The position numbers were made by a program, and so were the translations under genes. DNA of 64,000 nucleotides from Longimicrobiales bacterium. Its GTDB lineage: Bacteria; Gemmatimonadota; Gemmatimonadetes; Longimicrobiales; Gaopeijiaceae. The stretch is from NCBI GenBank assembly GCA_965203485.1, contig OZ241892.1:1312001-1376000 (forward strand). The letters run 5' to 3'. The notes below the pieces were generated by a model. That model made no database searches. It saw only the letters and a list, made by a program, of their open reading frames with translations, and had not been told where the DNA came from. Numbering within the stretch: the stretch's first letter is position 1; every line of letters begins with the position of its first letter. Positions 1 through 64,000 of the stretch are shown here, piece after piece.

Positions 1-251
1 TGCAGTTCGCCGCCGACGTGCTGGATCGTCCGCTCCGCCGCCCGGCGTTGGTCGAGGTCACGGCGCTCGGGGCCGCCGGCCTGGCGGGACTGCGCGCCGG
101 CCTCTGGAGCTCGCCCGACGAGTTCGCCGCCGCGTGCCGCAGTCTCCGCACCTTCGTTCCGTCGATGGCGGCGCCTCAGAGGGAGTCGCTGCTGGCCGGA
201 TGGCGGAGGGCGGTGCGCGGCGTCCTCGCCGCCGCGGGGCCTGTACCTTGA
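1..251 (+). CDS. glpK: Glycerol kinase, C-terminal part (starts before window)
   Basis: Frame reads QFAADVLDRPLRRPALVEVTALGAAGLAGL...WRRAV, typical FGGY/GlpK C-terminus. Confidence 0.85.
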   Translation, partial: QFAADVLDRPLRRPALVEVTALGAAGLAGLRAGLWSSPDEFAAACRSLRTFVPSMAAPQRESLLAGWRRAVRGVLAAAGPVP

Positions 252-468
252 CCATGGCCCGGGCGCGGCGCAACGAGGACGAGCTGGGCTTCTCTTCGGC
301 TCCCGAGGCAGGACGCTCCTCATCTCTTCAGCGCGTTTCGGGGCAAGGCCGATTCCTAGTAGATTTGCCTCCGACGGCCGTATCCGCCCGGTGTTGCCGG
401 CGAGGAGAACGGCCGACGCGCCGCTGTCGCCGCCGTTGGCGACGCGAGAACGCCGGAGACGGGCGCCA

Positions 469-885
469 ATGAAGAACACGCGATTTCTCGTAGGCTTGGT
501 GGGCGTGGCGGCCGCCGTGTCGTACCTGATGTGGACGGGCGTCACCGACAGCATGGTCTACTACCTGACGCCCGCCGAGTTGCTGGAGCGGATCGAAGAG
601 GAGCCCGGCTTCCGCGACGTGGGCGTCAAGGTGAGCGGCCGCGTGGTTGAAGGAACCTGGAAGCGCGCGCCGGGTCCCGCGCACGAGTTTCGGGTCGCCG
701 ATCTCGACGAGCCGTCGGTCGTCTTCTCGGTTCGCTACGAGGACGTCGTGCCCGACACGTTCAACGACCGGGCGGAAGTGGTTCTCGAAGGCAAGTTCGG
801 GCCGGACGAGGTCTTCGAGGCCCGAACCGTGCTGACGAAGTGCGGCAGCCGCTACGAGGCGGCAAAGGAGGACTTCGCGACGTGA
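469..885 (+). CDS. ccmE: Cytochrome c maturation heme chaperone CcmE, Cys-type
   Basis: N-terminal TM, YYLTP, VVPDTF, VVLEG, C-terminal TKCGSRY (CxxxY); ATG at 469. Confidence 0.92.
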   Translation: MKNTRFLVGLVGVAAAVSYLMWTGVTDSMVYYLTPAELLERIEEEPGFRDVGVKVSGRVVEGTWKRAPGPAHEFRVADLDEPSVVFSVRYEDVVPDTFNDRAEVVLEGKFGPDEVFEARTVLTKCGSRYEAAKEDFAT

Positions 886-2921
886 CCGCCTTGGGCGAAG
901 TCGCCCTGTGGATCGCGCTCCCCATGGCCCTCTGGGGCACAGTTCTCTCCTTCGCCGGCGGACGGACCGCCCGCGCCGACTTCGTCCTCAGCGGCGAGCG
1001 GACCGCCTACGCGAACACGCTTCTCCTCCTGCTTGCCTCCGCGGGCGTCGTCGCGGCGTTCGTCGGCGAGCGCTACGAGTTCTGGTACGTGGCCAGCTAC
1101 TCGAACCGCGAGCTCGGCCTCTACTTCAAGGTCGCGGGCCTTTGGGCGGGACAGCGCGGATCGCTCCTGTTCTGGACTCTGCTCCTTTCCGCCTTCACGT
1201 CGGTTGCCGTCTTCCGAAACCGGCGTCGCAACCGCGAGTTCATGCCGTACGTCGCCGGCACGCTTCTCGCGATGCTCTCGTTCTTGCTGGTCGTCCTCCT
1301 GTTCGCCGACGTGAACCCGTTCGAGCGGCTGGGTTTCACCCCGGCGAACGGGCGGGGCCTCAACCCGCAGTTGCAGAACTACTGGATGACGATTCATCCG
1401 CCCATGCTGTACTTGGGATTCACGGCCTTCGCGGTGCCGTTCGCCTTCGCGGTCGCGGCGCTGCTCACCGGACGGTTGGACTCGCGCTGGATCGCCGTCA
1501 CCCGCCGCTGGACGTTGCTCAGCTGGTTCTTCCTCACCAACGGGATCATCTTCGGAATGCGCTGGGCGTACGAGGAGCTGGGCTGGGGCGGCTACTGGTT
1601 CTGGGACCCGGTCGAGAACGCTTCGCTGTTGCCGTGGCTCACCGCGACGGCGTTCGTGCACTCCATCCAGATCCAGGAGAACCGCGGGATGCTCAAGGTC
1701 TGGAACATGGGGCTGGTCGCGGCCACGTTCCTCCTCACGATCTTCGCGACGTTCCTCACCCGTTCCGGCCTGATCGAGTCGGTCCACAGCTTTGCCGAGA
1801 ACCTCAAGATTGCATACATATTCCTCGGCTTCCTGGGCGCCGTCGCGGCGATCTGCGCGGTGCTGGTCGTCTACCGCTTGCCGTTGTTGCGGGGCGAGAG
1901 TCACATCCAGTCGTTTCTCTCCCGCGAGTCGGCCTTCCTGTTCAACAACCTGCTCTTCGTCGGAATCGCGTTCGCAGTCGCGTGGGGCACGCTCTATCCG
2001 CTCTTCACCGAAGGATTCTTCGGCCAGAAGATCAACGTCGGACCTCCATACTACAATCGAGTCAACGTGCCGGCCGGCCTTGTCCTTCTCGCCTTGACGG
2101 GGATCGGCCCGGTCATCGCGTGGCGGAGGGCGTCGCGCCGCAATCTGCGCAGGAACTTCGCCTGGCCGGTGGCCTCTGCCGCCGCCGTGGCGGGCGTGCT
2201 GGCGGGCATCGGCGTGCGCCACTGGGCCGCGCTCGCCACGTTCTCCATATCGGCCTTCGTGATGACGGTCGTCGTCGTCGAATTCGCCAAGGGGACGGGT
2301 GCGCGGGCCCGCATATCCGGCGAGGGCCGGTGGAGATCGCTGTTCAACTTGGTGCGCCGCAACCGTCGCCGGTGGGGCGGCTACGTGGTCCACGCAGGCG
2401 TCGTCGTGGTCTTCACGGGCATGGCCGGTTCCGCGTTCGACGTGGCCGTGACCCAGGAGCTGGCGCCGGGCGAGTCGCTGTCCGTGCGGTCCGCGTTCGG
2501 GCACGAGTACACCCTCGCATACGAGAGCCTTTCGCACTCTCGCCCGCGTTCCGGCGCAACCCTCGAAAACGACTGGCGGTGGACGGCGCTGGTCACGGTT
2601 CGGCGTGGCGGCGAGCGCGTCGCCGTCATGCGTCCCGAGCGAAGGTTCTATCCCGTGATGGACCAGTCGTCCACGGAAGTCGGCATCCACAGCACGGCGT
2701 TCGAGGACCTGTACGTGATTCCTCGCGACATCGACCTCGAAAGCGGCGCGGACCGCGTCGTCTTCGAGGCCAAGGTGCTGCCGCTGGTGCCCTGGATATG
2801 GTACGGTGGAATGGTCGTCGCCGCCGGCGGCTTGATCGCGCTCTGGCCGGTCGGCGCCGCCCGTCCGCTTTCGCCTGCCCGGAATCCCGCGCCCGCGCTC
2901 GGGGCGGGACGCGCGGCCTGA
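882..2921 (+). CDS. ccmF: Heme lyase CcmF/NrfE family
   Basis: LNPQLQN, IHPPMLYLG, WAYEELGWGGYWFWDPVENASLLPWL, ESVHSF; GTGA overlap with ccmE stop. Confidence 0.95.
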   Translation: MTALGEVALWIALPMALWGTVLSFAGGRTARADFVLSGERTAYANTLLLLLASAGVVAAFVGERYEFWYVASYSNRELGLYFKVAGLWAGQRGSLLFWTLLLSAFTSVAVFRNRRRNREFMPYVAGTLLAMLSFLLVVLLFADVNPFERLGFTPANGRGLNPQLQNYWMTIHPPMLYLGFTAFAVPFAFAVAALLTGRLDSRWIAVTRRWTLLSWFFLTNGIIFGMRWAYEELGWGGYWFWDPVENASLLPWLTATAFVHSIQIQENRGMLKVWNMGLVAATFLLTIFATFLTRSGLIESVHSFAENLKIAYIFLGFLGAVAAICAVLVVYRLPLLRGESHIQSFLSRESAFLFNNLLFVGIAFAVAWGTLYPLFTEGFFGQKINVGPPYYNRVNVPAGLVLLALTGIGPVIAWRRASRRNLRRNFAWPVASAAAVAGVLAGIGVRHWAALATFSISAFVMTVVVVEFAKGTGARARISGEGRWRSLFNLVRRNRRRWGGYVVHAGVVVVFTGMAGSAFDVAVTQELAPGESLSVRSAFGHEYTLAYESLSHSRPRSGATLENDWRWTALVTVRRGGERVAVMRPERRFYPVMDQSSTEVGIHSTAFEDLYVIPRDIDLESGADRVVFEAKVLPLVPWIWYGGMVVAAGGLIALWPVGAARPLSPARNPAPALGAGRAA

Positions 2922-3355
2922 TGCTCGTTGCCGGCGGGATCGCGTTGGCCGCCGGCATCCTCCTCTTCGTGCTGGAGCCGGTCTTTTCGGGGCGCGGCGC
3001 ACTTGCCTACGACGGGAACGAACGCTGGGACGAGGCGGCGGCCAGGCGGCGGGTGGCTCTCTCCGCGCTCCGCGACTTGGAGTACGACTTGGCGACCGGC
3101 AAGATCGACGGGCGCGACTACGAGGGGACGAGGGCCGAACTGGCTCGCGAGGCCCTGCAACGGCTGAACGAGGCGCCCGGCGAGGCTCCGCCCGACCCGG
3201 CCGCCGCCGCGCTCGAAGAGGAGATCGCCGAGATGCGCCGCGCGCTCCGGGAAGGACTTCGGTGCGGGGCCTGCCGGAACGTGAACGCCCGCGGGGCCAG
3301 GTTCTGCGGGCGTTGCGGCGGCCCGCTGGGCGCCGGGGCCGCGGCGGATCCATGA
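2921..3355 (+). CDS. Membrane-anchored protein with CcmI-like N-terminus and zinc ribbon
   Basis: TM, LRDLEYDLATGKID motif, CxxC-x10-CxxC; TGATG coupling to ccmF. Confidence 0.7.
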   Translation: MLVAGGIALAAGILLFVLEPVFSGRGALAYDGNERWDEAAARRRVALSALRDLEYDLATGKIDGRDYEGTRAELAREALQRLNEAPGEAPPDPAAAALEEEIAEMRRALREGLRCGACRNVNARGARFCGRCGGPLGAGAAADP

Positions 3356-4140
3356 CGCTGGAGGGCCGGGCGCTCGCCTGCGCCTACGGCCCGACGCAGG
3401 CCCTGCGGGGCGTGAACTTGGCGGCGAGCGGGGGAGTGATGGTCGTCTTCGGCCCGAACGGCGCAGGAAAGTCCACGCTCTTGCGCGTCCTCTCCGGGGA
3501 GCGGCGTCCCGATCGCGGGGACGTGTTCCTGGACGGTGCGCCCGTCTCGGCCGATCTCGCCGCATGGCGCGGCCGGATCGGCGTGGTCGGCCACCGAAGC
3601 GGCCTGTACTCCAAGCTGACCGTGGCGGAGAACTTGGCGTTCTTCGCGTCGCTGTACGCGGATGGGAAGAGGGGAGGGACCCGCGAGGCGCTGGCCGCCG
3701 CCGGGGCCGGCGAGTTGGCTGACCGGCCGGCTGAAGGACTGTCCCGCGGAGAACGCCAGCGCGTCGCTCTCGCCCGCGCCTTCCTGCGCGACCCGGACGT
3801 CCTGCTCCTGGACGAGCCGTTCACGGGGCTGGACGCGGCGGCCGCGGCCGCTGTAGGCGACGCTCTGCGCGAGCGCGGCGGCCGCGGCCGCATCGTGGCG
3901 CTGACCACGCACGACCTCGTCCGGGGAACCGGCATCGCGGACCGGGTGATCGTGCTCCGGCGGGGCCGCAAGGCGCTCGATTGCGGAGGCGGCGAGGCGA
4001 GCACGAGCCGAATCGCGGGCGCGATGAGCGGGCGCGGACAGGAACGCGAGCGGCCGGGGCCAGTCGAGGGGCGGCCCGCGAGCGCCCCGAACCGTCCTGG
4101 CCTGCACGGCGGAGGCGGAACCCCGGGCGGCCCGGCGTGA
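3352..4140 (+). CDS. ccmA: Heme ABC exporter ATPase CcmA
   Basis: GPNGAGKST, LSRGE, LLLDEPF; ccm context; ATGA overlap. Confidence 0.88.
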   Translation: MTLEGRALACAYGPTQALRGVNLAASGGVMVVFGPNGAGKSTLLRVLSGERRPDRGDVFLDGAPVSADLAAWRGRIGVVGHRSGLYSKLTVAENLAFFASLYADGKRGGTREALAAAGAGELADRPAEGLSRGERQRVALARAFLRDPDVLLLDEPFTGLDAAAAAAVGDALRERGGRGRIVALTTHDLVRGTGIADRVIVLRRGRKALDCGGGEASTSRIAGAMSGRGQERERPGPVEGRPASAPNRPGLHGGGGTPGGPA

Positions 4141-4811
4141 GCGCGCCGAGACTGGCATGGCGCGTCGCCGCCAAGGACTTGCGGGTCGAGTTCCGCGCTC
4201 GAGGCAGGATCGTCGCCACGATCGCGTTCGTGGCCATGGCGGGGTTTCTCTTCGCGGTGTCGCTCGACCGCGCGCGGGTGGCCCCCCGGGATGTGGCCGG
4301 GCCGCTGATCTGGCTGGTCATGCTGTTCGCGGCCACCGCGGGCGCCGGGCGTGCGTTCGACTCGGAGGACGAAGACGGCGCGTTCAGGCACCTGCTCCTG
4401 GCGCCCGTGCCCAGGCCGGCTCTCTTCTTGGGCAAGGCCGCGGCCAACGCCGTGCTGGTCGCCGCCGCCGCCGCCGCGACGTTTGCGGCGTTCGCGCTGT
4501 TTCTGGGCCTCGCGCCCCGTGGGATCGCCGCCCATGCCGCCGTGTTGCTGCCGGGGGCGGTCGGGCTGGCCGCGGCAAGCACGTTCTTCGGGCGGATGGC
4601 GGGCCACAGCTCGCTGGGCGACGCTCTTCTGCCCGTCCTCGTCTTTCCCCTGCTGGCCCCCCTCGTGTTCTTCGGCGCCACGGCGACCGGCCGGTTGCTT
4701 GCGGAGCGTCCTTGGCCGGAGGCTGCGGGCCTGGTGCGTCTCCTATGGGCCTTTGCGCTGGGCGCGCTGGCGGCGGGCGGCGTTCTCTTCCGCCAAGTCG
4801 TGGACGATTAG
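4137..4811 (+). CDS. ccmB: Heme exporter CcmB
   Basis: KDLRVEFR, FDSEDEDG, LFLGK, LLPVLVFPL; several TMs; GTGA overlap. Confidence 0.88.
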   Translation: MSAPRLAWRVAAKDLRVEFRARGRIVATIAFVAMAGFLFAVSLDRARVAPRDVAGPLIWLVMLFAATAGAGRAFDSEDEDGAFRHLLLAPVPRPALFLGKAAANAVLVAAAAAATFAAFALFLGLAPRGIAAHAAVLLPGAVGLAAASTFFGRMAGHSSLGDALLPVLVFPLLAPLVFFGATATGRLLAERPWPEAAGLVRLLWAFALGALAAGGVLFRQVVDD

Positions 4812-4869
4812 ATTGTCGCCGACCGCGCGCCGCGCCGCGCCAGACACCGTCACAGGAGCCGGGCCGCCA

Positions 4870-5550
4870 ATGCGTGCCAAGACCGCCACGACCGGCGGAG
4901 CCGTGCTCGCGGCGACGGGCGCGGCGGCCTTTCTGGCCGCGCAATGGATGGTCGCGTTCTGGGCGCCGACCGAGGCCAGCATGGGCCTGGTTCAGCGCAT
5001 CTTCTACGTGCACGTCCCGGCTGCGTGGACCACGTTCCTCGCCTTCGGCATCGCCGCCGTGGCCAGCGCGGCCTACCTCTGGCTCAAGGACGAACGGGCG
5101 GACGCGGCGGCCGTCGCGGCGGCCGAAGGCGGCCTCGTCTTCGGCGCGATCATGCTCGTGTCGGGCCCGCTGTGGGGCCGCATTGCGTGGGGCACGTACT
5201 GGACTTGGGAGCCGCGTCTCACGCTTACGCTCCTCCTCTGGTTCATCTACGTCGGCTACTTCCTCGTGCGCGGCTCGGTGCGCGACGCGCGGCGCGGAAG
5301 GAGACTCGCGGCCGTCGTGGCCGTCGTGGGCGCGCTCGACATTCCCCTCGTTCACCTCAGCGTATCCTGGTTCCGGTCCTTGCATCCCGAGGCGGTCGTG
5401 CTTAATCCGGACGGTCCCACCCTTCACCCCGACATGCTCGCGACCCTGCTCGTCTCCCTGGCCGGCTTCACCTTGCTGTTCCTGGGGTTGTTCGGCCTCC
5501 GCTATTCCGCCGAGACGAACCGGCCGCCGGCCGAGGAAGCCCGGGCGTGA
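4870..5550 (+). CDS. ccmC: Heme exporter CcmC
   Basis: RIFYVHVPAAW, WGRIAWGTYWTWEPRLT, RSLHP. Confidence 0.92.
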   Translation: MRAKTATTGGAVLAATGAAAFLAAQWMVAFWAPTEASMGLVQRIFYVHVPAAWTTFLAFGIAAVASAAYLWLKDERADAAAVAAAEGGLVFGAIMLVSGPLWGRIAWGTYWTWEPRLTLTLLLWFIYVGYFLVRGSVRDARRGRRLAAVVAVVGALDIPLVHLSVSWFRSLHPEAVVLNPDGPTLHPDMLATLLVSLAGFTLLFLGLFGLRYSAETNRPPAEEARA

Positions 5551-5786
5551 CCGTCGCCGGCCTCCTTGCGGACTTGGCGGGAACGGCCGCGGCCGAGGCC
5601 GTCCACGTCCAGCGGTCCGCCGGCCAGTCCGCGCGACCCCTCGTCCATGTTCTGTTGGCCTACGGATTCGCCTGGACCGCGATCCTCGGCTGGGCGTGGC
5701 GCATCGCCCGTCTGCGGCGCGCGCGGCGCTCCTTGCCGGCGAACCTCCGCGCCGAACCTGGAAGCCGACGGGAGAGGCGGTTATAA
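5547..5786 (+). CDS. Small CcmD-like membrane protein
   Basis: Short ORF coupled to ccmC, single TM (LLAYGFAWTAILGWAW) followed by basic tail. Confidence 0.5.
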   Translation: MTVAGLLADLAGTAAAEAVHVQRSAGQSARPLVHVLLAYGFAWTAILGWAWRIARLRRARRSLPANLRAEPGSRRERRL

Positions 5787-5787
5787 T
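5782..5787 (+). promoter_or_regulatory. Consensus -10 hexamer TATAAT upstream of the outer-membrane protein gene
   Basis: TATAAT in GC-rich context about 145 bp before ATG 5933, which has an AAGGAG RBS; -35 is weak. Confidence 0.45.
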
Positions 5788-5932
5788 TCCCGCTGGAAGA
5801 CAAGGGGGAGTCCAGCTGTCAGGCGGCCTCGCGGTCGTCGCCCGGACCCTTCGCGTCCCGCCGGGGCATCCCCGGAATCCCAGTGCGCCGCTGAACCGAC
5901 AACGTTCCCCTCGCGAGAAGGAGAACTCGCAG

Positions 5933-7342
5933 ATGCCCGCCGTCTCCAAGTTCCGCAACACGGCCGTAGCGCTCTTCTGCCTAGGCCTGCCGGCCCAGGA
6001 TGCCATGTCCCAAGCCGAGTCCAGCACGTTGCGCTACGGCACGGGCCTGCTCGACGTGCCCACCGCGAAGGTGGTTCCTCACCTCTCGTTCGCGGGGACG
6101 TACTCGGGCTTCGGCATCTCGGTCGCCAACCGTCTGGTTCTGGACCGGGCCGGCCGAGAGATCGCGAAGGGCGACCCCTACGAGAAGTGGGTTTCGGACG
6201 GCTCGTTGACGTTCGGACTGTTCGACCGCCTCGAGCTGGGCGCCACGATCCAGCACTACGACGAGCCCGCGGACGGGGGCAATCTGCTGGGAGGCTTCGG
6301 GCAACTCCTGGTCCTGCCGCCGGGCCATGGATTCAACATCGCGGTCGGCGCTCGCTACGTTTCCTCGCCCAGCTTCGGCGACCAGTATCCGGACGAGTTC
6401 CAGCCCAACCGCTTCGGCTACCCGGATTCGCGCGTCATCGAGAAGCCGGAGGGCAAGGCCGAGTTCAGCTCCAATCTCTCTCCCTACGCGGTGGCGACGT
6501 TTCATCTTCCCGGGCTCGAAGCCGGCTTCCTGCCCGAGTACGACTTTTCGCTGACGGCGGGATGGGGCAGCGGCATGTTCCGCGCCGGGCGCGATCTCGA
6601 CTTCTACGGCGTCTCCGACGTCGCCGGCTTGCTCGCTGGGGCCGGGTTGCACGTGGGGCTCGGCGAGGGCCGCCTGCTTCACCTGATCGGCGAGTTCAAC
6701 GGCTTCGACGTCAACACGGGCGTCGAGATCGACTGGGGCGGGGTGCGCGTCGGCGCGTTCGTGCTCGGCATGGAGTACGACCAGCAATCCACGTTTCGCA
6801 GCCGCAAGATCGGCGTGAAGGGATCGCTCGCGTTCTGCGCGGCCGACGGCGGCCTTTGCAAGCCCAGCTTGGCCGGCCGTCCCGCGCCCGACACCGTGAC
6901 GCTTCCGGCGCCCGCACCCGACACCGTGTTCGTCGAGCGTACCGTCGAGCCCGAGTTGCCGACTGGCACGCCGACGTCGATTTGCCTCTCCACCGGCGCG
7001 TCGATCCAAGTGTACGTCACCCCGCAGCTGGACACGCTGGTGGGCCCCGGACGGGTGTCGGTCCGCGACCTCCGGCCGGGCATCGTGTTCGCGGGCGCGT
7101 ACGCGGAGGACCACCAGTGGTTCGTGGACGACGAGGCGATCGAGCTGGAACGGCGTGAGTTCAGCAAGTCCGGCAACCCTCGTTCGCTGGACTGCGACGA
7201 CATCATGCGGGTCGGCGAGCACGAGGGCGTCCCCCTCTTCGCGGAGCGTTCGGCGGAGCGGCCCCTCGAGATGATCTTCGTGCCCGTTCGGCCGGGGGTC
7301 TGGCAGGCCTACGAGTACGGCCTGCAGGGGACGCGCGGCTAG
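5933..7342 (+). CDS. Secreted or outer-membrane protein, YjbH-like beta-barrel plus C-terminal domain of unknown function
   Basis: Signal peptide, GTGLLDVPTA start, alternating beta-strand pattern, PAPDTV x2 linker; RBS AAGGAG. Confidence 0.65.
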   Translation: MPAVSKFRNTAVALFCLGLPAQDAMSQAESSTLRYGTGLLDVPTAKVVPHLSFAGTYSGFGISVANRLVLDRAGREIAKGDPYEKWVSDGSLTFGLFDRLELGATIQHYDEPADGGNLLGGFGQLLVLPPGHGFNIAVGARYVSSPSFGDQYPDEFQPNRFGYPDSRVIEKPEGKAEFSSNLSPYAVATFHLPGLEAGFLPEYDFSLTAGWGSGMFRAGRDLDFYGVSDVAGLLAGAGLHVGLGEGRLLHLIGEFNGFDVNTGVEIDWGGVRVGAFVLGMEYDQQSTFRSRKIGVKGSLAFCAADGGLCKPSLAGRPAPDTVTLPAPAPDTVFVERTVEPELPTGTPTSICLSTGASIQVYVTPQLDTLVGPGRVSVRDLRPGIVFAGAYAEDHQWFVDDEAIELERREFSKSGNPRSLDCDDIMRVGEHEGVPLFAERSAERPLEMIFVPVRPGVWQAYEYGLQGTRG

Positions 7343-7377
7343 AAGCGGGCGTCGCGCTCGAGAGATCGCGGTTGCGA

Positions 7378-8922
7378 TCAGGACGGCGCTGGGCCGGACA
7401 AGCCCAGTCGGACTGCCAGTTCGGGAGTCACGTCGGCGGCCGAGTCGATGTCGGTCTCGACGGGAAGGCACGTGACGCGAAGCCCGAGTGCGCGGCAACG
7501 GGCCGTCGTCTCCGAAAACACGCACGCGGTGCTCCACGGCATCTGCTCGAAGAGCGAGGGTTGCGGCTCCTTGAGCGCAATTAGGTAGTAGCCTCCGTCG
7601 CTGGAGGGTCCAAGGACGACGTCGGCCGAACGCAACGCGTCCAACGCGAGGCCGACGGTCTCGGCGTCGACCGTCGGCGCGTCGGTTCCCACGACGGCGA
7701 CGGCGCGGGCGCCCTGCGCGAAGGCGGCCCGGACCATGCGGTCCATCCGCGCGCCCAAGTCTCCGTCGCCCTGCGGGACGAAGCTGGGGCCGCCGCCCAG
7801 CCAGCCGCGCATCTCGTCCTCTGCGCCGGGCGGGTCGAAGCACACGGTCGTTCGGGCCGGCGCGTCCGCCAGCTGCTCCATCACCGATCGGCCCAAGCGG
7901 CGGTAGGCCTCCGCCGCGGCCTCCGCGCCCCAGTTCCGCGCCAAGCGAGTCTTGACGGCGCCGGGCCGGGGCGCCTTGGCGAAGACGAGAAGCGCGGCGG
8001 GCTGGAGGCGCGCGTTCGCGTCGTCGCTCGCGGCGGCCGTGCCGTCGGCCGCGGCGGTGGAACAGGCGGTGGGCTGGAAGGCCTCTGGGCCGGCTGCCCC
8101 GCGCTCGCTTGGTTCGTTGGCGCGCACGTCTTCTTGGGGCGGCGCCTCCGGGCCGGCGGTCCCGCGCACGGTCGGCGCCCGGCGGGGTTGGTAGCGGGCG
8201 GCGAGGTCGGCCGGGCGCGCCCCTGCCAGGAAGCGGCTGATGAGCGTCGCGTTTCGCGCGAAGGCGCGCAGGCGGCCCTCTTCCTCCCAGCGCCTGGCGC
8301 TGGTGCGGACGTGGGCGGGGAGACGCTCGAGCGCCCCGGACGCGGCCAGCCGCCGGTTGAGGACGACGTCCTCCATCAGCGGCTCGTCCGGATAGCCGCC
8401 CGCCCGGAAGAACGAGTCCCGCCGGATCAACAGCCCTTGGTCGCCGTACACGAGGCCGGTCCAGCGCTCGCGAAGCCGCTGTCCGGCCTCGACAAGCCGG
8501 TAGAAGAAGCGGGGATGGTCGATGGCGAGGCCGAAGTAGCCTGCCGCCGGTCGATCCCCTTCCACGTGCCGCTCGACCGCCCTCAGAGCGTCGGCGCTCA
8601 AGCGCGAGTCGGCATGCAGCAGCAGAAGCCAACGGGCGCCGAGGAACGCCGCTCCGGCGTTCAGTTGCCGCGCGCGCCCCCGCCGACTCCTGACCACCCA
8701 GGCGCCTTCCGTCCGGGCGGCGTCGGCCGTGCCGTCGCGCGAGCCGCCGTCCACGACCACAACCGTGGAGTCCAGCTGCAAGTGCGACAGATCGCGGAGC
8801 AGAGCGGGCAGGCGCTCGGCCTCGTCGAGCGCGGGAACGACGACGCCCAGCCGGGCGTCGTGTCCTGGAGCGCGCCTGCGCCGAGACGTGAAGTCGGGGC
8901 CGGCGGGCCGCCCGCCGTCCAC
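7378..8922 (-). CDS. Fused GT2 glycosyltransferase (TIGR04283-like) and CofC-like/DUF2064 transferase (TIGR04282-like)
   Basis: VVVPALDEA, VDGGSRD, GRARQLNAGA, LHAD, YGDQG, MED, TSARRW, then FAKAPRPGAVKTRL, QGDGDLG, GTDAP, GPSSDGGYYL; start codon uncertain. Confidence 0.8.
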   Translation of the reverse strand: MDGGRPAGPDFTSRRRRAPGHDARLGVVVPALDEAERLPALLRDLSHLQLDSTVVVVDGGSRDGTADAARTEGAWVVRSRRGRARQLNAGAAFLGARWLLLLHADSRLSADALRAVERHVEGDRPAAGYFGLAIDHPRFFYRLVEAGQRLRERWTGLVYGDQGLLIRRDSFFRAGGYPDEPLMEDVVLNRRLAASGALERLPAHVRTSARRWEEEGRLRAFARNATLISRFLAGARPADLAARYQPRRAPTVRGTAGPEAPPQEDVRANEPSERGAAGPEAFQPTACSTAAADGTAAASDDANARLQPAALLVFAKAPRPGAVKTRLARNWGAEAAAEAYRRLGRSVMEQLADAPARTTVCFDPPGAEDEMRGWLGGGPSFVPQGDGDLGARMDRMVRAAFAQGARAVAVVGTDAPTVDAETVGLALDALRSADVVLGPSSDGGYYLIALKEPQPSLFEQMPWSTACVFSETTARCRALGLRVTCLPVETDIDSAADVTPELAVRLGLSGPAPS

Positions 8923-8927
8923 GCCGG

Positions 8928-9866
8928 CTATCCGGTCGAGTCCTTCGGCGCCGGGTCGCCCGGCGGCGTCTCCAGTTCGGCGCCGCCGTCTTGGAGCGCT
9001 TCCCGGTCCGGACCGGAGGCGCAGCCCGGCGCGACCAAGGCGCCGATCGAGCCGGCCGTTGCGATGCCCGGGCCCGCCCCCTCCGCGGCAGGCGCCGCGC
9101 CACGGGCGCCGGGAAGCCGCGCGCCCAGCCGCCCCAGCAAGGCCGGCAGCACGGCCAGCGCCGCCAGCAGCGCGCCCGCGAGCAGCACGCGGAGCAACGC
9201 GTCCCTGGACGCTTCTTGCGAGCCCTGCAGGATCGCATCCGCGAAGAAGGTGTAGACGACCGTGCCCGGGACGATGCCGATCGCTGTCGCCGCGGCGTAG
9301 ACCGGCCAACGGAGCGCCGTCAAGCCCGCGCCGAAGTTGAGGACGTTGAACGGCGCCAGCGGAATCAACCGCAACGTGAGCAACCCCAAGAAGCCCCTTT
9401 TCTCGACCGCCGCGTCCAGCCTGCGCAAGGCGGCCGAGTCTTCGCCCGCCAGACGACGCACGCCGTCGCGCCCCAGCGCGCGGGCCACCATGAAGGCCGC
9501 ATTGGCGCCGATGTTCGCCGCAAGCCAGTTGAAGACCGACCCCCAGAACACCCCGAACACGGCGCCGCCCGCCAGCGTGAGCGCCGTGCCGGGCACGGCC
9601 AGCGCCGTGGCGGTCGCATAGGCGGCCACGAAGACCACGGGCGCCCAGGGATTGCCTCGGAGCCACGCGACGGCGGCCGCGATCCCGTCGCGGGTCAGGT
9701 GGTCGCCTGCCGGCGTCATGCGGAGGACGGCGTAGGCGGCGCCGACCAGCACGACGAGCGCTCCCAGCTTGAGAAGCGCCGGCCCGCGGCCCGCATCGGC
9801 CGTTGCGGTCGCCGAACCGCCGGGGACGAGCGGCCGCCGGTCCCCGCGCCTTCCGCCGTTCGTCAC
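8928..9866 (-). CDS. TVP38/TMEM64 (VTT/DedA-like) membrane protein
   Basis: VPGTALTLAGGAVFG, LRLIPLAPFNVLNFGAGLT, GIVPGT; GTGA overlap with upstream gene. Confidence 0.88.
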   Translation of the reverse strand: MTNGGRRGDRRPLVPGGSATATADAGRGPALLKLGALVVLVGAAYAVLRMTPAGDHLTRDGIAAAVAWLRGNPWAPVVFVAAYATATALAVPGTALTLAGGAVFGVFWGSVFNWLAANIGANAAFMVARALGRDGVRRLAGEDSAALRRLDAAVEKRGFLGLLTLRLIPLAPFNVLNFGAGLTALRWPVYAAATAIGIVPGTVVYTFFADAILQGSQEASRDALLRVLLAGALLAALAVLPALLGRLGARLPGARGAAPAAEGAGPGIATAGSIGALVAPGCASGPDREALQDGGAELETPPGDPAPKDSTG

Positions 9867-11332
9867 TTCAGCCAGCCCACCAGACGCTTCAGCGCCCGCC
9901 CGGAGCGGCTCTCGAGCTTGGCGCGCATGAACTCGTTCGACACGCGCTTCACGCTCTCGGCCATGGTGGGGTAGGGGAAGATCGTCTGCGCCACCCGCCC
10001 CAGCGGTATCCGGTTCTGGCGCGCCACGAGGATGGGCGCGAGGAGCTCGCCCGCCCCCTTGGCCACGATCGTCGCGCCCAGGATGCGGCCCCTGCGGTCC
10101 GCCGACACCTTCGCGAACCCTGCGGCCGTGCCGTCCGCGACGGCGCGGTCCAGGCCGGCGAGGTCGTACCGGTAGACGGTTCCGCCCGCGGCTTCGGCCT
10201 CCTCGGCGCCCAGTCCCACATGGGCGATTTCGGGATCGGAGTACGTCACGCGCGGCACGGCGTCCCAGTTCGCCTTCGCCTTGAAGGGCAACGCCGCGTT
10301 GCGGAGCGCCGTCTTGGCCATGTGCTCGGCCGCATGCGTGAACTGGGGACCCCCCGTCACGTCGCCCGCGGCCCACACGGTCCCCGCTGTCGTGCGCAGC
10401 CGCGCGTCGACGCGCACGCCGCCCCGCCGCGTCTCGATGCCGGCGGCCTCCAGGCCCAGCCCTCCGATGCGCGGACGGCGGCCCGTCGCCACCAGGATCC
10501 GGTCCGCGGCCAGCTCGCTCTCGGCGCCGCCACGGCGCTCGAGCCCTCGCCGCCCCCCGGCGCCCTCTCCCTTCGTCTCGGCCAGCACGACGATCCTCCG
10601 TCCGTCCTCCGCGCGCCGCACTCGCGCCGCCGTCGTTCCCGCGAGAACGTCGATTCCCTCCGCGGCCAGGACGCCGACCAGGTGCGCCGCCGCGTCCGCG
10701 TCCTCGCCGCCCAGGACCGTCTCCGCCGCCTCCAGGATCGTCACGCGGGTCCCGAGCCGCGAAAACGTCTGCGCCAGCTCCACCCCGACCGGACCGCCCC
10801 CCAGCACGATCAGCGACGCGGGCAGCTCGTTCTGGTCGAAGACCGTCTCGTAGGTCCAGAAGCCCGCATCCTCCAGCCCCGGCACCGGCGGCGACCACGG
10901 CTCGGCTCCCGTTGCGAGCACGAACCGCCTGGAGCGCAGCAGGCCCGCGCCCTCGACTTCCAACGTCGAAGCGTCCCTGAACCGCGCAACGCCGAAGTGC
11001 ACGGCGACTCCCATCTCCCGAAACCGCTCCGGATCGTCGTGCCGGGCCACCGTCGCCCGGGCGGCCCGCATCCGCTCCATCACCGCCTTCAGCCCGTGGC
11101 CGCCCGCCGGCGCCGCCCGCAACCCGAGATCGCCCGCCTCCTCCATCCGGCGCGCCAGCCGGGCCGAGGCGATCAGCGCCTTCGACGGCACGCACCCCGT
11201 CCACAGGCAGTCCCCGCCGAGCCGGTCGCGCTCGACGATGGCCGCCCGCAACCCCAGGTAGGCCGCTCCTGCCGCCGAGACCAGCCCCCCGACGCCCCCG
11301 CCCACCGCGACCAAGTCGTAGACCTGCGTCAA
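9863..11332 (-). CDS. Class I pyridine nucleotide-disulfide oxidoreductase (MerA/Lpd-like)
   Basis: [43 protein letters not shown] start assumed. Confidence 0.88.
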
Positions 11333-11582
11333 GACGGGTCCGATCTGGCCATGTTCGCGTCCCGCGCCTGGAGATACGTTCGAATGGTTCGGTGCGGCGG
11401 CGGCCCGCCGAGCAACCTCGCAGGCGCCACGTTGCGCATCAATCTGTCCGTCCGCCGGGCCGCGGGCCAGGAGCGGCCGCCTCCGGCTTCGCTCTTCGGC
11501 CCTATTTCGCGTTATATTCGGTTTGTCGCGACCGAGGCCCCACATCAACCCACTGCCCTCGAAGGGAGTCCGCAGCCAGCAC

Positions 11583-12683
<1,101 letters not shown>

Positions 12684-12882
12684 CGAGAGAGGGGCGCCGG
12701 CGGCGGGGGCCGGGGCGGCGGGCAGGGGGCGGCTCGAGACCCGGCGGGGCGCGCTATTCAGACGCTAGGTTCTTGGGGGTGCGCTCGCGGGCAGCCGGTG
12801 GACGGCTCCGCTTCGCGGGTGCGCCCACGCCTTCGCCGCCCGTCGCCCGCTTGCCGCTCCAGCCGGGCCTTCGTCCCCAGCG

Positions 12883-15615
12883 ATGAAATCCACCGAAATC
12901 CGCCAGCGATTCCTGGCCTTCTTCGGCGCACGCGGCCACGAAGCCAGGCCGAGCGGCCCGCTGGTGCCGGCCGGCGACCCGACGCTCCTGTTCACGAACG
13001 CGGGCATGGTGCAGTTCAAGGACGCGTTTCTCGGCGCCGTCCAGTTGCCCTTCCGGCGGGCGGTCACATCCCAGAAGTGCGTGCGCGCCGGCGGGAAGCA
13101 CAACGACCTGGAGGAGGTCGGACGCACGGCCCGGCACCACACCTTCTTCGAGATGCTCGGCAACTTCTCGTTCGGCGACTACTTCAAGCGAGAGGCCATC
13201 GAGTACGCCTGGGAGTTTCTGACCGGCGAGCTGGGCTTGGAGCCGGGACGCTTGTTCGTCACCGTCCACCGCACCGACGACGAGGCCGCCCGGTTGTGGA
13301 CCGAGGTCGCGGGCGTGCCGCCGGAGCGCGTGCACCGCCTGAGCGACGCCGACAACTTCTGGCAGATGGCCGACACGGGGCCGTGCGGTCCCTGCTCCGA
13401 AGTCCATTACGACCTCCGTCCCGCGGCCGGGCGGGGAAGCCCGCCGGGCACCGAGGAGTTCGAACGGCGCGTGACGGCCGGCGAGTTCCTGGAGCTCTGG
13501 AACTTGGTCTTCATGCAGTTCGACCGGGACGAGAGCGGCGCCAAGACGCCCCTGCCCGCACCCAGCATCGACACGGGCGCGGGCCTCGAGCGCCTGTGCG
13601 CGGTGCTGCAGGACGTGGACACGAACTACCACACCGACCTCTTCATGCCCCTGCTGGACGAGGCCGCCCGTGTCGTGGGACGCCCCTACCGCGCCGGGGA
13701 GCCCGACGGCGTCTCGTACCGGGTGCTCGCCGACCATGCCCGCGCGACGGCATTTCTGCTGGCGGACGGAGTGCTTCCGTCGAACGAAGGGCGCGGCTAC
13801 GTGCTCCGCCGCATTCTTCGCCGCGGCGTCCGCCACGCGTGGCTCCTGGGCCGGCGCGAGCCGACGCTCTCCCCGGTCGCCGCAACCGTGATCGAACTCA
13901 TGCAGGAAGCGTATCCGGAACTCGCCGCCCGGCGGGGGCCCGCGCTTGCCGCCGCCGAGTCCGAGGAAGAGCGCTTCCTGGCCACGATCGGCGGCGGGCT
14001 GGAGCGGCTCGACCGGGTGGCCCCGGCGGGCGGGCCCGCGAGCCCTCGGGCCAGGCCGGGCGATCTGGCCCCGGAGGCGCCGGACCGCTCGGTCGTACCC
14101 GGGGCCGAAGTCTTCCGGCTCTACGACACGTTCGGCTTTCCGCCCGATCTGACCCGGTTGCTCGCCGAGGAGCGGGGGTACGACGTGGACATGACGGGGT
14201 TCCAGCGCGAGCTGGACGCGCAACGCGAGCGCTCGAGGGCCGACCGGCGGCGCAAGGGGCCGGGGACGGGCGGGGGAGGTGGAACGGGCGCGGGCGGAGA
14301 ACCGGCGGAGTGGTTGCGGCCGCCGGGCGAAGCGAAGCAGACGTTCGTCGGCTACGAGGAGCTTCGGGTGGAGACGCGGGTGGCGGCGGCGACCGCGGGC
14401 GGAGACGGCGGGGAGATCGTGGGCCTCGTCCTCGAGAGCAATCCGTTCTACGCCGAGGGAGGCGGGCAGGTGTCCGACCGCGGCGCGATCTCGGGCGAAG
14501 GATGGAGGATGGAGGTCGACGCGGTGACGCAGCAGGACGGCGCCGTGGCGGCGTGGGGACGTCCCAGCGGCGACTTTCCGGGCTGCGGCGCGCTGGGAGC
14601 CCGGGCGCTTGCCGAAGTGGACGAGGACGACCGTCGGCGCACGCAACGCAACCACACTGCGACTCATCTTCTCCATGCGGCTCTGAAGCAGTCGCTGGGC
14701 GAGCACGTCGCGCAGCGCGGATCGCGGGTCGAGCCCCGTCGCCTGCGCTTCGACTTCGCCCATTCGGCGCCTCTGAGCGGCGGCGAATTGGCCGAGGTGC
14801 AAGCCGCCGTCAACGATGCCGTCTGGGCCGGCCTTTCCGTGCGCGCGACGGTACGCGACCGGGAAGAGGCCGTGGCCGCGGGCGCGACCGCGCTGTTCGG
14901 CGAGAAGTACGCGGGCCGCGTGCGCGTCGTCGAGGTGCCCGGCGTGAGCATGGAGCTCTGCGGGGGCACGCACGTCCGCAACACGGGCGAGATCGGCCTG
15001 CTGGCGATCACCTCGGAGAGCGGCGTGGCGGCCGGAACGAGGCGCGTCGAAGCCGTGACGGCGGACGCGGCGCACCGGTACTTGGCCAGCTACAAGGGAC
15101 GCATCGAGTCGCTGGCCGCGTCGATGAAGACGCCGGCAGGCGACGTGGAGCGGCGGGTCGCCCAGCTGGTTGCCGAGGTCTCGGAGCTTCGGAGACTCGT
15201 CGAAGCGCAGGCCCGCGACGGCGCGCAGCCGCCCGAAGTGCTGGCCGAGTCTTCGTTTGATGCAGGGGGGCGGGCGGCGGCCTACAAGGGCGTTCGCATG
15301 AGGGTGCGCGGCGCGGGCGAGGTGAGGAGCTGGGGCGACGCGTTCCGGGAGTCCGGCGCGGCGGAGGTCGCGGTGGTCGCGGCCGAGATGCCCGGCGGGA
15401 AGTGGTCGCTGTTCGCGTTCGCCACGCCCCAGGCCGTGGACGCGGGACTGCGGGCGGACGAGGTCGTGCGCGAAGTTGCGGCCGCGGCCGGGGGCCGTGG
15501 CGGCGGCAAGGCGCACCTGGCCCAGGCGGGCGTGGGCGATCCGGGCAAGGTGGACGAGGCGGTGCGGCAGGGTGCGGAGCGGGTACGGCGAATGGCGGCG
15601 GCGGGCGGCGGATGA
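12883..15615 (+). CDS. alaS: Alanine-tRNA ligase
   Basis: LLFTNAGMVQFK, HHTFFEMLGNFSFGDYFK, HTATHLLH, ELCGGTH, GGRGGG. Confidence 0.98.
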   Translation: MKSTEIRQRFLAFFGARGHEARPSGPLVPAGDPTLLFTNAGMVQFKDAFLGAVQLPFRRAVTSQKCVRAGGKHNDLEEVGRTARHHTFFEMLGNFSFGDYFKREAIEYAWEFLTGELGLEPGRLFVTVHRTDDEAARLWTEVAGVPPERVHRLSDADNFWQMADTGPCGPCSEVHYDLRPAAGRGSPPGTEEFERRVTAGEFLELWNLVFMQFDRDESGAKTPLPAPSIDTGAGLERLCAVLQDVDTNYHTDLFMPLLDEAARVVGRPYRAGEPDGVSYRVLADHARATAFLLADGVLPSNEGRGYVLRRILRRGVRHAWLLGRREPTLSPVAATVIELMQEAYPELAARRGPALAAAESEEERFLATIGGGLERLDRVAPAGGPASPRARPGDLAPEAPDRSVVPGAEVFRLYDTFGFPPDLTRLLAEERGYDVDMTGFQRELDAQRERSRADRRRKGPGTGGGGGTGAGGEPAEWLRPPGEAKQTFVGYEELRVETRVAAATAGGDGGEIVGLVLESNPFYAEGGGQVSDRGAISGEGWRMEVDAVTQQDGAVAAWGRPSGDFPGCGALGARALAEVDEDDRRRTQRNHTATHLLHAALKQSLGEHVAQRGSRVEPRRLRFDFAHSAPLSGGELAEVQAAVNDAVWAGLSVRATVRDREEAVAAGATALFGEKYAGRVRVVEVPGVSMELCGGTHVRNTGEIGLLAITSESGVAAGTRRVEAVTADAAHRYLASYKGRIESLAASMKTPAGDVERRVAQLVAEVSELRRLVEAQARDGAQPPEVLAESSFDAGGRAAAYKGVRMRVRGAGEVRSWGDAFRESGAAEVAVVAAEMPGGKWSLFAFATPQAVDAGLRADEVVREVAAAAGGRGGGKAHLAQAGVGDPGKVDEAVRQGAERVRRMAAAGGG

Positions 15616-15959
15616 AGATCGCCGAGTGGGTGGACGCCCAGACGCCCGCCGTGCCGGAGAGCTTCCGGCCGCGCCTGGATGCGGACGGCCCGGCTTCCGC
15701 CGAAGGCTTCGCGGCGGCCGCGGCGGCCGGGCTGAAGGCGGCGCTCGAGTGCGGCCCGGCCGACCGGCGAGGCGCGCACGTGCTCCTGGCCGCGGACGCC
15801 TACGTCACGTGGGCGTGCGCCCTCGCGCTGAGCGAAGAGGACGTGCCGGCTGCGCTGGCCGGAGTTGCGGACGCATTGCGGCAGTGGGAGGAGCGCGACG
15901 GCGCCGAAGACGGCGAGCGCGGTTTCGCGCATTCGGTTGCCGCGCCGGAGCGGCCGTGA
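15612..15959 (+). CDS. Small hypothetical protein
   Basis: ATGA/GTGA overlaps at both ends; LLAADAYVTWA helical core. Confidence 0.65.
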   Translation: MKIAEWVDAQTPAVPESFRPRLDADGPASAEGFAAAAAAGLKAALECGPADRRGAHVLLAADAYVTWACALALSEEDVPAALAGVADALRQWEERDGAEDGERGFAHSVAAPERP

Positions 15960-17059
15960 GCGGCGCGAGCGCGGCCGCCGGCTACGGCGATTTCCACAAC
16001 CACCTGGTGCCCGGCGTGGACGACGGCGCGCCGACGATGGCCGACGCGCTCCATTCCGTGGACCGCATGGTCGCCGCCGGCGTGCGCCGAATCGTGGCGA
16101 CTCCCCACCTGCCTGCGTCGCTCGCGCGGACGCGGTTCCGCTTCGAGGCGTTCGCGGGACTCGTCGAAGAGCGCGGGACGGCCTTGCGCGAAGCGGTGGC
16201 CCGGAAGCACCCGGGACTGGACTTTCGCCTCGGCGCCGAACTCCGCCTGGACACGCCCGAGCCGGACGCGTCGGACGCGAGGACGAGGCTGGGCGGCACG
16301 TCGTTCGTCCTGGTGGAGTGGGCGGGCTTTCGGGCGCCGTCGGAGCCGCGGTCCGTGCTCGAGGCGATCGCCGGCCAGGGCTTCCGCCCGGTGGTCGCCC
16401 ACCCCGAACGCTATGCCGGAGTCGACGAGGGCCTGGAATCGGTGCGCGCCTGGAAGGACGCGGGGGCGCTCCTGCAAGGGACCTGGGGATCGCTGGTCGG
16501 CCAGTACGGCTCCAGGGCGCGAATGCTGGTCCGGCGAATGCTGGAGGAAGGACTGCTGGACTACCTTTCGTCGGACTTCCACGGCCGCCCCCAATATGCG
16601 CTTCACGTCGAGAGCGCGGCCGACAAGCTGCGCCGGCTCGGCGGCGGCCGGCAGCTCGACCTGCTGGGCAAGGAGAATCCGGCTCGTCTCTTCTCCGACC
16701 AGGCGCCGATGCCGGTGCCGCCGCTTCCAGCGGAGCGGCCGCTCGCAGGGGCGCCGGACCACGCGGGCGCCGGTCCTGCCGAACGCGTCTTCCCGCGTCG
16801 CCCTGGAGGCGCCGCCGGCCCGCGCGGGCGCAAAGATCCACGCCTTGCACTCGCAACGCAACGTCCGACAGATTCTCGGACAGAATCCACCTATAATCTG
16901 TCGCGGGTCCGACATGCCGGTCCACGCGCCCTCCGGGCAGGCCTGCGAAGCGAAGACGGGGCGGTGACCGCCCTCGCCGCTCCGCCGCCGAAGCGGATTT
17001 CCGGACAGATTCCTCGACAGAATGTCACAGGAATCTGTCAGGGCGGAACAGCCGCCTGA
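15956..17059 (+). CDS. PHP-family tyrosine-protein phosphatase (CpsB/CapC/YwqE-like) with C-terminal extension
   Basis: DFHNHLVPGVDDGA, ATPH, AHPERY, SSDFH, ENPARL. Confidence 0.85.
   Translation: MSGASAAAGYGDFHNHLVPGVDDGAPTMADALHSVDRMVAAGVRRIVATPHLPASLARTRFRFEAFAGLVEERGTALREAVARKHPGLDFRLGAELRLDTPEPDASDARTRLGGTSFVLVEWAGFRAPSEPRSVLEAIAGQGFRPVVAHPERYAGVDEGLESVRAWKDAGALLQGTWGSLVGQYGSRARMLVRRMLEEGLLDYLSSDFHGRPQYALHVESAADKLRRLGGGRQLDLLGKENPARLFSDQAPMPVPPLPAERPLAGAPDHAGAGPAERVFPRRPGGAAGPRGRKDPRLALATQRPTDSRTESTYNLSRVRHAGPRALRAGLRSEDGAVTALAAPPPKRISGQIPRQNVTGICQGGTAA
16867..17039. repeat. Two copies of a 36-bp motif GACAGATTC-N3-GACAGAAT-N8-AATCTGTC
   Basis: Copies at 16867-16902 and 17004-17039; outer boxes form an inverted repeat; spacer lengths identical but sequences differ. 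Confidence 0.8.
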
Positions 17060-17076
17060 GCCGGGAGACGAGATTC

Positions 17077-17706
17077 ATGACCGCACTCGCTGTCGAACGC
17101 GCCCCCTCCGGCGAGCAGGATCGTCCCGGCGTGTCGACGGCCGACTTCGTGGCCGCGCGGCTGACCGACCTCGCGGAGCTGGCCCGCGCGGTGGCCGACG
17201 CGCAGGCGGCGGACGTCGCCGAGTACGCGAAGCGGGCGGCCCAGACGGTGGAGGCGGGGGGCAAGCTGTTGTTCTGCGGCAACGGCGGCTCCGCGGCGGA
17301 CGCCCAGCACTTGGCGGCGGAATGCGTCGTGCGCTTGTCGCGCGACCGCCGCGCCCTCCCCGCGTTGGCGCTCACGACCGACACGTCGGTCCTGACGGCG
17401 TGCGCGAACGACTTGGGCTACGAGACGGTCTTCGCGCGCCAAGTGGAAGCGCTGGGCCGGCCCGGCGATCTTCTCGTCCTGCATTCGACGTCCGGGAATT
17501 CGACGAACCTCCTGCGCGCCGTGGACGCGGCGCAGGCCGCGGGCGTCGCCACGGTAGGCGTCCTTGCAGGCGACGGAGGACGGCTTCGTTCCATGGTGGA
17601 CTTGGCAATCGTCGTGGACACCGGCGACCCGGCGCGGGCCCAGGAGATGCACCTCGCCATTGGCCATGTCGTGTGCAGCCACCTGGAGCGAAGGGCGGTC
17701 AAGTGA
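17077..17706 (+). CDS. gmhA: D-sedoheptulose 7-phosphate isomerase
   Basis: CGNGGSAADAQHLAAE, ANDLG, STSGNS, QEMH. Confidence 0.93.
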   Translation: MTALAVERAPSGEQDRPGVSTADFVAARLTDLAELARAVADAQAADVAEYAKRAAQTVEAGGKLLFCGNGGSAADAQHLAAECVVRLSRDRRALPALALTTDTSVLTACANDLGYETVFARQVEALGRPGDLLVLHSTSGNSTNLLRAVDAAQAAGVATVGVLAGDGGRLRSMVDLAIVVDTGDPARAQEMHLAIGHVVCSHLERRAVK

Positions 17707-18596
17707 CGACGGAGAGTCGAGACGGGGGGAACCGAGCTGCGCGGATGCATCCGTCGGGCGGCGCGGCGGGAGACGGCGACCGTGCTCCAGGAGGGACATC
17801 GGACCGGGCGGCGCGGGCGCGGAGTTCGGCCGCCGGGACCGAGCTGGGCCTCGCGGGCAAGAGGGCGCTGGTCACGGGCGCATCCAGAGGCGTCGGCGCG
17901 GCGGCCGCGCGCCTGCTGGCCCGCCTGGGCGCCGACGCGGGGCTGTCGTGCCGCACCCGGCTGGGCGATGCGGAGAGGGTCGCCGCAGAAGCGCGAGGGC
18001 TGGGCGTTCGCGCCTGGGCCGAAGCCGGCGACTTGTCGGACCCGGACGCCGTGGACCGCCTGTTCGCCAGGGCGGACGCCGAGTTCGACGGCCTGGACTT
18101 CTTCGTCGGCGCCGCCGGCATCTGGCCCGTCGCCGACGTCCCCCTCGCTGAAATGGGGGCGTCCCGGTGGCGCCGGACGATCGCGGCAAACCTGAACGCC
18201 GTCTTCCACACCACGCGCGAAGCCTTGCGCCGCATGGCGCCCGGCGGCCGCGTGGTGCTGGTGTCGTCCACCGCGTCCCAGCGGGGCGAAGCGGGTCATG
18301 CCGACTACGCGGCCAGCAAGGGCGCCGTCAACGCGCTGGTCAAGAGCGTGTGCGTCGAAGCGGGCAGGCGGGGAATCACGGTCAACGCGGTCGCGCCGGG
18401 CTGGATCGACACCGACATGTCGCGCGACGTGCTGCACAGCGGCGCGCGCGCCGCCATCGAAGCGGCCATTCCGCTCGGCCGCGTCGCAACCGCCACGGAC
18501 GTTGCGGGCACGATCGCGTTCTTGTGCTCTTCCTGGGCGCGCCACGTCACGGGCGAGATCCTCAACGTCAACGGCGGAGCGGTCCTCGCTGGGTGA
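17703..18596 (+). CDS. SDR family oxidoreductase (FabG-like)
   Basis: TGASRGVG, YAASK, NAVAPGWIDTDM, VTGEILNVNGG; start uncertain. Confidence 0.9.
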   Translation: MTTESRDGGNRAARMHPSGGAAGDGDRAPGGTSDRAARARSSAAGTELGLAGKRALVTGASRGVGAAAARLLARLGADAGLSCRTRLGDAERVAAEARGLGVRAWAEAGDLSDPDAVDRLFARADAEFDGLDFFVGAAGIWPVADVPLAEMGASRWRRTIAANLNAVFHTTREALRRMAPGGRVVLVSSTASQRGEAGHADYAASKGAVNALVKSVCVEAGRRGITVNAVAPGWIDTDMSRDVLHSGARAAIEAAIPLGRVATATDVAGTIAFLCSSWARHVTGEILNVNGGAVLAG

Positions 18597-18916
18597 GACG
18601 CCTGCGCCGCGGGACCGCTCGCGGGCGGGTCCGCGCACCGGAATCCCCGCGCGGACGGGCCGGTTTGGGCGAGCGACCGCGTCAGGTTGCCCTCGCGTGG
18701 TCGGCGGCGCCCTCCAGGCTCCGCGTTCCGGGGTCAATGCCTTGCCCCACGCGCGCGGCGGTGCGCCGCTCGGCGCCGTGGCGGTTCGGTGAGCAACCGG
18801 TCCTGCAGGACCGCATTGCGGTCGGCTGGGCGCCGGGGCGGTTCACCGAACGGCCGCGTGGTTGGACCAAGCGAATCGCCGCGCGTGCACGTCGCGCCGG
18901 GCATGCCGCCAGCTCG

Positions 18917-20194
18917 GTGAGCTTCCGCGTCCGGGCGCCCCGGCCGGTCCGCCGGATCGTCGAACGGCTCGAAGAGGCCGGCTTCGAGACGTGGACGGTC
19001 GGCGGGGCCGTGCGAGACTCGGCGCTGGGCAGGTTGCCGACAGGGCCGATCGTGTGGGACCTGGCCACCGCGGCCCGGCCGGAGCAAGTGCGGGGCCTCT
19101 TCCGCCGCACCGTGCCGCTCGGCGTCGAGTACGGGACCGTCGGCGTGTTCGGCTTCGACGGAATCCTCCACGAAGTGACCACCTTCCGCCGCGACGTGGC
19201 CACGTTCGGCCGCAAGGCCGTGGTGGAGTTCGGCCGCAGCCTCGGCGACGACCTGGCGCGCCGCGACTTCACGATGAACGCCCTGGCTTGGCACCCACTG
19301 CGCCGCGAGCTGCGCGATCCGCACGGCGGCCGCGCCGACATGGAGGCCGGCGTGCTTCGGGCCGTGGGCGACCCGTCCACGCGGTTTCGCGAAGACTACC
19401 TTCGCATTCTCCGCGGCTTTCGCTTCGCCGGCGCCCTGGGCTTGCGCGTCGAGTCCGCCACCTGGGCCGGCATTGTCGAGGCCGTGCCTGGGCTCGCCCA
19501 CCTGTCGATGGAGCGCGTTCGCGAGGAGCTGGCCAAGGCGCTGGCCGGCCCGGCGCCGTCCCGCGCGCTCGCCCTCTACCAAGAGTCGGGCGCGCTGGAA
19601 CAGTTGCTGCCCGAGCTCGACGGCGACGCCGTGCCTGCCGCCCTGGGAGCCGTGGACGCCGCGGCCGACCGTCTCGCCGTCCGCCTGGCCATCCTGCTGC
19701 TCCATGGCTTGGCCGAGCGCTCCAGCCCGGCGAAGACCGCCGCCGAGCTGCTTCGGCGCCTCCGCTTCTCCAAGGCCGAGATCAAGCGCGCATGCGCCGC
19801 GATGGCCGGCGGCCCGGCCCCGCCCGAGAGCATCCGCGCCGGCGCCGTGGCCCGCCGCCGATGGGCCGCTGAAATCGGGCCCACGGGAGTCCGGGACGTC
19901 GCCCGCGTTTGGTTCGCCGGCCTGCGCGCTGGCTCGGAGTCTCCCGGGGCGCTGGAAGTCGTCCGCCGAGTGCGGCGCGACCTCCATGCCGGCGTGCCCA
20001 TGTCGGTGCACGAGCTGGCCATTGGCGGCGGAGATCTCGTGGCGGCCGGCTGGCCCCCAAGCCCCGCCGTCGGACGCGCGCTGTCGCGCCTGCTCGAGGC
20101 CGTTTGGGAGACGCCGTCCGCCAACGAGCCTTCGCGCCTGTTGCGCCTGGCCGCCGACATGCGCCCGGCCTGGCCGGCCAGCCACCGGCGATGA
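18917..20194 (+). CDS. Class II CCA tRNA nucleotidyltransferase-like protein (first catalytic Asp absent)
   Basis: VGGAVRD, EVTTFRRD, RRDFTMNA, FREDYLR, LSMER; motif A reads VWD rather than DxD. Confidence 0.85.
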   Translation: MSFRVRAPRPVRRIVERLEEAGFETWTVGGAVRDSALGRLPTGPIVWDLATAARPEQVRGLFRRTVPLGVEYGTVGVFGFDGILHEVTTFRRDVATFGRKAVVEFGRSLGDDLARRDFTMNALAWHPLRRELRDPHGGRADMEAGVLRAVGDPSTRFREDYLRILRGFRFAGALGLRVESATWAGIVEAVPGLAHLSMERVREELAKALAGPAPSRALALYQESGALEQLLPELDGDAVPAALGAVDAAADRLAVRLAILLLHGLAERSSPAKTAAELLRRLRFSKAEIKRACAAMAGGPAPPESIRAGAVARRRWAAEIGPTGVRDVARVWFAGLRAGSESPGALEVVRRVRRDLHAGVPMSVHELAIGGGDLVAAGWPPSPAVGRALSRLLEAVWETPSANEPSRLLRLAADMRPAWPASHRR

Positions 20195-21570
20195 CCGACT
20201 CCCGAGACCTGTTCCCCGGCGCGTCCGCCCCCGGGGGGGCGTCCGGTTCTGCTGGTGCAGGAGAATTGAGCCGCGCCCCGCGCGCTGCGCCGCCCGGCGC
20301 TCCCTTGGCGGCCCGCATGAGACCGCGTAGCCTCGCCGAGTTCCGCGGGCAGCAGGCCGTCGTCGGTCCCGGCGGTCCGTTGCGCGCCATGATCGACAGC
20401 GGCCGCGTCTCGAGCTTCATCCTGTGGGGCCCGCCGGGTTCCGGGAAGACGACGTTGGCACGCTTGGTGGCCGAGTCCGCCGACGCCGCGTTCGTGGCGT
20501 TCAGCGCGGTGACCGAAGGCGTGGCGCGCGTGCGCGAGATCATCGCCGAGGCCCGAACGCGCCGACGCGCGACGGGACGGGGCACCATCCTGTTCTGCGA
20601 CGAGATTCATCGCTTCAACAAGGCCCAGCAGGACGCCTTCCTGCCCGTGGTCGAAGCGGGCGACGTCGTGCTCGTCGGCGCCACGACCGAGAACCCGAGC
20701 TTCGAGGTCGTGCGCCCGTTGCTGTCGCGCGCTCCGGTTGTCGTCCTGGAGGCCCTCGCGCCGGACGACTTGGAAGCGCTGCTCTCGGCCGCCCTCGCCG
20801 ACGCGGAGCGGGGCCTGGGCGCAACCGGCCTCTCCGCTGCCGCGCCGGTCCTGCGCCGGATCGCCCAAGCCGCCGACGGCGACGCCCGGCGCGCCCTGGG
20901 CATCCTCGAGCGCGCCGCGGAACTCGGGGCCGCGGTCGGCGGCGAGCTGGCCGCGGACGCCGTCGAGACTGCAATTCAGCACCGCTTCGCCGTCTACGAC
21001 AAGACCGGCGACCAGCACTACGACCTCGTTTCGGCGCTCCACAAGTCGGTGCGGGGCGGCGACCCCGACGCCGCGCTCTACTGGCTCGCGAGAATGCTCG
21101 ACGCCGGCGAAGACCCCATGTACGTCGCGCGCCGGCTCGTGCGCATGGCCGTGGAGGACATCGGACTGGCCGACCCCGGCGCCTTGTCCGTCGCGCTGGC
21201 GGGCCGAGACGCCTACCGGTTCCTGGGATCGCCGGAAGGCGAGCTGGCCCTGGCCCACTCCGCGGCCTACCTGGCCGCCGCGCACAAGTCGAACCGCCTC
21301 TACAAGGGATGGGGCGCCGCCCTGCAGGCCGCCCGCGACGCCCCCGCCGAGCCCGTGCCCCTGCACCTGCGCAACGCGCCGACGCAGCTCATGAAGGACC
21401 TGGGCCACGGCGAGGGATACCAATACGACCCCGACCAGCCCGGCGGCGTCTCACGCCAGCGCTACTTGCCGGAGGCGTTGCTCCGCGAGCGATTCTATCG
21501 GCCGGGCGGAGCGGGCTGGGAGGCCGAAGCCCGCGCGCGCGTCGAGGAATGGCGGCGCAAGCGAGGATAG
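20191..21570 (+). CDS. rarA: Replication-associated recombination protein A (RarA/MgsA)
   Basis: PLAARMRPR, GPPGSGKTT, DEIHRFNKAQQD, GATTENPSF, SALHKS, VPLHLRNAPT. Confidence 0.95.
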   Translation: MTDSRDLFPGASAPGGASGSAGAGELSRAPRAAPPGAPLAARMRPRSLAEFRGQQAVVGPGGPLRAMIDSGRVSSFILWGPPGSGKTTLARLVAESADAAFVAFSAVTEGVARVREIIAEARTRRRATGRGTILFCDEIHRFNKAQQDAFLPVVEAGDVVLVGATTENPSFEVVRPLLSRAPVVVLEALAPDDLEALLSAALADAERGLGATGLSAAAPVLRRIAQAADGDARRALGILERAAELGAAVGGELAADAVETAIQHRFAVYDKTGDQHYDLVSALHKSVRGGDPDAALYWLARMLDAGEDPMYVARRLVRMAVEDIGLADPGALSVALAGRDAYRFLGSPEGELALAHSAAYLAAAHKSNRLYKGWGAALQAARDAPAEPVPLHLRNAPTQLMKDLGHGEGYQYDPDQPGGVSRQRYLPEALLRERFYRPGGAGWEAEARARVEEWRRKRG

Positions 21571-21578
21571 GACGACTC

Positions 21579-22898
21579 GTGCGAGACCCCCTGCCCGAAT
21601 CGAACGCGTCTCCGGAACGCGTCGTCCTCGTGGGCGCCCCCAGAGGGAGCCGCGCGGTGCGCGAGGCCCAAGCCGACCTCGACGAGCTCGCCCGGCTGAC
21701 CGACACCGCCGGAGGGGTCGTCGCGGGCACGCTCGTCCAGCGCGCGACCGCGCCGCGGCCCCGCTACTACCTGGGCGCCGGCAAGGCGCGCGAGCTGGCC
21801 GCCCTGGTCGAGGAGACCGACGCCGCCCTGGTCGTGTTCGACGACGAACTCACGCCTGCGCAGGGAAGCAACCTCGAGAAGCTCGTCGGCGTGCGCGTCG
21901 TGGACCGCTCGGAACTCATCCTCGACATCTTCGCCACGCGGGCGCGCAGCTACGAGGCCCGGCTTCAGGTAGAACTGGCCCAGCTCCAGTACCTGCTGCC
22001 GCGCCTCAAGCGCATGTGGAGCCATCTCTCTCGCATCCGCGGCGGCATCGGCCTGCGCGGCCCAGGCGAGACCCAGCTGGAGACGGACCGCCGGCTCGTG
22101 GGGGCCCGCATCGCCGAACTCGGACGCAAGCTCAAGGCCGTGGCCCGCGCCCGCGCCACCCGCCGGAGCGCACGCGAGGGCTGGTTCCGGGTCGCGCTCG
22201 TCGGCTACACCAACGCCGGCAAGTCCTCGCTCCTGCAGGCGCTTTCGGGCAAGCCCCAGTTCGTGATGGACCGTCTCTTCGCCACGCTCGACTCGTCCAC
22301 CCGCGCCGTCCCGCTGGGCGACGGCCGCGACGCCCTGGTGACCGACACGGTCGGCTTCATCCGCAAGCTCCCGCACCACCTGGTCGCTTCCTTCCGCTCC
22401 ACGCTCGAAGAGGCGCGCGAAGCGGACGTGCTGCTCCATGTCGTCGATTCGGCCAGCCCCGACCTTGAGCGCCACCGCCGGGTGGTGCGGAGCGTGCTGC
22501 GCGACCTCGACCTGGACGGGCGTCCGCGCGTTCCCGTCTTCCACAAGACCGACCTGCTCGCTCCGGACGCGCTGCTCGCTCTCAAGGAGCGCGCCGCCCG
22601 AGGCTCCCCGAACCCGCCGGTCTTCACGTCGGCCCGCGCCCCGGCCACGCTCGAGCCCCTGCGCCGCGCCCTCGCCGCCCGGCTCGACGCCCGCCTCGTG
22701 CCCGTTCGCGTGGACCTGCCGGCCGCCGACGGCGCCGCTCTGGCCGCGCTCCACCGCGAGGCCCAGATCATCCGCCGCGCCCACGAAGGAACCCGCACCA
22801 CGGTCGTCGCCAACGCTCCTCCCGCCCTCGTGGCCCGCCTGCGCTCCCGAGACGGCGTGCGCGTAGAACCGGTCCCGCCGGCCCCGGCCAAGAGCTAG
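21579..22898 (+). CDS. hflX: Ribosome-associated GTPase HflX
   Basis: GPGETQLETDRR, GYTNAGKSSL, LFATLD, DTVGF. Confidence 0.95.
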   Translation: MRDPLPESNASPERVVLVGAPRGSRAVREAQADLDELARLTDTAGGVVAGTLVQRATAPRPRYYLGAGKARELAALVEETDAALVVFDDELTPAQGSNLEKLVGVRVVDRSELILDIFATRARSYEARLQVELAQLQYLLPRLKRMWSHLSRIRGGIGLRGPGETQLETDRRLVGARIAELGRKLKAVARARATRRSAREGWFRVALVGYTNAGKSSLLQALSGKPQFVMDRLFATLDSSTRAVPLGDGRDALVTDTVGFIRKLPHHLVASFRSTLEEAREADVLLHVVDSASPDLERHRRVVRSVLRDLDLDGRPRVPVFHKTDLLAPDALLALKERAARGSPNPPVFTSARAPATLEPLRRALAARLDARLVPVRVDLPAADGAALAALHREAQIIRRAHEGTRTTVVANAPPALVARLRSRDGVRVEPVPPAPAKS

Positions 22899-23045
22899 AC
22901 TGGTCCGCTCGCAGGACCCGCAACGCGCTTTCTCGAAAGGTTCCGGACGGCGTCCTGCGCCGCTCTCGCGAATCGTCGCCGATTATCTTTGGCCCGTCGC
23001 GGGCGGCTTCCGCGATGAGCGTTCCCGCGGCCGGAGCATCCCTGC

Positions 23046-23816
23046 GTGCGGCTCTACGTCAACATCGACCACGTGGCCACGGTTCGGCAGGCGCGCCGGA
23101 CCGACGAGCCCGATCCAGCGCGAGCCGCGGTCTTGGCGGAGCTCGGCGGAGCCGACGGGATCACCGTGCACTTGCGCGAGGACCGCCGGCACGTCCAGGA
23201 CCGGGACGTGCGCCTTCTGCGGGATACGATTCGCACCCCCCTGAACTTCGAGCTGGCGGCGGCCGGGGACGTCTTGGAACTGGCGGCGGAGCTGGCGCCG
23301 GCGGCAGCGACGCTGGTGCCCGAAAAGCGCGAGGAGGTGACGACCGAGGGCGGCCTCGACTTGGCGTCCGCCGAGGTGCGCGCGTCGCTCGACGACGCTC
23401 TCCGGCGGCTCGAGTGCGGGGGAACCCGCACGTCCCTCTTCGTCGATCCCGACGAGGGCGCGCTGGACCAAGCGGCACGTCTCCGCGCCGATGCCGTCGA
23501 GCTGCACACCGGCGAATTCGCCAACGCCCGGGACGACGCGGGCAAGCGGCACGAACTCGGCCGTCTGGCCAAGGCCGCCGCGCACGGCCACGCGCTCGGG
23601 CTGGCGGTCCACGCCGGCCACGGCCTCACCTACGAGAACGTCGTCCCGGTGGCCGCGCTGCGCCACGTCGAAGAACTCAACATCGGTCACAGCGTCGTCT
23701 CGCGGGCCGTGTTCGTGGGAATGGAGCGCGCGGTCCGGGAGATGAAGGAGATCGTCGAACGCGCTCCCGCCCGCGTGCGGTCGCCGGGCGCGTGGACGCC
23801 GCCTGCCGGGTTCTAG
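23046..23816 (+). CDS. pdxJ: Pyridoxine 5'-phosphate synthase
   Basis: [40 protein letters not shown]. Confidence 0.96.
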
Positions 23817-23825
23817 GACGGGCGG

Positions 23826-24908
23826 GTGAGCGCTTGGTGGAAAACCGCGGCCGGCTTGGCCGTGGTCGCGGCGCTGTTCTGGTGGCTGTTCCGCGACGTG
23901 GACCCCGCGGACGTCTGGGCCCAAGTGCGGGGTGCGGACTTCCTCCTGCTGTCCTTGGCGGTGGCCGCCACCACGGCCGGCTTTCTCGTGCGGGCCGTAC
24001 GCTGGCGCTGGCTTCTGGCGCCGGTTCACCCGGCCACGCCGCTGCGCTCCCGGTTCGCGGCCGTCTGCGTCGGCTTCATGGTGAACAACTTCCTGCCCCG
24101 GGTGGGCGAGCTGGCGCGGGCGTACGCCTACAGCCGGATCGAGCCCGTGCCCGCCGCAACGGCCTTCGCGACGCTTGTCGTGGAACGCTTCCTCGACGGC
24201 GTGGCGGTGCTGCTGCTTCTGGCCGTGGCCGTCGCGAGCCCGGGCTTTCCAGCGGACGACCTGCCCGCGGAGGTGGTCGTCGGCCTGCGTTCGGTGGCGG
24301 GCTTGACGTTGGTGGTCTTGGCGGGTTCGGCTCTGCTGGTTGCTTTCCCGGACCGGAGCACGCGCCTCCTCGCCAGCGGGGCGCACCGCTGGCTGCCCGC
24401 CGGGCTCGCCGCCAGGACGGAGGCCGCGGCCACGGGCTTCGTGGCGGGCTTCGCGGCTCTGCGCGGCTGGCGGACGCTCGTGCCGGCCGCGCTCTGGAGC
24501 GTGGCGTTTTGGGCGCTCCAGTCCCTGTCTTTCTGGATCGGCTTCTTCGCCTTCGGCATCCACCTCCCCTACACGGCCGCGCTCTTCATGAACGCGGCGG
24601 TGGCGGCCGCCGTCGTCGTCCCGACGCCCGGTTACGTCGGAACGCTCCAGGCGGGGGCCACGCTGGCGCTGCGCGACGTCTACGGCGCGCCGGAGGCTTC
24701 CACGCTGGGCTTCGCCGTCGGCTGGCACCTGGGCGCCTTCGTCCCCATCACTCTGCTCGGTCTCTGGTACGCCCGGCGGATCGGCCTCTCCTTCGGCGAG
24801 ATGGCGTCCGGAAGCCGGGCAGCCGCAGGGGACGAGGCCGGTGCGCGCCCGGCGCCGGATGCGCCCGAGCCGGCCGTTGCGGCTCGATCCGAGGGCCTGC
24901 GCCCTTGA
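23826..24908 (+). CDS. Lysylphosphatidylglycerol synthase TM-region (UPF0104) flippase-like membrane protein
   Basis: RAVRWRWLL, NNFLPRVGE, VERFLD, PTPGYVG; multiple TMs. Confidence 0.85.
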   Translation: MSAWWKTAAGLAVVAALFWWLFRDVDPADVWAQVRGADFLLLSLAVAATTAGFLVRAVRWRWLLAPVHPATPLRSRFAAVCVGFMVNNFLPRVGELARAYAYSRIEPVPAATAFATLVVERFLDGVAVLLLLAVAVASPGFPADDLPAEVVVGLRSVAGLTLVVLAGSALLVAFPDRSTRLLASGAHRWLPAGLAARTEAAATGFVAGFAALRGWRTLVPAALWSVAFWALQSLSFWIGFFAFGIHLPYTAALFMNAAVAAAVVVPTPGYVGTLQAGATLALRDVYGAPEASTLGFAVGWHLGAFVPITLLGLWYARRIGLSFGEMASGSRAAAGDEAGARPAPDAPEPAVAARSEGLRP

Positions 24909-25876
24909 AACGCGCGCGAGGACGACGCCCGCCCGCCGCGCCGGGCGGCCGCTCGCTCCCAGCGTCCGCGCCCTTGGACCGGGTCTCCGTCGATTGTCCC
25001 GCCAAGGTCAACCTGTTCTTGCGAGTCCTGGCCCGGGAAGACTCCGGATACCATCAGATCGAGACCTTCTTCCTGGCCGTGGGGCTCTACGACCGCCTGA
25101 CGGCCGAGAGGGGAAGCCCGGGCGTCGCTTTGCGGATCGAGGCCGGCCCGTGCTCGGACGACCTCGGCCCGCCCAGCCAGAACACCGTCAGCCGCGCGGC
25201 CGCGGCCTTCTACGACGCCGCGGAACTCCGGCCCGCCGTGGCCCTTTCGCTTGCCAAGCGGATTCCCGCGGGCACCGGTCTGGGCGGCGGTTCGTCCGAC
25301 GCGGCCGCCACGCTGGTTGCGCTGAACCGCCTCCACGGCGAGCCGCTGACGCAACGCGATCTCCTGCGGGTCGGCGGCGGTGTCGGATCGGACGTGCCGT
25401 TCTTCTGCAATGGAGCGCCCGCCGCCTTCGCGTGGGGCAGGGGAGACCGGTTGCTCCCGGTTCGCCCCCCCGGGCCTGCGTGGGTCGCGATCGCGGCGCC
25501 CCGCGAGCGGACTTCGACGGCCGAAGCCTACGGCGCCGTCGCGTCGGCGCTTTCGCTTCCGGCCGGACCGTCGGTCGTGCCGGACATGGTCCTCGAGGGA
25601 TGGCGCGCACTGGCGCGGATTCGCCGCAACGACTTCGAGGAGGACGCGTTTCGCCGCGTGCCCGCATTGGCCGAGGCGTCCGCCGTCATGAAGGGCGAGG
25701 GCGCGATCATGGCGGGTCTCACGGGCAGCGGATCGGCGGTCTTCGGTCTCTTTGCGACCGAGAGGGCGGCATCGGCCGCGGCCGCGCGCGCGCGATCGCT
25801 GGAGGCTGTCGCGGAAGCCGCGGCAGCGCCTTCCCTCGAGCGGCCGTGGCTGGGCGCCCCGACGCGTGCACGCTAG
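24905..25876 (+). CDS. ispE: 4-diphosphocytidyl-2-C-methyl-D-erythritol kinase
   Basis: PAKVNLFL, GYHQIET, KRIPAGTGLGGGSSDAA, GSDVPFF, NDFE, LTGSGS; start at TTG 24905 or 24974. Confidence 0.93.
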   Translation: MKRARGRRPPAAPGGRSLPASAPLDRVSVDCPAKVNLFLRVLAREDSGYHQIETFFLAVGLYDRLTAERGSPGVALRIEAGPCSDDLGPPSQNTVSRAAAAFYDAAELRPAVALSLAKRIPAGTGLGGGSSDAAATLVALNRLHGEPLTQRDLLRVGGGVGSDVPFFCNGAPAAFAWGRGDRLLPVRPPGPAWVAIAAPRERTSTAEAYGAVASALSLPAGPSVVPDMVLEGWRALARIRRNDFEEDAFRRVPALAEASAVMKGEGAIMAGLTGSGSAVFGLFATERAASAAAARARSLEAVAEAAAAPSLERPWLGAPTRAR

Positions 25877-26741
25877 CGAAACCGGCGGCGTCCTCGCTCG
25901 CAACACCCCGGGAACTCGCCGCCTCTACGCCGGCCATCCCTGGGGAAGCCGTCGTCCGCGGGGATGGACAGGGTTCTGGTTCGGGGTTGCGCGAGCGCTT
26001 CCCGGAGGATGGCCGTGGAGCCGCCTCGCTCTCGTGGCGCGCCGCTTGGCCCGCCGGCGCCTGGAGGGTCCAGTGGACGCTCGGACATGGGGGTTCAGGC
26101 TGCGGTTGCATCCGCGCGGTTCGGTCTCCGAGGCCAGGATTCTGTTCCTGCCCCGCGAGTGGGACCGCCGCGAACGCGCCTTCCTCGCCGAGCGGCTGCG
26201 GCCGGGCGCGGTCTTCGTGGACGTGGGCGCCAACGTGGGCGGCTACGCGTTCTGGGCGGCTTCGCTGGTCGGCGAGACGGGGCGCGTGCTGGTCTTCGAG
26301 CCCGATCCCGCGCTGGTGCGGCAACTTCGCTGGAACGTGGGAGCCAACCGAGCGGAGGGCCGGATCCGCGTGGTCGAAGCGGCGGTTGGCGCGTCTTGTG
26401 GGACGGGCCGGTTGCTGCGCGCCGCGGGCAACTCGGGACAGAACCGTCTGGCGGACGACGGCGAGGGCCTGCCGGTACGGGTAGTAGCCTTGGCCGACGC
26501 CGTTGCGGCGGTAGGCCTGGCGCGCATCGATGCCCTCAAGGTCGATGTCGAGGGACGGGAGGCGGACGTGCTCAAGTCCTTCTTCGCCGTCGGCCCGCGC
26601 CGCCTACGGCCGCGGACGCTGGTGGTGGAGTTCGGCGACGCGCCCCCGCCCGAAGGCGACGACTTGGCGCAGTGGATCGTTGCCCAAGGATACCGCTTGG
26701 CGTTGCGCACCAAGTTGAACGGCGTTTTCGAACAGGCGTGA
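25866..26741 (+). CDS. FkbM family methyltransferase
   Basis: FVDVGANVG, VFEP, LKVDVEGRE; start uncertain. Confidence 0.85.
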   Translation: MHASETGGVLARNTPGTRRLYAGHPWGSRRPRGWTGFWFGVARALPGGWPWSRLALVARRLARRRLEGPVDARTWGFRLRLHPRGSVSEARILFLPREWDRRERAFLAERLRPGAVFVDVGANVGGYAFWAASLVGETGRVLVFEPDPALVRQLRWNVGANRAEGRIRVVEAAVGASCGTGRLLRAAGNSGQNRLADDGEGLPVRVVALADAVAAVGLARIDALKVDVEGREADVLKSFFAVGPRRLRPRTLVVEFGDAPPPEGDDLAQWIVAQGYRLALRTKLNGVFEQA

Positions 26742-26815
26742 CGCAACCCGGCCGCTGGGCCGTCGTCCCATGGCCAACTTGATCTTCCACGTCCAATGCG
26801 ACGTGTGATCTCCAC

Positions 26816-27353
26816 TCACGGCGGCCCTTCCCAAACCCGAATGTGGTCGTGCCAGATGAGCCATAGCGCTTCGCCCGCGTAGCTCGCCGCGTATTCAGCG
26901 ATGGGAAACGCCTGGAACCCCTGGCAATGATGCTGCGGGAGATTGCATTCAGCGGACAGGTGACCACGAGTGACGAAGAGAAACGCTGGAGATTCTGAAT
27001 TCAGCGTACAGGACACCCCGCCGGGCCGCCACGACGTCCCCTTGATGGAACAATCGTGCCGAAATGCTAAGAAGGCCTCGACCGCCGACATCCAACGACA
27101 AGATATGATCGTCGGCGTCCAGGAAGTCCTGAGCATCAAGGACATGCCTATCGATCCTAATCTGCATTCCTGCAAGGCCCGCGGAGTCCGAAAGAAGACC
27201 ATTCCACGACACCACGCTGTCAGGATGTACGCTAGGTCCGCTATACACCTCATTGGTCGGTATAACCCTGAGGCGCCACGGAAACACATCACCTTCGTCG
27301 TCGCAGGCGCTGCTTGCGAGCACAAGCGCCATCCCGGCAAATCGGGCGTACAT
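26816..27353 (-). pseudogene. Putative lipoprotein gene, probably frameshifted near 27025
   Basis: MYARFAGMALVLASSAC lipobox-like start at 27353; that frame stops at 26949 while another frame continues with protein-like sequence to 26816. Confidence 0.45.
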
Positions 27354-28094
27354 GCGAATGAGCCGCGCGCTTCGTTTGCTATCGGCCGACATTATTGAGC
27401 CAAGTTGATCGGATGTGATTGGGATTCCAGTTGGAAGGCTCGTTTGCGCGCTCGGAACAGTATTGCGGGTTCTAGATCCGGCCCGGCGCCGAGAATCGGG
27501 AGGATGGATCGTGCACGTTCTGAACACTTCGATGACGTACGTAGACGGATACGTCGTGCTGTCTCCTGTTTCGTTATTTGTATCGATCAAGTCTTGAAAC
27601 AGTGCGGCAACGCTTCCTTCCGTTTCTGCCCTTCTTGTTGTTTCTTCGGCATTCTCGAAATCAAAAACGCCAGGAGCACCTATGCTCGCGGCATAGTTCG
27701 CCAATCCCTCAGAAAATGCGCACGTATAGGAAGAAGGAACCCACAAGTAGTGCGGATTGCATCGAGTCGTGGTCCACATGCCGCCGAGAGAAACACAATG
27801 CAGTGCATGGCCGTACTCGTGCGCAGCAACCCACTTGGTGCTCTTAGGGCTCAATACGATTTCGTTGTGGCGACGACTGAAGAAAGAACGATCGCCAGAA
27901 CCGATCCGCCATCGAACCGGTGGCGTACCGTAGCCGAAGTGCCCGCGAATGCGTGGGATCACTTCGTTCAAATGGCGCCAGCTTAAGTACACCGCGCGGG
28001 TGATGGCGACTTGAATCGTATCGCCGCATTGATGGGAGGCCGCGGTCCAGTATGGCGCGGCGACTGCCGGTCCTGCATACGCGGTGCCCGGCAC
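27354..28094 (-). pseudogene. Zincin/gluzincin metallopeptidase fragment in lower-GC islet
   Basis: VAAHEYGHALH plus downstream FSEGLANY; no signal peptide; reads in frame into the lipoprotein without a stop. Confidence 0.55.
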
Positions 28095-28272
28095 GCTGAC
28101 GCTGCCTTTCCAGTACTCGAAAGGCCCGGCGCAAGGGAATGAGACGACGCCGGTACGCGGAATGCGCGTGCCGCCGTCTTGCTCGCGGGCCGGTCATGGC
28201 GTCCGCGGCCGGTCGTCGTTACAATTCTTGGAGCGATACCGGCCCGCTTGGCGTCGTGGCCGGATCCGGCAA

Positions 28273-28343
28273 TGGCCCGTCGTCTAATGGCAGGACTCCG
28301 GTCTTTGGAACCGGCGGTGGTGGTTCGAGTCCACCCGGGCCAA
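28273..28343 (+). tRNA. tRNA-Gln (anticodon TTG), CCA not encoded
   Basis: Acceptor TGGCCCG/CGGGCCA, anticodon arm CCGGT-CTTTGGA-ACCGG, T arm GGTGG-TTCGAGT-CCACC. Confidence 0.96.
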
Positions 28344-28399
28344 CTGCTCCAACTTCGGAAGCCGTTTCCGGCGCGGCGCCTACCCGTTTCCCGGCGCCT

Positions 28400-28726
28400 T
28401 CAGGTTGGGCGGTTCGGAACCCCGCGTTCCCCGGCTCGTCGTTCCGCTGCCGCGATAGAGCGCTTCCTGTGCGTTGGACTCCGCCGCTCGCCCTTGGTGG
28501 CGTGCAGCCGCAGCCAAGCGTCGAAGTTGCGGCTGGCCCGTACCACGCCGTAGAACCAGCGGGGCGAGCGCCGCCCGCCGACGATCAAGTCGATCAGTAT
28601 GGCGACGATCGACAGGTTGAAGACCAGCAGGTCCTTGACTCCGTCGACGGCCAACTTGATCTGGAAGACGACGAAGTCGCGCGTGGCGACGGTCTTGGAG
28701 GGGCCGGTCGGTTCGGGCGTCCTCAT
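28400..28726 (-). CDS. Small hypothetical membrane-associated protein
   Basis: GAGGA RBS before ATG 28726; RDFVVFQIKLAVDGVKDLL hydrophobic/amphipathic core. Confidence 0.65.
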   Translation of the reverse strand: MRTPEPTGPSKTVATRDFVVFQIKLAVDGVKDLLVFNLSIVAILIDLIVGGRRSPRWFYGVVRASRNFDAWLRLHATKGERRSPTHRKRSIAAAERRAGERGVPNRPT

Positions 28727-28817
28727 TCGGCTTCCTCTGCGTCGACTGGCGGAAGCAGATGCGTCGGTGCGGGCAGAACGCCCACGACGGCGCCCGGAAA
28801 TGCTTGCACAGCCGGCC

Positions 28818-30029
28818 TTACGCGTTCCCGCCGGGGCCGGCCGGACCGGCGCCGTCGGTCCAGCGGAAGTAGAAGCGCTGCCACAGCTGGCGTACCCGTT
28901 CTCTGAAGACTTCCTTGCGGTCCCCAGTGCGGTCCACTGGTTGCACCCAGAAGCGGCAGCCCTTCGGACCGAAGGACTCCGTGCGGGCCTGGCCCATTGC
29001 GAAGATCGGTTGCGTGAGCCGAAGAAAGTCCGCCGGGGCGTACTCCCGGCCCTCTTGAATGGCGAGGGCGTGCGCGACGGCGGCATCGCCGCCCCGGGCA
29101 GGCGGAAACGCGTGGAACGCCCTCATCCCGCCGTCGGTGAGTTCGACGCGCAGGATGAACTCGAGTCCCGTGGCTTCAGTGTACCAGCAGGGCGACGGGT
29201 CGATGCCGGTTCCCTCCAGCTGCCGCAGTTGGTTCTCCCGGTGTTCGGCGCGGCCCACGGCGTCGTCCCGTTCGCGCGCGATCGACTCCACTGCACGCTC
29301 CAGAGAATCTGCGACGGCGTTCAGCGAATCCGCCGCCGACCCGGCTAGGAGACGGTAGGCCTCCCTTCGCCGGGCGTCCGCCGACCGCAGGACCGCGCGA
29401 GCGTTCTCGAGGTCCTCCTCCAGCTGCTTCGCGCGTCCTGCCCTGGCCACGACGGAATCCACCTGCGCGGCCGTGAGGTCGCGCCTTCCTGCCAACTGCC
29501 GGCGCAACGCGTCGCCGAAGCGCCCCGTTTCTTCGGCCGCCGACTCGAGCGAGTCGATCCTGGCGGCCTGCCTGGCCAACGCCTGTTCGCTTCGCGCGAC
29601 CGAATCCTCGAGCCGGGCGATCCGGCCAGCCTGATCCAGAAGACTGTCGGCTTCGTCGTCGCCGCCGTCGTCGGCCAGCAAGGCGCGGGCGGCCCTTTCC
29701 CGCTCGGCGGCTTCGGTTGCCGCGCGCTCCGCCGAATCGGCCTTCGCGCCCAGGCGCCGCGCCTCCTGCAACCAAGCGTCGCTGTTGATGTAGGACGAGT
29801 CGCCGCCCAGCGCCATCCCTTCGAGAATGGCGCGGTCCACCTCGGCGTCGGCGAGCTCTTCCTCGGCATCGGCGCGGCCTGCCTCCGCCTGCTCCTTGGA
29901 GAGCGCCTCCCGTCCGAGCAGCGCCGCGGACGCCAAGAGCAGGATGAACACGAGGACGCTGAACGTTTCCGCAAGCGTCATGCCCAGGGCCAAGCCCTTG
30001 CGGTAGTGCTTCTTCTCGGCCGGGAGCAT
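28818..30029 (-). CDS. MotB/ExbD-like single-TM protein with long coiled coil and Cys-containing C-terminal domain
   Basis: Basic N-tail, TM GMTLAETFSVLVFILLL with acidic residue, heptad-rich middle, PSPCW...CRFWV domain; RBS AGGGGA. Confidence 0.6.
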   Translation of the reverse strand: MLPAEKKHYRKGLALGMTLAETFSVLVFILLLASAALLGREALSKEQAEAGRADAEEELADAEVDRAILEGMALGGDSSYINSDAWLQEARRLGAKADSAERAATEAAERERAARALLADDGGDDEADSLLDQAGRIARLEDSVARSEQALARQAARIDSLESAAEETGRFGDALRRQLAGRRDLTAAQVDSVVARAGRAKQLEEDLENARAVLRSADARRREAYRLLAGSAADSLNAVADSLERAVESIARERDDAVGRAEHRENQLRQLEGTGIDPSPCWYTEATGLEFILRVELTDGGMRAFHAFPPARGGDAAVAHALAIQEGREYAPADFLRLTQPIFAMGQARTESFGPKGCRFWVQPVDRTGDRKEVFRERVRQLWQRFYFRWTDGAGPAGPGGNA

Positions 30030-30039
30030 GGCGAATCCC

Positions 30040-31503
30040 CTATGCGCCCCGCGTCTTGCGCCGCTTCGGAACCAAGCGGGCCAGGAGACCGAAAGCGCGT
30101 CGCGCGACGGCGAGCGTCCAGCGCCCCCCGCGCGCCGCGGCCCCCAACAGTGCGCGAATCCAGTACGCCGTAGCAGGCATCAAGCGAGCGGCGGCGGCAG
30201 GCGGAAGCGGCGAGGCCGGAGCTGTTCGACGCGCGTCCGCCGTCGAGGACGCCGGCCGCTTCCGCGTCTCGGGCGCGCCTTCGTCGAGCGCGAGACTTGG
30301 TTGCCGCTTCCCGTCGCGTCCGGCCCGCTTCTTGGCTCTCTTCATCGATTCTGCCGCGCGCATTCGGCGCTCCGCGTCGTCCGCTGCCGAGGCCAGGGCC
30401 GAGAAGGAGCGGCCGGCGTCGGCCACGGTTGTTCCAAGCTGTTCCGCCCGCCCCACGAACGCGTCCAGCGAGCCGCCGAGGCGCTGGGCCGTCTGCTGCA
30501 ACGCCGCGGAGGCGGCTTCCGCGCTGTGGGCGGCGTGCTCGCCGAGGTCCGACACGGCGTGGTGCAAGCGGGCGATCTCCTGCTGCAGGGCGCGCGCCTG
30601 CCCCACCGCGCCGTCCATGGCCGCCGTCGCCTCGTTGCTGGCCTTCGAGAGCCCCGCGCGCGCCTGCTGGGAGGCGTCGCTCATGGCGCTCACGTTGCGC
30701 TGGACGCGTCCCAGCGCGCCGCCCAGCGCCTCGGCCTCTCCGCTCAGGTCCGCGATACCTCGCTTGGCTCCGTTCATGAGCTCGCGAAATCCGGAAGCCG
30801 CGCCGCCCAGCTCGGCCACCGAGTCCTTGAAGTCGCCGGCGCCGCTCGCAAGGTCGCGTGCCGTCTCGGTCACCTTCGCCGAGTACTCGCCCAAGGTCTT
30901 GGCGGTCGATGCGGCCCGCTTCGCGGATCCGGCGATGTGGTCGCCGGTCTTCTGAACTTCGCGCGCCGACGTGCGCAGATGGCCCATGATGTCTTCCATG
31001 CTCTGCGCGCCGCTGACCACGTTGCGCTTCATGTCGTCGATGGCCTCGGCCAAGCCGTGGGTCGCTTCCGCGACTACGTCGCCGGGAGACGCTTGGAACA
31101 CCGAGAACCAAACGCGTCCTGCGAGGCCGACGATAGTGGTAACCAGCGCGATCCCCAGGTTGCCGACGAGCGACATCGTGTCGGCGATCTCGTCTTCGCC
31201 GCCCGCGCCCGCCTGCAGGGTGAACTCGATCAGGGCCGCGACCATCGACGCGAACGTGAAGAGCAAACCCAGGTAGTAGATGCAGTCGCCCTTCGTGTCG
31301 GGCCCGACGTATTCGTTGCCGCGTGCAGTAAGCGCGTAGACGCCCATCAGAACGGCCAGCGCGGAGGCGATGACCCACTCGTTCCAGCCGAGAGAACGGA
31401 AGAGCACGAGCGTCGCCGCGCCGGTCGCCAACACCGCGAACCACGTCCGGTTGTGGTCGCGCCGGCCCCGCTCCGCGCCCTCCGCGCGCTCCTGCTCGGT
31501 CAT
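30040..31503 (-). CDS. MotA/TolQ/ExbB-like membrane protein with long helical tail (ZorA-like architecture)
   Basis: YYLGLLFT and GIALVTTIVGL TM motifs followed by roughly 250 aa of Ala-rich heptads; ATGA overlap with upstream gene. Confidence 0.65.
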   Translation of the reverse strand: MTEQERAEGAERGRRDHNRTWFAVLATGAATLVLFRSLGWNEWVIASALAVLMGVYALTARGNEYVGPDTKGDCIYYLGLLFTFASMVAALIEFTLQAGAGGEDEIADTMSLVGNLGIALVTTIVGLAGRVWFSVFQASPGDVVAEATHGLAEAIDDMKRNVVSGAQSMEDIMGHLRTSAREVQKTGDHIAGSAKRAASTAKTLGEYSAKVTETARDLASGAGDFKDSVAELGGAASGFRELMNGAKRGIADLSGEAEALGGALGRVQRNVSAMSDASQQARAGLSKASNEATAAMDGAVGQARALQQEIARLHHAVSDLGEHAAHSAEAASAALQQTAQRLGGSLDAFVGRAEQLGTTVADAGRSFSALASAADDAERRMRAAESMKRAKKRAGRDGKRQPSLALDEGAPETRKRPASSTADARRTAPASPLPPAAAARLMPATAYWIRALLGAAARGGRWTLAVARRAFGLLARLVPKRRKTRGA

Positions 31504-32324
31504 CCCTCCACCAAGACCCAGCGGGGCCGCGCCCGCAAGTCCGCTTCCTGATCGACGAAGTAGTCCTCCCAGAACGCCTCGAGCCGGGCTCCTTGAATCC
31601 GGCCGGCGCGGTCCCGGCGGGCAAGCAGAAACACGGTCGCCTCGGCGCCGTCCAAGTCCACCCGCAGGGTTTGGTAGGCGGGATCGCCGGCGAAGGCGCC
31701 GAAGTCCGGAGTCTCCCGGAAGAAGGACAGATCGGCGGAGTGCTGAACCATGTCGGACACCATGAGCAGATGGCGCTCGATCGCGGCGTCCCTCGGCTGG
31801 AAGGCGTCGACGGACGCCGTCTGGATCGCCTCCACGATCGGCGACGCCGTGTCGCCGGCTGCGCCCAGCAGGGCTCCGAGGGCTTCCTCGACCGGGTCCA
31901 GGAATTCCCGGCGGTAGCGCCTGCGGGCAAGATCGCGGTTCACCCACAGGCTCTCCAAGCGGCCGATGCCGGCCGGGTCGCGGGGCTTGCAGATCCGATA
32001 CTCCGGGGCGGCGTCGCCGCGGCCCGCCCGCGCGACGGCGTACACTCGTATCTCGGCGGATTCGGGGAGTCCTTCCAGCGCATCAATCACCCTGGGCGCC
32101 GCCGACAGTTGCTGCACGCCGCTCAACTCGTCCGACGGATCCAGCAGAACGACGGCCTGGGCCGCCGGCTGAGCGCCGACGAGGCAGTGGTCGTCGTCCT
32201 TCGCCGCGTCCTGGCTCTGGCCCAGCACGACCAAGGTCAGGAGGACCAAGCCACCCGCGATCGCCGTCGCAACGCCCCACCGGGTCTTGCGGCGTTCCCT
32301 GCGCCGGCGCGCCTGCCTGCTCAC
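31500..32324 (-). CDS. Membrane-anchored vWA-like protein
   Basis: Basic N-terminus plus TM, VVLLDPSD, SPIVEAI, LLMVSDM alpha/beta pattern. Confidence 0.6.
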   Translation of the reverse strand: MSRQARRRRERRKTRWGVATAIAGGLVLLTLVVLGQSQDAAKDDDHCLVGAQPAAQAVVLLDPSDELSGVQQLSAAPRVIDALEGLPESAEIRVYAVARAGRGDAAPEYRICKPRDPAGIGRLESLWVNRDLARRRYRREFLDPVEEALGALLGAAGDTASPIVEAIQTASVDAFQPRDAAIERHLLMVSDMVQHSADLSFFRETPDFGAFAGDPAYQTLRVDLDGAEATVFLLARRDRAGRIQGARLEAFWEDYFVDQEADLRARPRWVLVEG

Positions 32325-32336
32325 GAAGCCCTTCCG

Positions 32337-33806
32337 CTACTCATGATGCAGCGCCGTGACGCGCTCCACCTCGGCCTCGCACTTCTTGAAGCACCCCTGC
32401 AGTTCCCGGATGCGGGCATCCAGCGCGTCCTTGGCAGCCTGGCTGCGCCTTGCCGCCTCGGTTTCGTCGCCGATGTCCGCAGGCGGGGGCGGCTCGGGCA
32501 GTTCCCATTCGACCTCCAGCTTGCCCTCCAGCGGAACGTTCCACGCTTCGGGCGCCGGTTCGCTTCGGGCGCCGCGGTTCTCCGCCCGGTAGGCGCCGAC
32601 GGCGCCCGAGCACGCCTTCCTCAGGTCGGACGAGAAGCGGCAGAACTCGTCGTGGAGCCCTTGCAGTTCGGCGGCCGCTTCCTGGCCGCGCTTCCACAAG
32701 TCGGTCGGATCGGCAAACTCCTTGCGTTGCTGCAGAACAGCCTCGTCGAACTGGTCCCTGAGCCGGTCGAGCACTTCGCGCTCTTCCTCCAGGACGACGT
32801 TCTCCGCGCCGCGCCGGGCCGAGACCACCTTGCCGTATCCGGGATACGGATCGGTCATGCGCGACCACTCCCATGCGGCCGCGCCGCACATCGCCAAGCC
32901 GAGCAACAGCAGCATGTAGGACTGAAAGCCCTGAAGCGAGAAGCCTTGGGCGGCGAACAGGCAGACGGCCTCGCCGTCCGCCGCCGCTTCGTCGTCGCCT
33001 CGCCAGCAGCTCTCGCTGCCGGCTTGAGCCCCGGCCGACTCGCCCGGCGGCCCGCCCAGCATGCCGTCGTCCTGCACCACGGCGGAGCCCGGTTCCGGGG
33101 GATAGTCGGGCGCCAAGGCTTCCCGGTAATGCGCCACAGCCAGGTTCCAGCCGACCGCGCCCGCGACCACCACGGTCACCAGGATGCATCCGACGAACTT
33201 GCGCAACTGGTCGCGGTGCAGTACTTGGCGGCCGAACCAAGTTGCGAGCAGGCCGACCACCCCGACGTTGATGACGCTGATCAACGCGGCGTACGTGAGT
33301 CCCCCGACCAGGCTTCCCTCGAGGTTGGCGCCGAAGAAGAGTCCGTTGACTACGGTCTCGACGACAACGAGCCCGACCAGGACGCCCATCGACCAAGACC
33401 GGTTCTCGGGCAGCCGTGCCGCGCGCTCGAGGCGGTGGTCGTCCTTGAACTTCTTGACCTCGTCGATCGCCTCTTGGGCCGACCGCGCGAGGCGCTGCAG
33501 TTCGTGGCGCTCGCCGGCGACCATGCGGTCCATGGCGTTGCACGCCTCCTTGACGCGCGCGCCGGGGTCGGCGTCGCTCTTCGGGTCCACGCTCGAGTCG
33601 ATGCGGTCCTCGAGCACCCGGCGCTGTCTGGCGTACGCCCGGCGCTCGCTTGTGAAGCGCCCGGTGCAGTCGCTGACCACTTCCGTCTCGACCGCGTCCG
33701 GCCCTGGCTGCGTTGCCGGCGGCATGTTCATTTTGCCCCGCTCGCGCCCTTTGGCGACCAGCCGGTGGCGGGAGACCAGCGACTGCACGTCGGGAACCCT
33801 TGTCAT
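32337..33806 (-). CDS. Four-TM membrane protein with N- and C-terminal coiled coils
   Basis: Hydrophobic segments with polar E/N residues (VVVETVVNG, VINVG, GWNLAVAHYR), DPYPGYG after TM4; start 33806 or 33731. Confidence 0.7.
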   Translation of the reverse strand: MTRVPDVQSLVSRHRLVAKGRERGKMNMPPATQPGPDAVETEVVSDCTGRFTSERRAYARQRRVLEDRIDSSVDPKSDADPGARVKEACNAMDRMVAGERHELQRLARSAQEAIDEVKKFKDDHRLERAARLPENRSWSMGVLVGLVVVETVVNGLFFGANLEGSLVGGLTYAALISVINVGVVGLLATWFGRQVLHRDQLRKFVGCILVTVVVAGAVGWNLAVAHYREALAPDYPPEPGSAVVQDDGMLGGPPGESAGAQAGSESCWRGDDEAAADGEAVCLFAAQGFSLQGFQSYMLLLLGLAMCGAAAWEWSRMTDPYPGYGKVVSARRGAENVVLEEEREVLDRLRDQFDEAVLQQRKEFADPTDLWKRGQEAAAELQGLHDEFCRFSSDLRKACSGAVGAYRAENRGARSEPAPEAWNVPLEGKLEVEWELPEPPPPADIGDETEAARRSQAAKDALDARIRELQGCFKKCEAEVERVTALHHE

Positions 33807-34107
33807 GTCCGACGGGGCGGGGGAGTCGGCCGTGGCGTGGTCAATGCGGGTTCCGTCGCGGAGGGAATGGGCGTTCTTGGCGAAGAAAGCTGGCGGGGGC
33901 GGGCCGCCTGGGACTCGCCAGCTGCCCTTTGGCGGCGTCTCCGGCGCCCGGCCTATGTTGTCCGGCGTCGCGTCGCCGGGTGGGCGCGTCGCCCTCGCAG
34001 GCCGCTCTCCGGCTCCGCGAGCCCGGCGGCCCCGGACGCGAAACATCCGTGCGCGAGTGTTGCCCGAAGGGCTCCTACGCCGCCCAATTCTACGGAGTTT
34101 CGCCCCC

Positions 34108-36201
34108 ATGCGTCCAGCCCTGAAGCGCGCTCTCGGCTCTTGGGCGCTGGCGACGTGGGCCGTGCCCGCGGCGGCGGGAACGATCGCGGGCGACCATTCG
34201 GCGGAGGCGCGGGCTCCTGCGGGCGCGCCGGCCGGGGCCGCCTCGGCCAGGCTGTGGCGCGGCTGCCCTGCTCGGGCGCCGATTCCCGCGCGGGCGTACC
34301 CGACGAGCGCCTGTCCCGGCGCCCGGAAACATGCGGCGGCTCGGCAGGCGGCCGATCCTCAGGTCTCCCGTGCCCGACGGCTCGCCGAACGCGACTCCGC
34401 CCGCGCCCACGACCGCGCCCGCCGCCTCCAGGCCGGCTTCGAGAGACGGCGCCTGCACCGGAGCCCGCGCGCGTCCGGCGGCTCCCGCCGGTGCGATGAA
34501 GTCGTGGGCCGGCTCTGCGTTTGGCACGGCGACGAGCCCGACTCGCTGCCCCCGGAGCCGGTTGCGGTCGGCGCGGCCCGAGCGGGCCTCCTCGCAGACC
34601 TGGATTCGCTTGCCGGCCTGGCCCCCGGCGACCACTGGATCTTCGGCCAGCGAATTCGCTACATGGCGGAGGCGGGCCACCTCGCCGCCGCCGCCCGGCT
34701 GGCTCGCGCATGCGGACTTCCGGAACCTTGGCGCTGCACGGCGTATCTCGGCTTCGTCCACCACGAGGCCGGCGACGCGCAGTCCGCGGAAGCGGCGTTT
34801 CGCGCGGCGCTGGCAACCATGCCGGCCGGCCGAGCCGCGCAATGGGCCGACCCTTCGCCGGTCCTGGACCCCGGCCTTCGCCGCTGGCTCGAGTCGCGCC
34901 CGGACTCCGCGGCCGCCGCGGCCCACCTCTGGACGCTGGCCGACCCTCTCTTTCTTTCCAAGGGCAACGAACGCTGGGCCGGGCACCTGAGCCGTTGGAC
35001 CTACGCCATGAGCGCGGAGCGGTCTTGGAGCCCTCATCAGATGCGCTGGGGCGACGACCTGACGGAGGTCGTCGTGCGCTACGGCTGGCCGGCCGCGTGG
35101 GAGCAGTCCTGGCCCTCGGCGGGCGAGGCGACCGGCGCCGCGGTCGGGCGCGAGCCGCCCGGAGCGCGCCGCGCCTTTCCCCCTCGCGCCGTGCTCGAGC
35201 CCGGCCTGGGGCGCGCGGAGCCCTGGCCGCCCCCGTCCGCGGGGGGACAGGCCATCTACGTCCCGCCGTTCCTCGACTCCATCGGCGTCCTCGCCGCGCA
35301 GGTCGGCCGCTTCTGGAGGCCCGGCGGCGTCCTGGTGGTCGCGGCGGCCGAGGTGCCGGACCTGCCCGTCCCGAAGCGCGAGAGCCCGGCGGGCGCCGGC
35401 ATGGAGCAGGCGACGCTCGACGCAGGCCGGGCAGGGTCCGGACGGCCCGTTCCGGCCGCCATGGCCGGACTCTTCCTCGCGCGCGACGGCGAGATCGCGA
35501 TGGAGGCTTGGCGCGCCGCTCGCCCGGGCACGACCGTCCGCTTTGCAAGCTCGGCGCCCGTCCGCGGCGCCGGCGTGGTCAGCGTGGAGACGTGGATTCC
35601 CGCCGGGCGCGTCGCCCATCGAGTGCGCGTCGGCATGGCGCTTCCGGCGCTCGTGCCCGGGTTGCTCGCCATGTCCGACTTGGCGCTCCTGGAGGCGTCG
35701 GCCGAGCCCCGCGACGCCCTCGAGGCGGCCGGTGCCCTCAGGACGGGCGCGGCCTACCGGGGCGCCGACTCCATCAATCTGGCGTTCGAGGTGTACGGCG
35801 CGGGCGGCACGCAGGCGACGGTCTCGTTCGCCGCTTGGGTGGAGAGCAGGGAAGGCCTGCTCACGCGCCTAGCGCGACGACTCGGCCTCGCCGGACCCCG
35901 GCGCGCGGCCTTCGTCGAATGGGCCGAGCCTGGGCCGCCTGCCTCCGCGCCGCTGTTTCGCACCCTGCGAATTCGCTTGCCCGCGCTCGCACCCGGCGCG
36001 TATCGGTTGACGGTTGAGGCGTCGGCGCAAGGCAAGCTGCCCGCCCGCCGCAGCCGCCGCTTCACGGTCGACTCCCCGGCGCGGAGGCGAAAGAACTGGC
36101 GCGCCCAGCCCTCCGTGGCCAAGTTGCCCCGCAGGAGAGCCGTTCGGCCCCCGGTCGGCTCCCAGCCCGGTCCGCCTTCCCGCCCAACCAAGGAGAATCC
36201 C
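34108..36201 (+). CDS. Secreted GWxTD-like domain protein (no stop before the next gene; same frame)
   Basis: Signal-like N-terminus, LWTLADPLFLSKGNER...WGDDLTEVVVRYGWP, MSDLAL, beta-rich tail ending RRFTVD; end coordinate is nominal. Confidence 0.55.
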
Positions 36202-37995
36202 GTGAAGACGCGTTTCGCCGTTGCGGTTGTCTCCGTCCTTGCCTCGGCGCCGTCCACTGCCGCGCCGCAGCTCTCCCAATTGCCGGCCGGCGCCGAGTAC
36301 GGAAGCCACGCCGTGGGACTGGCCGCGGGCTTCGCCGTGGACTCCCGGCACCGCTTCGATCCTTGGAACGCGCACTACGGAAGGGCGCCGTACCGCGCCA
36401 TGCTGCGGCGGGTCGAGGCGTCAGGGCAACGCCGCGCGGTCGCCTTCCATCTCTGGTATCCGGCGGCGCCGGCGCCCGGAGGGGAACGGCTGGTCGGCCT
36501 TCGCTCGCCCTTTCCGGCCGCGAGCGGACGGCGCGCCGTTTACCCGGACCTTTTCTTTCAGGACTCGGCCGCCGCCGCCGCCGCTGTAGCGGGAGAACTC
36601 GAGGCCGGCATGATCCATTCCGCCGACGAAGGCGAGCTGGATCTCGGCGTGCACCAAGCCGCCGTGAGCCGGCTGGCCGCGACGATGGTCGGCCAGCCTC
36701 TGGGCGCTTGGTGGAACGCCCGGCCCGCGGACGGCGCCTTTCCCTTGGTGCTCCTCGCGCACGGACTGGGAGGCAACTCGGCCATGTGGGCCTCCCTGGG
36801 CGAGTTCCTCGCGTCCCACGGCTACGTCGTGGCCGCGCCCACCTTCGTGTCGGACGGCTCGCCCGCCCTGGTCTTCCACGACGAGGACTCGCCCTACGCG
36901 GACCGGGCGTCTCCGGCCGAGCTGAGGCGGGCGTACGGCTTGCTCGCGGGCGAACCCAAGGTCGTCCCGTACTTCTACCGGTTCTTGTTCGGCCGCGAAG
37001 TCGGCGAAGGACCCGGCTCGCTGGACGTGGTCGACGTGGGTTCCGTGAGCCTCGTGCCCGGCGGCGTGGAGCGCGCGACGACGATGATGCGCAATCTGTT
37101 TCGGCAACGCGTGTCGGACTTCGGCTTGCTTCTCGGCACCGTCCGCCTGCTGGGCGAGGAACGCGGCACGTGCTCGGTCGCGCTTTCGTCGATGGGGGCC
37201 ACGAGCGCGGCCCGCGATCTCTGCGGGCTGCTGGAGGGCCGCCTGGACGATCGGCCGGCCGGCGCGGCCGGGCACTCCCTGGGCTCGATGACGGCGCAGC
37301 TCGCGGCCAACCACCTGCCGGGCGTGGCGGCGGCCGCCGGCTTCAACAACGGGCCTCCCTTCACGTGGACCCCCGAGGAGATGCTGGGCGGCCGGGAAGC
37401 CGAGGACGGACTGCCGGGAGGGATAGAGAAGCCTCTGCTGCTGATGATCGGCGACGAGGACGCCTTCGTGCAGTCCGTGTTCGTCGGCCTGTTCCAGTCG
37501 ATGGTTTCCCGAGCGGGCGGCGACCCCGCCGCGGCGTTTCCGCTGGCGCCGGAACGGGCCCTGCCCGAGCGCGACGACAATCCCCAGCCGGTGGCGCTCA
37601 GCACGTGGCGCCGGGCCGGCGCAGCCCGCATGCTGGTCACGGTGCGCGACGTCGACCACGGCATTCTCGTGGTCGACTTGCCCCGCGTCTTCTCGTGGAC
37701 GGCCTTCCAGCGCGGCGAGGCGGCCTTCGGCTTCGCTCCGATGCGCCGGCGCAAGCCCACCGGAACGGACGCGCTGGCCCGCAGTCCCGCGCCGGGCGAG
37801 CCGTTCGACCTGCTGGGCTGGGCCTCCGCGGGCGCTTCGGGCGAGGTCTACATGCCCCACGTGGTGCGCGACTGGTACCTGCACGCTTGGTTCGACTGGC
37901 ATCTCAAGGACGACGAGGAAGCCCGCGCGCGCCTTGCCGGCGACGATCCGTTCGGCGGCATGACCCACGCGCGCAAGGATCTTTCCCGGCCGTGA
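36202..37995 (+). CDS. Secreted alpha/beta hydrolase (PAF-acetylhydrolase/dienelactone hydrolase-like)
   Basis: AAGGAG RBS plus GTG, signal peptide, FPLVLLAHGLGG, LASHGYVVAA, GHSLG nucleophile elbow, DVDH. Confidence 0.75.
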   Translation: MKTRFAVAVVSVLASAPSTAAPQLSQLPAGAEYGSHAVGLAAGFAVDSRHRFDPWNAHYGRAPYRAMLRRVEASGQRRAVAFHLWYPAAPAPGGERLVGLRSPFPAASGRRAVYPDLFFQDSAAAAAAVAGELEAGMIHSADEGELDLGVHQAAVSRLAATMVGQPLGAWWNARPADGAFPLVLLAHGLGGNSAMWASLGEFLASHGYVVAAPTFVSDGSPALVFHDEDSPYADRASPAELRRAYGLLAGEPKVVPYFYRFLFGREVGEGPGSLDVVDVGSVSLVPGGVERATTMMRNLFRQRVSDFGLLLGTVRLLGEERGTCSVALSSMGATSAARDLCGLLEGRLDDRPAGAAGHSLGSMTAQLAANHLPGVAAAAGFNNGPPFTWTPEEMLGGREAEDGLPGGIEKPLLLMIGDEDAFVQSVFVGLFQSMVSRAGGDPAAAFPLAPERALPERDDNPQPVALSTWRRAGAARMLVTVRDVDHGILVVDLPRVFSWTAFQRGEAAFGFAPMRRRKPTGTDALARSPAPGEPFDLLGWASAGASGEVYMPHVVRDWYLHAWFDWHLKDDEEARARLAGDDPFGGMTHARKDLSRP

Positions 37996-39854
37996 AGCCG
38001 GCTCCACCGCGTTGCGCTCGGTCCGCGATTCGACGTGGGCGCTTCGGGCCGCGCGCGGTCGTTCTTGCGGTCGTTCTCGCCGCTCCGGCCGTGCCCTCGG
38101 CGTCCTCCGCATCCCAGTCCCACAGCCTCGTCTCGCCGTCCGGCCAAGTCGACTGGAACCGCTTCTACACGGCCGCCGAGACCGACCAGATCCTCCGAGA
38201 GTTCCATGTCCTCTACCCGGGCCTCGCCGAGCTCCACGAGATTGGCCGAAGCTACCGCGGGCGGCCGCTCATGGTGATCGAGATCACCAACGAAGCCACG
38301 GGCCCTGCGGCCGAGAAGCCCGCTCTTTACGTGGACGGCGGCATCCACGCCGGGGAACTCACGGCCTCCGCCGTCGCGACGCATTTGGTCGGCCACCTCC
38401 TGAACGGCTTCGGCCGCGACCCCCGCGTCACCGCGCTCTTGGATGCGCGAGCCTTCTACGTGCGACCCAAGTTCAATCCGGACGGCTCGGACTTGGCGCT
38501 CGTCCACGACCAGTTCCTGCGCAGCACGACCCGCCCCGTCGACGAAGACGAAGACGGGAGCGCCGACGAAGATCCGCCCGAGGACCTGAACGGGGACGGA
38601 TGGATCACGCAGATGCGCGTCCCCGATCCCCAAGGAGACTGGGTGGCCGACCCCGATGACGAGCGCATTCTGGTGCGCGACCCCGAACAGCAGGGGGCCG
38701 CCTCTGCCGGCGCCCGCGCCTCCGCCCGATGCCCGCGCGGGGCCGTACCCGCCAGTTGCCGCTACTCCCTCTTCCGCGAGGGTCTGGACAACGACGGAGA
38801 CGGCGCCGTCAACGAGGACGGAATCGGCGGCATCGACATGAACCGCAACTTCCCGCGCAACTGGGAGCGCCGCCATCTGCAGGCGGGCGCGGGCGACTAC
38901 CCGCTCTCGGAGCCCGAGACTCGCGCCGCCGCGGAGTTCGTCAACGCGCGCCGCAACATCACGGGCATCGTCCACGGCCACACGTCGGGCGGCTTCGTCT
39001 ACCGGCTCCCGTCCGCCTCGGCGCCTTCGCTGTTCCCCAAGGACGACCTGGCGCTGATCCTCCACTTGGGCGAGGAGTACACGCGGACGACCGGCCGGCC
39101 CGTTGCGCCGAGCGCCACCCATCCCACCGAGCACCGCTACGGCACGTTCATATCGTGGGGCTACTGGGACCACGGCGTGATCGGCTGGGTGCCCGAGTTC
39201 TCGCCGGGGCCGGAGGCGTGGGTCACCGACTACGACGGCGACGGCGAAGCGAGCGCCGCCGAGCAGCACCGGTTCAACGACGAAGAGCTGGGCGGACGCT
39301 ACTTCGCGGACTGGACCCCCTACGAACATCCGCAGCTGGGCGCCGTGGAGATCGGGGGCTGGCGCTCCAAATTCTGGGGCCAGAATCCTCCGCCGGAGTT
39401 CCTTGAGGAGGAGACGGCGGCGCAGTTGCCGTGGATTCTCTACTTGGCGGAGCAGAGTCCCTTGCTGGCCGTGACGGAGACGCGGGTCGAACCGCTGGAC
39501 GAAGACGGCCTGTTTCGCGTGAGCGCGACCGTCTCCAACGAAGGATTCCTGCCGACGAGCGCGACGGGGCGGGGCGCCGTGGGCCGCGAGCGCCCGGACG
39601 GCGGCGTGGACCGGCAGGTGGTGCGCCCGCCCGCTGTCGCCTTGGAGCGCCGCGGCTTGGAGATCGTGTCCGGCGGCGCCCGGATCGCCCTAGGGCATTT
39701 GGCGGGCGCCAACGCGTTCCTGGCCACGGGCGCCGGCCGCGAGGCGACGGTCTCGTGGACCGTGCGCAAGACGGCCGCAGAGGCGCGCGTGCGCGTGGTG
39801 GCCTCGTCGGACAAGGGCGGCGTGGCCCGCTCCGGCTGGACCGACGTGCCCTGA
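37992..39854 (+). CDS. Secreted M14 zinc carboxypeptidase
   Basis: GIHAGE (HxxE), NPDG, DMNRNF, SEPET, HGHT; Dx(D/N)xDG loops. Confidence 0.88.
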   Translation: MKPAPPRCARSAIRRGRFGPRAVVLAVVLAAPAVPSASSASQSHSLVSPSGQVDWNRFYTAAETDQILREFHVLYPGLAELHEIGRSYRGRPLMVIEITNEATGPAAEKPALYVDGGIHAGELTASAVATHLVGHLLNGFGRDPRVTALLDARAFYVRPKFNPDGSDLALVHDQFLRSTTRPVDEDEDGSADEDPPEDLNGDGWITQMRVPDPQGDWVADPDDERILVRDPEQQGAASAGARASARCPRGAVPASCRYSLFREGLDNDGDGAVNEDGIGGIDMNRNFPRNWERRHLQAGAGDYPLSEPETRAAAEFVNARRNITGIVHGHTSGGFVYRLPSASAPSLFPKDDLALILHLGEEYTRTTGRPVAPSATHPTEHRYGTFISWGYWDHGVIGWVPEFSPGPEAWVTDYDGDGEASAAEQHRFNDEELGGRYFADWTPYEHPQLGAVEIGGWRSKFWGQNPPPEFLEEETAAQLPWILYLAEQSPLLAVTETRVEPLDEDGLFRVSATVSNEGFLPTSATGRGAVGRERPDGGVDRQVVRPPAVALERRGLEIVSGGARIALGHLAGANAFLATGAGREATVSWTVRKTAAEARVRVVASSDKGGVARSGWTDVP

Positions 39855-39905
39855 GCCGGACGAGACCGAGCCTCGAACCGTCGCCTTGTTGCGCGTTCAT
39901 GCCTT

Positions 39906-39938
39906 AATCCGGAACAAGGCACATGCTTATTCCAGATT
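39906..39938. other. AT-rich 13-7-13 imperfect inverted repeat
   Basis: AATCCGGAACAAG-GCACATG-CTTATTCCAGATT; arms match 11/13. Confidence 0.5.
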
Positions 39939-40086
39939 GGGCAACGAAGACTGAATAACGGAGGCCTTCGGGGCGCGCCCGCGCGGTCCCGTCCGCCGCT
40001 TGACGCCCGCGCCCGGCCTTGCGATCATCATCGGCTGTCCCGCAACTGCCTTCCCCCGCCTCCCCGTCCCCGTCGCGTGCTCGGCC

Positions 40087-41076
40087 ATGGACGACACCTA
40101 CAAGCGCGGACCGCTCCTGATGCTGGCGGGGCGGGCCAACCTTCCGCTGGCTCGCGAAATCGCGGGCGAGCTGGGCACGTCGATCGACAACGCCGTCGTC
40201 TACGACTTCGAGGACGGCGAGATCTTCGTGCGCATCGTGCGCAACGCGCGCGGCCGCGACGTCTTCATCGTGCAGCCGACGGTGGCGGGGGCCGACAACA
40301 TCATGGAGCTGCTCCTGCTGGTGGACGCCGCCAAGCGCGCGTCGGCGGCCCGCGTGTCCGCCGTCGTGCCGTACTTCGGCTACGGCCGCCAGGACCGCAA
40401 GGACCAGCCTCGCGTCGCCATCGGTGCGAAGCTCATGGCCAACCTGATCGTCGCGGCGGGCGCGGACCGCGTGGTGAGCATCGACTTCCACCAGCACCAG
40501 ATCCAGGGCTTCTTCGACATTCCGGTGGACCACCTCTACGCCGCCCCGGTCTTCACGCACTACTTCCGCGAGAAGCAGTTGCGCGATCCGGTCGTGGTGG
40601 CGCCCGACGTGGGGTCGGCCCGCATGGCCAGGGGCTTCGCCCGGCGGCTGGGCGCCACGTTCGCGATCATCGACAAGCGGCGGCCCGCCCCCAACGTGGC
40701 CGAGGTGCTCAACGTAGTCGGCGAAGTGAAGGACCGGACGTGCCTCGTGACCGACGACATGATCGACACCGGCGGCACCATCGCCCAGGCGGTCCAGGCC
40801 CTGATGGACCGGGGCGCGGGCGCCGTCTACGTGGCGGCGACGCACGCGCTGTTGTCGGGCGAGGCGGTGGCCAAGCTGTCGGCAGCGCCCCTGAAGGAGC
40901 TGGTGGTCACCAACAGCATCGATGTTCCCGAACCGAAGCGCTTCGAGCGTCTCAAGGTGCTTTCCGTGGCTCCGTTGCTGGCTCGCGCGATCCGCTACAT
41001 CCATTCGAACGAGTCGGTGAGCCAGCTCTTCGAGATTTCGAGCCGCGAGGCCCCGCCCAAGGTGGCGCTGGCCTGA
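40087..41076 (+). CDS. prs: Ribose-phosphate pyrophosphokinase
   Basis: FEDGE, PYFGYGRQDRK, QIQGFF, VAPDVG, DDMIDTGGT. Confidence 0.96.
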   Translation: MDDTYKRGPLLMLAGRANLPLAREIAGELGTSIDNAVVYDFEDGEIFVRIVRNARGRDVFIVQPTVAGADNIMELLLLVDAAKRASAARVSAVVPYFGYGRQDRKDQPRVAIGAKLMANLIVAAGADRVVSIDFHQHQIQGFFDIPVDHLYAAPVFTHYFREKQLRDPVVVAPDVGSARMARGFARRLGATFAIIDKRRPAPNVAEVLNVVGEVKDRTCLVTDDMIDTGGTIAQAVQALMDRGAGAVYVAATHALLSGEAVAKLSAAPLKELVVTNSIDVPEPKRFERLKVLSVAPLLARAIRYIHSNESVSQLFEISSREAPPKVALA

Positions 41077-41152
41077 ATCCCCCGCATGCGGCGGCGCCAG
41101 CGCCGTCCCGCCACGAGCGCAACGAGAACTTCCAGACCGATTCCGAATCCCA

Positions 41153-41809
41153 ATGGAAACGACACTGAACCTTCAGTCGCGCGCCGAGTCCGGCAAAGGG
41201 GCCGCGCGCAGGCTTCGCCGGGCGGGCCGCGTGCCCGGAGTGCTCTACGGGGGCGACGCGGCCCCGGTCCTGGTTTCGGCCGAAGCCCACGAAGCGTGGC
41301 GCCTCTTCAACGCGATCTCGGTGGAGAACACGATCCTCCACTTGGTCGTGGACGGCGGCAAGGCCGAACGCGCCTTGGTGCGCGAGATACAGACGCATCC
41401 CTTCCAGCCGCAGTTGCTCCACGTCGACTTCCTGCGCGTGCAACGGGGCAAGCCGATCGAGGTGCAGGTGCCGATTGTGTTCGAGGGCCTGGCCGAGGGC
41501 GTGCGCAACGAGGGCGGGCTCTTGGACCAAGTCGTGCACGACTTGGCGGTCAAGTGCGTGCCCTCGAAGATCCCCGAGGCGATCAGGGCGGACGTGACCG
41601 AGCTGAAGGTCGGCGACGTGATGCGCGCGGGCGACCTGGAGATGCCCGAGGGCGTCGAGAACTTGGTCGACCCGCAACGCACGATTTGCTCGGTGGCGCC
41701 GCCCAGAGTGATCGAGGACGAGGAGGCCGCGCCCGAGGACGGCGAGGAGGCCGCGCCCGAGGAGCAGGATCCGGACGCGGCTGGCCAGTCCGGCGGGACC
41801 GCTGCCTGA
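41153..41809 (+). CDS. rplY: 50S ribosomal protein L25/Ctc
   Basis: GKGAARRLRRAGRVPGVLYG, LLHVDF, EGVRNEGG, acidic tail. Confidence 0.95.
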   Translation: METTLNLQSRAESGKGAARRLRRAGRVPGVLYGGDAAPVLVSAEAHEAWRLFNAISVENTILHLVVDGGKAERALVREIQTHPFQPQLLHVDFLRVQRGKPIEVQVPIVFEGLAEGVRNEGGLLDQVVHDLAVKCVPSKIPEAIRADVTELKVGDVMRAGDLEMPEGVENLVDPQRTICSVAPPRVIEDEEAAPEDGEEAAPEEQDPDAAGQSGGTAA

Positions 41810-41849
41810 CGGCTCGGGGCCGGACGCCGGGCCTTCCGTCAAGATCGTC

Positions 41850-42401
41850 GTGGGCATCGGCAACCCCGGCCCCGAGTACGAGGCCACGCGCCACAACGTG
41901 GGCTGGTGGGTGCTCGACCGCTTTGCGCGCGACCGCGGGATCGGGCCGTTCGAACGGCGGAGCAGGGGGTGGGAAGCGTCCGGCGAAGTCGAGGGACGGG
42001 CGGTGCGGCTGCTCAAGCCTCGCACGTACGTGAACCGCACGGGCTTGGCGCTGGGCGGCCTGTGGCGCGAAGCCGGCTTCGAGGCGAAGCGCGACCTGCT
42101 GGTCGTGGCCGACGACGCGAACTTGCCGGTCGGCCGAATCAGGATGCGGCCCGGCGGCGGAGCGGGGGGCCACAACGGCCTCAAGTCCGTGAGCGGCGCG
42201 CTGGGTACGCAGGAGTACGCCCGGCTGCGCGTCGGCGTGGGCGAGCGGCCGCCGGGGACGGACTTGGCCGACTGGGTGCTGTCGCCCATGCCGGCCGAAG
42301 ACGAGGACGCGGTGGCCGAGCTGCTGCCCGACCTCAGCGAGGCCGTGGCCACGTGGGCGCGCGAGGGACCGGCCGCGGCCATGAACCGATTCAACCGATG
42401 A
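41850..42401 (+). CDS. pth: Peptidyl-tRNA hydrolase (true start probably slightly upstream)
   Basis: [37 protein letters not shown]. Confidence 0.93.
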
Positions 42402-42456
42402 CATCCAGCGGGCCGGCGCGCCGGCGCCCGCGGAACCGAAAGCAAGGAACCGAGAC

Positions 42457-44502
<2,046 letters not shown>

Positions 44503-44903
44503 GGCTTTCCGCGCCTGCCCCGGCGTAGGTTGCGCGCGTGCGCGCGCTCACGTGGCCGACAGCGTGGTGGTCCGCCATGGTCTCGGCGTAGTCGCGCGCG
44601 CGGGCACTCAGCTTGACGGCGCATGCTCGAGCGATGCCTCGGCTGTCGCAAGATGGTTCGTGCTTGACCGCAGGGCCGTGGCGTGCACCGATTCGGCGAA
44701 TCGGGGGCCGATGGGCTGATCGTTCGGCCTTGTGCGCCCAGCGGAGCGCGCGTCGTGGACCGCCCAGCGATGGGCGTCGCAGGGCCGCCGTCCATTTCCT
44801 ACATTCCAAGTTCTCTTCCAGCGACCGTTGTTCTCTTCGGCGCAGACGGCCCGGCGCGCATCCGTCCGAGTTCGCCGCCCCGAGCGCGACCCCAGCGTCC
44901 CAA

Positions 44904-46178
44904 ATGACTCCATCCTTCGACGCCGCGCTTGCGTTCGCCCAGGATCTCATCCGGCTTCCGTCCCTTCCCGGCGAGGAGGAGGACGTGGCCCGGCGCGTCC
45001 TGCGGGAGATGGAGTCGCTGAGGTACGACGAGGCGTACGTGGACGAACTCGGCAACGTGGTTGGCGTCCTGCACGGCGGCGCCGGTCCGTCGGTCATGCT
45101 CAGTTGCCATTTGGACATGGTGGCCGCCGGGGACGAGGCCGAATGGGAGGTCCCGCCCTTCGGCGGCGTGATCGAGGGAGGGTTCCTGCACGGTCGCGGC
45201 GCAATGGACATCAAGGGGCCTCTGGCCCTCCAGACGCATGCGGCGGCGGCGCTCAAGGGCAAGACGGAGGGGGACGTGATCGTGGCTCACACGGTCTTCG
45301 AGGAACGGGGCGGGTGGGGCATGGACCATCTGACGCGACCGGATGGGGGATTGGCTCCCGCAGCCGTGGTCATCGGCGAGTCGACCAACGGCGACATCGC
45401 GATCGGACACCGCGGCCGGGCGGAAGTGGAGATCGTCGCCCGCGGCTTGGCGGCCCACGCATCCGCACCGGAGCGGGCCCGCAACGCGCTCGACCTGGTG
45501 CCGCCCGTCCTGCGGGGCGTCGAAGACCTGGCCGCGGATCAAGAATCGGCGGACGTGCTCGAGAGCGCGTCGCTCGTCGCCACCGACGTCCGCGCGTCCC
45601 CGGCCAGCCGCAACGTTGTGCCCGACCAAGCCGTCGTCGTGCTCGACTGGCGCATTCTCCCGTCCGACACCGAGGAGAGCCTGCTGGCAAGGGTCCGCGA
45701 CGCCGTCGCCCCCCGTCTCGACCGATGGGCGGCCCGCCAGCCGTCCGGCGGCCGTGCCGACAATGCATCGCCGTCCTCCGGCGACCCACCCGCCGAGCTT
45801 GCGCATGCCGCGGCCCCGCAGGTCGAATGCCGCATCGCCTCCGAATTGCAACGCGCCTACACCGGCGTCGAGCAGCGCCGAGGCATCCTGACGCCCGGCT
45901 TCCTCATGGACGCCGACAGTCCCGTGGCCGTTGCCGCCGCCCGAGCCGTCGGCCGTCGCCGCGCCCCTGGCCCCGCGCTAATCCGCCCCTGGCAGTTCGC
46001 CACCGACGGCGGCTGGACGCGCGGCGTGCGCGGCATTCCCACCGTCGGCTTCGCCCCCGGCGAAGAGCGCCACGCCCACACCAACACCGAACGCCTCCGT
46101 CTCGACGACGCCCGCTGGGCCTACGGCAAGTACCTGGATCTGGTTCCGGCGGTACAGGCGGCAGTTCGGCGCGCTTGA
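44904..46178 (+). CDS. M20 family metallohydrolase (ArgE/DapE/YgeY-like)
   Basis: HLDMV, HGRGAMDIKG, FEE, GES, AHAS, ATDG, AHTNTE. Confidence 0.88.
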   Translation: MTPSFDAALAFAQDLIRLPSLPGEEEDVARRVLREMESLRYDEAYVDELGNVVGVLHGGAGPSVMLSCHLDMVAAGDEAEWEVPPFGGVIEGGFLHGRGAMDIKGPLALQTHAAAALKGKTEGDVIVAHTVFEERGGWGMDHLTRPDGGLAPAAVVIGESTNGDIAIGHRGRAEVEIVARGLAAHASAPERARNALDLVPPVLRGVEDLAADQESADVLESASLVATDVRASPASRNVVPDQAVVVLDWRILPSDTEESLLARVRDAVAPRLDRWAARQPSGGRADNASPSSGDPPAELAHAAAPQVECRIASELQRAYTGVEQRRGILTPGFLMDADSPVAVAAARAVGRRRAPGPALIRPWQFATDGGWTRGVRGIPTVGFAPGEERHAHTNTERLRLDDARWAYGKYLDLVPAVQAAVRRA

Positions 46179-46441
46179 AATAGCGGCGCAGGGCAACGGC
46201 GCCGTGGACGCCACGGCAACGGGCGAACCCGGCGTCGCGACGGCGAGGAGCAACGCGTCCCAGCACGATCCGCGCGACATGGTCCCGAGCGTCCTGCTCG
46301 ACCAATCGCGCTAATGCCGCGCTTCGCCCGCGTCCGAAGCTGCCAAGACCAGCTCCAGAGCGACGCGGTGAGCAAACTCAGCCTCGTCGGCTGGCCGGCG
46401 CCCGCGTCGAGACGACCTCGATTGCTCCCCGAGGCCGTGAC

Positions 46442-46986
46442 CCCGCCTTATCCGCACCACCGCCTCGCGGCAACAGTGCGTCTCGACGCGGGCGAGGACG
46501 CCGAGCACGAACTCCGTCCCGCCCGCAGCCGTGTGCGCCTTGCCTTCCCGCAGACGAGCGTCCAGCAAGTCGCCCGTCTCCGCACGCCCGCTGGCCGCCA
46601 GCCGCAACGCCGGATCGTCCCGCAACGCCGTCGCGTCGTCGTGGTCCCGCCGGCCCTGCGCCGCCAGCACGCAGACCGCGCGCACCAGCTCCGCCAGCGA
46701 ATGGCGAATCCGGCGCGGGTCCCGAGCGTCGTCGATGCGCTCGCTCATCCAACGATCCACGCCGCTCCCGCTCAACGCCTCCCGGCACAGCGCCGCGCCC
46801 GCGTCGCCCGTCACCTTGTCCGGCCGAACCTCGAGGCGCACCGACTTGCTGCCGAAACAGCCCCTTGTTATCTTCACCTCGGCGTTGCGCGCGGCGGGCC
46901 ACCGGTTCTCGGCCGAACACCTTGAACCTACTGGCCTCGCCGCCGCACGCCACCCCTTCACCACGCTCCCTCGTGAATAAGGCGGG
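46442..46986 (-). mobile_element. Internally deleted IS1380-family element (non-autonomous, about 545 bp)
   Basis: Perfect 10-bp terminal inverted repeats CCCGCCTTAT; encodes TGDAGAAL, DARDPRRIRHSL, DDATALRDDP and LLDARLREG segments typical of IS1380 transposases; no target duplication seen. Confidence 0.8.
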
Positions 46987-47011
46987 CGTCTGGACGAGAG
47001 AGGATCGGTCC

Positions 47012-47449
47012 ATGCCCACGAAGAACTTCACGCGCCTCGCCGTCGCGCTGGCGGCGACTTCCGTTGTTGCGGTTTCGGCTTGCTCGGAGGTCGTCAGCCC
47101 GATCACCGACGCGGAGCCGTTGTCGCTTCCGGAGCCGGACACGTATGTCGCTCGCGATCGCGAGGGCGCCGTTCTGGCAACCGGAAGAATCTCGCACTCG
47201 CCGGCAACGGAGCGGATAAGCTGGGCGTTCTCCCACGCCTTGCCCGTACGGGGGGGCTTGATGGCCCGCATAGCGAGTTACTCCGGTCCGGACCCCGAGT
47301 GCCTCTCGAGCGTCTACGCCTCGGAGGAAGAGCTCGCCGAATGGGCAAAGTGCGTCAACAGGTTGTTTGAAGAAGACGCGGGGTGCGAAGTGGTCGTGAC
47401 GGAGTACTTCAGGAAGACAGGCGAACTCCACGCACACTGCATGGAATAG
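47012..47449 (+). CDS. Putative lipoprotein
   Basis: GAGGA RBS, MPTKNFTRLAVALAATSVVAVSAC lipobox, four further Cys. Confidence 0.65.
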   Translation: MPTKNFTRLAVALAATSVVAVSACSEVVSPITDAEPLSLPEPDTYVARDREGAVLATGRISHSPATERISWAFSHALPVRGGLMARIASYSGPDPECLSSVYASEEELAEWAKCVNRLFEEDAGCEVVVTEYFRKTGELHAHCME

Positions 47450-47662
47450 CAGGAGGAGAGCCGGTCTGGCCTAGCGGCGCCGTCGCTCCACGACGCGTCT
47501 TCGCATCGTGCGCTCGCGCCCGCGCGGCCACGTCGCCGCCGGCACGGTGCGCAAGCTGGGCTTCGAGCGCCTGCTGGACCGCAGGCGCGAAGAACCCGCT
47601 CGCTGGCGGTGTGCCGACGTGATCTCGGCGTACTTCGAGGGCCGGCATTGCCCGCCGGCGAC

Positions 47663-49408
47663 TCACTTGATCCACGGTTCGTATTGAAGGATCGCCGCCT
47701 TGGCAAGGACCTCGGGAATGCGGATCAACAGCGCGGTTCCGGCAGCGTCCGTCACGTGCAGCCCCTCGCCCGGCGCGAAGGCCACCGGTTGATCCGCGCC
47801 CTGGTTGATCGTGGCGCCGGAGACGTAGAGGCTGGTTCTGTCGTGCGCGTCGCGGACGGGATTGAGCCGTGCTCGGAGTCCCGGCACTTCGCCGGCGCCG
47901 TCAGCGAAGACGACGGAACCGCCGCCTCGAAGGGCGGCAAGTTCAAGGTCGATCGAGAACCCGTTCCGCATCGGCACCCATTCCCGGACGACGCGCGCGG
48001 CGAAGCCGGGGGCCGCCGCAAAGAGCGTAATGGGAAGGTGCGTCGAGTGCAGGTCGGCGAAGGCCGCGCCCTCCACGTTGGTCGCGGCACGTCGGTACGC
48101 GCCGTCGGGGAAGATCAAGAGGAGATCGGCGTCGGCGACCGGTCGCCCTTTCGACAGGACCGTCAAGGCAACGTGGCCGGGAGTCCAACCAAGGGGCGCG
48201 GCGGGAATCGTGAGGCGCAGTTCGGCGGCGCCGATCAACTCGTAGGACGGGGGCTTGGCGCCGAGAGCCTCCGTCTCCCGACGGATGATGCCCACGCCGT
48301 CGCCGCGCTTCTCCATGAAGTACTGGCGGTCGCCGGAGCCCTTGACGCCGGTGCAGCTCATGCGCGCCAACGCGGAGGCCAGGATCTCGTTCCGCGTGGC
48401 CTGCTGGCTGTCCATGATGTCGACCCTGAGGCCGTTGGCCAGCGGGCCGGGCGACTGAATCTCCACCCTGTCCTCGAACACCGACACTCGAATTCGGCGT
48501 TCGGAAATCGAGTAGTCGCGGTGCGCCACCGCGTTGACCACGGCCTCGAATACGGCTCTGTCGCCGTACTGCGGGAGGTCGATCCGGCCGGGCTCCTTGC
48601 GGGCCGCGATGCGCATGTTGCGCAGGACGAAGGCCACCGTGGCGCCGATCTGCTTGTCCAGCGGCCCGCAAATCGTCTCGGCGTCGACTTGCATGGAGGC
48701 GCGGTCCGTCCCTCGATAGCAGGTCGCCGTCACGCATGCATGGCCGAGCCACGTTTCCGGCGCTTGGGCACACAGCAACAGGCCGGCCACGGACGCCCTG
48801 AGGGCTCCCCGCTCGTCCCGCGCCAGCAGTCCCATCTTCTCCAGCGCGACTTCGGGGTCCGCCATGCCGTGCACGCTCACGAGGCGCTTCCACAGAGTCT
48901 CGTCCAAGCTCTGGAAACCCGTGTCGGGCACAGCGGCCTTGTCCAACCATGTGAAGCGCGACATGGCGCGCTCCTGGGCAAGCCGCAACCGCTGGTCGCC
49001 GGTCATCTTGATCTTCGACGACCCGATGCGGTGGTAGCTGCCGCCCGGACTGTCGTGTTGCGAGCGTCCCCTGGGCACCGCAACGACCATGACGTGCTTC
49101 CCCTCGAGATCTCGCCGATGAATCTGCACGGGCAAGGGAGGCTCGATGGACTGGGTGCAGACCTCCACCAGCACGCGGTCCAAGGCGTCCATCTGCTCGC
49201 GCGTCATTCCTTGGACGTCCCCTTGATCGGTAGCGCCGAACACGACGACGCCGCCTTGGCTGTTGGCGTAGGCCGCGATCTCGTCCGCGATGTCGTTTCG
49301 CTTGGGGGCCTTGAGACGGGCGCCTCCGAAACGCACCTCCTTGAACTCCCACCCGCCGTCCTCGCCGGCCTTCAGACGGGACAGAAGCTCTTCCGGAGGG
49401 TACTTCAT
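47663..49408 (-). CDS. Schlafen/AlbA_2 domain plus HATPase_c_4 (RecG-C-like) protein with beta-rich C-terminal domains
   Basis: GEDGGWEFK, IAAYANSQGG, EAVVNAVAHRDYS, IQSPG, RNEILA, EKRGDG. Confidence 0.82.
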   Translation of the reverse strand: MKYPPEELLSRLKAGEDGGWEFKEVRFGGARLKAPKRNDIADEIAAYANSQGGVVVFGATDQGDVQGMTREQMDALDRVLVEVCTQSIEPPLPVQIHRRDLEGKHVMVVAVPRGRSQHDSPGGSYHRIGSSKIKMTGDQRLRLAQERAMSRFTWLDKAAVPDTGFQSLDETLWKRLVSVHGMADPEVALEKMGLLARDERGALRASVAGLLLCAQAPETWLGHACVTATCYRGTDRASMQVDAETICGPLDKQIGATVAFVLRNMRIAARKEPGRIDLPQYGDRAVFEAVVNAVAHRDYSISERRIRVSVFEDRVEIQSPGPLANGLRVDIMDSQQATRNEILASALARMSCTGVKGSGDRQYFMEKRGDGVGIIRRETEALGAKPPSYELIGAAELRLTIPAAPLGWTPGHVALTVLSKGRPVADADLLLIFPDGAYRRAATNVEGAAFADLHSTHLPITLFAAAPGFAARVVREWVPMRNGFSIDLELAALRGGGSVVFADGAGEVPGLRARLNPVRDAHDRTSLYVSGATINQGADQPVAFAPGEGLHVTDAAGTALLIRIPEVLAKAAILQYEPWIK

Positions 49409-49596
49409 GGCGACAACGCTACCCCACTCGTGCAGTCCGCAAGGGCAACTCGCGTCGTGGCCCACCGAAGTCGCCTGGCGCATCGGCCCAGGCCGCAAGT
49501 CGGGAGCGGAATCGGTCGGCCGCGCTCGTCACGGAGTCCTCCACTTCGCTGTTGGCTTGGCGACCGCGCGGAAACGGCCCGCTTGCCGCCCCTTCC

Positions 49597-50679
49597 TCAG
49601 CCCATCGGCACGGTCGGCAGGATCTTTCCCTCGATCCGCTCGAAGATCTCGTCCAGGGTTTCGCCCGTGATCGTCAGGCCGTGGTTCTTGAGCCCCACCA
49701 CGCACCGAACGGGATCGTCGGCCTCCCGCACGATGTCCGCCACCGCCTGCCCCAGCTCGCGGGTGCCGCACGGGAAGTTGAACTCGGTGCTGGGGACGCC
49801 GTCCATCCAGCCGTGGACGTGCACGATGGCGCCGACGCGGGGGTGCTCGCGGTAGATCATCCAGTGCTCGATGGCGTCGACCGAGACGCGGCGAGGCTCC
49901 ACGCCGGGCGGATGGGCCACGCGCATTCCGTTGCGGTCGGCATCGTAGTCCTTCACCATCAGGAAGTCGCGCCCGACCGTTCGCAGGTTCGACTTGTCGA
50001 CGCCGCTGGCGCTCATCCAGAACCACTCGTCGTCGTAGCGGGCCGACAAGTTGCCGTACGACAGGCCGCCGATTCCGAAGAGGCGCTTCATGTGCCGAAA
50101 GTCCCTCTCGGGCAGCAGCTCGTCCATGGGGAACGGGGCCGGGAGCAGGTCGAGCAGGTCGAGCTTCTTGCCGGCCCGGCGCAAGGACGCGGTGAGTTCG
50201 TCGCCCTCCCAGAGGCGCTCGGGCAAGTCGGGCTCGAAGAAGTTCTCGATCACGAGCGTGGACGAGGCGAGCGGATGAATCCGCTCGTAGACGCGTCGGA
50301 AGTACGCGTCGTGCCCCGAGTTGTCCGCCACCGTGTAGTGCCCCTGCTCCGGCGTCAGGAAGTGGGCCTCGTGGCGTCCGTTGCTCGACGGCACCAAACC
50401 GACCACTAGGTTGGCGAGGGCGCGCACCAGCGTCGGATAGCCTTGGGGGACGGGATTGTTGAACGGGTCCGGGAATTCGGTAACGGCGCACACGAACACG
50501 GCTTGGGCGTGCCGCCGCACGGGCTTGGGCCGCCCTTCGGGAAAGAAGTTCACGACGAGCTTGGCATCGTCCGAGTCGGCCACGAACCGGTGGCCGTTCG
50601 ATTCCATAACGGTCCGGAGCCCCTGGGAGAACCAGGAAAACGGAGCCGCACCGGCGTCGCCGGCGAAAGTGAAGTCCAT
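49597..50679 (-). CDS. Class II aldolase/adducin family protein with N-terminal extra domain
   Basis: YGNLSAR, MSASG, HWMIY, IVHVH, KNHG. Confidence 0.8.
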   Translation of the reverse strand: MDFTFAGDAGAAPFSWFSQGLRTVMESNGHRFVADSDDAKLVVNFFPEGRPKPVRRHAQAVFVCAVTEFPDPFNNPVPQGYPTLVRALANLVVGLVPSSNGRHEAHFLTPEQGHYTVADNSGHDAYFRRVYERIHPLASSTLVIENFFEPDLPERLWEGDELTASLRRAGKKLDLLDLLPAPFPMDELLPERDFRHMKRLFGIGGLSYGNLSARYDDEWFWMSASGVDKSNLRTVGRDFLMVKDYDADRNGMRVAHPPGVEPRRVSVDAIEHWMIYREHPRVGAIVHVHGWMDGVPSTEFNFPCGTRELGQAVADIVREADDPVRCVVGLKNHGLTITGETLDEIFERIEGKILPTVPMG

Positions 50680-50920
50680 AACGTGTGGAACACCTCGGTG
50701 GTTTGGCGTCGGTCCAGTCAACATATAAGGTCGCATCTTCGGGCGAGAAGCAAGCCGGGCGGCCCGCCCGGACCGCTTCCAGCCTCCGCCTTGCCGGGCC
50801 GCGCACTCCGTGCTCCCTGCCTTACGTGCCGCCGCTGGGTTGGCTACATTTCGGGCTCCCGCTCCGCTTGGACGGCGGAGCCCGTATGCCAGACTTGCGG
50901 ACCGAGGGACTCCGAATCCG

Positions 50921-51808
50921 ATGAGACCGTACGAGATCGTCTACGTTCTGGATGCCTCGCTGGACCGGGACGCCGCCGCCGAGAAGATCGACGGCTTCCA
51001 CGAAGTTCTGGGCGGCGAAGTCGAAGCCGTCGACCACTGGGGCGTACGCCGGCTGGCCTACCCGATCGCGAAGGCCCGCTTGGCGTACTACGCGGTCGCG
51101 CACGTGAAGGCGGAGCCGTCCGCGTTGCCCGAGTTCGAGCGCCGGCTGAGGCTCGACGAACAGGTCGTCCGCTACTTGCTGGTGCTCAACGAGGGCCAGC
51201 CGACGTCCGGGGACTCGATCTTCGCGCAGGCGGCGAAGGCGGCCGAGGAGGACGCCGGCGGAGACGAGGGAACGCCCGGCAAGAACGGCGGCGACCCGAG
51301 CGCCGCGCCTGCCGAGACCGACGAGAACGGCGGTGGCGAGAGCCCCTCGACGGCGGAAGGCGGCGCCGATTCGGGAGACGAGACGCCCGCGCCCGCGGAG
51401 GCGCCGGGCGAGCCGGATGCCGGAGCGGCGGAGAGCGGCGAAGGGTCGAGCGGCTCGGGCGGCGGAACTGGGCCCGCCGCCGAGACCGGCGAGACCGCCT
51501 CGGGGCCGGGCGACGGAGCCGAGGCCGCGCGAGGCGAAGAGGGCGAGAGCGAACGGACGGCTCCCGTCCACGGCCCCCCGGAGTTTTCGGGCGCGCGAGG
51601 CCGAGGCCGCCGCCACGACGCGCCCCGCATCCTGCTCCTCGACTACAAGGACGTGGCGACGCTGTCCCACTTCGTGAGCGAGCAGGGCAAGATCCTGCCG
51701 AAGCGCACCACCAAGGTGACTGCCCGCTTCCAGCGCCGGCTCGGCACGGCCGTGAAGCGCGCCCGCTACCTCGCCTTGCTGCCCTACGTCCGCGACCACG
51801 GGAGCTGA
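50921..51808 (+). CDS. rpsF-rpsR: Fused ribosomal proteins S6 and S18 with acidic linker
   Basis: [10 protein letters not shown]...[10 protein letters not shown]...VVRYL, then about 125 aa low-complexity linker, then DYKD...GKILPKR...QRRL...[11 protein letters not shown]; single frame, no stop. Confidence 0.92.
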
Positions 51809-51812
51809 TCCC

Positions 51813-52268
51813 ATGAAAGTCGTCTTGCGCAAGCGCGTGGCCAAGCTGGGCGACGCCGGCGACGTGCTCAGCGTCAAGCCCGGCTTCGCCCGCAACTACT
51901 TGGTCCCGCAGGGGCTGGCCTACGCCGCGTCGCCCGCCGCCGTCCGCGCCATCGAGGAGGAACGGCGGCGCAGCGCCGAGGAGGCGCGCAAGAACTACCT
52001 CGAGGCCAGGCGGCGCGCGGCCCGGCTGGAGGGCGTCGTCGTCACCGTCGCGGCCAAGGCCGGCGAGGCCGGGCGGCTCTTCGGGTCGGTGGGTCCCAGG
52101 GACGTGCTCGACGCGGTGCACGCGTCCGGCATCGACTTCCGCCTGGAGCTGCGGACGCTGCAGCTGGCCGATCCGATCAAGGCGGTGGGCGAGCACCGAG
52201 TCGGCGTTCGCCTGCACGCGGACGTGACGGCCGAGATCGGCGTCGTCGTGGAGGCCGAAGCGGATTGA
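51813..52268 (+). CDS. rplI: 50S ribosomal protein L9
   Basis: MKVVL, VKPGFARNYLVP, RLFGSV, PIKAVG. Confidence 0.96.
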   Translation: MKVVLRKRVAKLGDAGDVLSVKPGFARNYLVPQGLAYAASPAAVRAIEEERRRSAEEARKNYLEARRRAARLEGVVVTVAAKAGEAGRLFGSVGPRDVLDAVHASGIDFRLELRTLQLADPIKAVGEHRVGVRLHADVTAEIGVVVEAEAD

Positions 52269-52292
52269 TTCCGGTGCGAAGGACATCCGCGC

Positions 52293-52658
52293 GTGCCTGA
52301 AGACCAGCAGCTCGCGATGATGCCGTCGGTGCGGCGGGCCGTCCGTTGCGCGATCGAGCGAAAGGCGCGGGACGTGACGGTCATGGACCTGCGCAAGCTG
52401 TCGTCCGTCACCGACTTCTTCGTGATCGCCACGGGCCGCTCCGACGTCCATGCGCGCACCATCGCCGAGCACGTCATCGACTCGTCCAAGCGCGACGGCA
52501 GGGGACCGGAGACGGTCGAGGGCCTGGACCAGGGACGCTGGGTCCTCGTGGACTACATCGACTACGTGGTCCACGTCTTTCAGCCGTCCGTGCGGGAGTA
52601 CTACCAGCTGGAACTTCTGTGGGGGGACGCGAAGACCGTCGTCGTGGAAGACGCTTGA
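52293..52658 (+). CDS. rsfS: Ribosome silencing factor
   Basis: TDFFVIATG, WVLVDY, VVHVF, REYYQLELLW. Confidence 0.93.
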   Translation: MPEDQQLAMMPSVRRAVRCAIERKARDVTVMDLRKLSSVTDFFVIATGRSDVHARTIAEHVIDSSKRDGRGPETVEGLDQGRWVLVDYIDYVVHVFQPSVREYYQLELLWGDAKTVVVEDA

Positions 52659-52722
52659 GCGCCGGGTCCGCTGGCAACCGGCCCGGGGCCTTGCGGGCCG
52701 TGCCGGTCCGGCGGGAGGTCTC

Positions 52723-55700
52723 GTGAAGCTCAAGTCCCTGAAGATGCAGGGCTTCAAGTCGTTCCCAGAATCGACGCGGGTGGAGTTCCACGAGGGCATC
52801 ACGGCCGTGGTGGGGCCGAACGGATGCGGCAAGTCGAACATCGCCGACGCGGTTCGCTGGGTTCTGGGCGAACAGCGTCCGACCGCGATCCGCGGGGCGC
52901 GCATGGAGGAGGCGATCTTCCAGGGGACGGTTTCGCGCAGGCCGGTGGGCAGGGCCTCCGTCTCGCTTCTGGTGTCCAACGAGGATGGCACGCTTCCCGT
53001 GCCCTTCGAGGAGGTCGAGCTCTCTCGCGCAGTCTACCGCGACGGCGGCAGCGAGTACCGGCTCAACCGGACGCCGTGCCGGTTGCGCGACGTGGTGGAC
53101 CTGTGCCGCGACACGGGCCTGGGAGCGAGCGGGTACTCGGTCATCGAAGCTCGAATGATCGACGCCATCTTGTCGGGCCGGGCCGAGGAGAGGCGAGCTC
53201 TCTTCGAGGAGGCCGCGGGCATAGGCAAGTACAAGGACCGCCGCCGAACGGCGCTGCGCCGCTTGGATGCGTCCGAGATCGACCTGCAGCGGGTCGAGAC
53301 CGTCGTCGAGGAGGTGCGCTCGAAGGTCCGTTCGCTCGCGCGGCAACGGGGCAAGGCGCAGCGATGGAAGGATCTTCGGGCCCGCCGGCTGGTGGTGGAG
53401 CTCGCGGTGGCGCGCCACCGGACTGCCGGTCTCGAGGAGCGCTTGGCGCGCATCGACGCCGAACTCCGGTCGGGACGGAGCGAGGGCGCGGCGGACGAAG
53501 CGCGGCTGGCGGCGGCGGAGGCCGACCTGGAGCGCGCGCGGCTCGGGCGGGTCGAAGCCGAGAAGACGCGCGCTGAGGCCGCCCAGGCGCTGGACCAGGC
53601 AGGCGCGCGGCTGGCGAGCATCGAGAAGGAGAGCGCGGTGGCGGCCGTTCAGATCGAAGCGGGACAGCGGCGCTTGGACCAGATCGCCGAGGAGGAGGCG
53701 AATCTGGAGGAGGTGCGGGGACGCTCGTCCACCGAGCTGGCGGGGCTACGGGAGGAACTCGCGGCGCAGAGGTCGTCGCTGGAGGCCGCCGCCGCGGAGT
53801 TGGCCGGGCGCCGCGCCGCGTCCGCCGAAGCGGCGAGTCGGCTGGAAGGCGCCCGCGGCGCCGCGGGCGAGCTCGAGGCGCGGCGAGGAGAGCTGGCCCG
53901 GCGTCTCGCGCAGTTGCGAGGCGACCGCGAAAGCGCCCGGACCCGGGCCGCCGAGCTCGAGCGGCGCCATGCGCAGCTGACGGAGGACTCGGAACGCGGC
54001 GCCGCGGCATTGCGGGACTTGCGGACCCAGGGCGACTTGTTCTCGGAGCGGAGCGCGGAGATGGCCCGCAAGGCCGCCGAGGCGGCCGAGGTTGCGGACG
54101 ACGCCCGCCGCGGCTCGGCAAAGGCGCGCGAACGCTTGGCGGAGGCGCGCGAACGCGAGATGGGGTTCGAGTCGCAGATCGCGGGCCTCGCGGCCGAAGC
54201 CGCCGGGTTGCGGAGGGCCGCGGAAGCAGGCGGCGACCTGGAAGCGATGGCGCGTGCCGCGCAGGCAGCCTTTCCGGACCGGGTGCGCGGGCTCCTGGCG
54301 GACTTCGTGAGCGCCCGGCCCGGCGACGAGAAGGTCGTGGACGACGCGCTGGGCGCGCTCGGCTTCGCGTTGCTGGTCGGCGCCCCCGAGGACGCCGACG
54401 CCGTTGCGGACTGGTACTTGGCCGAACCCGGACGCGAGGCGGGGCTGGCGTTGCTGCCCGTCGGCACGGCCCCGGCCCCCGCCGGCCCGCTTCCGCCGGG
54501 GGTCTCGGCGAGCGGGCAGGGCGCGGCCTGGGCGGAGGCGGTGCTCGGCGGCATCAGCGTTCGAGGCGCCGGGCCGCGGGCCGAGGCCGGGGCGGCGTCG
54601 GCCGGATCGCTCGATTTCGCCGGGTCGGGGTGGACGGACTCGTTCGGGGCAGTCCACTTGGTGCCCGAGCGCGGGGTTGCCGGGCCCGTCGAGAGAGCCG
54701 CCCACATGGATGCCCTGGAGTCGCAGCTCCAGCGGCTTCGCGTTGATCTAGAAACTGCTGTAAGTGAGCGTACACAAGCCGAGGAAGAACAATCACTTAG
54801 AGACGCGTCTTCCGACGCGGCCGCGGAGCGTCTTCTCAAGGCGCGCGACGACGCCCGCTCGGCTCAGGCCGAGGCCGCCGCCCGCTCCGACGAGCACGAG
54901 CGGCTGAGCCGCCACCAGGCCGAGACGGCCCAGCGCGTGGAGTCGACGAAGGCCGCTCGCGCCGAGGCGGCCGAGCGTGAGCGGGCGGCAGGCCGCGAGA
55001 TCGAGGCCTCTGCCGACGAGGAGAGCGCGCTGGCCTCGAAGACGGACGACTGTCGGACGAAGCTTCAGGACGCGGAGAGAGCGTGGGAGGCGGCGCGCGA
55101 GACGCAGTCGGAAGCCGCGGTTCGAGCTACCCGCGTCGAGAGCGCGTGCGAGCGCCTCGACGGGCGCGTGTCGGACGGCGTCGCCTCGGTGGACGGCGCG
55201 ACCGCCAGGATCGGCGAACTCCAAGCCGAGGCCGCCGCCTTGGAAGCGGAAGGCGCGCGGCTCAAGACGGCGGCGCAGGAGGCCGAGGCGCAGCTGGAGG
55301 GGCTCTTCGGCCGACGCGACGACGCCCGCGCGGCTCTGTCGGCCCGGGATCGTGTTCTCGACGAGGCCCGCGAGGCCGAGGGCGAACTGGAACGCCGCGT
55401 CCGCGAAGTTCGCGCCGCCGAGCGCAAGTCGGCCGAGCGCAGGCACGAGCTGGAACTGGACCGCCAAGACTTGGCCAACCAGCTCGGCCGCGTCGCCGAG
55501 CGCATCGAGGCCGAGTGGGGCCGCGCGCTGGACGCGCTCCTGGCCGAGACGAAGCCGGCCGACGGCGGCCTGGAGGAACTGGAGGCCGAGCTGGCCGACA
55601 TCGTGCACCGGCAGGGCCGCATGGGTCCCGTCAACATGCTCGCCGTCGAGGAGCACGCGGAGGAAAAGGAGCGGCTGGAATTCTTGGAGCGCCAGCGCCG

Positions 55701-56244
55701 GGACCTGGCCGCCGCCCGCGACGACCTGCGTTCCGCCGTGCGCGGCATCAACGCCAGAGCCACGGAGCTGTTCACGAGCACGTTCGAGGCGGTGCGCGAG
55801 CACTTTCGGCGAACGTTCATGCGCCTCTTCAGCGGCGGCGAGGCCGACCTCTGGCTGGCGGATCCCGACGACCCGCTGGAGTCTCCGGTCGAGATTCACG
55901 CCGCGCCGAGAGGCAAGCGGACGCAGCGCATCGACCTGCTCTCGGGCGGCGAGCGCGCGCTGACGGCATTGTCCCTCTTGTTCGGCATTTATCTCTACAA
56001 GCCCAGTCCGTTCTGCTTTCTCGACGAGGTGGACGCCCCTCTCGACGAGGCCAACATCGCGCGCTTCGTTCGCCTGCTCGATGCCTTCAAGGCCGAGACT
56101 CAGTTCGTGGTGATCACCCACAACCCCCGCACGATCGAGGCGGCCGACTGGATATACGGGGTAACCATGGAGGAGCCGGGCGTGTCCTCGATCGTCGGCG
56201 TGCAGCTGGAGCAGGCGGCGGAAGCGCGGGGGACGGCCGCATGA
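52723..56244 (+). CDS. smc: Chromosome segregation protein SMC
   Basis: GFKSF, GPNGCGKSN, FEEAAG, coiled coils, LSGGE, LDEVDAPLD, ITH. Confidence 0.95.
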   Translation: MKLKSLKMQGFKSFPESTRVEFHEGITAVVGPNGCGKSNIADAVRWVLGEQRPTAIRGARMEEAIFQGTVSRRPVGRASVSLLVSNEDGTLPVPFEEVELSRAVYRDGGSEYRLNRTPCRLRDVVDLCRDTGLGASGYSVIEARMIDAILSGRAEERRALFEEAAGIGKYKDRRRTALRRLDASEIDLQRVETVVEEVRSKVRSLARQRGKAQRWKDLRARRLVVELAVARHRTAGLEERLARIDAELRSGRSEGAADEARLAAAEADLERARLGRVEAEKTRAEAAQALDQAGARLASIEKESAVAAVQIEAGQRRLDQIAEEEANLEEVRGRSSTELAGLREELAAQRSSLEAAAAELAGRRAASAEAASRLEGARGAAGELEARRGELARRLAQLRGDRESARTRAAELERRHAQLTEDSERGAAALRDLRTQGDLFSERSAEMARKAAEAAEVADDARRGSAKARERLAEAREREMGFESQIAGLAAEAAGLRRAAEAGGDLEAMARAAQAAFPDRVRGLLADFVSARPGDEKVVDDALGALGFALLVGAPEDADAVADWYLAEPGREAGLALLPVGTAPAPAGPLPPGVSASGQGAAWAEAVLGGISVRGAGPRAEAGAASAGSLDFAGSGWTDSFGAVHLVPERGVAGPVERAAHMDALESQLQRLRVDLETAVSERTQAEEEQSLRDASSDAAAERLLKARDDARSAQAEAAARSDEHERLSRHQAETAQRVESTKAARAEAAERERAAGREIEASADEESALASKTDDCRTKLQDAERAWEAARETQSEAAVRATRVESACERLDGRVSDGVASVDGATARIGELQAEAAALEAEGARLKTAAQEAEAQLEGLFGRRDDARAALSARDRVLDEAREAEGELERRVREVRAAERKSAERRHELELDRQDLANQLGRVAERIEAEWGRALDALLAETKPADGGLEELEAELADIVHRQGRMGPVNMLAVEEHAEEKERLEFLERQRRDLAAARDDLRSAVRGINARATELFTSTFEAVREHFRRTFMRLFSGGEADLWLADPDDPLESPVEIHAAPRGKRTQRIDLLSGGERALTALSLLFGIYLYKPSPFCFLDEVDAPLDEANIARFVRLLDAFKAETQFVVITHNPRTIEAADWIYGVTMEEPGVSSIVGVQLEQAAEARGTAA

Positions 56245-56284
56245 ACGGTGGGCAGCTGGCGGTCCGAGCGAACGGAGCGGGGCC

Positions 56285-57331
56285 GTGCTGATCGTCATGG
56301 ACCACCGGGCCACGTCCGGCGACATCCAGCGCGTCGTCGACACGATCGGCGCCATGGGCTACGGCGCGAAGCCGATACCCGGCCGCCAGCGGACGGCGAT
56401 CGGCTTGGTGGGCAACGACGGCCGCATCGATTCGGCGCGGCTCGAAGGGCTCCCGGGCGTGCGCGAGGTCATCAAGGTGAGCAAGCCCTACAAGCAGGTG
56501 TCCCGCGAGTGGAGGGAAGAGGACACCCTGATCGAGCTGGGCAACGGCGTCGTGCTGGGCGGCCCCGAAGTGGTCGTCATGGCGGGCCCGTGCGCCGTCG
56601 AGAGCCGGGAGCAGATACTCGAGGTGGCGGACCAAGTGCGCGACTTGGGCGCAACCGTGCTGAGGGGCGGGGCGTTCAAGCCCAGGACGTCGCCGTATTC
56701 GTTCCAGGGGCTCGGGGCCGAGGCGCTCGAGCACATGGCGGAGGCGCGGGAGCGCACGGGACTGGCGATCGTCACCGAAGCGGTCGACTCGGAGAGCGCG
56801 GAGCAGGTGGCCGAGCATGCCGACGTGATCCAGATTGGCGCGCGCAACATGCAGAACTACCGGCTGCTGCGTTGCGCGGGCCGCGCGGGCAAGCCCGTAC
56901 TGCTGAAGCGCGGCATGTCCGCCACGATCACCGAGCTGCTGCTTGCCGCCGAGTACCTGCTGAGCGAAGGGAACGCGGCGGTCGCGCTCTGCGAGCGAGG
57001 AGTGCGCAGCTTCGACCAGTCGACCCGCAACCTGCTCGACCTTACGGCCGTCCCGCTCGTCAAGTCCCTCACCCACTTGCCGATCGTCGCCGACCCCAGC
57101 CACGGCACCGGGGTGCGCACCAAGGTCACGCCGATGGCGAGGGCCGCCGTGGCCGCCGGCGCCGACGGCCTGATCGTCGAAGTGCACCCGGACCCGCCCG
57201 AGGCCCTCTCCGACGGCGCCCAGAGCCTCTATCCGGCCCAGTTCGCCGAACTGGTGGCCCAGTGCGGCTCCATCGCCGCGGCGATCGACCGGTCGCTGGC
57301 CGTTCTGCCCGGCGCCCGCCCCCCACGCTAG
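56285..57331 (+). CDS. aroF: 3-deoxy-7-phosphoheptulonate synthase, type I-beta
   Basis: AGPCAVES, FKPRTSPYSFQG, QIGARNMQN, LLKRG, DPSHG, EVHP. Confidence 0.93.
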   Translation: MLIVMDHRATSGDIQRVVDTIGAMGYGAKPIPGRQRTAIGLVGNDGRIDSARLEGLPGVREVIKVSKPYKQVSREWREEDTLIELGNGVVLGGPEVVVMAGPCAVESREQILEVADQVRDLGATVLRGGAFKPRTSPYSFQGLGAEALEHMAEARERTGLAIVTEAVDSESAEQVAEHADVIQIGARNMQNYRLLRCAGRAGKPVLLKRGMSATITELLLAAEYLLSEGNAAVALCERGVRSFDQSTRNLLDLTAVPLVKSLTHLPIVADPSHGTGVRTKVTPMARAAVAAGADGLIVEVHPDPPEALSDGAQSLYPAQFAELVAQCGSIAAAIDRSLAVLPGARPPR

Positions 57332-57425
57332 CCCGCCGCGGCCGCGGTTGGGCGCCGCCCGGCATGCCCTTCGCCGACCCGTTTGGCCATGCCGTCGTCC
57401 CGCTTCGCGCGCCATCTTTTCGTTC

Positions 57426-57791
57426 ATGGCGGAGGCTTGGACGACAGGACGGCGCGGCGAAGACCTGGCGGCGGAGCACTTGGAGAAGCGCGGATGGGAG
57501 GTGCTCGCCCGAAACTACCGAGCCGGCCCGAAGGAGATCGACTTGATCGCGGCTCGCGACGGAGTGGTGGCGTTCGTAGAGGTGAAGACGCGGTCCACCC
57601 CTTCCGGCGGCACGCCGCTGGAGCCGATCGGCCGCTCCAAGCGACGGTCGGTCGAGGCGGCGGCGCGCCATTGGGTTCGAGCCCACGGACCGGCCGGCGC
57701 GGCATACCGCTTCGACGCGCTGGCCGTCACCACGCTCGGGGGCCGGGTTCGCGTCGAGCACGTGCCCGACGCCTGGCGGCCGGGCACGTAG
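57426..57791 (+). CDS. YraN family protein
   Basis: GRRGEDLA, ARNYR, EIDLIA, FVEVKTR, YRFD. Confidence 0.9.
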   Translation: MAEAWTTGRRGEDLAAEHLEKRGWEVLARNYRAGPKEIDLIAARDGVVAFVEVKTRSTPSGGTPLEPIGRSKRRSVEAAARHWVRAHGPAGAAYRFDALAVTTLGGRVRVEHVPDAWRPGT

Positions 57792-57995
57792 AGGCGGCGG
57801 CCGCGGATCGCCGGGCCCTTGCGGCGCCGCCGCGGCTCGGCCGCCGCAACGTGTTCCCCCGCTCCCGCGCGGCTCGGTCGGCCCGCTTGCGTCCGCGTCC
57901 TTGATCGTCGCCCGTTCGCCGCCGCGCGGTCCGGTCGGCGAAGCGCGGCCGGAGCGCGGTTCGCTTGCGCGTCCCGGGTTGCGTTAGCTTCCGGT

Positions 57996-58095
57996 GCGCC
58001 CCAGGTCCGCGGGACGGGAGCCCACGAACCCCGTCAGGACCTTGCCGGTAGCAGCGGTAAGTGCGGCGAGCGTTGTCGCGGAGTGCCTGGGGCGC
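57996..58095 (+). ncRNA. ffs: Small SRP (4.5S) RNA
   Basis: Terminal stem GCGCCCCAGG/CCTGGGGCGC; GAACCCCGTCAGG-ACC...GGT-AGCAGCGGTAAG helix-8 core; directly upstream of dnaX. Confidence 0.88.
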
Positions 58096-58150
58096 TTCGC
58101 CTCCCGTCGGCCGTCCGCGTCGTCAAGCTCCGTTGCTCCGAGAGGGCGCC

Positions 58151-59944
58151 GTGTCGCATCTCGCCCTAGCCCGCAAGTACAGGCCGCGCCGGTTCGGCGA
58201 AGTGGCGACCCAAGAGCACGTCTCGGAGACGCTCCGCCGCGCCGTGTCGGGCGAACGCGTGGGCCACGCCTACCTCTTCTGCGGCCCGCGCGGCGTCGGC
58301 AAGACCACGTTGGCCCGCGTCTTGGCGATGGCGCTCAACTGCGGGAAGCGGACCGAAGACGGGGAGCCCTGCGGCGAGTGCGGAGACTGCGAGCGGATCT
58401 GGGGCGGCCACACGTCGCTGGACGTCGTGGAGATCGACGCGGCATCCAACCGGGGGGTCGACGACGCCCGCGACCTTCGCCTGCGTGCCATGTTCGCTCC
58501 TTCGGAGGAAGGCCGGCACAAGGTCTACATCCTCGACGAGGCGCACATGCTGACGCGCGAGGCGTGGAACGCGCTGCTGAAGATATTGGAGGAGCCTCCG
58601 CCGAGGGTCGTCTTCGTCTTCGCCACCACGGAAGTGCGCAAGATCGAGCAGACGGCCGCGCCGATTCTCTCGCGTTGCCAGCGGTTCGACTTCAGGCGCA
58701 TCGGCACGTCCGACATCGTCGCCCGCCTGCGCGAGGTCCTCGGCGCCGAGAAGGTCGGGTACGCGGAAGAGGCGCTGAGCGCCATCGCGCGCCGGGCGAA
58801 CGGCGGGATGCGCGACGGGCTCTCGTTGCTCGACCAAGTGCTCGCGCTGTCGGACGGCGAGCTGGCCGCCCAGACCGTCGTGCGGGTGCTGGGCGTGGTT
58901 CCCGAGGAACGGTACCTGGCGTTGCTCGACGTGGTCTCCGAGCGCAAGCACGGCGAAGTCTTCGGATTCATGGACCGTCTGATCGACGAGGGATACGATC
59001 CGGTCGAGCTGTACCGGGGGCTTTCCGAGAGGATTCGGCTGCTGCTCCAACTGTCGGTGGGCGCGGCGCGCCAAGCCGGCGACGGGATGGACGGGGAGTC
59101 GCTCGCCAAGTACGGCGACGTGGCGGCGCGGTTCTCTCCGGGAGACCTGCTGCGGATGCTCGCCATGGCCACCGACCTGGAGACGGACGGCAGCCTGCGG
59201 CGCACCGGGCAGCCCCGCCTGCTCGTCGAGATGCTGCTGTTGCGGATGAGCTACATGGACCGGACGGTGGAACTCGAGGAGGTGATCCGGGCGCTGGGAG
59301 GCGGCATGCCTGCCTCGGGGAAAGCGTCGGCCGCCGCGTCCAGGTCCGACGATCGCCGCGCGAACGCGTCCGTCCAGGACTCTCGAAGCGGCGCAGCCAC
59401 GCCGTCGGCCGCGCCACGCCGTCCGCCCCGGGGCTCGTCGGCCGCCTCGGGTCCGGAGCCGCGCCGTCCCGTCGCCCGCCCGTCCACGGTCTCTCGCACG
59501 CCGCCGCCGGGCGAGGCTCCTCCGCCCGACAAGCGCCGCGAGACGGTTGCCGGAGCCGCGTCGGCCGTCGCAAGGCCGCTTGCGGAGGCGTGGCACGACG
59601 TCGTGAGGAGCCGCGGCGCGTTGCCGGGCGGGCTCTCGACCTTTCTGCACGGCGCGTCCGTCGCCGAGAAGGAGGGCCGCTTGGAGGTTGCGGTCCCGCC
59701 GGGCATGGGCCTGGACAGGCTCGAAGACCCCGGCGTGCGCCGAACGCTCGGGGAGGCGTTGGCCCGCAGCTCCGGGCGCGAGTCCGTTGAAGTTACCTTC
59801 ACAGTGGACGGCGACGCGACGCGCCCCGGCGAACCGCCGAGCGGCGGCGGGACGAGACGCGATCTGCGGATGCGGGAAGCGATCGAGCAGACGCCCGCTC
59901 TGGAGTGGGCCGTCGACCAGTTGGACCTGGATTTCGTGGACTGA
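58151..59944 (+). CDS. dnaX: DNA polymerase III subunit gamma/tau
   Basis: LARKYRP, GPRGVGKTT, EIDAASN, DEAHML, LEEPP, SRCQ. Confidence 0.96.
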   Translation: MSHLALARKYRPRRFGEVATQEHVSETLRRAVSGERVGHAYLFCGPRGVGKTTLARVLAMALNCGKRTEDGEPCGECGDCERIWGGHTSLDVVEIDAASNRGVDDARDLRLRAMFAPSEEGRHKVYILDEAHMLTREAWNALLKILEEPPPRVVFVFATTEVRKIEQTAAPILSRCQRFDFRRIGTSDIVARLREVLGAEKVGYAEEALSAIARRANGGMRDGLSLLDQVLALSDGELAAQTVVRVLGVVPEERYLALLDVVSERKHGEVFGFMDRLIDEGYDPVELYRGLSERIRLLLQLSVGAARQAGDGMDGESLAKYGDVAARFSPGDLLRMLAMATDLETDGSLRRTGQPRLLVEMLLLRMSYMDRTVELEEVIRALGGGMPASGKASAAASRSDDRRANASVQDSRSGAATPSAAPRRPPRGSSAASGPEPRRPVARPSTVSRTPPPGEAPPPDKRRETVAGAASAVARPLAEAWHDVVRSRGALPGGLSTFLHGASVAEKEGRLEVAVPPGMGLDRLEDPGVRRTLGEALARSSGRESVEVTFTVDGDATRPGEPPSGGGTRRDLRMREAIEQTPALEWAVDQLDLDFVD

Positions 59945-60011
59945 CGGACGACGATCCCCGCATGCGCCGTTCGAGTCCTGTGAGGCTTACCTCGTAACAC
60001 GGGCAAGCGAA

Positions 60012-60347
60012 ATGACCAACATCCAGCAACTAATGAACATCCAACAGCTGATGAAGATGGGGCAGTCCTTCCAGGATCGGATCAAGCAGGTTCAGGACAG
60101 CCTGGAGTCCGAAGTGCTGGAAGCGTCCGCGGGCGGCGGCATGGTCACGGCGCGAGTTACCGGAAAGGGCGACCTGACCGAACTCGTCATCGACCCGGCG
60201 GCGATCGATCCCGAGGACGCGGAGATGCTCGAGGACTTGGTCGTGGCGGCGGTGGCCGCGGCGCAGAAGAAGGCCAAGGGCTTCTCGGAAGAGCACATGC
60301 GGCGGGCGGCCGGCCAACTTCCGCTGGGGTTGTCCGGCCTGCTGTAG
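60012..60347 (+). CDS. YbaB/EbfC nucleoid-associated protein
   Basis: SAGGGMV, IDP, EMLEDLVVAA; between dnaX and recR. Confidence 0.93.
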   Translation: MTNIQQLMNIQQLMKMGQSFQDRIKQVQDSLESEVLEASAGGGMVTARVTGKGDLTELVIDPAAIDPEDAEMLEDLVVAAVAAAQKKAKGFSEEHMRRAAGQLPLGLSGLL

Positions 60348-60363
60348 GCGACTCGGGCGGTTC

Positions 60364-60966
60364 GTGTCGTCGATCGACAGCCTCGCGCAGGAGTTGCGCC
60401 GATTGCCTGGGATCGGCGCCAAGACCGCCTACCGCTTGACCTTCCATCTGGTCAAGGGGCCGTCCGAGCACCTGAGGCGCCTTGCGTCCGCGTTGCGCCA
60501 AGTGGCCGAACGGGTGCGGCCGTGCCCGGTCTGCGGCAACTATTGCGAAGACGAGACGTGCTCGGTGTGCGCCGATCCCCGGCGGGACCGCAGCGTGATC
60601 TGCGTCGTGGAGGAAGCGTACGAGGTGGGCGCCATCGAGCGAACCGGCCGGTACAAGGGACTTTTTCATGTCCTGGGCGGCCGCCTTTCGCCGCTCGACG
60701 GCGTTGGGCCCGAGTCGCTCTCGTTCGATCGGCTGCTGAGCCGCGTCGAGAGCGCCGGGGGCGAGCATGCCGAGGTCATCCTGGCCACGAACGCGAGCGT
60801 GGAGGGCGAAGCCACGGCAGTGTACCTGGAGGAGCTGCTCCGCTCGTTTCCGGTACGGGTGACGCGCCTCGCTCGGGGGATCCCGATCGGAAGCGACCTG
60901 GAGTACGTGGACGAGACGACGATTGCCGAAGCCCTGGCGGGGCGCCGGGAAATGCAGGTCTCGTGA
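60364..60966 (+). CDS. recR: Recombination mediator RecR
   Basis: LPGIGAKTA, C4 zinc finger, HVLGG, EGEATA, RLARGIP. Confidence 0.96.
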   Translation: MSSIDSLAQELRRLPGIGAKTAYRLTFHLVKGPSEHLRRLASALRQVAERVRPCPVCGNYCEDETCSVCADPRRDRSVICVVEEAYEVGAIERTGRYKGLFHVLGGRLSPLDGVGPESLSFDRLLSRVESAGGEHAEVILATNASVEGEATAVYLEELLRSFPVRVTRLARGIPIGSDLEYVDETTIAEALAGRREMQVS

Positions 60967-61262
60967 GCCCGAAGTTGCGACGGGCGGGCCTGTTCCTGGC
61001 GGGGGCCGCCGTCGCGGGCCTGCTGGCGACGTACTTGGTGAAGGACCAGTTGCGCAGACAGAGGCGCAACCTGTTCAGCGCCAACGTGTTTCGGCGAATG
61101 GCTGCTCTGCGCCACTTGGCCGGCGAGCCGGCTACGGTGGATGCGATCAACCTCGTGCGCGACTTCGCCGCCTGGGAGCCGCGGCGCCTTCTGCGCAGGA
61201 CCGCATGGGCGGTGGTCGAGCGCATGGAGCAGGAAGTGCGCCAAAGGACCGGGAGCGCTTGA
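60963..61262 (+). CDS. Small membrane-anchored hypothetical protein
   Basis: GTGA/TTGA overlaps at both ends; N-terminal TM then short helical region. Confidence 0.65.
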   Translation: MSPKLRRAGLFLAGAAVAGLLATYLVKDQLRRQRRNLFSANVFRRMAALRHLAGEPATVDAINLVRDFAAWEPRRLLRRTAWAVVERMEQEVRQRTGSA

Positions 61263-61882
61263 ACCTCCCGAACGCGATCACCTTGGCGCGCGTGGCCGTT
61301 TGCCCGGCCATCTTTCTTCTCGCTCTGTCGTCCTCGACCGCCCTGCGCTACGCCGCGTTCGGCCTCTTTCTCCTGGCGGCCTTCTCCGACGTCTGGGACG
61401 GGCACCTGGCCCGCAAGCACGGTCTGATCACCGACGCCGGCAAGCTTCTGGACCCCATCGCCGACAAGCTCCTGCTGGCGAGCACCCTGGTGCCCTTCTA
61501 TCTCATTGGCCAGCGAGCCGACGAGCTGGAGCGGATGCCCTGGTGGGGCGCCTTTCCGTTCTGGGCGCTGCTGGTCGTGTTCGGACGCGAGTTGCTGGTG
61601 ACGCTGTTCCGCGGCTACGCGGTGCGCCGCGGCGTGGTCATCCAGGCGGGCAAGTCGGGCAAGCACAAGGCGTTGGCCCAGAATCTGTTCATCGGCGGAC
61701 TCCTGCTCTGGCATCCCCTGGTGCGGACCAGCGCGAGCGCGGACTGGTCCGGCGTCGCCTGGGGAGCGTGGCGAGCCTTCCACAGCACGTGGATCGCCGT
61801 CTTGTTCGCGGCCGCGCTGGTTCTCACGGTCTACTCCATGCTCGACTATTTCTGGAGCTACCGGGCCGTCGGGCGGAGGTAG
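61259..61882 (+). CDS. pgsA: CDP-alcohol phosphatidyltransferase (PgsA-like)
   Basis: NLPNAIT, DVWDGHLARK...GKLLDPIADK. Confidence 0.85.
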   Translation: MNLPNAITLARVAVCPAIFLLALSSSTALRYAAFGLFLLAAFSDVWDGHLARKHGLITDAGKLLDPIADKLLLASTLVPFYLIGQRADELERMPWWGAFPFWALLVVFGRELLVTLFRGYAVRRGVVIQAGKSGKHKALAQNLFIGGLLLWHPLVRTSASADWSGVAWGAWRAFHSTWIAVLFAAALVLTVYSMLDYFWSYRAVGRR

Positions 61883-61885
61883 CGG

Positions 61886-62452
61886 GTGGCCGATCCAGCG
61901 GATCGCCCGGAGCCAATGGCGGCGCCGGGCCGCTGGGCGCGGGGCCCGGCCGAGGACGTCCCCGCGCTGGCCCGGCGTCTAGCTGAAGCGGCGACGGCCG
62001 CTGGGCTCGCGGTGGCCACTGCCGAAAGCTGCACCGGCGGGCGCTTGGCGGCGGCGGTCACCGCGGCGGCGGGGGCGTCGTCGTTCTACGTGGGCGGGGT
62101 GGTGGCGTACGCCGACGAGGCCAAGGCGGGGCAACTGCAGGTCGACCCGGACGAGATGCAGGTTCACGGTGCGGTTTCGCGAGAGGTCGCCCTGGCGATG
62201 GCCGCCGGAGCGCTTGCGCAGTTCGACGCGGGCTTGGCGATGGCGGTGACGGGAATTGCGGGGCCGGGCGGGGGCACGCCGGAGAAGCCCGTGGGCACCG
62301 TGTGGGTCGCCGCCGCAGCGCGGGGCCGCTCCGAAGCGCGCCGCAGCCGGTTCCGGGGCGGCAGGCGCGCCGTGCAGGACCAGAGCGTCGCGCAGGCGTT
62401 GGCCATGGGCGTCCAACTCGCCCGCGCGCAAGCGCTCCCCGATTATCTTTGA
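61886..62452 (+). CDS. CinA C-terminal domain / NMN amidohydrolase (PncC-like)
   Basis: AESCTGG, GAVS, TGIAGPGGG, KPVGTV. Confidence 0.88.
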   Translation: MADPADRPEPMAAPGRWARGPAEDVPALARRLAEAATAAGLAVATAESCTGGRLAAAVTAAAGASSFYVGGVVAYADEAKAGQLQVDPDEMQVHGAVSREVALAMAAGALAQFDAGLAMAVTGIAGPGGGTPEKPVGTVWVAAAARGRSEARRSRFRGGRRAVQDQSVAQALAMGVQLARAQALPDYL

Positions 62453-62511
62453 TCTCCCGGCCGGGCTTCGAGATTTCCCGGACCCGTTTCTTCGCCAACC
62501 TTGCGCCATCC

Positions 62512-63264
62512 GTGACCGAAGCAACCCCCGCAAGCGACTCGGCCGGCTCGGAGCCGTCCCCCTGCTCCGAACCGCAAGAAGCCGTGGGCGTGGACGGCGG
62601 AGACCCGGCGCCCGCCGAAGAGGCGGCTGACCGGGATGCGCCGGCGAGCGTCGCCGCGTCCGCCGGGGAGGCCGGGACGACGGGCGGGCAGGCGTCCGCC
62701 GACCAGACGGAGACGGAGTTCGCCGGTGCGCCGCCGGACCAAGGCGCGGCGGCTCCGTCCGAGGACGAAGGGGCCGAGGCGTCTCCGGATGCCGCGGCCG
62801 CACCGGTCCAGGACGACGACGTCCTGCGCGCCGAACTGGAACAGGTGCAGGACCAGCGGATCCGGCTGGCGGCCGATTTCGACAACTACCGCAAGCGCAG
62901 CGAGGAGCGCCTGCGCGCGCGGTGGACTCACGCCCAGGCCGACCTGCTGACGCGCCTGCTCGACCCGCTGGACGATCTTCGCCGAGTCGCGGAGTGCGAT
63001 CCGGACACCGCCACCGCGGAATCGCTCGTGGAGGGGGTCGTCTTGGTCGAGCGGAAGTTTGCGCGCCTCCTCGAAGAGGCCGGCGTCGAAGTCGTGGACC
63101 CGCGCGACCAGCCGTTCGATCCCGCGACGATGGAAGCGATCATGCGCGTTCCGGCGGAAGCCGAGGACATGGACGACATGGTGGAGCGGGTGGTTCAGCG
63201 CGGCTTCACGCTGAAGGGACGCCTCCTTCGCCCCGCGCGGGTGGCCGTCTACAAGGCCGGGTAG
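62512..63264 (+). CDS. grpE: Nucleotide exchange factor GrpE with long acidic N-terminus
   Basis: ADFDNYRKR, FDP, EA, QRGF, LLRPARV. Confidence 0.92.
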   Translation: MTEATPASDSAGSEPSPCSEPQEAVGVDGGDPAPAEEAADRDAPASVAASAGEAGTTGGQASADQTETEFAGAPPDQGAAAPSEDEGAEASPDAAAAPVQDDDVLRAELEQVQDQRIRLAADFDNYRKRSEERLRARWTHAQADLLTRLLDPLDDLRRVAECDPDTATAESLVEGVVLVERKFARLLEEAGVEVVDPRDQPFDPATMEAIMRVPAEAEDMDDMVERVVQRGFTLKGRLLRPARVAVYKAG

Positions 63265-63278
63265 GGCCGCCGTCCGCT

Positions 63279-64000
63279 GTGGCGCGCACCGGCAAGGACT
63301 ACTACCGGACGCTTGGCGTGGCGGAGAACGCCGGCCCCGACGCGATAAAGGAAGCGTACCGAAAGCTCGCCAAGCGCTACCACCCGGACGCCAATCCGGG
63401 CGATCCCGGCGCCGCCGAGCGATTCAAGGAAGTCGGCGAAGCCAACGCCGTGTTGTCCAATCCGGCGAAGCGCAAGAAGTACGACCAGATGCGCAAGCTG
63501 GGCGCGTTCGGCTTGGGCGGCGCGCGGGGAGCGCCTAAGACGGGCACGGCCGCCGGTTCTGCGGCCTTTTCCTTCGAGGACTTCGGCGGTCTCGGCGGCT
63601 TCTCCGACTTGTTCTCGTCGATCTTCGACCGGGGACGCGAGCAGCGGAGCCGGCGGCCGGGCAGTCCGAGCAAGGGCCGCAACGTGGAGTACAGCGTGGA
63701 CGTGTCGTTCGAGACGGCCGCGAAGGGCGGGAGGATTGCGCTCTCCGTGCCGATCACGGAAAAGTGCGCCCGCTGCAAGGGGACGGGCGGGACCGAAGGA
63801 GCGGCGTGGAAGCGGTGCGCGGAGTGCGGCGGGTCGGGCAGCGTCTCCTTCGGGCAGGGCACTTTCGCGGTGCCCCGGCCTTGCCCGGCGTGCGCGGCGC
63901 GCGGACGCGTGTCCGCCAAGCCCTGCGAAGCCTGCGACGGAGCCGGCAAGCTGCGGCAGGCCCGAAAGATCAACGTGTCGGTTCCGGCCGGTGCGCGCAC
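63279..64000 (+). CDS. dnaJ: Chaperone DnaJ (runs off window end)
   Basis: KDYYRTLGV, YHPD, G/F-rich region, four CxxC zinc-finger repeats. Confidence 0.95.
   Translation, partial: MARTGKDYYRTLGVAENAGPDAIKEAYRKLAKRYHPDANPGDPGAAERFKEVGEANAVLSNPAKRKKYDQMRKLGAFGLGGARGAPKTGTAAGSAAFSFEDFGGLGGFSDLFSSIFDRGREQRSRRPGSPSKGRNVEYSVDVSFETAAKGGRIALSVPITEKCARCKGTGGTEGAAWKRCAECGGSGSVSFGQGTFAVPRPCPACAARGRVSAKPCEACDGAGKLRQARKINVSVPAGAR

What the first reader, a model, noticed from the sequence alone, without database searches (positions are those of the whole stretch)
28818..33806. Candidate undescribed membrane-motor system: 4TM protein + vWA-like + ZorA/MotA-like + MotB-like operon beside tRNA-Gln
Seen: four co-oriented minus-strand genes with 12-bp, -4-bp (ATGA) and 10-bp junctions, all membrane-associated. 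They lie in a block separating tRNA-Gln from prs. Gene 3 has TM motifs resembling MotA/TolQ/ExbB plus a long helical tail; gene 4 has a MotB/ExbD-like acidic TM. Known: MotAB, ExbBD, TolQR, AglRQS and ZorAB are ion-driven stator complexes, and Zorya couples ZorAB to soluble nuclease/helicase effectors. Inference: this is an ion-motive-force-driven complex whose partners are a periplasmic vWA-like protein and a 4TM coiled-coil protein instead of TonB/TolA, flagellar parts or ZorC/D/E. It matches no system I can name. Anti-phage defence (envelope sensing with a membrane effector) or envelope remodelling/adhesion are both plausible.
Basis: partly seen in the sequence, partly recalled or inferred. 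Interest (0 to 1): 0.85.

Follow-up and report, generated by a model that had tools for sequence, protein, structure and literature searches.

The report
Undescribed stator-like envelope motor cassette
Four adjacent membrane-protein genes form a widespread, undescribed cassette that pairs a distant relative of bacterial ion-driven membrane motors with two unknown partners and, in many other bacteria, with a DNA-cutting enzyme outside the cytoplasm, so it may guard the cell envelope against incoming DNA.

Summary
The four genes and their junctions are real. G3 is a distant ZorA/MotA/ExbB relative with the pore threonines conserved (T83 in 125 of 125). G4 has an invariant membrane Glu in the register of the ZorB Asp (101 of 101). 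G1 (4TM, no specific fold match) precedes G2 (probable vWA) in 171 of 173 loci. This pair is the constant core: followed by the motor in 97 of 162 loci, by a VirD4-like coupling protein in one clade of mobile elements, or by neither. A secreted or G4-fused nuclease accompanies 17 of 49 motor lineages and 0 of 27 motor-less ones, but this genome has none. Defence genes are enriched nearby (25 of 53 versus 4 of 40 control sites). It is not Zorya, Ton or Tol, and six literature searches found no description. Best reading: an ion-driven envelope machine acting against incoming DNA (about 0.5); function untested.

The parts
32337..33806 (-). G1, 489 aa: four TM helices (about 140-158, 170-192, 207-225, 294-312) with conserved intramembrane polar residues (E150, N154, N180, R228), a periplasmic loop, and long N- and C-terminal cytoplasmic helices; no known family or specific fold
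   Evidence: pLDDT 93, pTM 0.75; E150 in 155 of 156
31500..32324 (-). G2, 274 aa: N-terminal TM anchor plus periplasmic domain, probably vWA with a MIDAS-like set (D62-x-S/T64-D65, S161, D191) and a conserved Cys pair (C47, C112)
   Evidence: D62 in 201 of 201; D191 in 199 of 201
30040..31503 (-). G3, 487 aa: ZorA/MotA/ExbB-like subunit; four TMs, of which TM3-TM4 carry the conserved T83 and T122/T123; about 350-residue helical cytoplasmic tail
28818..30029 (-). G4, 403 aa: B subunit; single TM with invariant E21, coiled-coil stalk, C-terminal cap
28860..29189 (-). G4 periplasmic cap (about residues 281-390), TolR/ExbD-like fold with an invariant Cys pair; replaced by an OmpA domain in many homologs
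28273..28344 (+). tRNA-Gln(TTG); neighbour only, not a conserved part

Best explanation
G3 and G4 form an inner-membrane ion-driven motor of the MotAB/ExbBD/TolQR/ZorAB type: a G3 ring whose threonines surround the G4 Glu21, a long cytoplasmic G3 tail, and a G4 stalk whose cap grips the cell wall or a periplasmic partner (homology shown; 5:2 assembly and ion flow inferred, about 0.85). G1 and G2 are the constant module that the motor serves: G2 presents a metal-dependent binding site in the periplasm and G1 spans the membrane with buried polar residues (conservation shown; roles inferred). The most likely job is envelope-level defence against incoming DNA: G2/G4 sense a phage tail or mating apparatus that disturbs the wall, the motor is switched on, and entry is blocked or the DNA is cut in the periplasm by a secreted or G4-fused nuclease where one is present (inferred). 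This genome's copy has no such nuclease, so here the output would be blocking, ion leakage or an unlinked effector.
For: G3: best PDB profile hit is ZorA 8vvn (E 0.33), with 8vvi also listed; 12 of 41 TM domains hit PADLOC ZorA2, best E 1.5e-4; pairwise HH comparison 76%/E 2e-5 with a type II ZorA and 54%/E 1e-4 with this genome's three MotA/ExbB-family proteins; T83 125 of 125, T123 121 of 125. G4: E21 101 of 101; cap is either OmpA (8 of 10 homologs submitted, 5 over the Pfam cut-off) or TolR/ExbD-like, the two known B-subunit caps. Nuclease fused or within 2.5 kb in 14 of 21 OmpA-type and 3 of 28 TolR-type lineages versus 0 of 27 motor-less; two unrelated nuclease families (SNase, DUF1524-type HNH) are fused to G4 behind the OmpA domain. 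PADLOC hits among the 5-6 nearest genes in 25 of 53 motor loci versus 4 of 40 control sites; copies sit inside a type III CRISPR locus (L218), between Shango and pPIWI-RE (L167), and a G1-G2 pair faces a full Zorya II (L249). Patchy distribution and plasmid carriage.
Against: No function tested. All homology scores are weak. This genome has no SNase or DUF1524 nuclease and the five window neighbours scanned show no defence domain in Pfam. In its own lineage the defence enrichment rests on candidate PADLOC models: named systems only, 5 of 27 versus 2 of 20, p=0.68. 16 of 26 other motor loci had no clear defence neighbour. Mobile cargo of any function collects near defence genes. No ZorC/D/E/F/G-type effector. 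Microbulbifer keeps G1-G2 at a fixed housekeeping site in 21 of 22 loci, and one clade couples G1-G2 to a conjugative coupling protein, which points to DNA transfer rather than defence.
Confidence: 0.5

Rival explanations
1. DNA-traffic machine rather than defence: G1-G2 is a membrane conduit or docking module that is energised either by the ion motor or by a VirD4-like ATPase, used for DNA transfer or for taking up and degrading extracellular DNA as a nutrient.
For: G1-G2 directly precedes a T4SS coupling protein in L077, L228, L232 and L240 (Pfam) and, by sequence resemblance only, L241; at least three of these elements carry a serine recombinase by motif; they form one clade (support 0.976). 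Secreted nucleases fit DNA scavenging as well as defence. 24 plasmid records carry G2.
Against: No transporter, competence or nucleoside-salvage gene recurs among 150 neighbours of 39 motor loci. The coupling-protein form is one derived clade. Defence-neighbour enrichment is not predicted.
Confidence: 0.22
2. Tol/Ton-like envelope-maintenance or adhesion motor, with G2 as a TM-anchored vWA force transducer as proposed for TolQR-vWA loci (PMC12204202).
For: TolR/ExbD-like or OmpA cap on G4; TM-vWA proteins next to tolQR genes are described; PBP1A genes lie upstream in L133 and L202; stable retention in many Longimicrobiales.
Against: The genome has three other MotA/ExbB-family and three ExbD genes. 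No outer-membrane partner, TonB or TolB recurs nearby. G2 has no SHLS-type His in its TM. Nuclease fusions and the ZorA-like tail are unexplained. The closest genome of the same genus gave no match.
Confidence: 0.18
3. G3-G4 is a degenerate stator that no longer rotates and acts as a gated ion leak (abortive infection) or as a scaffold that merely tethers a nuclease.
For: Glu replaces the canonical Asp; sequence similarity to stators is confined to two helices; no load protein of known type.
Against: Invariance of both the Thr ring and the acidic residue across phyla argues for a working ion path; both cap types are those of working motors.
Confidence: 0.1

Closest known systems
Zorya ZorAB (types I-III; PDB 8vvn, 8vvi; PMC11890865, passages read)
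   Same: A subunit with MotA-type pore helices, Ser/Thr ring and long cytoplasmic helical tail; single-TM B subunit with an acidic residue; PG-binding OmpA cap in the OmpA-type homologs; found near defence genes.
   Different: Four TMs in G3; Glu instead of Asp; TolR/ExbD-like cap in this genome; long G4 stalk; no ZorC/D, ZorE or ZorF/G; two upstream membrane genes; associated nucleases are extracytoplasmic.
ExbBD / TolQR and the TM-vWA transducer loci (PMC12204202, passages read)
   Same: TolR/ExbD-like cap on the B subunit; a TM-anchored vWA-like protein next to the motor genes.
   Different: The described loci are TPR-tolQ-tolR-tolR-vWA with an SHLS motif, or tolQ with vWA as the B subunit. 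Here there is a 4TM G1, a tailed A subunit, a separate B subunit, and no SHLS, TonB, TolA or TolB.
SNIPE (bioRxiv 10.1101/2025.11.03.685801, passages read)
   Same: Concept only: a membrane-placed nuclease that cuts phage DNA during injection. A DUF4041 gene lies near one homologous operon.
   Different: SNIPE is one protein with a cytoplasmic GIY-YIG domain and no motor; the nucleases here are SNase or HNH on the periplasmic side, and are absent in this genome.
Flagellar MotAB, AglRQS, GldLM (recalled)
   Same: Same motor superfamily or the same 5:2 layout.
   Different: No flagellar, gliding or type IX genes among neighbours.

Membership tests
MotA/ExbB/TolQ/ZorA superfamily (G3) | Two pore helices with conserved Thr/Ser ring | tested here: met
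   T83 125 of 125; T123 121 of 125 plus 3 Ser; aligned to the ZorA and ExbB ring positions. Scores are weak.
MotB/ExbD/TolR/ZorB (G4) | Single TM with conserved acidic residue | tested here: met
   E21 in 101 of 101; in register with the ZorB Asp, pairwise E 0.08. Glu, not Asp.
5:2 ion-driven motors | Pentamer around dimer, ion-coupled | not testable with these tools
Zorya I/II/III | ZorB with OmpA-type PG-binding domain | tested here: not met
   P0004 has no Pfam or ZorB hit; the cap is TolR/ExbD-like. Met only in OmpA-type homologs.
Zorya I/II/III | ZorC+ZorD, ZorE, or ZorF+ZorG in the operon | tested here: not met
   G1 and G2 hit no PADLOC model at E<=1; no such gene next to 53 motor loci.
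Zorya I/II/III | Long cytoplasmic tail on the A subunit | tested here: met
   Median 310 residues after the TM domain in 122 homologs; PADLOC ZorA1 tail hits E 3e-6, partly generic coiled coil.
Zorya I/II/III | Anti-phage activity | not testable with these tools
   Neighbourhood evidence only.
ExbD/TolR periplasmic domain (G4 cap) | ExbD/TolR fold | tested here: inconclusive
   TolR ranks 1 and 2 (Z 5.9, 4.2 A, 94 aligned; Z 5.5, 2.7 A, 71 of 74) and ExbD Z 4.7 (2.8 A, 69 of 73), but RNase H-like folds score 4.9 and Z<8 is common; no sequence signal.
vWA domain (G2) | MIDAS-type DxS...T/S...D motif | tested here: met
   D62, S/T64, S161, D191 conserved in 191-201 of 201; assignment of the motif is from recalled vWA anatomy.
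vWA domain (G2) | vWA fold or profile match | tested here: inconclusive
   Atlas feature hit 0.85 to a cluster with 44% VWA_2; 0 of 136 members hit a Pfam vWA model; no PDB sequence hit; HH 1%; G2 was not folded alone.
TolQR-vWA transducer loci (PMC12204202) | SHLS motif in the vWA TM; TPR-tolQ-tolR-tolR context | tested here: not met
   No His in the G2 TM or consensus; gene order differs.

The most novel reading that the evidence does not exclude
G1-G2 is a new trans-membrane DNA-handling module that plugs into either an ion-driven rotary motor or a VirD4-like ATPase; with the motor it forms a periplasmic checkpoint that catches and destroys phage or plasmid DNA before it reaches the cytoplasm, using a nuclease carried on the stator's own B subunit.
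Probability: 0.3. Interest if true: 0.92.

Novelty: new variant of a known kind. Interest (0 to 1): 0.78.

Why it matters
Only a handful of uses are known for 5:2 ion motors. This cassette would add one whose load is an unknown membrane protein pair, whose B subunit naturally swaps between the MotB-type and the TolR/ExbD-type cap, and which repeatedly recruits extracytoplasmic nucleases. If it is defensive it would place DNA destruction in the periplasm, a step earlier than Zorya or SNIPE. The G2 family spans 2,457 clusters at 50% identity, and an intact copy with its nuclease lies on plasmid pRL11 of Rhizobium johnstonii 3841 (RL_RS31080-RL_RS31100), so it can be tested directly.

Tried and rejected
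G1-G2 complex prediction: no answer (score 0.04, mark 0.32), neither for nor against binding. G1 fold searches: no Foldseek hit at E<=0.001; VIA gave only generic helical bundles, Z<=10.1; Atlas clusters unnamed. Foldseek on the G4 cap: no hit at E<=0.001, TolR at rank 40. Pfam, NCBIfam and PADLOC on the four proteins: nothing over a cut-off; SMC, JetC, apolipoprotein, MCP and DotZ hits rejected as coiled-coil noise. tRNA-integrated island: rejected, no att repeat beyond a 12-bp match outside the block, no GC shift. Viral contigs: 0 of 52 candidates confirmed. G3 elsewhere in five motor-less genomes: 0 of 5, without a positive control in that call. Literature: searches found no description of this gene set; the one pRL11 hit (PMC4149787, two passages) lists other tags and could not be tied to the operon. 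Supplementary tables of defence-prediction papers were not searched and could list these families; subscription papers are not covered. A regex count of the G4 Glu was mis-specified and replaced by the alignment count.
Full report
Observation. Codon-position GC and homolog-supported starts mark them as real genes. The genome (G000, one contig, 3.56 Mb) holds a single copy. Its closest homologs are in records titled Longimicrobiales or Gemmatimonadota. None of the four proteins passes a Pfam or NCBIfam cut-off, and the only PADLOC signals are coiled-coil-type hits such as the ZorA tail. The position next to tRNA-Gln is incidental.

Distribution. A G2 profile finds 2,457 clusters at 50% identity. 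It matches 28 of 401 genomes of this phylum (tally includes G000 and the unpublished G057), 28 of 401 in the class of a Ruegeria genome and 7 of 400 in the class of a Microbulbifer genome; the last two include the centre genome. It is on 24 plasmid records, mostly rhizobia and Paracoccus; all 8 records opened have the four genes in order. Across 204 loci, which are partly redundant, G1 lies directly upstream in 171 of 173 with enough sequence. Of 162 with enough downstream sequence, 67 continue with G3 and a G4 of this genome's type, 30 with G3 and an OmpA-type G4, 62 with neither and 3 with G3 only; one of those three has a divergent G4 with the Glu motif. Pairwise identities of the four genes co-vary (Spearman 0.38-0.77 over 50 loci). 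On a FastTree tree of 91 G2 sequences the window's copy lies in a clade (support 1.0) of Longimicrobiales plus two Rhodothermales, which suggests transfer between phyla; OmpA-type loci fall in at least three separate groups, and motor-less loci are nested among motor loci several times (midpoint root, deep branches weak).

G3. Profile search of the TM domain against the PDB ranks ZorA of Shewanella (8vvn, E 0.33) first and lists 8vvi (entries identified in PMC11890865). 12 of 41 members hit PADLOC ZorA2 at E<=0.1. Pairwise HH comparison gives 76% with a type II ZorA and 54% with this genome's MotA/ExbB-family proteins, over TM3-TM4 only. T83 is invariant in 125 of 125, T123 in 121, and an acidic residue at 73 in 125. 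These match the Ser/Thr ring that PMC11890865 describes around the ZorB Asp. The tail has a median length of 310 residues.

G4. E21 is invariant in 101 of 101 and aligns with the ZorB Asp, though that short alignment is not significant alone. The cap was folded with 113 sequences (pLDDT 87). Among 48,161 chains the two best are TolR domains (Z 5.9 and 5.5), and ExbD aligns over 69 of 73 residues at 2.8 A (Z 4.7). The scores are modest and RNase H-like folds are within 1 Z unit, so this is suggestive; I had guessed the fold from the alignment pattern before the search. In 8 of 10 distant G4 homologs submitted the cap is OmpA (5 over the cut-off). A B subunit that carries either of the two known B-subunit caps behind one conserved TM is the strongest argument that G3-G4 is a stator-type motor.

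G1 and G2. G1 folds confidently (pLDDT 93) into four TM helices between long cytoplasmic helices, with no specific structural match. E150, N154, N180 and R228 are conserved in 150-155 of 156. G2 has one TM and a domain with a MIDAS-like residue set and a Cys pair, consistent with the periplasm. The vWA fold is likely but unproven. In one metagenome locus an OmpA domain is inserted into G2 (L180), which places G2 at the cell wall. Whether G1 and G2 bind is open.

Nuclease link. After clustering G2 at 70% identity (114 clusters, 35 dropped for short flanks), a SNase or DUF1524-type HNH nuclease is fused to G4 or lies within 2.5 kb in 14 of 21 OmpA-type, 3 of 28 TolR-type, 1 of 3 G3-only and 0 of 27 motor-less representatives (17 of 49 versus 0 of 27, Fisher p=3e-4, kin not independent). 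The free SNases mostly have hydrophobic N-termini and intact catalytic motifs (motifs recalled); some fused ones (L055, L139) look degenerate. SNase density is about 10 in 22.8 Mb in five genomes, three of which were chosen for having the linked copy. This genome has neither nuclease, and only one of the 40 closest loci has one (L021).

Defence context. With PADLOC at E<=1e-15 on the nearest genes (my own gene calls, checked against annotation), 10 of 26 motor loci outside this lineage have a defence hit (150 of 152 selected proteins; I set aside housekeeping look-alikes at L049, L217 and L225 and the ambiguous L137) against 1 of 20 fixed-position control sites (methyltransferase and desulfurase look-alikes set aside), p=0.013. 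In this lineage 15 of 27 loci have a hit against 3 of 20, p=0.006, but ten are candidate models; for named systems it is 5 of 27 against 2 of 20, p=0.68. Single cases are striking: L218 lies between cas6 and csx1-cas10, L167 between Shango and pPIWI-RE, and at L249 a motor-less G1-G2 pair converges on a complete Zorya II. The window's own neighbours are a hydrolase, a peptidase and unknowns (Pfam only).

Coupling-protein variant. Among 26 motor-less loci scanned (129 proteins), G2 is directly followed by a VirD4-like coupling protein in four, with a fifth by resemblance (L241); these form one clade. The same G1-G2 pair thus sits in front of an ion motor or in front of a DNA-transfer ATPase. 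Both partners, and the nucleases, point to DNA at the envelope. This is inference from gene order only.

Mechanism and rivals. I rate the motor identity of G3-G4 at about 0.85 and a defensive role against incoming DNA at about 0.5, DNA traffic or scavenging at 0.22, Tol/Ton-like envelope or adhesion work at 0.18, and a non-rotating leak or scaffold at 0.1.

Comparison with known systems. It works like ZorAB in motor anatomy but is not Zorya: effectors are missing, and this copy lacks the PG-binding cap. It differs from the TolQR-vWA loci of PMC12204202 (passages) and from SNIPE (passages). Six searches of open full text (listings only, apart from the four papers read in passages) found no description. 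Earlier notes of this scan describe what appears to be the same cassette in other genomes; they are not independent support.

Verdict. A real, widespread, undescribed four-gene envelope system built on a divergent stator-type motor; new variant of a known kind; interest 0.78.

Noticed in passing
window 26949-28094 (-): 381-aa ORF with low GC (0.56, flat codon bias) between a methyltransferase-like gene and tRNA-Gln; no Pfam hit; probably a recent insertion or gene remnant.
   Followed up: partly
window 28400-28726 (-): 108-aa small membrane-protein ORF with a good ribosome-binding site, 92 bp downstream of G4; no Pfam hit and not found in 76 related loci.
   Followed up: partly
window 33184-37995 (+): One stop-free frame of 1,603 codons that seems to hold two genes in frame, the second an alpha/beta hydrolase; possible fusion or lost stop.
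   Followed up: no
window 46314-49408: A transposase-like remnant and a 581-aa AlbA-like/ATP-binding gene, judged by eye from the N-termini.
   Followed up: no
L180 1865-3133: G2 homolog with a complete OmpA domain inserted inside the vWA-like domain.
   Followed up: partly
L147 2365-4197: G2 homolog extended by about 340 residues ending in a TonB-C-like segment (by eye).
   Followed up: no
L077, L228, L232, L240, L241: Integrated elements with G1-G2-VirD4-like gene; a small Cys-containing membrane gene follows in L228 and L241; no mating-pore genes seen in the stretches viewed.
   Followed up: partly
L249 10432-13465: Canonical Zorya II (ZorA2, ZorB2, ZorE2) convergent with a motor-less G1-G2 pair in a genome of the window's own family.
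   Followed up: partly
L044-L076 (Microbulbifer): Motor-less G1-G2 fixed next to the miaB-phoH-ybeY-corC-lnt cluster (names recalled from motifs) in 21 of 22 loci.
   Followed up: partly
G000:C1 355001-369000 and 2134001-2148000 (L250, L252): Two of four control sites in this genome hit defence clusters (SspAB with a type III restriction enzyme; HEC-01 with PglX).
   Followed up: no
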